Notes: generated by a model from the letters alone, not told the origin. A stretch of DNA of 64,000 nucleotides from Orbicella franksi (GCA_964199315.1 OZ116704.1:29016001-29080000); one strand, 5' to 3'. Positions 1-64,000 are shown, counted from the first letter of the stretch. Numbers and translations: made by a program.

Positions 1-3000
1 ATGTCACATACTGTAAACTTCAGAAAATAAACTTCGCTTAGTGTCAGATTTAAGTCAGAGGCCTTCTGCTAACTAATGAGTTCCACAGGGATAATTTTAC
101 TAGTAGATAGATACATGTATAGGCAAATCTTTGCTGACGTCATTGTTTACATTTAATTTCCTCATTAACATTTGACTTTGTGCATAAAAGGCATCATGCT
201 AGACACAATTTTACTAGAAAAACTTAAAGAGCTCGTGAAACTTAGTAAGTGGTAAAATTTTTGGCTCTCAGGTGTAACATTCCTTGGGACAGTTAATTCT
301 GCTGTGCCCTTTCAATATTCAGTATTAATCTATTTGTAGCTCGATCAGAAACTGTATCGCTTATGGTAATGAGGCAAATATTGTAAACAAAGATTCTCCT
401 ATAGCCTTTATTTTAAAACAATAAGAATTGAAGTTGAGAAGCTTGTGGGGTCATTTGCACAAAAACTATTAAACTATAACTAGAAAAATTTACAAATTGT
501 AAAAATCTAAAATCAAAATTAAACAAACTCTTTAAATCTAAAACTACACGTGGATGGATGTGGGGTGGGGTTGGGGGATTATATTGTGCTTCATCATCTG
601 CTGTGACTGAGAAGATCAAAAAACTCATGAGTTAAAAGAGTTGTTAAAAAATCAATAACTTAACTGCTTAGTCTCTGTAACAGTTCGAATGCAGGAGAGG
701 TCCCACTTGGGTGCATGGGTAGGGGTGCTGCTCTTTGTCATCCACTGTGATTGATTAGATAAGAAGCTTACTACCATAGTTTAAAGAGTTGTTAAAAGTC
801 AACTAACTGATAAATGTTTGTAACATTTTATACGCAGGAGAGGTCCCGCTTGGGAGCAGTATTTCTCAATGTGCCATCAAGGGGTTCGTCAGCTGTAAAC
901 TTGGTTGTTTCATCTCCTCGTAGTTCTTACAAAGCTTTCCACTCTGGTTCTGTTCACGTGCTACAGATACCCACACAACTGACATCTGCCTAATCTCGAA
1001 AGTTATAGAAACTTTTATTAAAAATAATAATAGTTTATTAATAACAATACAATCAAACCAGTCTCCTTACAGAGCCATAAATTTACAGTTACCTCTGTAT
1101 TACAGACAGTCAGCAAAAACAGAATTCATATTGTAATACTACCCTCCATAATATGTCTACCTCCATAATAAGGACACTCACATCTGCCCTTTGGTGTCTC
1201 TATTAAAGAGGTTTGACCGTAGCATTTTTTTATGGCACCAATTTACTAGTTACCCATAACATTTTTATTACAATATTCAAAGATAATAACAAGCAATAGA
1301 AAACAAACCATTATTGATTTATGGCTCCTCTGATAGCTAAATATATTTTTCTCCAGGTCAAAGAGAAAGGATACTGCTACTTAGAGAAACTGCATATTAA
1401 TATATTTGTTGTTTACTTACCAAGTATGCAGTATTTATTCATTATTATATGGCTTGTGTTAGGAACTGGTATAACACATGTTCCGATTGGCTAATTCTAG
1501 GGCATTATTCTCCTGCAATGCCAACAGGCTGATTAGGGGCCTGCAAAAACAAAGCAAAAAGCCAGATAATAAACAACTTATTAGTTACCTCGCACATTCA
1601 GTCTTTATGGGAAAATCTCAAACCTCTAGTTGCCATATCTATCTTGGTATCCCTCGGTCAATACCGCAAAGGCTCAGTTTGAGATTTTCCTGTAAAGACC
1701 TCACTCTTGGTAAATAAGTAGTTAATATTTAGCATACATGTACTGTAGTTAATCCTGAAAGTAAAGGGTGATGCAGCATAAATTTCTGAATATTAAATAT
1801 ATCTTGGTTTTAGATGTATTGTTTTCCCAAAACTTGTGATCTGAGAAGCTTGTTAAAGCAAAACCAATGACCCTTTGTACATTCAGGATTCCATGGTACA
1901 TGTAGTCCATTTAGCTGTCCAAAAATGCATCATTTGTATGAGTCAAGTACATGTACTGTAACATACCATAAGAAACTTCAAACCAAATTTTTTAAGCTGA
2001 CCCCATCCAATGCATTGTTGGCAAAACAATTTTTTAAATGTGCAAACTACACTGTCTTATTTTTTATAAAATTTTCTACAAAATATTATTATTAGAATTT
2101 GTATCATTACTTTTGTATTAATTACATTATAATTACATAATTATTAATGAGTGATTTCTTTGAAATCGATTTTGCAATAAAAACTAACAACAAAAAGTCA
2201 TGACGTTTTGACCTCTACGAGGTCATTTTCAAGTGCAAATAAAAATATATAAAATTAGTATAAATACGTTTCTTACAATAAAAATACTTAAAAATGTCAC
2301 GAACTGTAGAATTATGCAATAAAATAATTATGTAAGATAAGTGATAAGAGTATTTGCAAAGTTAAAAAGGGAACCTAAAACAATGAGACAATAAAGCAAT
2401 ACTTCTAAGCTCAAAGAACTGATCTAAACATTCAAATAATTTAGCATGAATTGAATTGCATTGTTTGTTCAGTGTTGGTTTTAGTTAAATAGATAATATT
2501 TTATCATTAAAATTGAAAAAATGTATATTTTCAAGTTGTTCTTCAAATGAGGCAACAAATCAGCAAATTATACAACTGTTTTCTTCTTGGTGAAATAAAC
2601 ATGTGTTGCTTCCTTACTGCACCAATAACATAATTTTATGCATCACCTACATTATTTTTTGCAAGGTGCTGATGTATCACTTCTAGTTTCCCAGCAAAAT
2701 ATCTAGTGTCCTAATGCCTGCAAGATAGCCAAAACAGCATTTAAATTATTTACAATATTATTAGTACCCATTCCAGTTCCCCTCCTAATTTTAACCCCTG
2801 TCGCATCAACTTACAAATGCATGAAGAGGACAATACCTCATTGTGGATAAAAGCATAACTCTCATGCCATATTTGTGTGCCTGTAGTGTTGGCTTGGATC
2901 AAGGTCTTTGTTCTTGTACCCAGATTTCCCAGTGTTGACAAGAGTGGAATCTGGGTAAAACATTGTTTATGTTAATGCAAGTGGTTTAACTATACCAAAA

Positions 3001-3879
3001 CTATGCTCTACCAAAGCATCTCAGATCTGATATCAGCCATCTCCTGGACTCGCCCAGCCCTGAAGACATGTAGGGTTCAGTAGCAGTCATCCCTATCTAT
3101 TTGCAAGACAAACCAGTGTTGTAAGCAAAAGAAGCATTAATCACCATCCCTGCTGGATACATGGGTGTTGGTGAATCAGGGTGAGATCACTTGTAACTGC
3201 CTAACACAGAGGAAAAGAGATATCAGATAATCAACAACAAACCATTTTCTTTCGAAGAAATTTGCCAAAACTAATTTGTGAGCTAAGTAAAGTATCTACT
3301 AAGTTACCGGTTTGCTGTGCTTTTGAACTGTTCAAGCTCTGTGCAAACTTATCATTTTTACAGACCCTAACCAAAAAAGAACACCTGAAAAAACTATTGG
3401 TGACCTCTCATGTCTGGTTGATTACTGGTCACGGATGGCTTCTTTGAAATGAGGTAAAGGTTGACAATGCTTACCTCCACCCACCATTTGGTCAGCCTAC
3501 CCTCCACAGTTTGCCGATACCTTAGGCTCAATTTCTGCCGCTCACTCGAGTCCGGTCTGTGTTCTTCCTTGAGATCGCGGCAGAGTTTGGGGGTGGGGGA
3601 GAATGCAGGTTCCTTTCCCAAACAGCGGCTGGTGATTCAGCCAACTGATACCTTTTTGATTAATATGCTTGTGGGTGGAGAGGGGCATTGTGAGATTTAA
3701 GTGTTTGGCCCAACAACACATCACAATCTGGGGTGGATCTAGGGGGGTTTGGGTCAAACCCCCTAAATTAAAAAAAAGTACGAGACATTATAACACGCTA
3801 ACATAGGTATCAGAATGCCAGAAATCCCATTTCTGAGGACCCCCATAGGGGACTGCCTATCCTAAACCCCCCTCTCTAC

Positions 3880-4058
3880 AGGGACAGGTCCAGGATTTTT
3901 CTTAGGAGGGGTGCACTACTAAGGAATGGCATACCTGAATTTGTTTTTTTTTTTTGGGGGGGGGGGGCAGAATACCAGTTGTATATTAAAAAGCCGCATG
4001 TCATCTCAGGGGGGACAGGGTGCACACCCCCTGCACCCTCCCCCTAGATCTGCCCCTT
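3880..4058. mobile_element. Degenerate GC-rich MITE (CAGGG..GATCCAGGATTTT / CCCCTAGATC.GCCCCT type)
   Basis: cagggacaggtccaggatttttcttaggagggg ... ccctccccctagatctgcccct. Confidence 0.45.
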
Positions 4059-5556
4059 CTCTAAAATCGTGTATCCGCCCCAGACAATGGCCAGTACTCA
4101 AAAGCCCAGCTGCTCAATCCACAGTCCAATGTACTATCACTGGAGTCACCATGCTTTTCACACACTTCAGCCATGTCAAAGCCTTGTTTTAATCACACAA
4201 TCTGTACTACTTTAATCAATATTCAGTGTTGTCTTATGTTCGGTTCCACTTTTACTTCAATCTAAGTTGAATTTTCACTCAACTAAAAATATACACGAAT
4301 GCTCAAAGAATATCTGACAAACAAGCCTTAAAATATTCACTTGTTAATAATTTAACTGCAATATACAGCTCACTCCTTAAAATAATGTACAATATAAAAT
4401 TATACTTGTTTAAGCTATTTTTTTTTATAAAAACTCTTATTTTTCACTTTATTATACAGTTAACAATCATGAATCGCTGAACACATAATTCTACCAAAAA
4501 TACCCCACAGCTACAGGACTTTGTTTAGAAGCCAGCACCTTCTTAAGGGTTGAAAACCACAAAAAGAATTTTAGTTGTACAATGAAATGGCTAGCTTCCT
4601 TGTACTTATCTTTCACAAGGAAACAACACAACCACTATTGAACTGTAACACGTCAAAAACACACCATATGGGCAAGAAAAGACATCACCTCAAGACCTTT
4701 TACCAAACAAACTGTATTAGAGACTTGCATGTTTAGATCCTTTTCTTTACTACACTTAATTTTCACTTTGATGCATGTATTGTACCTTAAGTTAATTCAG
4801 AATAGAAAAATAAAATAGTATTCCAATTTCAATATGTTCAAATTAACACGATGCAGTCAGGCTTAGGGGACTTAAAGTGAACAAAACAGTGACGTTGAGA
4901 AATGAATATATAATTTCTTTTGTTTTAGCCTTCTAAACCTCACTGCACAATGTTAGAATTAAAACATATTGAAATTAGCCCATCAGGAAGAACTTGAAGC
5001 AAATCGGGATAATGCTGAAGTTCGACTGGCACACTGTATCTTACAGGATACAAGAACTAAGAAAGCTCTGAATTTGCCTTGAAGAAACTCGTTAATCAAG
5101 ACTAGGGCATGTTGTAAGTTTAACTTATGGTTGTTGGCAATTTCGTTAACACTCCTTAAAAGTTAATAAAGGAAACTGAGTTTGAAAAGTTTGCACCTCA
5201 AATGAGTAACTGGTAAGTCAAATTTCCTATTTTCTGGAAAAGCAAGATAAATATTACACGTACACCAGTCAAGCCTGAGAAGACAGATGTACAATTTTCA
5301 TAAGAGAGCCATCTGAGATTCAACTGAAAATCCATGCATTGGCAGTGGTTGTTCATAAACTGGAAAAACTATTAAATCAAAGCCAGAAGAGAGAACTGAA
5401 ATACTGGGAATGTTTCAGTTTGAATCTCTGTCTCTCTCTATGAAATGACCAGAGGCATACTTCTCTAGCTAGTTACAGTAACAAGAACTTGAGAGTAGAA
5501 GGTACAAGATTTGATTTAAAAAACCACAAAGATGCGAAGACAACATATTCTGGAGG

Positions 5557-8500
5557 TCAGTTCACTAAACCTCTGGAAACTGCTGTTGACTCTAATGGTA
5601 TTGTGTTTACTCCCACCAGACTGTCTTGAACACCAGCAATACTAACACTTGAGGGCGGCAAGTGATGCGGAGAACTTACAAGGGTACTCTCTCCACTCCC
5701 CATAGAACCATTTTGAACCATGGTTGGTAACGGCGAATTCTGCATTGATGGGCTTCCCTGCTGAATGTTACTGTACATGGGAGATAAATTGCTGACGGAA
5801 ACAGTTTCAACTTGCGACGAAACACTTGATGCAATCATTGAGGGATGTGTTGTTACAGCTGACGAACTCTCTGATGCTGACACGGTACTGATATGGCTTG
5901 CTGATGGAGGTAATGTTACAACCACCATTGTGGTTGGTGTGCCTGGTTGTTGTTGCAAAGTGACAGTTCCCGGGATAACTGTGGTCCCTTGCACATTAGG
6001 TATTGTTATAGTAGTTGGTAATGCCACTCCTGGCGGCACAGTGACTGTCGCACCATGAGGTACTGCCTGCATTTGGACGGCTCCCTGCATCATGGCCGCC
6101 TGGACAGTCACTGGTGCTGGTGCTATTGGAATGGTGTTGAACTGACTGGGAACAAGATTGTCAGGCCAAAATCTCTGCGCTGGTCTACTTTGGATTTTTG
6201 ACTTTTTAGCTTTCGGTCCTTCAGGATTGCTGGCATCCAACATGGGTTGTAAAATACGACGTCTTGCATTGATAAACCTAGACACATATCACCACAAGTC
6301 AGTCACACTGAGATAACATATCTTTAAACTAAATTAACTTTTGATTCATGCCTTAGCAAGTATCTTCAACTTACAATATACATGGGAAGTTTGGAGAGCA
6401 GAGAAGAAGCATAAGGTTTTTCTCATAACATGAACATGCATATGCATCATTCAATTATGAAGCATGCTTATGTATTTATACTGACTCTGATAGTGCCGCT
6501 TTGCCAGATGTTATAAAATGACCTTTCATATGCACAAAATAAAAAAGTGTAGATGAATAGATGAACTGATGAATTGAGAATAGGCAACAGAAACAACAGA
6601 AATTCTTGAGAAATTGACAAAAATCAAACTTGCTGTAGCAGTGACATGCTTACCAAAATATTTGGATTTAAAAAGTAGCTGAAATAAACATGCACAGGCA
6701 TTAGTTTTGTAAGGAAACTGACGTTTATTGAACATTCATTTATCTCTTGCCAGTGCTACACAGTATACTTTGACCCCTTTCAACATTTAAAAGGATTATA
6801 ATACACAGCTTACCAATTGTTGACTTGGAGTATCGTCAAGTTTGTCTGTGCAGCGATGGTTCTCTTCTCATCCTCGGTCGGGTAAGGGTGCTAGTTAAGA
6901 ACAGAACAAAATAAATCCGTTTTCTTAAGTGAATAAGACAATAGATCACAGTCAAGGAGTACATGGTTTTCAAGTCACAAAATTTCAACATGAGAATTGT
7001 TACTAATAATTAGTAAAAATTCATGCCACATGTGTTGTGAGGTTCCATCTAGAGATGTCTAAATCATGGAGTGTCCATATCACTGTGTCCACAACAAGAG
7101 GTTAATTAACTATTCTAGAGGTGTCCATAAGGAGAGATTAGACTGTCGTGAGGTTCAGAAAGACAACATTATTGCAACAACTCACCACAAGATGCTGAAA
7201 AAGCCATGTCTTCATGATATTTGTTGCCTGCTTTGGTAAAACCCCTCTTCTTGTTCGCTTCTTGTCAGTTACTTCTGTTGGAGAATCCAATGCAGGGAGC
7301 GGAACACTAGACGGAACAGTGATTTCAGTTGGAGATTCATCTCCCGAGGAGTGTGTCTGTGGTCTGGGTGGTGTCACAGTCTCGATCGCTGGTGTACTCA
7401 CATATGTCACACTTGCCGGCACTGTAGAGTATGTCATGGTTGCCGGTACTGTGCTGCTGGTATAAGTCACACTAGTTGCCACAGCTGGTTGTTGGGGTAC
7501 CTGTGCTATGACAATCTGCTGCCCAGGTGCTACTCCCTGGGGAACGTATGTCACTGTTGCAACCTGCTGTTGTATTGGAGAGGCAATGACACTCGCACTT
7601 GGAGTTGCATTTGCCACAGTACATGGTGTCACAGCTGGTGCAGCATAGTAAGTAATTTGTTGCTGTGGAATGAAAGTCGGCTGTTGTGCCTGGATTGGTG
7701 TTGTTGGTTGCTGTTGTTGTACATTTGAGTTTATTACATTTACTGCAGGAGAGTAAGCTGTCTGAAGAGGGCTACGTAGTAAGTTTTCACTCTGCATTTT
7801 CCCTTTGAGACAAGCTATGTACCGCTGGCAAAAATCTTTGCATAGTTCATTGACTTTTTCAAGTTCAAGGAGGTGAATTCTGAGGACTTGAATAGCTTTC
7901 ACCATCTGTTGATAAAAAGATAATGGTAAAAAATGAATTCTGCTGAAAACACTCAATAAAATTGTTTGTCTCTATAGAAAAAAATAATAAAAATTTCATT
8001 GCCAATCACTCTCCCTTTCAAATGGTAATTTAAATTTTAACAAAATAAAGTCAATGGGTCTTTGAAAGCCATGAATTATACACAAATATATCAACCTTAC
8101 AGTAATGTACGTCAAAGAGCAGGTGCTAGACAATAATATTGACAAGTTTGCTGCAATATTATAACAGCAAATTCACATTAACGAAAGTAACTTAGACCTC
8201 GTTCAATATATACATTTGCATATGCAAATCACATTTTTATTGAATTTGCTACTCTTTGTGAAATAAATGTTAGACCAGAATTTCACTATATAAACTTAAT
8301 ACAGTTTGCTTTTTGGGATAGAGATAATACATTTTAAAAAAATCTACCAGCGGTTAAGGAACCACAAAAATCAATTTCGCCACAAGTGAATTTTTACCAA
8401 GTGAAAATCACAAAAATACTCAGCTACAGAAAGCATTTTCATCCAAATAAAATCGTAAAAAAATGGCTCAAACCTACACTTACAAAGGAGGCCTCTAACA

Positions 8501-9457
8501 TCCATAATTAGACTAAAGTTAGCCATTATAAGGAAGATAACCTAATATTTAAGGTGGTGTGCGAAAAACTACATTTCCAAAATAAGATCAAATTCATCAA
8601 TTTGGCGACGAGAATTCGACTTCAGGCGCCATTTTAAGCTCAACTTAAGCTGGATTAAAACTTATCCCAGCCATCGCCAAAGCAGAAAACATTATCCGTG
8701 GTACCTGCACAAGAACACAGGAGAAGTGCGTGTTTTCAATAAAATAAGTATTCCACCCGCGGTTCTCTAGACATAAAAACATGGCGGGCAGTGAAAACAA
8801 TCGAGAAAAAGATCGGCTTGGAGCTCAGAGACAACACCAAGCTTTGACCAGCAAAGCAAAAACAACGAATTCGTTGATTACAAAATTTGTATCGATTTAC
8901 GACTGAACGTTTTAATCCGTCAAAATATCTCTTTCTACTTTTGATAGTGTTTGTCACGAGTGACCTAAAAGTTTTAGGGGGTTTAGCATGTTTTGAATTT
9001 GTCCACCCACGTCAAGGAATAACTCATGATTCTAAAGACTCGAACAAGACGAACTAAAAAATATTCTTCTCACCAAGTTGTCAAGGTCTCGATCGTCGGT
9101 GTAAAAGGGTTTTCCTTCCCTGTTCATCTGTAAAATACCATTCTTGATCTCGTTGTCAAAAGCGTTAGCGGGAGAGCAATCGCATGTCTGTGTAGATTGC
9201 TCGCACTTTTCGAACAGCTTAGCAAGAAGAGGCAACAAGGGATGTCGATAAATGGCTTGCTTTTCTGCCTCCATGTTTGTGATCTGTTGCATATCGACCG
9301 CTTGTACGGCTAACTGGGATTCTTCATAAGATGGAGGTGGCATCTTTTCAGGTTGTGTCTGTTGTAAAGATATGGTTCCGTAATGAGTTGAACCAGCAAT
9401 GTTTTGTTGGGCTTGAAGCATGTGACTTGGAGCCACTCGATTCGCAAGCCCTTCCAT
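5557..9457 (-). CDS. PKNOX: TALE homeobox protein PKNOX/PREP, ~633 aa, 4 coding exons: 9457-9074, 7905-7186, 6890-6814, 6277-5557
   Basis: Spliced translation gives MEINOX motifs ([18 protein letters not shown]; DLDNL|[26 protein letters not shown]) and a TALE homeodomain ([22 protein letters not shown]|[26 protein letters not shown]|[13 protein letters not shown]). All introns are GT-AG with phases 0,0,2; TGA stop at 5559-5557. Confidence 0.95.
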
Positions 9458-9599
9458 TCGATGGCTGCCTCTACGAAAAGAGAAAACACAAAGTTATATG
9501 CGGAAGGCATGTTGAGCGTTCGTTCCCGGCAGGAAGACCAAATGAAATGATAATCGTTCCAGTGTTAATGTGTTTGTATGGGAGGTTGAAAGGACTTAC

Positions 9600-9680
9600 A
9601 ATTGGTCACTATTAAAAAGAAATGCACGAGGCGATGGAACAGCGACGGTGTCACTCACTCATCAACGTCAAAAACTCTTT
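9600..9680 (-). other. Probable non-coding 5' UTR exon of PKNOX (intron 9471-9599); upstream end approximate
   Basis: GTAAG donor at 9599-9595; pyrimidine-rich acceptor TTTTCGTAG ending at 9471, 13 nt before the ATG. Confidence 0.55.
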
Positions 9681-9701
9681 TTGGCGCGGCCTTGCCTTGC
9701 C

Positions 9702-9711
9702 TGATTGACAG
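9702..9711 (+). promoter_or_regulatory. PBX-PREP/MEIS decamer TGATTGACAG in the PKNOX proximal promoter
   Basis: Exact match to TGANTGACAG just upstream of the putative first exon; near-match TGAGTGACAC on the minus strand at 9657-9648. Confidence 0.5.
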
Positions 9712-11459
9712 CGCCAACCGACAAATTTTTACATAATTAGTATTGTCTTCATGCTAATATATACCCGTCGCTCACGGGGGAATAATTCTGAGTGAATAAT
9801 TAATGATTCTTTTCATGCTCCGATCAGTTTTCGTGTCTTTGAGGCTAATCAGCTGCAAAAACAACATCGTTGTTTATCGTCAAATTTATTGCCGCAGGCG
9901 CGCTTCGCAGCAAAACTTAAGCAGACAGTAAATTTTTATTTCCTCTCTTGTTTTGTTTCTTTTCACTCTCACACTCAAGTCAAAAATCATGTTTCTTTTG
10001 AAACCCTGCGAGCGGTTTTGCTAATTGTGGGAGGTTCTTGCCAAGTGTTTTGACAACAAAAGGTCCGAGAACGGGTGGCTTCACAGATATGCGGCCAGTA
10101 TATTGTGGGCGTGATGTATCGGCATTCAAAAACATTTCTACAGGTCAGTATGTCTATCACCACCCCTCACCAAACTACGTACCTACCCCTCCCCTACTAG
10201 TCCTGTTCTGACACCTGCTCCTCCTGGCTCAAAACTGAGAGATGAAAAAATCAAGTGAAATAAATACTATTGATTTCCTATTTCTTTCTGGCGAGAAACA
10301 AAAATTTCAGAGAGGCACCAGAACCCCGAAAAGAAAAAAGAAAAGAAAAAACAGCTAACTTGTTTTCATACTTCACTACTAAACTTCGAGTTTAAATAAT
10401 TGAACAAAATCACCTAGTTATATGCCTGCCCACAACATTGACATGACCATTGTATTAGACCTTGATAATTTCGTAATTTGCAGCCATCAATAATAAGGTG
10501 CAAGTATGTCCTAGCACATGATTTACGCCTTATGTTTCATGAATAACTATTTTCGTCCCGGATTTTCATCCTTCTGCGAAACGTTTTACAAGATGAAAGG
10601 GAATCCTGTGACTGCCAGCGAAACTGCCATACTCCACCCTGGAGAGTTTGACAACCAGTCAATTCCATCTCTTCGGGACGTGCGTGTTTCGCCATGGACA
10701 ATAACATTGACGCCATTTTCGCCACGGATAATAAACATGACACAAATTGTCAGTTTTGGAAAAGCTATGATTGACATGCTCTCTCGAAAATTGTTTGGAA
10801 TGAAATCATTTGTCAAAGTTTTTTAGATAATGAAAGAGTGACAGCCGACTGATATACTCAATACAAAGTATGTCTGGAGTAAACAATTAATCACTCTTTG
10901 GAGTTTGGTGAAAACCAGTGGAGCGAGACTGGGCAGAGACGCGAAAAATAACGAAAAGCGTAACGGGCTTTGCCGAGACCTAACCAATACCGCTACTTCA
11001 GTGGGCTATACCATACCCGTAAGACTGAAATGGAGTGGAATTGAGAAATTATTCAGTTCTTTTCAAGCTTACGAGAATAACAACGGTATTACTATCCTTG
11101 TTTTATTGCTCCCTATGTACATTAAAATACGTCTTTAAAAAAATAATATAATAACATACATCGGTTGCATCGCGAAGAAAGGATAAAAATAATTTAATTA
11201 CAACCTTCTAAACGTATATATTTACAACCCTATTTTGATAGACATGTTTCCGCGGGAAACTCTCAGAGAGATCATGCAGTGACTTTCAAAACAAAGACAC
11301 TTCATTTGTCTGCACTCAGATACCAGCATGGAATTCATAGGATTCCATTGTCAGTTCTGTTTGGAACTTTGTTTGCGCAGTGGATGAAACTTTAACAGCT
11401 ATTTGTTTCTTTTTCATTTTTCGAAGAAACTTTGTGAAGTAAATAACAGACTGACACGT

Positions 11460-11700
11460 CTTCAGCTGACCGACAGACTAACATAGACAGACAGATTTTT
11501 AGGCTAACGGACTGACTGACTGACACAGACCTTAAGACTGACTGTCTGACTGACTGACGGACGGATGGACAAACGAATGGACGGATGTACGGACAAACGG
11601 GCGGGTGGACGGACGGACAGATTGATGACTGATTGCCTGGCTGACTGACTGACTCACGGACGGATGGAAAGACCCCGGGGAAAGACGGAATGACTGACTA
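11460..11700. repeat. Degenerate compound tetranucleotide array (GACT/GACG/GGAC/GGAT)
   Basis: Visible runs such as ctgactgactgac and ggacggacggac. Confidence 0.85.
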
Positions 11701-11750
11701 AAATGACTCCGCTTACAAACAAATGAGCTACACTTGAAGGTCCAAGAATA

Positions 11751-14700
11751 CTAAAGATCGAACATGCTTCTTTGTTTTTCGCGTTCTAGCAGCTCTTGGA
11801 TGTCTTCATCTAGATGTCCTGTCAGTTCTTCCAATACAACATCCAGTGCCTAAAAGAAAAATGCAAAGGCTTGTTTAAACTGCCGTTGTGTCAACGTATT
11901 TACAGAAACCGCACGATTTGATGGGATCACATATCAACTGGAGAGAAAAGACTCTATGAAAGTTCGTACAGGACCAGACTAGCCCATGAAATCTGTGGCT
12001 GAAATCTTGTACTCACCACATCACAGAACACGTCTTGGTGAAACTCTCTCACAGCCGAGTTACTCTGCGTTGCTTCTTGCTCATCATTCACCGCTAAATA
12101 CTGCTGAGTCAGTAATCCACAAATCATGCCTGTGCGAAGACATGGAGTTGTAATATAGTCAGTTCGGTATCAATTTGAGGATATACACAGGCTAAAACAC
12201 ACGTTAGATGTAAGGAAACTTCTTAGTAGCTTATGATTATTTTATGTTAAAATAAAAGACAGTTCTTTTCGTGTCGAAACACGAGGTTCCCAACGACGAT
12301 CTTGTAACAGCAAGGACTCGTGACCTAACCGGAAGCACCATCCAAGCAAGGCATGCATCGAAAACAACTTTTATAAAGGACAGATGAATTTTACTCGTGT
12401 GTCTCACGATTGAGACAGTGATAGCGACACGTAAACAGTCGACCTCGTCGCCTGATGAAGACTAGCAGTATAGCAGTCGAAACGACGCGATCTATATCTC
12501 AAAGTGACTCTATCGTGAGACAAACGAGTAAAATTCATCTGTCCTATCTTACACCACGATGATTAATAGACACATCTTTAATGACAACTTTTATTAAGTC
12601 TAAGGCAATGCCAAAAAACAAATTCTCTGTAATTTTCTGATTACGGTCAGATCGTTCCATGATTAGATCGTTCCAAGTCAGATCGTGCCACAAAAAATTC
12701 AGATCGTTCCACTTATTGAAAGTCGAGAAAACATTCTTACTGGATGAAAGTGTAACCAAAACCGTCTTCTTCCCTAACTGAATTCAAACAGTTAGAGGAC
12801 CTGACGTGGTGCAAAATAGATTGTCTGTAATTTTTCTGAGGAACAGGCAAATTTATGAGGCAGTGGTTAGGTCTGTTTAACGGACAAAGAGTTGGCAAAC
12901 TGGGCATTTACGTTTGACCGTGGTGAGACCATGCTACAAAAGGCAGAACCGATCAGAACAAAGCAGTACTGAACCGGGAAACCAGCCTGCAGATGGTTAA
13001 CTTACCAGCGCCGAGCGCACCGCAGACATTCAACCGGTACCAAGTGCGGTAAAACACTCGACCAGTGGCCAGTGTCTAGTGTAGGAAACAAACGGGAGAA
13101 AAACAGGCAAAAGTGCCAAGCGCGGGAAAAACAATGCAACCCGTGGCAAGCGAGGGAAAACGCATGGTTCGTATTGGTTTTGCTCTTAATTTTTGCTCCT
13201 CAGAATAGCCAGTTTTCCCTAAGTTAACAGATTTTGCTGAACGAGTCTTCTTTCTTTACAACTAGACCTTAACAAACAGAAATCCAGAGCACAAACAACT
13301 GCTTCGAAAAATCAATCATCCCAATTAAAAACCACTTTTTTTGTTGACTTACCATCTAATGACTGGTCTGTGAAATCTCTAAAGTACAATGAGAGATTAT
13401 CTCCCGCCAACTGACCCAAAAGATGCTGCAGGCACAATGCATCAAGCATGTGATCCTCAGCATAAGTAGAAACCTAGCGAGAGAACAGGCACGTAAATGC
13501 AGTGAGCGGATTTGGGGAAAAAATTTCGGACACTACGATGAAACATAACTAAAGTAAATTTACGCCTACAAAACACGGATAACAGTGAAACAACAACTGT
13601 GAAAATGATAGGTTTACTGCACCCTTAAGGTGTTAGAGATTTACCGAGGAAAAAATAGCACAAATTTTATCTAGCCGTTACGTGTCTCAAGCAGCGTCTC
13701 AACTAAAATTTGCCTAATAAAGGAAACTAAGAGCTTTGGAGTTACTTCAAAATTTTATACTGTACTGTTAATATTTCGGACACTTAAAAATTTCCGGCGG
13801 TTTTATTTTCGGACACTATTTCGGAAATTAAAATCGTCTGCAATTTTTCGTGAGTGATGAACCATATCCTCGCGCGTCAAACTCGCGCCTTATTGCACTC
13901 GCGCGTCAAACACGCTCATGTGAACCCCTCATGTAAAAAAATAACAGAAAGACGATCAGTTTACGGCAAGTATTTGTCATGACTCTAGAGAGTTCCTCTG
14001 AAACGTACCTTTTTAACTTGCTTATCTCTGTCAACGTCCACTACATCACGCCAAGCTTCGATGATAACTGGCCTCAACTGAGGTTCCATGACCTCATCAA
14101 TGATGTCATCGATTACCACGTCAAATTGGAAACCATGCATGGCTTCAGTCACCTAAAAAAAAATAATAATATAACCTTTATTTACCCTCGGCAATGTTTA
14201 TAGCACAAGTGCTAGTGGGGCCGAGCAAACTACTGAAACAAATAATTCAAATTGAACATAACATTGTTAAGAATCCCAACTGGCCGGAGGCAAACCAGTT
14301 GGTTATTTACAAGCGTAGCCGAGGATTTGATCTTGGGGCTACCGAGAAACAAATTCAGGTAGTGGTCAGAGCGGGACTCGAAAGCGGGACCGCTGGATTG
14401 CGAGTCCGACACGCTGACCACTCGGCCACACTGCCTCCGACCTGTGGTAGGTATAGAGACTTATGGTATCAGCAAGCAGTCTACAGCACAGACGTCTGTC
14501 AGCAAGGGTTCGCTAACGTTACCAGTTTAATTTGGATTAGTTACAGTGGTACAAACGCAATTGCTTCATAAATTGACGAAGGATACACTCTTCTGACTCA
14601 CTTACAACACAAGAAATCCCAGCCTTGTGGAGTTGTCATGTAATCGGCGCAGATCACGTGGGTGACCAATTACAGGTATCCAATTTCATCTTTTTGAGGC

Positions 14701-17700
14701 CGGATACTTATACCATTCCCATGTTAATTAATTGAGTTTTAATGGCTTCCTTCTCAATGTTCCCTACAGGTTTTACAACTTATGGAAAACATTGCTGACT
14801 TTTTTGCTTCAAAGAAGAAGCTCAAAATTGTTGTTAATGCGGGTAATTAGTATTGGACAGAGAGGAGTAAAATACAGGAAATAATCATCCTCATAGTTTC
14901 AAATCAGCCTCACACTGCACTTGTTAGATTTTGAAATTACTTGCACAATTATTCCCTGAATTGTATTCCTATCAGTCTAATGATCAATAAGATTATGAGC
15001 TTGAGATTTCTATCGCCTGATAGAAATTGAGGACAAATAATCTAATTGTTTTAGTATAAATCTACTAGTCGTTCAAAACTTTATTGAAATCTACTTTGAA
15101 AACGCCAAGAAGCGGCCGTCATTTTGTTAACAAGGGCACACTGCTACACTACTCACTATCTAACACAGAATAGATGGTGGGTAGCGTAGCCAATCAGAGA
15201 ACGGCATTCGTGATAGAACACTAGTTGATTTATACTAATTACTCTTGGTATAAATCTACTAGCGTTCTATCTATTCTTTGTTAAATAGTGAGTAACATGG
15301 CAGTGTGTGCTTGTTAACAAAATGACGGCAGCTTCTTGACATTTTCTAAGTGTCTGTGAAGAGGATTTAGATAAAGTTTTGAAGGACTTGTAGACTTATA
15401 CTAATTAATTAGATTGTTCGCTCTTGATTTGCATGCGTGATAGTTGTAACACGATAGAAATCTTGAGGTCATAATCTAATTACTTATTAGTAATAATGGA
15501 TTACCTGCACTTGGAAAATAAATAAATGTATATAGTAAGACACTATCACTTATGATGGCAATTGCAAGTCACCTCTGAAGCATAAACACTACAAAGAAAT
15601 TCCCTAACCACTCTTGGAAGCATGGGCTGAATTGTCTCCAAAATTAAGTCCTCCAACCAGTCTCCAGATTTGATGACAGCCATGTGACCTACCACTACCT
15701 CATCTACTGCAGAACGCACAAGTTGAACTGTAGATTCCTTCACAACTTCATTTATGATATTGTCACACACTTTAACAAGAGGATCTCTTCTAGACAAAGA
15801 ACTGCATGAGAAAAAAACAGTTATAACAAAGTGTATTATCGTTTGTCTCACGATGTAGTCACTTGAGATGTAGATCGCTACAAAAAAAAAATCATTAATT
15901 TAAATTAGTATAAATCTTCTAGCATTCTATCTTGAATGCTATTCTCTGATTGCCTACACTACTCACTATCTATTCTGTTGTAGATAGTGACTGGTGTAGC
16001 AGTGTGCACTGCGGGTTGCCTCTTTGCATTTTCAAAGTGTTTTTAAGAGGATTTAGATTAATTTTTGGAATGACTACTAGATTTATACTGAAACAATATT
16101 ACTCACTATTTGCTCTTGATTTCTATGATTTCAGGCTGCACTCTTGTTAACTATCATGCAATAAAAATCGCGAGCTCATATTCTAATCATTAAATAACTG
16201 CCGATGCAATGTGAACTATTTCATATCAGACAGGTGTGTTGATTGCTTGACTAAAAAAGTCTCTCATTTTTCAAGGGTTAGTCAAGTGATTGAGCAGGTG
16301 AGTGTGTGTGCAAAAATCGCTTCACAAAAGGATGCACACCACACAGAGGTTAAAAAAATCTGCCCCAAAACGTTGCATCTCCTCCTTCTAGGTGAGTTTT
16401 GCATATAATATCACCTTGCACAAGGAAATGCAACACACAGGGGTAAAGATTCAATAATAAAGTTCTCGGGCTTAATGCATAACATTTCCTCATGGATGGT
16501 GATTTTTACATGCATTTGTTTGTTCACCCACTTGACTATCCCTAACAAAAATAAGAGACTTTTGTCATAGTCTAACTGATTCTTGTGAAAATAATATTAA
16601 AAAATTAAAATAACAATTATTATTTATTTTTTAATTATCCATTATTATTACCTCAGGCACTCACCTTCCCCCTTGAGAATAAAACACTCCCATAGCAATT
16701 TCATGTATAAAAGCAGTAACATCTTGATGAACGATTTCTCTGCAAACTCGCTCACTCACTTTGTATCTTGGATCTCCAATTGACTGTCATTTAAAAAAGA
16801 AAAAAAAATCATACTAACAAATAAATAAGTTATAATGAAATTGCAGAGAGAGAATAGACAGCAGTATTTCCAGATTTCCAATAGAAAACTCTTGATGCCT
16901 ACAAATACCTTGGAAAAAATATAGAACACATGCAAGGAGTGTTTTCAGATATATATATTTATAACTAACTATCTAACTAACTATATATATCTAAAGAGCC
17001 GATTTTTTAGTAAGGTGGATAAAACCAGGGAAAGAAATTAGGAAAGTATGTGTCATTATGCTCACCAAGAACTTTTGACCAGAGAAAACATCAATTAAGA
17101 TATCTGGAATAATTTCTTCTGTAAGAAAGCTGTCAATCAGTCCTTCTATAAATCTTCTAGAATATTTCTTGTTACACATGTAGTGCCAGAGTGCAAACTG
17201 AGGGCCCTGTTAAATTGAAAAAAGAATGTACATGATAAATTAATTATGTTTCCACACTCTGCCAAGATCAGAGCTATGTCATTTCTCTCACTATATGGCT
17301 GTAAATAATGCAGGCTGTAACTAATGTGAGCCATTTGAGGGAGAGAAATCGCATAGCATTTTATGGTTGGGGATTGGTAAACCCAAGATTTTGCAGAACA
17401 GCAACACCTCTATCTTTTCGATGAGCCAGAAACTTTCTTAGCCCTACAGATAGAATGAAAACTCTGAGACAGTGTCTGAAAAAATTCAAGATGTCAAGAG
17501 CCATGACATTAAACTTAAATTCTGTGGGACATGCATTATTGGAAGGACCATTTGCCACCCTTATTAAGTCTCTATAACATTATAAAGAAACAAATGGAAG
17601 GTTGATTCCTTTTCACAATTAAAATAAAGTACAAAAGACTGCTTCAACTTACATTATTCACAGCCATTTTTCAATCCACTAAAATTGCCAAAAGAAGTTA

Positions 17701-20201
17701 ACTGTTGATCATTCATATATAATAATATTATTATGGGTACCTTTCTAACTCGCCAGCCTCTGATATATTTTTGAAGTATTACAGCCGCTTGAGAGCGTGT
17801 TAATTGGTTTGGGGGTCTGATGAGAGGAAAATATAGCTATTAGGAAATGAAAGAAAGAATGAGTTCATTTGTCATTCCAGAAAATAAACAATAGACATAC
17901 CCTCTCCACTGGTAAGATTCGTCTGGTTAGGATCCCTACCTTACCTGTCAGGAAATCCCAGTTAAGCCTCATACTAAACTTACCAAATTCTGGCTTTTGA
18001 GACCCTACACCCCTTAAAATGTCCCGTGGCTTTTCATGGATATGGATATTTTCTCAAACTTCACAAAAAGTGCAAACATGATTACATCATGAAAACCCAG
18101 AAATTTGAAGTCTATAATTCAAAACAATAAAATTGATGAAATAACCAGTTATGACCTATGTACTAAAGTGGAACCTGCCTTATAGCCACCCATTAATACA
18201 GCCACCCCATTATTAATCTAGCCCAAACAAAAGTTCAGTCAGTCTTTTTTCTTATTAAAAAAAGAAACCCTTTAATAAGGCCACGTTGGCGACCAGATTA
18301 ACAGGGCTCCACTGTATTGAAAATGAAATTAATGGACTGCTTTTTTACCTTATCTAGCAAACAACATAACATTTAAAAATAAAAAAAACTTGCAGGAAAA
18401 GTTTTCCATTCCTTACCTTCTGCCATTACTAGGGCCATAGTTCATGCCACTGAAGCCGTGTTGAGGTGCAAGCCAAGGAGCATACCCAGGATGAACTGGG
18501 ACCATAGGGACTGGGTACATCAGAGGGGGGTAAGGTAGGGGTGCCATGGATGGGTTGGGATAGTAAGATTGCAGTGCTGAATATGTGTAATCTCCATATT
18601 GGTTTTGAAGTGCTTGCCTTTCTTGTTTTTTGTTCTTTTCCTGGGTATGTACATCCCTAGTGAAAATGCAAATACAAATTAGAGGAAGATTTTAACAGAC
18701 TGATATAACATAAAAGGTTGATCCGTTAATGGTACTTACAAAGGACAATCAAAAGCCATACAAATCAGACACAAATAATTATTGTATATTTGGACTTGTG
18801 AAATGAAAATGTAAATAACCATGTAATGTTATCAATCAGTCCCATTCAGCATCTAATTGCAGAATGATGATTCAGTATTCAAATACAAAATTTTACGTTT
18901 TTCTTTATTATGGTTTAAGCACACTCAAATGATATGCATTTTTTTGATATGCCTCTTTTAGTGCAGAGTGCACTACTGGGATGGTTTGGGGGCTGATGTC
19001 CACTAAAGGAATAAGTCTATAAGGCAGTAAGGCAATAATTCCATAAGCAATAAGGCAATAAGGTGTAGACTTTAATGTTAGCTTAATTAATTGATACCAA
19101 TTAATTAATTATCGGTAGTCTTGAGGCAAGGAAGTGGTTGGGGAGGGGTAGGAGCCTGTGTGCACTACGAAAAAAACGTGTATGTACCTACCTTGCCTGT
19201 ATCTTATTCATAACATCACAATGCTATATATTTGGTTTAGGAAACCTCTTGCTGTCCATTTTTTCTATACACATCTATGCCTAGCCTGGGTTTGACTCAA
19301 TCTCAAGCCAACCTGGTCTCCTAAATAAACCGGCCAGGGATGAATTGCATTGCATAGATCAAAACCTTAGCAGTACTTTTGCACTTATAGAGTTACATAG
19401 TAACAAATCAAGTTACCTTTGAAAATTATCATTTTGTTGTCTGACCGGCACTGGAGGGATAACATTTAGGACTCCACGCTTTAAATCTTGGTGATAATTT
19501 GAATCTACAGATGTTGGCCGGTTTTCAAGGCTTGGTAGATGCTGTGGGCTTGGAAGTTTCCTTGACAACGCGAATTTCTCTCCCTGATAGGATTCAGCAG
19601 ACCATGAACGATTTCTATGTTTCTTTTCTAGGGTAGCCCAGTCCCTACTCTTTTCTCTGTCCCTCAACCTAGTACAGAATTTAACATGTCAGTTAAATTT
19701 TGGAGAGCACTTAAGAAGCGTGAGTTGGCAAAGTCTCTAAGACATATAACCAAATTTTTCAAATACATAGAAAAAACATCAAAGTATGTAGTTTTTAACT
19801 GAGTTTGGCTGTACTTAGGTTCTTCCAGGAGTAATTTTAAAATTAGTTTTAAGTTTAGTTTATGGCGTGAACATGATCATAAGTTTTAACCATAACACTA
19901 CTGCATATATAGAGTGTTCTGCAATAAACACAATTCTCAAGCACACTTACCTCTCTAGCACATTCTTACGTGGATTAAACGCGGACATTCTTTACACGAT
20001 GGTGTTGTCTAGGAAACATTGTTCTTGCTGCAGTAAAACAAGTAAATCTCATTTCTTACCAATCATTTTCTTAATTTTTGTTAGGCAATGAAACGTCTAC
20101 GCTTAATTCTAGCTTTGTTTCGACAGACATTCAAGAAAAAAGCTCCGATCGAAGTACTCAGAAAAACTTTACACTTGTTCTCGTGAGCTGCGAGCGGCCA
20201 T
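11751..20201 (-). CDS. Uncharacterised protein, ~486 aa. Exons 20201-20173, 19668-19417, 18656-18417, (17935-17901), 17145-17066 (or 17156-17066), 16783-16665, 15801-15573, 14152-14009, 13473-13353, 12129-12017, 11849-11751
   Basis: Open reading frame across GT-AG junctions from MAARSSREQV|LRDREKSRDW to ALDVVLEELTGHLDEDIQELLEREKQRSMFDL*, phases consistent. The 35-nt exon and the acceptor of the following exon are ambiguous. No family recognised. Confidence 0.8.
12377..12545 (+). mobile_element. Penelope-like terminal fragment: ~42-bp inverted repeat enclosing a minimal hammerhead ribozyme motif
   Basis: Arm 12377-12418 (aggacagatgaattttactcgtgtgtctcacgat...) is the reverse complement of 12503-12545; CTGATGA-stem-GAAAC lies between the arms. 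Confidence 0.65.
12447..12491 (+). ncRNA. Minimal type I hammerhead ribozyme, probably inactive (GUC changed to GAC)
   Basis: Stem I gtcgc/gcgat; core CTGATGA 12452-12458; stem II gact-a-gc/gc-agtc; GAAA 12479-12482; loopless stem III ACGAC with A at the U16.1 position (12485). Confidence 0.6.
14162..14417 (-). mobile_element. tRNA-derived SINE
   Basis: Minus strand begins gaggcagtgtggccgagtggtcagcgtgtcggactcgcaatccagcggtcccgctttcgagtcccgc (A-box-like and degenerate B-box-like tRNA head) and ends AT-rich. Confidence 0.75.
14991..15476. repeat. Head-to-head inverted pair of a dispersed repeat (imperfect ~490-bp palindrome); third copy at ~15905-16190
   Basis: gattatgagcttgagatttctatcg (14991) is near-complementary to cgatagaaatcttgaggtcataatc (to 15476); the tagtataaatctactag motif recurs at ~15052, ~15247 and ~15906. 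Confidence 0.7.
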
Positions 20202-20382
20202 CTTGAAAGTTTTGCTTTGCCCCAGGTCCCCTGCTCCGGGACCTCTCTTTGTCACGCAACGCTACACTCTCCCGAAATGGACAAAGGGTGCTCTTTCTGA
20301 AGGGACCATTGTTTTTGATGGGAGGGGGAGGGGGAGGGAGGATTTCTTCTAAGCAAGCTTGCTATTGGTAGCTTGCTTTAAC

Positions 20383-23318
20383 TGACTTAATCCTCTTTGC
20401 CTCTTGTGAGGCATAGGGTTTCCACCATATCTCTCCACCGGACCCTGTTCTTCGCAATCTTTTCGGCCCCACCCTATGTCTTCCGGATGTTCTCCCTGTT
20501 TCCTTTTGCGTTAAGGATTCCCATCATGTCCACTCTAGTGGTGGTCTCTCTCTCTCTCTCCTTCCTCAAGGTAGGGCCGACCATTTCCATTTCCTTCGTA
20601 TTATGGTGATTTCTACCTCTTCTTGTCCAGTTTTTGCCCATAGTTCCTCGCTTTTGATGACATCTGGCCAAAAGATACCGAGTATCTGGTGAAATATTTT
20701 TTTCACAAACGTCTGCACTTTGGAAAGCAGAGCTTTGGTTAGGCGCCAGGTTTCCGACCCGTATAGAAATACCGATTTGACATTAGAGTTGAATGTCACC
20801 AACCTTGTCTTGAGGGAGAGAGCTCATGCTTTCCAGAGTACCGCTCTGAGACATATAAAAGCTTGCTGCGCTTTCCTGATCCGTGCAGTGACATCCTCTT
20901 CTGTTCCTCCTTTCACGCTCACTATGCTGCCAAGGTAAGTGAAGTTGTCTGGGATATCTTGGATATCTTCATTCCCAGCGTGGAGATGGTTGCGATCTCT
21001 AGCCTGGATTCTCATTTCTCTGGATCTTTCCAGTGTTGATCTTAAGACCTACTTCTTTCACATGCAGTCTGGAGTGCCACCATCTTCTCCTGCGCGTACT
21101 GAAGCTTGTGGCTTAGGGGGCAAAGGCTGTCGGCGAAGTCCAGGTCTTCTAACTTTCATCTTAGAGTCAACTGTATGCCGGTTCTTTGCGTTCCATCATG
21201 ATATGCTTGTCTGGTGACCCAGTCTAGAACTACCAAGACAAGTAGTATGGGCGAAAGTAGGCACTCTTGTCTCACTCCGGTTCTTACTTGAAATGGTTCC
21301 GACAGGAATCCACAGTGGATCACCAGACACACAAAGCCGCCGTATAGGCATCGAATAATATTAATGATCTTTCCTGGTACTCTGTAATGCTGCAGGATTT
21401 GCCACATTGCCTCTCGGTCCACCGAATCAAAGGCCAGATAGAGTCCAGTGTTCCATTCCAATGACTGTTCAATAATAATTCTATGAGTGGCTATTTGATC
21501 TGTGCATGAACGCTCACGGCGAAAACCAGCTTGTTCGTCTCTCAACAATGAGTATAGTGCCAGCTTCATTCGATCCAGCTTAATCCGGCTTAGAGCTTTA
21601 CCTGCAAAAAACAACTCAGTGTCATCCCTCTCCAATTCTAATAATGTGTGATATCGCCTTTCTTCGGCAACTTCACAAGGAGGCCCTTCTTCCAGTCTGG
21701 GATTTCTTCTTTATCTCTCCAGATCATTATCGATCCCAGTCGCCTTTCCAATCTTGAGGCTTTTACTGGCTGATCTAATTTCGACCCTGGTTATGGTGTC
21801 TATCTTTATCGACAGCTCTCTAGGCTGTAGGACAGCTTGGTTTAAGGGTTGGGGGGGGGGGGGGATTAGGCACCACTTTAAAGTGTCCCTTCCGCTTGCA
21901 AGTTATTCATCAGCTTTGGCAAGGATGCCCCCTTCCTTATTGGGCATTTGGTTAGGTCTTCGTACGCTGTAAATTCTTGTTGTTTGATACAGTCTGTTAA
22001 GATCTCCCTTACTTGCAACCCTATTTATGACCAAAACAGCTAAAAACCTATACCCGATAGGGTCGCACGTATACTTACTGTATATAGCCCATATTAGAGA
22101 GTGCCCACCCCGGGGTCCCTATCAAGTACTGCTTTTAGTTGCCTTCTTTCTTCAATCTTCTTTCAAGGATCGCCCGTGATCATGAGCTGTACCCTTCTTT
22201 TCCTCTCACTTTTCCTGACACATCTTTACCTGTTTTGATGTACAGATGTACATAGCCTTGATAGAATTCCAGTCCTCTTTCACGTCTCTTTCGTCTTCTC
22301 CTAGGCAAGGATCGCCTTCTAAAGTTCTTAAGAGAACTTCTCCATCGTCGGTTTATTGTGATGTGATCAATCTGGTTCTCAGTTCTTGCATCGGGCGATC
22401 TCCATGTAGCTTTGTGACATGGTTTGTGGGGGAGGATAGTGACCGCAATTACCAACTCATTGATGACGCAGGAATCAGCAACTGAGGCTTTCACCGTTCT
22501 CATTCATGTTGTCTATCTAGTCCATGCTGCCCTATACATATTTTAAAACACTTAAATACGTACGTGTATTTCATATTTTATTAATCATTAGATAAGTAAT
22601 CGTAGTTAGGTCTTCCCAATTAGTATACATTGTATGCTAGCGACTTCGACACGTTAATAAAGTTCTTATCTTATCTCATCTTATCTTAACTTACGACAGT
22701 CTCCATCAGTCAGCATAGTAATTGCCAATTTTAACCTTTAAAATCTCCTACGACAAGGGTCATTTCTCTTCTTAGTGTTCGATCGTCTTCTGTTTGAAGC
22801 TGGTGGTAGGAAGCCTCTTTTTCCTCGCCAGTTGCATCGTTAGTTGAAGCATAGTCTTGTATAATTCACATCCTTTGGCATTTGGAGGCGAATCTGGCTG
22901 TGATGATTCGTTCCGAGACCGGCTGCCTTGCTAGCGGGCTATCTGCAGCCATCCTTGAAAAGATAATACCCACTCCCTTCATATGAGGATCACCTTCGTT
23001 GGGGTTTCCAGAGTACAGGATGGTCTCTGCAAATGCTTCCGCAATAATCGACAGGTGTTCCACCTCATCTCGCTTACTCCAAGAATAGTAACTGTATCTC
23101 TTCATCTCCTTCACTATCTGGGCACATCTTCCTTGCTCGTACATACTACAAGCATTCCATGAACCAATTCTGAAGCTGGGGACCCATGTCCCCGAAGATT
23201 TGCTAAGGCTTCATTCAGCACGTGGTGGCTGGCCTTTGTACCTTCACCAGACCCCCGCTTGGCGCCTTAACGTTGCCCAGGACCCACGACGAGGGCGTGA
23301 GGTAGCACGTTGGATCTC
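20383..23318 (-). mobile_element. Decayed RTE-clade non-LTR retrotransposon (APE endonuclease + RT), full span with frameshifts, deletions and secondary insertions (~21790-22140, ~22505-22860)
   Basis: EN N-terminus (IGSWNACSMYEQGRCAQIVKEMKRY, ETILYSG, GVGII, PVSERIITARF); RT (QAGFRRERSCTDQI, AFDSVDRE, GVRQECLLSP); C-terminal (SVFLYGSETWRLTK, RRKWKW); 3' end ...ccctatgcctcacaagaggcaaagaggattaagtca. Confidence 0.88.
23239..23318 (-). ncRNA. HDV-like self-cleaving ribozyme fold at the RTE 5' end, probably inactive (catalytic C to U)
   Basis: P1 GAGAUCC/GGGUCCU (G-U first pair, one mismatch); P3 ACG/CGU; L3 CCCUCGU; GGGCAAC after P1; J4/2 GGUGAA in place of GGCGAA; P2 UACCU/AGGUA. Confidence 0.65.
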
Positions 23319-24330
23319 TGCTTGTTAAAATTTTCTCTTTTTCCGCTGCGTATGTTTTTATTTGGGAAATTGCCTACCTCCTCCTCCACCAAAAAGAATT
23401 AATGCTTTACGACGCGATAAAACATTTGGGCAAGAATGCGCATTAATTACTAGACTCGTGGCGTTGTCCTTTTATAACCCTTTTGATTCTAGTTCACTAA
23501 GAAATATTTGGCAGTACGTGTGACTGAAGTAGTGAGTTTTACTTCCTTACATTGTAAATCGTTAGCCCGGGATCCCTTATAAAGTGGACCAAAACTCTTA
23601 ATAAAATTTCTTGAGCGTTTAAAGGTATCCAAGTCAATTATAATTGATCACCTTTTGAACAAAGAAGGATAAAACCGTTCAGAAAATTGGTCGAATTTCA
23701 ACAAATTCTGCAAAAAATACAACAGACATGAAGCTAATTGACCACAAAAACTGCATCTGAGTGATTTTCCGAATGGGATTCGACAAATGGGTTGACCTGG
23801 GAAATTCCCTCCTCGTTTTCTCCCTACTCAGTGGCATTTCCACAAGTTGCTCGGCAACTTTTCGGCAACTTTTCATGTTTCGAGGGCCTTTTTCCCTTTC
23901 TAGCAACTACTGAACATTCCATTCCCCCAAACGATTGGTGCCAAATTTTTGTTCTAAAAATTTGAAAATGCCTCATAAAGCTGATAATTACCATAGTAAC
24001 ATATATGACGTCATAATGAGTTTCACATTGACAAGGAAGAAAGAACTGGAATTTTCTCCTCGAGGGCGCTCTTTAAAATTTGCATCCTATGAGGATGCTA
24101 CAACAGTAAAAGGCGAACTTTTTAAGTGTTGTTTATCCCACAACTACAGTAAAACAAAATATACAGACGCTTTGTAGCTGAAAACTTTAATTGAATTGAC
24201 TACCGATGACTGAATAGATAATTTGCTCTGTACATTAAGTTTATCATATCTATGCTAGCGTACCCCGCCAAAGATGATATTCAGTTTAAAATAAAACTTA
24301 AATAACCCATATTTTGTACATACCATACAT

Positions 24331-24540
24331 TGTGTTGTTTCAGAAAATATCCATACCCCTCCCACGGAAGGTTTTTTAACTTGATGCCCACCCACCTCCC
24401 CCCCTCCCCAAACTGCTGGAAATTCAAGTTTTGGTTCATGCTTTCCTTAACAAAATGCTGGTTTTTGAGACGCCGCCGCCCCTTGGATTTTTTCAATAAC
24501 CCTCCTTTGGATGGGTATAGATATTTTCTGGAACCACATA
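24331..24540. mobile_element. MITE with ~28-bp TIRs (TGTG..CAGAAAATATCCATACCC family); fragments also at ~17950-18060, ~31380-31470, ~31790-31860, ~62270-62420
   Basis: tgtgttgtttcagaaaatatccataccc versus gggtatagatattttctggaaccacata. Confidence 0.7.
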
Positions 24541-25026
24541 TATTTCGGAAAAAAAGACAGATAAGTTGGACTAATGTTTACGCTATAAATTAAAATATGA
24601 GCTCAAATAAATAACTCTAACAGTTTCAGCCAAACTTAAGTACTAAGTTTCTAAATAATTAATTGTAACAACCGTTGAATAACCTTTCAAAATTATGTAA
24701 ATATGATATATGACATATATATATTTTTTTCAGTTTAAAATTGAGTACTTGTTAAATTCAACTAAAATAACGCCAATATAGAATGTCTCTTTTTGATCTG
24801 AACTATTTGCATTGTATTCAAAAAATGCCGTCAAAAAAAATAAAAACGCTATCACTGTGAGCATTGTTTCATTGAATTACTTTTAAAAATAATTAAGACC
24901 ATACTGCTATAATTGTTTTGCCTTCTTGTAAACTCAGTTCTGAGTTTTGCTTCACTTAGACTGTCGTGGGAAGAATATGATGTGAACACGTGCAGTATGA
25001 ATCTGGACACGTGCAAATGGCGTGGT

Positions 25027-28000
25027 TCAAACACGTGCAGCAGTGCAGATCGTGCTTAATTCCTCCACCAAAGTCTCGTGACGGAATGCCACGCGGATAT
25101 CGGGGACATTGGTTCTGTGTACGTCATTCCCCGCTACTCCTTCTTTCATGTAATCGTCGCCAATCCAATGACGTTTCACCTGTCAAATGTCAATCACATT
25201 AGAAGCAAACTTGGGGCGCTTTCAATTTCAAAAATATTCTGCAAGTTTCGAAACTGGAGCAAACGTACGGAAATACCCTGGGAGAGTTTCTGGAAAATTC
25301 AAAAACTGTTGAATTTCCGAAATGCGAACCACACAACCGAAAAATCCTTGAAATTCCGGGAGAAAAATTCAAAAGAACGGAAATTCTGGGTGACAAATTT
25401 TCGAAAATTTGGGTATACCTCGCGAGATTCTATTCTTTTCCAGAAATATTCCGACAAATTCTGATCCATTTGCTACTGATAATTTCCGGAAATTCAAACC
25501 GGAATTTTTGGTCGACTATAAATCGCCCTTGGACCCGTGTTTCACATTTGACAATATTAACAATTAGCTTATAAGCCCTCATTTGATTTGAGCGAATAGA
25601 AATACGAGACATGTACCTCATCCTCAAAGCCACTCATAACGACACTGTTTCTGGCCAATTCTGACATGTCACATGGACTGAGTTTCCACACCTGCGCTGC
25701 AATACTGTACTCCTCCATCAGAGGTTCCTGTTGATGTTCAACATTGATCAGGATCTCAATTCTCCTTACAGAGTCAATACAATATTAAGCAAATAAATGA
25801 TGAGAATACAGCAAAGCATCAGCTTTAGATATTTTCTTGCTGTACCACCAAATACTCAGAATGAATTTTCAACATTTTTTAAGGCAATCAGACAAGAGGA
25901 CTGATATCTTGATAAAGAAACTCGAAAAGCCGAAATCAGTAGTCCACACTCATATCGTCGGTATTGGACTGGAGCTAGCTTACAAGTGAGGCTAATGCGC
26001 GGAGTCTTTTCAAATGTAAATGACATTAATCTCTTTTTAATGCTATTCCCCCCGCGTGAGCCTACACTGCAAGCTACTTAATGTCCAATAACGAGAATAC
26101 GAATATGGCCTGTTGAAAAGCTACTCTTTTATTTCAGAATGATTCAGCTGATGTTTGCAGCATCATTTTCGGGTATTATCTTCTGGTTTCTATGTATTCC
26201 AAGGATCTTACGTTTGAAGCATTACATCTGAAGCTTCTACTTTGTCATTCAGTGTGCTCTTTGATTTGTGGTCACGAGATCGTCATAATACTGGCTGGAC
26301 CTAACGAGCAGAACTAAAACTTTTGCACTCAACCCAGATTCTTTACTATCAGAGTTGAACAACTATTCATCTAGCCACAGCTATTATTAAACCCCCATTA
26401 TTAAACCCCACATTAACCTTCAAATATGACTTTTCCTGGATCTTAAAGAACACATTTTCCCCTCAAAATATCCTAAAATTATATGACCGCATTATGTGAT
26501 GCTGTAAAGCTAAAACTTGCCTTGGTAAAATGGAACATGAGTGGGTCATCTGTCGACAAAGATACCACCAGTCCACGAGCCAGGAAATCTGGCAGAGGGT
26601 TCCTCTGGTAGTTAAGGAAGAGGGAGTTGTTGCTAAGGGGTGACATGGCAATACCAATTTGAGCCAAGTAGTAGAGGTATTGGAGAGCTGGCACCTGTCA
26701 ATCAAACAGCTTCATGTTAAAATATACCTTGATCATCTTCTGTGAATAAGTAGCTTCACTTTTCATCATCATGGCTTTTCTTCATGGAGAAAGATTTCAG
26801 AAGGTTTTCCTTGTCTAGTGTGGGCTCACTGAGGGCTGATGAGGCCTACACAAGATCCTTGCATACAGCGGCTGTGCCTGCAGTATGAGCGGCAGTCAAA
26901 ACTTAACTGTCCTACCGAAAGTACACGATAATGGCCTTTTTCTTTGAAGCTAACAAAAATAAAGGCAATGCTTTAGCCTCTTCCAATGGTTAACTTGAGA
27001 ATTCCGGGTTTAATTTGACGAGGAACAGCATATTTTGTTCAAAATAAAACAACTATTACCCTACCTGGCAACATTCAACGAACCACGGGCGACCCATTTT
27101 TGGCGCCAAATTGGAAGCTTGGAGACACAAAATGTTTCAGATCTTTCACTTTTTACCATCTGATATGGTTTTGGGAATTGTAAATCCCTTTTCGTGAATA
27201 TCTACCTTACATGTAAATCCATCTCTAGTGAGAAAAGTTGCCTGATTTCAATGCTATTCCTGTTAACTTTATACATTGATGAAAGGACAGTTAGGTTATC
27301 CTACCTGCTGAATCCTAATTGGTCAATTCAAATTTCAGGCACGCCAGCCGTATGCAAGGATCGGCAGGTCCTGCCAAAATGGCTGCAGGGGAAGGTGCGG
27401 GAGGGCCACTTTTAGTAGAAAAGTAACTTACGCACCTTTCTGAGAAGAAGACCATGATTGATGTTCTCAGCAAGCATAAAGGCTGAAACCAAATGATGGG
27501 CAGGTCCTGCTTCACCACAGTGAGGTCGCAATACAAAGGTGTTAAAGCCACGCTCTCTGTGGAAAACACACAAATTAGTTCAAAAATCAGTTCATAAATG
27601 CTTTCACGTAAAATAAAAACAGACTCCTTTGAACTTGATTTCATTACTTCAACAAAATTTTGCCTTTCATCTCTCATAATTTGCATTCTGTATTACTTAC
27701 TGGTACATGGCCTAGAAAGGATAATAAAGGTTTGCCACTTACAAGGCTGAAAAGATTTTTTACAGACAGAAGACATTGCAAGATCTTGTGAGGTGCTAAA
27801 CAGCAGTTAGCACCAAGTCCTCAGATTGTGTTCAAGATCAGACTAGCGAAAAGCGGCTAAGAAAATAAGGCCAAGAAGGACAGAGTAGGAAAAGTGAGAA
27901 AAACACAGCTTGTCAGTTGTTTTCTACTTCTAACCCAGGTTTATCATGTTATTTTTAACATTAATTTTAACTACACCACAAAACACATCACATCACTCCA

Positions 28001-31000
28001 GTCCACACCCCACGCCACTGCTGCCCACCTCAACATGCCCCACTCTACCCCAGACCACTCTTGACCTCCAAAGTTCCAGAGGCCAGTTGTTAAATGGTTG
28101 GATAACACTATCAGATAGATCACTGGTCATGACAGATATACTACACTATCTTCTGGATAATGATTAATCTAATGGATTAGTATTATCTATCCATAGGTGT
28201 ACAAGCTGGAGGGGATGGGGTGGGGGCATGGTGCTGCAGCCCCCAGTCTCGAAAATGTTTTACATTTTTCGTACAAAGTGCTTATGATTTGGGCAACAGT
28301 ACTCGGGAGAAGAAATTCCAAGATGTTTCGAGATAAGGGAATTGTGAATGATTTAAATTAAATTAATGTTTTTACTGCAAATAAATTATTTGTGGGCATT
28401 TGTATCCCAATTTCAAAACTCACACATTATGCAAATTTTTCAGGCAAGAAGGTCATCACTGCCCCCAAATCAAAGGTGCCCGTATGCCTATGTATCTATC
28501 TTTTGAACAACTGGAGCCAGAACGTGTTTCTTCCCTGTACAATCTTTGCCGAATAAAAGAAAAACACTTGTGGACTACAAAGCAAGATGACCTACTTTCT
28601 CAAATGGTTGAGGACCACCATGTTGGAGTACATGTAATAGAGATAATAAGAGTATGGCGGATTATCATTGGTGTTCCAGTCTACGGGCAAAGGACTCCTT
28701 TTTGTAAACAAATGGGTCTCTGCTTTACTCTCGTCATCTACACTGTCAAAGCCAGCAACCTGTTTACATGGTAAATGGGTTAGACACTGTTAACAAGGGG
28801 GTACTCAGGAATATAATGACGGGCAGGGGTAGAAATTTGGTGGTGACTCTTATTGGGCAAAACATAAGGAGTTGCAAATTACAATAGTGACAGAGAGGTG
28901 CAAAATCCCCCTTGGGTCTGGAATTTGCAATCTGAAGACCTTTTATTTTTTCGGAGAGGGAGGGAGGGAGGGAATTTTGCAGTGACTTTATTGAGTGAAA
29001 GATTTTGGTAAAGTCTTTTTGGGGGGTTAACATTTTCTTCTCATTTAGCAGGGGTTTCATTAGGTTTAAAATTCAAGAAGGCATTTGATGGTCACAGGCA
29101 GCCAAAATGTTTTGAACAAAGCTTCTTCGAAAAAATTCCTCGGAGATTGTTGAAACAGAAAAAAACACTTCGGTAGATCAATTTATGATGCTAAAATAAA
29201 TATGTGAAGTTTCAATCTGTTACAAACTCTTTGTACAAAGTTTGGGGTCCCATATTTTCATGAGTTTGCAACGGATTCTCAAAAAACTTAACACGTTTAC
29301 TAAATTTGGCATAATAAATCAAGCATTGAGGTTTTTTTGTTTGAATGGTAAAATTGGAACAGTGTGACATCGATAAAAAGGTCCATTGCTTTCACAGCTG
29401 GTCAAATTAATAGGGAGTTTAAGAAAACCACAATGGCAACAGCATTGCAAACATCACTAAACAAAAGCTTTACTGAGGAGAACAATGGCTGTGCACGTGC
29501 ATTATAATTCTTGGTACATTTCTTTGCTGTCCTCTGCAAAACAACAACTTTAAATGACCAAATTCTGCATTGTCTGAAGAACGTGAACCACGACAGCAAA
29601 CTTTTTAAATTTCTAATTTCAAATTTCAAATTTATTGCTGTGTCCCAGATTCAGTTTTGTGATAGTTTAGACAGTGATAAACAAAGTAAATGGCTTAAGA
29701 GTATCGCGAGATTCGTAGGTAAATTACAAATTCAATTTTTAATTGATGTTGTCCTTGGCATTGCCGTCGTAGCTTCTTAAACTCCCTATTACCTGGTGCT
29801 TGGCCTTTAGTGCAACCCCTGTATTAGGGTGATCAGACTAGTCAAACAAACATCTGATACTGTTCAGTTGAAATCATTTACCGGAACTCAATACTAAACA
29901 AATACAGAAACAATACAAAAAATAATAATGAAGACTTTTGGAAAGTCCATCACCTGTGTGAGAAACTTGTGAAGGTCAGGGTGAGATTGGGGGTTAACTG
30001 TCGCTTCAAATAATGGAATGAAAATGTTTTCCAGCATCTCTTGGAAATTTTTCACAAGGTCCTTTGAATGATAGATGTCACTGTCAAGTAACACAAACAA
30101 GAAAGCAAGTTAACGCAGTGAAAAAGGTTTCATACATGTACAGTTGTTCACTGCAATAAGATCCAACAGTAATTAAGTATTATAAAAGCACTTGAGCTAC
30201 TAAGTCAATAGACCAATTTCGATATATTAAAATTCAGCCTAACACAATAGTTCTCAGCACGAGGCTCTGGGAAATAAACCCCACAAACTCTGCAGTTATT
30301 CCCCAGAGCCTCGTACTGAGGTCTACTGTTTAAGGCTGAATTTTAATATATCGAAATTGGTCTATTGACATGCACATAGCTATGTTGCCTGACAACACTG
30401 TGAGGCAAAGTTCAAATTGTTTCATTTAAGTGAGCTAATTCAAGTCATATACTTTATTTCCGGTTTATTTGTAGCTGACTCTTATTTGTACAAGTGATTC
30501 AGCATGACTAGACAAACTGCTACTGTCTGTGGGCATTCAAATAAAAGCTGTTCAGCAGTTCTTTCATGTGGTGTTGTTTATTATGCTGTACAAAGTTGTT
30601 CTAACTTTTAAGTCTGTGGATGAAACCCTAGTGTGTGACCATTCAAATGAAAGCTATTAAGCAGTACTTTCATTCGACACTGTTTATTATGCTCTACAAG
30701 GTGGTTCTAAGCTTTTGCTTTGTGGATAAAACCCTATCTAGAGTGTGACCATTCAAATGAAAGCTATTAAGCCCTGGCTTTATGTGGTACTGTTTACTAT
30801 ACATGTATTACATCTGTCTGAAAGTATCAGGCTAATGAGTGATATCCTTCTGTTTAGACTAAATTTCTTGTTCAGTATTAATTTAACAAAATGAATGGTT
30901 TACTCACTACAGTCGTGGAATCTGAATTAGCCAGCGCACATTATCAGAGTACATATCATTCTTCACTGCCCAAGAAGCTAAAACATCCCACTCATTTTTT

Positions 31001-32364
31001 GCTCGGCCATAAATGGAGAGCCTGTACTCGGCATTCTGATACTTGCTTTCTTCCAAGTCGGCCATAACTTCTTTCATCATCTCTGCAAAGTACCGACCAT
31101 TGATATGGTTGTCTGTCTTGAGAAAGATTTCCCTCAACCTGCTTTCACCTAAAGTTAGAAAAACATAATTTAGTTCTAAAGCAAAGTTGCCAAATCTCTC
31201 TGTCACCTTCATGATTTATCAAAAGCTTTCTTACCTATAGGATTGTATTTAGTGTTGAACTTGTCAAACCGATGGAAAGTGTTCCTATCCTAAAGAAAAA
31301 GTAGAATGATACATATGTTAAGTATTAAAATTACACTTTCCAAACTTGTTAGCTCACAAGTGTTAATTCAACTATTGTTTGTTTCAGAAAGTATCCAAAC
31401 ACCTCCCATGGAAATAGAAGGTGTTTTGCTATGAAATCCTGCTCCTCACCCCTCTGGAAATTCCATATTAGCTTAATACATGAACTTTTATTTAAAAACT
31501 TGGGCTTTTAAAACCCCAGGGTTTTTATCAGAAGCTGGACCGTCCCAGGTATTAGCACCTGTCTACTTTGCACAGAGTACCTGGCTACTTAAAGTACGAA
31601 ATTTAAAAAAACCCAGCGGGGAAAAAAAACTCTGTCAACTCTGGACCGAAATTTTAAATTCTCCCAGTAAGTTGAAAACTTTTTTTCTGAACCACCCTAG
31701 AGGCTCAGATCTTTGGCCCTCCTGTGTATAGGGCTGCCCGCTTACTCTGTCATGAGAACCCTCCTACTTCAAAACTTAATGACACCCCTGCCACCCTCTA
31801 CACAATTTCTATGATCTTCCTTAGGGTGGGTGGGTATGGATATTTCTGAGAACTACACATTCTATTTTTATTGACAGTTACAACACAGTAAAAACTTGAC
31901 TCACAGCATGTACATCTAGTCTGTCAACGCTCAGGTCATATGGAGTCAAATTCAACATGGCAAAGACCTGATAGAAGAGAAAAAAGAATAAACACATTAA
32001 AAAAACAATTGACATAATCATCGATGTCATTCATGATAAAAGATCCATGATGCACGTTACTAAATTCAGCATCAGGCACCAGTATTATCAAACACAAGAA
32101 GCCTACATATGATATGTAATTTCCACACTTAGTAAAATAACAGTTCTTCCATGAGCGAGTGTTGGATATGAGTTGGCTATAATTATCTTATATCCCACAA
32201 GCGCAAGTGGAATAATTGTTTTATTAAAACGCCCCCAAAATATAGAAAACAAGACTAAAATAAAAATAAAAACGCCCCCAAAAATCATGCATTCGCTTAC
32301 CATATTTAATTTAGCATGGTATAATGGCTCATAATCCATGATGGCTAAGCCAATGAAAACTCGC

Positions 32365-32395
<31 letters not shown>

Positions 32396-35300
32396 CAATA
32401 ATAATCAATAACCAATAGTACATCTTATATGTTAGTTATATGACCTGCTATTCTCACAGAGCTAAACACATGAAACCAACTGTTATTGACAATCAAGGTC
32501 ACACCATGTATTTTAAATTACTATTCTTAATTCCTGAAGAAGACAAGTCAAACTTGCCAAACATTGGTTTTAAAAATTGATTTTAACCTTAGAATGAATC
32601 TGAAGAACAGGCAAAAAGTTATGATTTCAAGATCACATCATTTTAAAAATGGCTAGCTGATGACAAGTGCAATAAAAGAAATAACTAAAAACAACAAGAT
32701 TCTTGGCTGTATTTACCTCACGTAATGTGACTTCCTTTCCTTCATGGACCATAACAATGTCGTCAGCATTATACTTCATCTTCCTTTTTATGAAACGCAA
32801 CAAATGTTTCTGATTCATGCCAGAAGCTGCATGAACGTGAGTGTCCACCTGAAAAAAGATGATGACGTTTGTATGAAGACAAAGTGTCCCGTACCTTTGG
32901 AGATTAACCTGGTGTCTTGTCAAGCAGTATTTCTACAATGTAGCCTTGATGCTGAGTTCTCGAGGAAGACAGTTACCCAGGTACACAAATGGGTGTCAGC
33001 AAAGTTAACGCTGGAGGTAACCCTGTCACGGACCAGCATCCTATTTAGCCCATTTATGGGGGGGGGGGAGGGGGTACACCTGCTGGCCCTATACCACATA
33101 GCGTTATAGTCGAAGAAGAAGGGGGAGTACCCCTTCTGTCATGGAAACCAGGCATACAAGCTGGCGTGATGGGCACTAGACTCAAGCCCAGACTTTAACT
33201 TCCCAACCACCTTCTCTCCCTCCCTCCCTCCCGCTCTTCACTCCTCCCTCCCTTCGCTTCACTTTGCACTCTCCCTCCCTTCCAGTCCAGAACATAACTT
33301 TGTTTACACGAAACTAAACGCCATGATACAGTATGCCAATCTTCTAAAAGAGATGTCACTCAAAGGTGAAATTTACCATAAATTTTGTTAATTACTTTCA
33401 ACTGTTTGTTTGGAAGGAGTGTCAATGTTCCCAGTTTTAACCACCCTTAGCTAATTCCTTTTTTGGTTTATTTATATGTCCTGTTGTATTTTGTGCTTTG
33501 GTTAAATATTCTATAGCAGCAGCAGCAACAGCAGCAGAAGTATTGAGTAACCAAAAAGACATCTATCAGCAAAAACTATTAGACTAAGAGCGGTTTTCAA
33601 TTGAGTGTTGTTAGAGCAGTTTTCAATTGAGTGTCCAAAGTAATCAGACAATTGCTTTGGTTTTGGTTTTGGTTTTACTATAGTTTGAGATTGGCTGAAC
33701 AGTCTAACTGGTAAGTAATTGGTTTGGATTTGGTTTTAAGACACTCAATTGAAAACTGCTCTAAACCAAAACTAAACCTATTACTTGTAAACCAATAAGA
33801 CTACTCAGCCAATATCATGCCCTAGTAAAACCAAAACCAAAACCAAGCAAAAGTAATTGCCTGATTACTTTTGACACTCAATTGAAAACCGTTTTGACTA
33901 ATAACGGGTCAAAACATTTGCCGCACCTTTCTGACATTGTAGAAGTCTCTATGAGGTACATCCTTCATTGCGGCCAGTTCCCTGTTCTCGTTTAACAAGG
34001 AATGAAGACTATAACGGTAATCTAAGTACTTCAGACGCCGGTGGGCAAAAGACTTTCTGAGATAAGGACAAGAGAATAAAATTGTGTCAGAAACGAGGGG
34101 ATGGATTGACTTTATTTCTTATGTTTAATGTTTTAGAAGCAAAGATCTTTCAATACATGTATGATTTTGTGGAAGAACACAACGCATGAGAAAAAAAATG
34201 TTATTGATTGTCAACACAGAGCAATGTACCACCAACACAGAGCAATGTAGTCGCCATTATGGCGACTACACCAGAATATTTTTTGGTTGCCAAAGATGAA
34301 ATGTTAGCCGCACTGGTGGTCAACCGCATTGGTTGCAATTTTAAATTGAACCCTTTAACAATGTATCTAACCAAATTTTATGGATGGACAACAACTTCAA
34401 AGGAAGAAGTTAAATGTGTTGGCAAGATGTTCAGACATCATGTCCGATCACAATGTGGCATTGGTTGGACATGTTCAAAATTTGGTCAGACTACGTTCAA
34501 TGACCGACTGTCATTTGCAGCACTGACTGTAACAACTACTCACATAGGTCCATGGGTTGACAGAGCCAGAAGAATATTTTGATCTTCAAAAAATTCCTCC
34601 AGGCTGGGGCTGTGGTGTATCACAGGTTTGGAACTATCACTAACAGTAGCCATATTGGACATTTCCCTTTTGCAAGCTGTAATCTGAATGACGCCATCAA
34701 TCATTTCAAACAGGTATCCGCAGTCACCCGGGACATCAATGTCATATGGTGACTGGACAGAGAATGGCTGAAGGCAGGTATCTTAAGTTTCAAAAACAGA
34801 AAGATTGTTCAGTTACTATAATTATTATAATTATAATAGTAAGAAAACTGAAAAGAAGACAGTACATGTATGTTTACCAAACACTGTTCAGCACGAGGCC
34901 AACTGGTTTTCACAGGTGGGCAAAACTTTTGAACTGAACTTTCCTCCACATGTACATAGTCAAACCAGGCGGGCAAAATCGTCCTCGCAGCTGGTCAATT
35001 TGTCCAGTGCATGGCCATTATTGAAACCCCTGACTGCTCATAGACAAGATTGATAAAAAATTCTTCTTCACTTCAGAACCATTCAAAAAATATCTAGTCT
35101 GGATTATTTCTTCCTACAGTATACCCTTTTTCATCCAAGAGTTGAAGGGATACAGCTGAACCTCTGTGAAAAAAGCCCCCCTGGGTAAGAATTAAGAGGC
35201 TTTTTGAAAGGGTGATGGCCATTTAAGGTACAGTGTAGGTACATGTAAAGTGAAACACTTTATACAGAAGGGACAAAAAAAACCTGACTATTGTGGATAA

Positions 35301-37164
35301 GCAGCCACTGTAAAGAGGAAATCATAAATGGAAGTTCCCCATTTTGTTGTTAAAACCAACACACGCAAGAAACCTCTTACTGTCGTACACTCACCAAACT
35401 CTTCTTCACTAGCCTGTGTCTTCAAATGAAAATAATGAGTTTCCGCATCAAAATCTGAATGAACAGTCTTCAGCTTACGAGCAGTCGTTGGACAAAAACT
35501 TTGCATACTCAGTGTCATGTACTTTGATCTGATAAACAAGGCCTCAACAAGAAGTTTGGCTGCCTGCTGCAGTTCATCAATAGATACCTTAAAACAACAA
35601 CAAAAAAAACATTCTGTTAGATCACTAACCAAAAACTGGTCTTGAAAGCAGTGCACCTGTACTGCCATATATCATATCTGTAATTTCCGTATTGGACTTA
35701 AACTAGCTTGCAACTGAGACTAGTGTGGGGAGTCTTTTCAAATGCAAATAACGTTATTTTATCTTTTTCTAATGACATTTCCCCACATGAGCCTCCATTG
35801 CAAGCTAGCTCCAGTCCAATACCAGGAGTACAAATATGGTCTGTTCAACTCACTGCATCTCAGTGATTCAAGGTTGACCTTAAGCTCGAATAGTTTATCA
35901 CCTTTTAGTGAGTGGTTGCCACTACGAATTTATGGTGGGGTGAGACACCCGTTTCTTGTCTTTTTCAGACAAACTGTGATATATTCTCACTGAAATCTCT
36001 TGCATCACACCTCATTAAAATGGACAACTGGGGCTTCTCCCAGCTGTTTTTCAGTCATTTTACTATAACTGAACTTTTGAAATTCCACTCCCAATTGCCC
36101 CTTCCCCTTCCTACAGTAGAATTTTCATCACTGCCCCTCTCCCATACTGACTATAATGGACTATATAGGGAGGCTCTGTCTGAGGGGGTATGTTTTTGAG
36201 CTGGAGGTATATGAAGGGTAAGGGTTTAATGAGCTGAATCTATGAAAAGGGAAAGGAAAACCCACGATTCAGGTTAAGACCCTCTCTACAAAGGTCACCT
36301 TAGGAACAGAGGAAAGTGGCCATTAAGGAGAGGTGGCCGTTGTCAGGAGGTTAAATCAAGAGTGAATGTGCAGTGTATGCACCATCTGCCGGGACAAAAA
36401 ACAGGGCCGTTATAGAGAGGCATGCTGTAGAGAGGTGGCGGTCAGTGGATGTTTGACTGTGTTATTTGCAAAACTTACAACACTGACCACCATATGGAAA
36501 CTTTCTTGACAGATGCCATGATGTGGATAAGAAAGGCCCTTACATATTTATTTAGCCTACACGAGCTATGCAAACTTAATTGCTGTACTAAACTTGTGTT
36601 TTATTTGACATACACAACATTAAAGCACCAAAATAAACATACCCCGCTAATATCTCCACCCGAAATGGACAGTTTTTGATAAAATGTACACCGGTCATCG
36701 CTCTGTACCACAGGGTCTTCTTTCTCTTTCTTCATGACCTGTTCTATCTCCGTGATATCATTTGGAGTCCAATTCTGTATTAAGTTTGAATGTTGCCTTT
36801 GCAGCTCGATTTCTTCATTCTTCAGCTCAATCTGTTCTATTGGATGACGAGGGATTTCAAAGGGATGACACCACAAGCCTTCTTTCTTGTGAGAATCCCT
36901 CGACACGACTGCTTCATCGTTGAGAACTTCCAAAGTCTCCTGCAAAGTCTGGTAGACATCATGTTTCTTCTGAACTATGACTTGTCCAACAACAGCCGCA
37001 AACTTGGAGGGCTCGTTAAAAAATCGATGCCGTCTGGCTGAATCTGGAGAGAAAATTCGCTCGTTTGAGGGAGACTTTTCTGGATTTTCGCTAGGCTTAT
37101 TTATAAGATCCAAGGGCAAATTTGGACTTCTTTCTGCCGGTCCCGTACTAGCACCTTCCGCCAT
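25027..37164 (-). CDS. AMPD: AMP deaminase (AMPD family), ~807 aa, 14 coding exons: 37164-36643, 35587-35395, 34781-34544, 34056-33927, 32848-32717, 31967-31905, 31289-31235, 31148-30908, 30080-29954, 28759-28596, 27556-27436, 26694-26521, 25727-25617, 25179-25027
   Basis: Hallmark motifs DFYNVRK|[73 protein letters not shown]|[14 protein letters not shown]. Exon lengths sum to 2424 nt in frame. One GC-AG intron. Confidence 0.96.
25219..25530. mobile_element. Degenerate MITE (GGGCGCTTT...AAATCGCCC ends) in the last AMPD intron
   Basis: Short imperfect terminal inverted repeats; internal GGAAATTTCC-type repeats. Confidence 0.45.
29411..29788. mobile_element. MITE with TAGGGAGTTTAAG termini
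   Basis: tagggagtttaagaa at 29411 and ttcttaaactcccta ending at 29788. Confidence 0.8.
30206..30367. mobile_element. Near-perfect palindromic MITE
   Basis: caatagaccaatttcgatatattaaaattcagcct is the exact reverse complement of aggctgaattttaatatatcgaaattggtctattg; the interior is also largely self-complementary. Confidence 0.85.
30535..30800. repeat. ~105-bp tandem repeat, about 2.5 diverged copies
   Basis: Recurring units aaatgaaagctattaagcagtactttcat...gtggatgaaaccctagtgtgtgaccattc. Confidence 0.75.
33587..33895. mobile_element. MITE nested in a copy of the same family (inner 33612-33763; TIR TAGAGCAGTTTTCAATTGAGTGTC)
   Basis: Two left ends (agagcggttttcaattgagtgt; tagagcagttttcaattgagtgtc) and two right ends (gacactcaattgaaaactgctcta; gacactcaattgaaaaccgttt). 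Confidence 0.7.
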
Positions 37165-39657
37165 TATCCGGTGATTATGTCAAGATTAGACGCAGGTTGT
37201 GATTGGTGAAAGATTTTACGACAATTTCTTACGAATGCTCCTATTGGTTCATTGCGCAGGAGGCAAATAAACAACATGTAAAGGTAAACACAAGATGGCA
37301 AACCGCCGAAGCTCCGCTGAGCTGAGGCTTATATCGTTACTATTAAACAGATCAATTGAAATTACGAAAGGTATTACTAGGAACTAATTGAATAAAATAA
37401 AATTTGGTCAAAAAAAGATGAGCAGTATATTTCTCGTGCCTTCACCAGTTTTTCATTGTGTTTTTAACGCTGCACCACAAAGCATCTAAATCGTCTTTCA
37501 CAATGGACCTCCCGAGGGATTTTTTTAAATGATTGTTTTTTTTCGATAAACGCAATGCCGCGGTAATTTGAGGTGATCTGTTCAGTGACCTTAACGAAGC
37601 GTGTAAAGGGTTGTAAAACGTAAAAATTCGATGGGCTCTCCGATCAGTTCGATTGGCAAGTAGAAAAAGTGGACAAACCATCGGTTGAACACGAAAACGA
37701 TATGTTGTAACTGATTGATCAGTGATTTCTTTCAAATTACTTGAAGTTCATTTCCTAATTTAAAAAAGGGCATGATTCAGATTTTTAACCTTGATGGAAA
37801 CAATCTGTCTTCAAAGGCAAAAAGTGATCAGAAATATCTCCATAACCGCCAACGTATGACCCTTATTAAATCTCGATCATAGACTAGTTTCGTAATGATT
37901 TGGTAAACTTACATGCACTGGGGTTCGCAAATAAAAATACAGACTCACTTCTACTTGTATTTCATAATTTTTTCTGGCTTCGAAAAGAGAAAATAACATT
38001 GATTTTCGAATTTTGACTATTTTTCCGGAATAATTTCTTGACCGGGCGACCTTCCACGAGAGCCTTTCGCGTCAAAAAATCACTCGATCGTTCCACGCGC
38101 TCTAAGGATAAGCGATCTATTTACCTTCAACATCATTGTCGTGCTCTCCGCTTTCGTCGACATGCACAGCCTCGTTCGTTTCCATTATTTTCAAAGATCA
38201 GACAACCGTAATATTTTTCGCGATCAATAGCTGAGTTGTCTCAAAACCTCGGCTGTGGCGCTTTCCTAAAAATATCATATCCTCTCTCTGACCCTCGACC
38301 CTCGATCGCATGTTTGAAAGTTACAATCACCGGAAGTCACGCCAGTCGACACAAGGAACACACATGACATATATCAAAGACTTGTTTTACTTGTAAAAAT
38401 GAACAAAAACGTTTGAAAACAAAATGGAATTAGTTGCTGAATTGGTATATACATTTTTAACAACCCAAACTCTCATTTTTGTCGAGAAACTTCATCGATA
38501 AGCTTCGATGGTCATTACCAATTTATGTTGCTAAAAATAGCAGGAAAACACAAACATGAATGTTTTTTACGTGAGACAATTTTTCGAGGACGTGAAACAG
38601 TGACCGAAAATCCGTCAGGGCTCGTATGACCGTTGGAATAGTCCAAGAGAACCTAAACAGCTTCTAATAGAAACATCTACAATTTGTTTTTTATTATTTC
38701 TTATTATGAACGCAGGAGGGTAACTGGATCAATGTTCGGAATGTTGAAAGCGTTTAACTGAACCGCCCATAGTTTTCCTGTCTTCTTGCCGCAGTGCTGT
38801 CAACTCACGGTATTCGTAATTCGGTTGTAACCGAAAGACAAAACTTCTAGAAAAGCGCTTAGAAAATAGTGGTGCGACTAATTTTAAGCGCTTTTCACTC
38901 GGTGAAGAATCCAAGCTGATCTACGGGCTTTGAAAACTTCGTTATTTGTTCATTGTATTTCATGCTCCATTGAGCTCTCCAAGAAGAGTCATTAAAATAA
39001 ATTAAATGAACTAGATTGATAACTGCTCACAGTCAGATTATGCAAAAAAAAAAAAAAAACCCCTCTGAGATCACGCGATCGAGGGAACACCCCCGGGTGT
39101 ACACCCTAGCTTGGCCAGCCAGCTGAGCTACGTCCAGGGGGAGAGGGGGGGGGGGTACTTTGGGACTTTCTTGGCGAGTTTAGAAGATAAATGGAGTTTT
39201 TTTTGTTGTACCTGGATATTTTACTAGCATCAGTTTTCTGATTATAGCACTATCCTGGGACTGCACAGGATGGGGAGGAGTTGGGGGCTGAAGCCTTCCC
39301 ATTTAACACTTTAAAATGGTAAAAAGTTATCTGAGCAGGTTATCTGACTTTTTTTAGCCAGCTGGGACGGTGGTGCTGGAATCTCCGTCATCAGCTGAAT
39401 TTTCTTGCGACTTGTCAGTTATCATGTTACAATGTTGCAGCAAACAATGCAATGGTGACCACTGCATTGGTTGTTGCGATATTGTAACAGACTGAGAAGA
39501 GAGAAGATCATGACAGCTGATATGCCTAATGTAGCTGAGAAAATTAAATTATTTTAGCCAAACCAGTCTGCTCGCCACAAAGCAGGCTGGATTTCCTGTG
39601 GTACAAAAGTGTCTCTCCCCAGTCCATGCCGTCTCGGTCATTGTTTGTTATACCAAT

Positions 39658-42600
39658 ATGGCGTTTGTTAGAGAGACCTCGTTTTGGCTGCATGGGATGA
39701 TTTTGTTTGTGTTTCTGGTCCGAAACTGCAGTTTAAATCTCATTGTCAACATCAAAGCTAAAGATGGTGAGATAGTGCAGCAGAATTTTTTCGCAGATCC
39801 CGAGAAAGACTACGTTACTATCGATTTCAAGAATAACCAAGGTCGCTTCGTAACAGTTTACATCGACTTCCGTTTGGTGAGTTTCCTTTTACGATGGCTG
39901 TTTGGACTATTACGATCAGTCTTTTAATGAGTTAAAGAAAAACATTATTTTCAAAGTCGTCATACTCTATCTGAAGAAAAGTTAAATTGAAAACGACACA
40001 TAGGCTTTGGTAATCTGATCCATAAAGGAAGCTGACTGTTTCCTTCAGCATTCAAACTTGTGCTTAAATATGTCCTCCGTCTGTTACCTTTTTCCTTTAC
40101 CGTTGTTTATCTCAGCGTAAGTATTGCAAATTGACTCTTAAATCATTTTCGATAGTTTAGACGTTTTGCTGTGAATTCCCGTCAAAACAGAGATTTCCAT
40201 AAAGATGAAAAGTTTGTCACTGTTAATTTCCATAGACACGAAAAGTTTGTCACTGTTAGCAAGGGTAGCTGGAGCCAGTTGTGCGCACCCAAGCGAGTTC
40301 GCACCCACATCGATTCAACTAGCGATCAAGTGCTTAAAATTTATCTTTCTCTTACCGAACAAAACAGACAACATAGTGAAACAAAATCACACAAAAAGTG
40401 TTTAATTCTCTTTTTTTAATCCATTGAAGGTGAAGACGAACTCGAAATAGAAAGTTTATAATGAGTTTAGGGGTGCAAACTCGGGGGTAAGAACTTGATT
40501 GGGAGCGAAACAGGTAACACTCTCAGCAAACATTCACAAATAAGTTAAAATGTAAAATAGGACATCTTTTCAAAAAATCCCATCCAACTATATCGCTCTT
40601 TAAAACATCTCACCTGTATTGTATTGTACTTGTGTCAAGACTCTTGGAATCCTCATTTTAGCTTTTATGAAATGTTGCTGGTTGATAAATAATCTTGGTA
40701 ATTCCCTGGAAAATCAAGCTTTCATTTTATTCTTTCAGAAACGAAAGATATTCCAAGTGATTGTCCTGGGAGAAATGGATAGAGCAGAAAGTTCATACGA
40801 AGCAATGTGTTTTGTAACAGAACTTGAAGAAGAGGAGTTCATATCATCAGATGCCATGTCAAAACTTAGACAAGTCAGTTTCTTGAATCACACTCGTAAA
40901 CGACACTTACCGTAAATCCTCAGATTAGCACCTGAGGCACTTATTTCAAATTTAGGAAAAGACGGGTTGTGCTTTTTTGAAGGAGGTGCTTAATCAAGGG
41001 GGGAGGGGGGTGCTTATTTAATTTTACCCAAATTGTGGTCAGATATGATGGGACTTTTTGTAATATAATAATGTATGTGTCAGTGCCTCAGAAGTCTCAG
41101 AAGTATCCTGTCTCTGTCAAGGAACTATGTAATATAACCCCTTTAGCCAGTCTGGTCTTTAGGCAATGAATCAGCAGATCTTCACAACCATCTGTTATGA
41201 TGGTCAATGTGCAGTGCTTGAATGAGTCAATGATAACTTGCTTGTGATTGAACACGACCAAAACTATACATCCTTTGTTGGCTCGGTACTATTCCATACA
41301 ACAGGGGGAGGGAAGGGGAGACTAAATCAAGGGGAGTTGTATATTTTAGATTTTGGCTGATAAGAGGGATGCTTATTCGAAGGGGTGCTTATTTGAGGGG
41401 AGGTGCAAATTCAAGGATTTATGGTAAGTCTGAAAATAAGCCCTGCACTGACATTATTTTGTTAACCTAAATTTGGACACATCAAAGAGCTCTCTGCTTG
41501 ATTGTACCAAATTTTATAATATTTCCCTTTTGAGTCACAATTTCTTCCCAGATCTCTTTTTTTACTGACCCCTGGAGTAGTGTGGACAAACTTGGGTGGT
41601 GGGGTGGAGGGTTGGGGAGGGGTGGTCATTGGGGGATGAAGGTAAACCTAGAATGGGACTATGTACCAATAAACCAAAACAAATTATGATAAAGCTGACA
41701 CAAAATAGAATGGGAGAGTTTGATCTGACAGGGTGAAAGTTGCTCTTAGGGTGTCCCTGTTACAAGGTACACAACAAGACACAACAATCCCCTTAGCCTT
41801 TAACAAAATAACCGAGGTAGTTACCTTAACAAACAAAAATGGAGGTTCCTCTGAGGGAACATTTTTGAGTATTTGCTCAACATGCACATATGGCCCAAAG
41901 TGTGAAAAGTAGTACCGGTACCTGGGCTTTGGCAAGGGTCCTCTGGTTGGGGGGGGAGGGGGGAGGGGAGAGGTTACTCCCCAAAGTTTTTGGTGGGGAT
42001 GCAGCCTAAACTTTGAAACCTGTACCCTCTTTCAGACCAAAATCCGTGAAATTCCATATCCTATTTCAGACTTCAGCGAAAAATTGATACCCCATTTCAG
42101 ACCTCTAAAATGACTACATGCCTCAAATATGACCACAGCTAACTAGAATTGGCTCACATTGGGGTCACACACACCTATATAACTCAAATAAGGAAGTACC
42201 CCCCCTCCCGCGAGGCAAGGGTCCTCTGCTATCTTCTGCTCATCACTCAGCTGTTTCAAAGGTGAGGCCATGTTTTTCAAATTCTTTGTCCATTGCCCTT
42301 TACCAGGTTGATGTAGTTCCTTTTGATGTAAAAAGATCAGCCAATGCCCCCAGGAAACTATAAACCCCCGTGATAGCTGTTATTGAAGTTATCAGTGATT
42401 TGACATACAAACCAGACGAAAGGGTCAATTTTTGCTTTGTATTGACACGTTCCCCTTGTTTGTATACCTATTTAAACAAAAGAATATTTGACTGCAGGCT
42501 CAACTGCAATAACAGCTATTGCATATCGTATGTCCCATAAATCAATCCTCTGCTCCCCTTCTTCATTGTATGTAATGAAGGATGAGTAGTAATTCATTGA

Positions 42601-43735
42601 GTTTTTAAATTTGTAGAAAAATCCCAGCACAATCCGAGTTCCTGAAGAAGACATTGGAAGTGAATCTTACAACATGGATCATGCAGTTATCTTGAATTCA
42701 ACAAGTGCAACAGATAACAGCATTAATTACTTGTGTAAAGATGCTGGCAAAGTGCTGTTTAAAGGAGACAATCCCAAACTCCTCTTGTCAGGTGGGTACA
42801 ATGCAGATTTGTGAAGTGCATGCTTCCATGGCTGACCCCAGATTCCGTAGCTTGAAGTTACTTGAGATGTTGACTGTTGAGTAGTGGAAAGCACCTGTGA
42901 AAATTTGTCTTGGCCAAGAACATGACACACAATTGCCCCAGATGCATGAGGGGAGTGTGAGCATTCTAGAGTTACCCCACAAGTTCACAAATGCCTATGG
43001 ATTGGTTGAATTCAATGAAGTCCAAAGTTTATTTTCTCATCCAAGAACCTGAAACAATGACCATGGTCAGGGGAGGGGTCTTGTTTTCCATGTTCCTATT
43101 GAATTATAGTTCAACACAAGTAAAACTTCAGAAAACTGAAAACTGGTGTGGGAACATGAGCTTCAGCCACAAGGTTTTCAAGTTCTCCAAAGTTTCATAA
43201 GTATTTAGACTATAACTATAATTATAGAAACAGGGAAATTGTTTTCATCATTCTTTTAGGAATTGCTGCAAGAAAAAGAAACAAATTTGTTTTGTTTTTG
43301 TCACCAGTATAAATTAACAGCTCAAAGAACACTGGTGGTGTTTTTTGTTGAGTCATATAGTATGTCTTTTAGCATGTACTTTCTTACCGAATATATTGTT
43401 TACATCAAAACATAATAATGTCTCACCTTTTTTCCCTAACAGAAAATTCAACACGTGAAGATCTTGAGAAAGTTGAGTTGGAATCACAGGATCAGTCAAG
43501 TTTTACAAAGTTGCTAAAACGTTGCAAGGACACATCTGAACTCAGTGCTGAGTGCATTTGCAGAGTTGAAGTTTGTATTAGTTGGTATCCTTGCCACTTG
43601 AAGTTCTGCCAAGGACAAGATGACAATGGACAACCAACAGAGTACCGCTGTGGAATCAAAACTTGTGGAAAATGTCATGACTTTGACTTTAATGTTGCAG
43701 AGAGGCAGCATTGCTTTTGGGATATGGATTCATAA
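39658..43735 (+). CDS. OAF: Out-at-first (OAF) homolog, ~273 aa, exons 39658-39876, 40739-40873, 42617-42791, 43443-43735
   Basis: Hydrophobic N-terminus; KIFQVIVLGEMDRAESSYEAMCFVT...DAMSKLRQ|KNPSTIR; Cys-rich end CICRVEVCISWYPCHLKFC...CGIKTCGKC..F..AERQHCFWD, matching recalled OAF motifs. Phases 0,0,1 close. Confidence 0.92.
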
Positions 43736-43741
43736 TCTGAT

Positions 43742-43900
43742 CCTGTAAATGTAATTTTCTGTAATTGTAAATGTAATTTGTTTACCCACGGAGCACCAAG
43801 GAGTTCACAGAACTTGTTCAGAAATGTCCGTGCATTCAAGGATCGAATTGGAATTTGAGAAATGTTGGTTTTTGAGGAGAGGGGAAAACCGGAGTACCTG

Positions 43901-43944
<44 letters not shown>

Positions 43945-44034
43945 AACCCACATATGATGCCAGGTCCGTGAATTGAACCCGGGACACATTGGTGGGAGGT
44001 GAGCGCTCTCGCCACTGCGCCATCCCTGCTCCCC
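43742..44034 (-). mobile_element. tRNA-derived SINE just downstream of the OAF stop codon
   Basis: Minus-strand head gggagcagggatggcgcagtggcgagagcgctcacctcccaccaatgtgtcccgggttcaattcac (A/B boxes); (TTACA)n-like tail at 43742-43780. Confidence 0.85.
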
Positions 44035-46202
44035 AGAAAGGATTCATGGTAAACCTCATTTATGACAGTCATTTGACTTAAATATGGAGTCTTTGGGAAC
44101 CACAGACATTGTCTACCATTGGGATGGTTAATTTAAAAGATATTGTATTCACCTTCACTTAGGGCATACTCTCCAGCTCTTAAGTTTATTGTCAATGTGA
44201 GTTGTACCAAAGTGTTAATGCCTAAATTTTGGCCTGGTATTCAACCTGGGCACAAGCTTCAAGATTTGGTCATATTAACTCATTGTCTCTGATCCACCTC
44301 GGGCGGGATTTTAATGGCCAAGTACACGAGGTGAGGAAGAGCTAATAAGAAAGAGCAATGAAGATTGAATGGGTGATAACATCGATTCAGTTACAAGCAG
44401 GGAGGCTGCTGTTAGCTGTTAATACCCTAAGTAAGGAAAGCAGGAATATTGTATGTTAGAATGAGTAAGTTGTACCTGGGGACAGAGCTAATAAAAATAG
44501 AGAGGCTTGTCCAGTCCTGGCCCTTTCTCTCTCACACAAAGCTATGCTCTTGGGATAGAAGCCTCTCTCCTGAGAGCGTAGTGTTGCTTGACAGAGAAGG
44601 CCAGAACTAGACTGTAAAGAGGCATGCTCCCACAGAAACAGAAAGATTTAATGATGATGAATTTTTTGGCATGATTAACACAAATATGTCATGAAAGTGC
44701 TTGGGGCAAAATACAAATAGGTCTTCATTGCTGGTTAATTATAAACAAGCTTTCAAAATACTCCCAAAACAGCAGCCATACTAAACTGTTGCCTGTGTGC
44801 AGGCTTAGAATGTACCCAAACCTGTACCACATAGAGGTGATAGCTTGAAAAATGTAAGGAAATTTTGCGCAAGGTACATGTATGTTTCATATGAGAGGGC
44901 AGATGCCTCCGTGTTTGGCGATGATTATTTTTTTCCGGGCATCCGAGACTTGAGTATACATAACATATTGATAAGAAGCACTAATAAGTAAATTATGGTT
45001 GATAGTTGGGATTCAAGGAGTTTAATATTATGTATAAACATCAGTTTGTAATATTTATTCATTTTTTAATGAACATTTCGTACTGGTTAAAAAATATTAA
45101 TATTAAAAAAGATACATATGCACATAGATACAACTTTATGTATTGTCTATGAGCCAGAAAAAAATAAAGGTTTTTTTTTGTTCAGTTGGTTAATAAACCT
45201 TTGGTCTATGAATTTCTCATACAAATGACTTGGTTAGAAAGTATTTTGCTCAAACAAACAACAACTTTCAAAGCGTCAGCTTTTTCTAAGTCCTAAATTT
45301 GCCATGGTACCCTCAAAAGGAAAATCACTCATTTATTTTAATTATCAAAAAGTAAATTCTCTTTGCTTGTGCAATCATTACATCAGCAGCTCCCACTCAT
45401 TCTGTGCTTTATCTAGTTTTACAGGTAAGGCTTTTAACAGTGCTAGGTCTCTTTTAAGGTGCTTTCTAATCTTCATTGTTTAAAGGGGTTCTGCCACAGT
45501 ATTTTAAGTTATCTTGTCCTTGCACAAAATTACCTTAAAATTGAAGGAAACCTGAAAATAATTTACTTCGATAGAAAAACACCAAAAAGATTATAAAAAA
45601 AATAGAGGATCAATGATTGAGAGGATTGACATGGATTACAAACGACAAACTTGACAAATTTAGGCTGAACTTTTAAAGATGTGCAAACTGTGACGTAACC
45701 CCTTTGAGAACAAAAGAATACAGGCACACTGCAGTCTTGCAAAACAGCCATTTAATTACATCCAATGCTTTTCTTCACACAATAAATATCTACATCTTTG
45801 TGAAATGTGCATTCTAATTTTCAAAATAAATGTCTACAAATTTACAATACGCCAGAAAATAACAGACACAAATAAGTTACAACATACCTAACAAATCTAC
45901 CTATGGATAAGCACTAATTAACAGAAAGTGACAATTCTAACAAAAGCTTTTAGAGTTGCACTGTCTGCCAATGAAACTTATTTAACCATCCTCAATCTCA
46001 CCACAAAAAAAAAAAAGATTCTCTTAGAATTCCTTGAAAAATTACCCAAAAATATCTTTTACTTGTAACTTATCACAAAACCTATGATTGAAATGCTGGG
46101 GCATTAAACCGCCTTTTTGCTGATTTTAAACCCATTGCCCAATACCCATTTTTTTTCTAGTTTGAACTTTTGGAAAATATAAGAAAAAAAGTAGAGACAA
46201 CC

Positions 46203-46431
46203 CATTCTTGTCCCCAGAGGCCACGCTCCTTTTGGTCAGCAGCAAGAATTGCGACCTGACTGGGCCCACACCAGAAGTCCGCGATGCAAGGACTTCCCAT
46301 CAAATTGACAAATCTGATTGGCTTAGAATACAGGACGAATGCTCCACACATGGTCAAAAAATTGGGTCAGGCCAGAGGTTGTGATTCTAGGTGCTGAACA
46401 AAAGGAGCACAGCCTCTGGGGACAAGAATTG
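46203..46431. mobile_element. hAT-like MITE with an intact 8-bp target site duplication
   Basis: TIR cattcttgtccccagaggc / gcctctggggacaagaattg; AGACAACC duplicated at 46195-46202 and 46432-46439. Confidence 0.85.
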
Positions 46432-47197
46432 AGACAACCCAAAGTCAACCTATGGTAGTTTTGACTCCCAGCCCTTCAATCATGGAAATTGACAGCAATT
46501 TGCATTATTCCCAAAACAAGTCTTGTTAGAGCAGACACTTTGCAACCTCTTATATTACAAAGCTTTATTAAAATAATTAAATGTAAGTATAAATAATAAA
46601 TATAACAACTAAAGTGACAATGATGGTGAATGAAATTTAAGTGCTATTGTCTCAATACACATAAAGATAATTTATAAGCTCTCTGAATCACTGACTTGCT
46701 GTTCAACTCATAGATGTAGCTCGCTATTGCTCATCGTTTGTGATTCAAAGTTCCATCTTGAATAATCTTGGCTAGAACTAAACCAATGTTTGAATAGCAT
46801 AGAAAAACCTGGAATGGGCAGAGGATAAAAAGCCGATAACAAGCCCCAAAAGTCACCATAGAACTAATCACAAACTAACCTTAACCTGTGTTGGGTGTTC
46901 TTGCATTCCAAATATTCAGAGATTTATTAAAATAATGGCAACAATCTTGGGTATGACATTTTAATTTGATGACTAATTTTAGGTGCATTCAAGATGATGC
47001 AAAAACACTCAAATTTCAGTTCCACTCTGTACGCTTCTATGTTTTTTTGTCTTCATTCAAGGATCCTAGGTCAATGGTATGGCACCTGTACTCAAAAATT
47101 TCTCAATACAACTCTTGAAAAGACTTGAAATAAAAATATATATATCACATATTTTGCACCCTCTCTGACATGATGTATGCTGTTATTTACATGTACA

Positions 47198-47199
<2 letters not shown>

Positions 47200-47240
<41 letters not shown>

Positions 47241-47241
47241 T
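47200..47241. repeat. (AAT)n microsatellite
   Basis: Run of taataataa... Confidence 0.95.
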
Positions 47242-48098
47242 ATCATTTCTTCTATTTAGCAACTTATAATACATTCTATGCTTGTCACTGGACAAGCTGT
47301 TCATCCCAATAAATGCACATTTTATGTTCTTGGGCCACAACACAATAAAACATTTATTTACTTTGTTTAATAGACACATGACTGTTTTCGCCATGTCTGG
47401 AGGTTCTGTACCAAATGAATGTAGGTCCTTGTAATTATTCAACTTCACTCGTTTATCACGTCCACAAATACTAGATGATATTGGTAAACATGTAATAAGT
47501 TATTTTGTTGGGTTGACTAGTTAGTTTCCATGGAAACCAAAAGTGTCCACAGCTCTTAAGTATAAGTCACACTTTTCAGGGACTGAACCCAGCTGGTTGA
47601 TAAATCTCTTATTCAATAGACAGGTGTGTAGTATGGCTGTCTATTCTCGTCTCCTTATTTGTGTGTTGTCTCTCAAAATACTGCACAACCCATAAAAATA
47701 TACCAAAATATTACACATTTGATTGTCTAATAAGGCGATAATCAAGAGGCAATCCTTTTTCCTACTCTTGTTATTATCCTTCTTTCGTAGCGACCTTCAT
47801 GCAAAAAAGTGACCCTTCTTGGGGATCTTGTTTGGTGGGTGTGAAAAAGGCCTATTATGGATCACTGGCAGAAAAGGACCCATTTGTGGAGGCTTACTAA
47901 TGGGGAACTCCTACAAAAGTGACCTACCCTCAAGAGACCCATTATGGTACTACATTTTGGAGGACAGGGAAGAAAAAGAACCACTTTCTGGGGCCCATCA
48001 CTTATCAGGGACCCTAACAGCAGGTCTCTTTTGGAAAGTGTTGAGCATTTGTAATTCAATAATAACTTATTCTAGTTTTTTCTATGGCATTCATTGTG

Positions 48099-51000
48099 TC
48101 AGGCCATTTGTTCTTGATAAGAAAGAACTTTTTGTCCTGAATCATCTTCCACCCACGCTACAATCTTTCCTTCCCAGCCAGGCACAATGTCACCATCATC
48201 AATAACCTGTCAAACAAAAACAAAACTTTGGTCAGGTACTTAAGGTAAACTCTAAGAATAAGTCTTTGGTACTGACTCTTTCCCCTATTCTGTAACATGA
48301 AGCACCCAGGCATAATTTTTTTCCCCAGGGTGGGATCCAAGACCATCACAATGTACACCCTAAAATTTCATTGGGTTGCATTTAACAGTTGTACCAGTGT
48401 ATCCCTTCTGGGTGGATAGATGTACATGTATAGTGAGATTTTGGTGTCTTGCCCAAAATCACAGCACAAAGTCCCTGGCCAGGATTCAAATGCGGCCTCT
48501 TTATCTGGACTCCCATGGGCTAACTAATAGCTATGTACCTCTTCTTTAACTGTTCCAAACTCAGGATCTAATGCTTTGAAGTGGTAGCGATATAATCCAG
48601 GTCTGTCAATTGCTTCTTTGAAGTCTCCTAAAGTTATTTCTCCTAATCTGCAAACCACAAATAATACAGTAAGCTGATGAGAAAATCGTCCATTGCAAAT
48701 AATATCACAATTATTTATAATATGGGGAGAAGTCTGATGGCACAGAGAATTTGATACCTATGCACAACAATTAAAATTTTCATTTCTTGAGACTGAAATT
48801 TTCTTCAGCTGACCTGTTACTGTATCACTAAATGTTTGGAGATTTAAATTGTCCACCTCTCACGATAATGAAAAAAGGTTTGTCCTTGCTAACTTATTTC
48901 ACATTAATTTGTTTCTGATGGCCATTTTGCTATGTCAAATGGACCCTCTACTTTCCTTGGATTTTGATAAGTTAAATCAAACAAAATGTATTGAAATCAT
49001 CAAAAATAGCGTTTAATAATACCTTCTCGGAATTGATGTAAGGAAAGGAGTGACTGTCTTCTCTGTAAAATAAAGTACTTTGGTGCTAATTACATGAGTG
49101 TCTTTAGCATTACCATCTGGAAAACGAAAACAGAAAAAAAAAAGTTGACATACATTTAGAAAGTAAATTCAACTAGAGTTGCCTAAGAGATGGTTAGAAG
49201 CACAATCTTGAAAATGAGGATAAAATCTCTTAATAGAGCTAAGTCATGGTTTACTCATCTTGAAAAGCTTAGCCTAAAATTTTCAAGTTAGTCCTTTGTA
49301 ATCTGTGTTAATCTTCTCCATCTTTAACCATCTTTGTTCTTTTATGGTTTATTATTATCTCTTTGGTGTTTTTCTATCTTAGTAAACTACTATTTTCAGG
49401 TTTTCTTCAATTCAAGGGTAATTTTGTACATGGCCAAAATACCATGACTGAGCTCCTTTAACCAGAATAAAAAGTACTCAGGTTCAGTTGTACAACTATA
49501 CACAAGTTCACACATAAGCCCACATTTACTGATCACAGGTGATATGCTTACCAAAGCAAGGCAAATTACACTTAATATTTCAATCTTTTGCACTAACTGC
49601 TAACAGTATATTAGGGACCGTTCATTTTTTATGAGGGAGGGGGGGCTGGTGGGATTTGGGAAGCACCATTTAAAAATCACATGACCCCCCCTCAGCTTAC
49701 CAATTTTTTCACGTGGCCCCCCCTTATAGCGGTCATATTTTGGGATGACCCCCCCCCCAAAAAAAAAAATTTGAACAAACAATATTTAGATTTCAACTTT
49801 TTTAATATTTCTCTATTATCCCCCTACTTCACGTTTCGTGCTCACTGTGAAGATAATATTTACAATCCCTGTACTACAGAGAGCTGTTGTTTGAAAAACA
49901 AATCAAAAGAAAGAGAAATCAATTTCGGATCTCCTCGTTATGGCTCGCCCTGAGCGTGTGGCATTTGGCCTCTCATTGGCATCTCCCTCATCTGAATTGA
50001 TGAATGCCCACAGTTTTAATGTAAAACAGATCAAATGTATAGAAGCTAAGTTGAGGAAGGTCACGCAAGACATGGAAGCACTAGAAAATAAGAGCAATTA
50101 TAACAGCGTATTCAAGGGCACACTCAAACAGCACATCAACAAAAGGAGAAGGAAAAAAGAAAGCCGCAGAAAGTCAAATGAAAGAAAGAGGAAGCGGACT
50201 GAAAACAACGTCCAACGAGTTTATGGAATCTGTGTTGGAAACCCGCTAGGAAATGATCTTACACAATGCCTTGTGTACCCTCTTAGAATGGCCGTCCCGG
50301 AAGAGTGTATTAAAGTTGAGGATGTTGCCACGTCGTTATTTAGAAGAGATGGGCCATACATCGCACAGCTCTTGGAAGGGAATTATTTCACCAATGCTGC
50401 AAGAAGCAGAATCATCACCAACCTTGAGCAGGAAGTCAGAGATTATGTTTACACCTTCATGTACCCTGAAGAGTACACTCTGACGGAAAGCATTGCTGCT
50501 TCTTGCAGCATCGGTGAAAGAGACTCCCATAGCAGCACAAGCGGTGACGAAGAACTCGACGACAGCGAAGATGAAGATGAGTGCCAGTGAAAGTTGCATT
50601 CAAAAATAACAGTGTTAAATACTTCTTTTCAGTAGCTACAAATGCTTTTTGTCGCCCAAGGTTTTTTTAAAACAGAAGGAAAGTTTGTAATAAATTTGTA
50701 TCCTGCCTTCTATGTTTATTCTATAGCAATTTTTTTGATATTCAAGCATTATGCCATTTTAAAGTTTTACTAAAATATTTCACGTGACCCCTCCTTTTTC
50801 CCTTATTTTTTTGGGATGGCCCCCCCTCGAAAACCATTTTTTTTCGCATGCCCCCCCCCCCAAATCCCACCAGCCCCCCCTACCTGATAAAAAATGAATG
50901 GTCCCTTATTATGAGCTTTCTTTCTAAGGTTTGTGGGCTAGTAAAGTTGCAATCTTTATCACACACATATATACCTAAATGTCTTTGATGTGGGAGCGAT

Positions 51001-64000: not shown

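Follow-up and report, generated by a model that had tools for sequence, protein, structure and literature searches.

A probable decayed HDV-like ribozyme at the 5' end of an RTE-type retrotransposon in the coral Orbicella franksi

The retrotransposon and its 5' boundary

The window analysed here is a stretch of 64,000 nt from the genome of Orbicella franksi (GCA_964199315.1, OZ116704.1:29016001-29080000), and positions are counted from its first letter. A decayed non-LTR retrotransposon, encoding an endonuclease and then a reverse transcriptase, was identified by homology on the minus strand at positions 20383-23318. Its 3' end was placed near 20383, where homology with two 5'-truncated copies sharing the 3' part ends. 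The piece at 21156-21635 matches the reverse transcriptase domain RVT_1. For the N-terminal piece, approximately 105 homologous paralogues occur in the genome, their ORFs reaching 1098 aa, and one paralogue contains RVT_1 plus a weak match to Exo_endo_phos_2. The ORF of the window element is interrupted by stops and frameshifts, and the element is dead. A high-copy repeat of about 160 bp is inserted in its endonuclease region at 22533-22693. The label RTE is used provisionally, following the architecture of the element and its naming in a preliminary description of this DNA.

Endonuclease homology (RIGSWN...) begins at 23171, 147 nt from 23318, in agreement with the distance of about 150 nt given in the preliminary description. 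The ORF is opened in relatives by an AUG corresponding to 23212-23214 on the minus strand (position 2001 in the relative L068, reading MITETKALAN). The window copy has deletions 3' of this AUG, and its frame is broken. An overlap of the 'LAN..APSG' peptide of the relatives with the ribozyme region was considered and rejected; their ORF begins 109 nt after P1.

Relatives were collected at the protein and DNA levels. A word search with the 114-aa N-terminal piece retrieved proteins with 55-73% identity (alignment A1), and a scan of metagenome contigs for relatives gave 43 coral-derived loci. Homologous 5' ends were found with blastn, using the candidate 5' region, in L068/L069, L087, L067, L095, L076 and L103. 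For example, L068/L069 share 80% identity with window positions 23316-23210. Another locus, L080, is the same locus as the window element. DNA searches of the element's own genome (a 497-Mb coral assembly) with the 5' region returned no match beyond the locus itself. A covariance model of the family (R1) gave seven further strong matches in this genome, as well as weaker matches located a few hundred bases upstream of endonuclease starts in other RTE lineages. It also recognizes the 5' ends of L049/L050 and L051, which represent two other RTE lineages.

In the alignment, likeness among the relatives starts at G(G/A)GAUCC, that is, at the first base of P1 in the fold described below, and the upstream flanks are unrelated, except that L068/L069 and L095/L076 pair up as single loci. 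L049 and L050, which belong to another lineage in the same genome, likewise have unrelated flanks and are alike from the first G of P1. The homology of independent insertions does not extend 5' of 23318. This comparison of sequences confirms 23318, the first base of P1, as the 5' boundary of the element, where the preliminary description had placed it. Immediately above 23320, the G+C content falls to about 0.38, compared with about 0.6 within the element. A candidate target-site duplication, TTAA-CAAGC versus TTAAAGCAAGC, is not significant, with 27% of shuffles being equally good.

A compact fold and its conservation

A compact fold of 66 nt at 23318-23253 on the minus strand is supported by the family alignment, with P2 abutting P3, a mini-P4, and a J4/2 containing an invariant C. 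The minus-strand letters from 23318 read exactly as previously written. The 5' strand of P1, GAGAUCC (23312-23318), starts at the predicted cut 5' of G23318 and contains A23317, which faces a C; the relatives have G here. This G at the second position of P1, anticipated for the family in the preliminary description, is found in 8/10 sequences, A occurring only in the window copy and the decayed L076. J1/2 is AACGUGCUA, 9 nt long (23303-23311). It is followed by the P2 5' strand CCUC (23299-23302), whose partner is GGGG at 23253-23256 and which is paired in 92.5% of cells. The P3 strands ACG (23296-23298) and CGU (23286-23288) enclose L3, CCCUCGU (23289-23295), of which C23294 and C23293 would form P1.1. 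The 3' strand of P1, GGGUCCU (23279-23285), makes six of seven pairs in the window copy and all seven in L068, L067, L087, L049 and L050. The GG of P1.1 (23277-23278) is invariant in all 10 sequences.

J1.1/4, GCAA, and the mini-P4, CGU-UAAG-GCG, a stem of 3 bp with a tetraloop, occupy 23263-23276; in the other lineages, a P4 domain of about 116 nt stands here. J4/2 (23257-23262) reads C-CAAGC here versus G-CUAAY in relatives. Its conserved C, at 23261, is the equivalent of C75, is retained in the window copy, and lies 15 nt upstream of 23246. The P2 3' strand GGGG (23253-23256) is the predicted 3' end of the ribozyme. The assignments of P1, P3/L3, P1.1 and the CUGGGCAAC segment made in the preliminary description all hold against the relatives, P1.1 as a candidate pairing. 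Among the nine other sequences, seven have L3 as UCCUCGU or a one-base variant retaining the first U, and the decayed copies L095 and L076 have an insertion in L3.

The best preserved example is L068. Its 5' parts are P1 GGGAUCC, J1/2 AAAAACCAA, P2 CCCC, P3 ACG and L3 UCCUCGU; its 3' parts are P3' CGU, P1' GGAUCCU, P1.1 GG, CCAA followed by the mini-P4 and G, J4/2 CUAAU and P2' GGGG. Judged by sequence, the 66 nt of L068 make up a compact ribozyme of the canonical HDV type. It fits a strict descriptor, with P1 paired 7/7, no linker, an L3 of 7 nt, a paired P1.1 and CNRA.

Pairing was assessed in a MAFFT alignment (A4) whose 10 sequences represent three or more RTE lineages. The fold has 85% of cells paired, compared with 33-55% when the partners are slid (n=10); these counts are slightly off because MAFFT shifts the P1 5' strand of L067 by one column, although by eye its P1 is paired 7/7. 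Double-sided changes occur in seven pairs, five of them in P1 and one in P2. For example, P1 is GGGAUCC/GGAUCCU in one case versus GGCUACC/GGUAGCU in another, and the nearly invariant 4-bp P2 shows one compensatory change, from CCCC/GGGG to CUCC/GGAG in L051. The covariation score is 0.254 versus a shuffled mean of 0.187, and none of 500 shuffles reached it. The closest family alone gives no significant covariation; the support needs three sequences of two other lineages and so reflects few independent events. The first pair of P1 is G.U in 8/10 sequences and A-U in 2/10, and P3 is paired in 80% of cells. P1.1 is CC/GG without variation in all 10 sequences; it can pair, but an invariant helix is outside the reach of covariation. 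The J4/2 C is likewise invariant in 10/10. When pseudoknots are left aside, the MFE fold of the window copy does not exceed shuffled sequences in stability (z +0.9).

Comparison with Rfam gave a different outcome for the window copy and for a relative. No HDV family was matched in 10 kb, nor in the 201 nt surrounding the candidate with a threshold of E<=10; an HDV search of the kind suggested in the preliminary description did not recover the window copy. The 20 paralogue loci examined gave no HDV match either. The Rfam HDV models cannot score pseudoknots and weight the viral P4 sequence. The relative L087 aligns with two of them over the full length of the model, with 31.3 bits for RF00094 (gathering 50) and 27.7 bits for RF02682 (gathering 44). 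This alignment, at 1889/1891-1955/1956, has the same ends as the fold given here and places GGCUAA on the models' GGCuAA.

In the L049/L050 and L051 lineages, the long P4 domain lies between the 5' core and the 3' module (GGCUAAC-GGGG-CUCUGGUGAA) that they share with the family, and the L049-type fold is about 175 nt long. A different, HDV-like-looking 5' fold was drawn by hand from alignments of two further RTE families, A (the L052 group) and B (the L034 group). In these families, P1 is CCACUCC/GGAGUGG versus CUUCACC/GGUGAAG, and P2 is GGAGUC/GGCUCC versus GGGCUG/CAGCCC.

A conserved hairpin, UGGUG-AA-GGU-ACAAAG-GCC-AGC-CACCA, lies 3' of the ribozyme at 23223-23249 on the minus strand. Together with the preceding CUCUGGUGAA it forms a module (23252-23223) that ends 9 nt before the family AUG and shows almost no variation among RTE lineages in which P1 and P4 are completely different. 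We tentatively raise the possibility that this module is a functional partner of the ribozyme and not a spacer. If so, it might guide the ribosome to the uncapped RNA with a 5'-OH end that cleavage would produce, or it might alternatively be a handle recognized by the element's own protein.

Predicted cleavage, decay of the window copy and alternative readings

We consider it probable that 23318-23253 is a decayed but genuine HDV-like ribozyme forming the first 66 nt of a coral RTE-type family. Homology, the boundary, pairing potential, covariation and the agreement with Rfam HDV models bear on this reading directly, and we infer self-cleavage and its role in the element. In working copies, the element would have no promoter of its own, and transcription would read through from upstream. 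The transcript would fold with P1 GGGAUCC/GGAUCCU (G.U as first pair), P2 CCCC/GGGG, P3 ACG/CGU, L3 UCCUCGU, P1.1 CC/GG, the mini-P4 and J4/2 CUAAY. The J4/2 C would act as general acid in a cut at the 5' edge of P1. The RNA used for translation and reverse transcription would then start with the first base of P1, with the conserved hairpin and the ORF AUG following the ribozyme. Under this mechanism, all insertions would begin at base 1 of P1 because the reverse-transcribed RNA starts there after the cut. The predicted cut 5' of G23318 coincides with the start of likeness, and the proposal of the preliminary description that an HDV-like ribozyme marks the 5' end of the element is upheld in this respect.

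The same conservation could also belong to an HDV-shaped 5' UTR structure that does not cleave and serves protein binding or translation start, with the 5' end of the element being set otherwise. Cleavage is here a prediction from sequence, the most conserved stretch (GGCUAAC-GGGG-CUCUGGUGAA plus the hairpin) reaches beyond the ribozyme core, and HDV-like ribozymes of R2 and L1Tc have been reported to aid translation initiation (PMC6765202). However, the family keeps the features of a catalytic core, namely the G.U pair at the predicted cut, L3 UCCUCGU, P1.1 and the invariant J4/2 C. The coincidence of the element's first base with the first base of P1 is predicted by cleavage and is unneeded by another function. 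We therefore regard a non-cleaving structure as unlikely.

The ribozyme reading applies to the family, and the window copy itself departs from it at several positions. It keeps the J4/2 C at 23261, P1.1, P3 and P2. Unique to it or nearly so are A23317 opposite C, C as the first base of L3 (23295), CAAGC where relatives have CUAAY, and a C replacing the G just ahead of the predicted catalytic C. In HDV itself, the metal site and docking depend on the adenines of J4/2 and on the first base of L3, a U that pairs with G25 at the metal site. With changes in the first base of L3 and in J4/2, a mismatch in P1 and a place in a dead element, the window copy, judged by its sequence, is most likely inactive or strongly impaired.

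The insertion is also present in four public runs, one of them with a second species label, whose contigs span 23318. Seven positions are different in an alternative haplotype: 23193, 23203, 23215, 23237, 23240, 23254 and 23269. No difference was seen in the four runs at 23246, 23317, 23295 or 23257-23262. Raw poly-A RNA reads gave no coverage of the locus. A contig from an RNA library runs unbroken across 23318, which is weak evidence because the library may contain DNA.

That the window copy still cleaves despite its changes is improbable. The intact J4/2 C, P1.1, P3 and P2 and the six of seven pairs kept in P1 would allow it, but the A.C mismatch adjoins the predicted cleavage site, L3 begins with C versus U in relatives, and J4/2 is CAAGC versus CUAAY. 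The Rfam match obtained for L087 and not for the window copy, and, weakly, the uncut RNA-library contig, also argue against residual activity.

The preliminary description had drawn a longer ribozyme, 23318-23239, with J4/2 as UGAA and P2 as UACC/GGUA, whose catalytic C at 23246 would have been lost by deamination at a CpG, younger copies having GGCGAA. This mapping can be drawn on the window copy, GGUGAA resembles the GGCGAA of HDV, and a C at 23246 would indeed lie in a CpG. The family does not bear it out. Position 23246 is U in 10/10 sequences from at least three lineages, UGAA is invariant, and the four runs carry no variant there. The U is therefore ancestral and conserved, and not a casualty of CpG decay. 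The P2 so drawn is fully paired only in the window copy and is paired in 60% of cells, no better than shuffles. The covariation expected for the fold was found in part, as the compensatory pairs of P1 and of the revised P2. The relatives all read CUGGUGAA, and the strand corresponding to the earlier P2' is GGCA, AGCA or UGCA in them; the GGUA of the window copy is replaced by GGCA both in its closest relatives and, through the difference at 23240, in the alternative haplotype.

Both U23246 and the GGUA at 23239-23242 lie within the hairpin at 23223-23249, and the Rfam HDV models end the fold 13-14 nt earlier. A descriptor reproduces the longer mapping only if relaxed to accept U as the catalytic base, a mismatch in P1, a P2 of 4 bp and two linking nucleotides between P2 and P3, and then matches 317 distinct sites in 128 kb (the 64-kb window, both strands), about 2.5 per kb, so that this mapping taken alone is at chance level. 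The revised map of the window copy corresponds to 20 sites per 128 kb. We judge this version to be very improbable. Other changes probably impair the window copy, and replacing U23246 with C is therefore not expected to bring cleavage back. A plausible story of a single copy, such as a catalytic C lost at a CpG, can fail once the family is consulted, and the U here belongs to the neighbouring hairpin.

A mere chance resemblance, in which a G+C-rich 5' UTR fits a loose descriptor without any ribozyme, would account for the density of relaxed matches and for the ordinary MFE stability and missing Rfam match of the window copy, but it is scarcely credible in view of a fold shared by different lineages and independent insertions, the compensatory changes seen in both P1 and P2, a P1 that starts at the homology boundary in every case, the fit of L068 to a strict descriptor with one chance site per 128 kb, and the full-length match of L087 to two Rfam HDV models.

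Relation to known ribozymes

HDV-like ribozymes have been described as cleaving at the 5' junction of RTE elements (Ruminski 2011, as cited in PMC3774820 and PMC6765202). For RTE, R2 and L1Tc, a promoter-less element is transcribed from upstream and a ribozyme processes its 5' end (PMC3774820; PMC6765202). Ribozymes of this type heading RTE elements are thus already known, and the window case is a relic of a known device. As presented in the accounts cited here, the 5' ribozymes of RTE and other non-LTR elements (Ruminski et al., 2011, J Biol Chem 286:41286; Webb et al., 2009) resemble the present family in their location at the extreme 5' end of an element that lacks a promoter, a predicted cut falling on its first base, the double pseudoknot, the variable P4 and the downstream ORF. 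On the same sources, the present case differs in its coral lineages and its minimal 66-nt form with a 3-bp mini-P4, the sister lineages having a P4 of about 116 nt.

Several other systems can be compared with the window family. The relatives share L3 UCCUCG-U and the CUGGGCAAC segment after P1 with the HDV ribozyme (RF00094), and have GGCUAAUGGGG at J4/2-P2, where the model consensus is GGCuAAuGgGaC. Unlike the HDV ribozyme, the window family has a mini-hairpin as P4, a P2 of 4 bp and a J1/2 of 4-10 nt, and it is set in a retrotransposon instead of a circular RNA genome. The HDV-like ribozyme of Faecalibacterium prausnitzii (RF02682) is similarly compact, with a short P4 and CGGCUAA at J4/2, but is bacterial and lies upstream of glmM. 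In R2 (Eickbush and Eickbush, 2010; PMC3774820), an HDV-like fold of the 5' UTR likewise frees the element RNA from a co-transcript. R2 inserts specifically into 28S rDNA, and its cut is displaced in many species to 9-36 nt upstream of the junction, whereas the window family has its predicted cut at the junction and dispersed insertion sites.

The family contributes a minimal, very HDV-like form of 66 nt to the set of ribozymes at the start of RTE elements. Because a large P4 is retained by sister lineages in this genome, the minimization of P4 is traceable within one genome. A covariance model of the fold marks full-length RTE 5' ends for the annotation of coral genomes.

Conserved module downstream of the ribozyme

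Directly 3' of the HDV-like ribozyme that heads the element, CUCUGGUGAA and a hairpin form a module (window 23223-23252) that also occurs at the related RTE loci L049-L051, which represent two other lineages in the same genome. Across RTE lineages, this module is more conserved than the ribozyme's own helices.

Ribozyme-like motifs of other RTE copies

Two further RTE families, A (L052, L056, and L058-L061) and B (L034, L036-L039, and L042), start at the 5' end with another HDV-like-looking fold, unlike that of the family under study. In this hand-drawn candidate fold, P1 and P2 covary between the two families, the P2/P3 linker is 2-3 nt, J4/2 reads CGAAGA(A), and P1.1 lies ~105 nt from J4/2. 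Upstream of the RTE copy at L051 (contig C5 of the searched coral assembly G000), two identical type I hammerhead matches were identified at L051:523-566 and L051:739-782, spaced 216 nt apart and both sub-threshold (27.7 bits; gathering threshold 34). This pair looks like a tandem retrozyme or a Penelope-type repeat.

Repeats within and upstream of the element

A high-copy repeat of ~160 bp (window 22533-22693) sits as an insertion within the endonuclease region of the element and is probably a SINE or MITE; its genome copies share 90-95% identity, with at least 40 places scored out of 395 candidates. Upstream of the element, window 23837-23884 is a short, very high-copy, expressed repeat. In DNA-type runs as well as in the RNA-library contigs, word depth there lies between the hundreds and several thousand, compared to 3-37 alongside, and raw RNA reads cover the segment with loose ends on either side.

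Ribozyme-model matches elsewhere in the genome

The family covariance model of the ribozyme also has strong matches at C14:3917010-3917123 of G000 and at six further places. A genome homology search with the N-terminal piece of the element found no endonuclease N-terminus near any of these seven matches, each of which may head a derivative that is internally deleted or non-autonomous.
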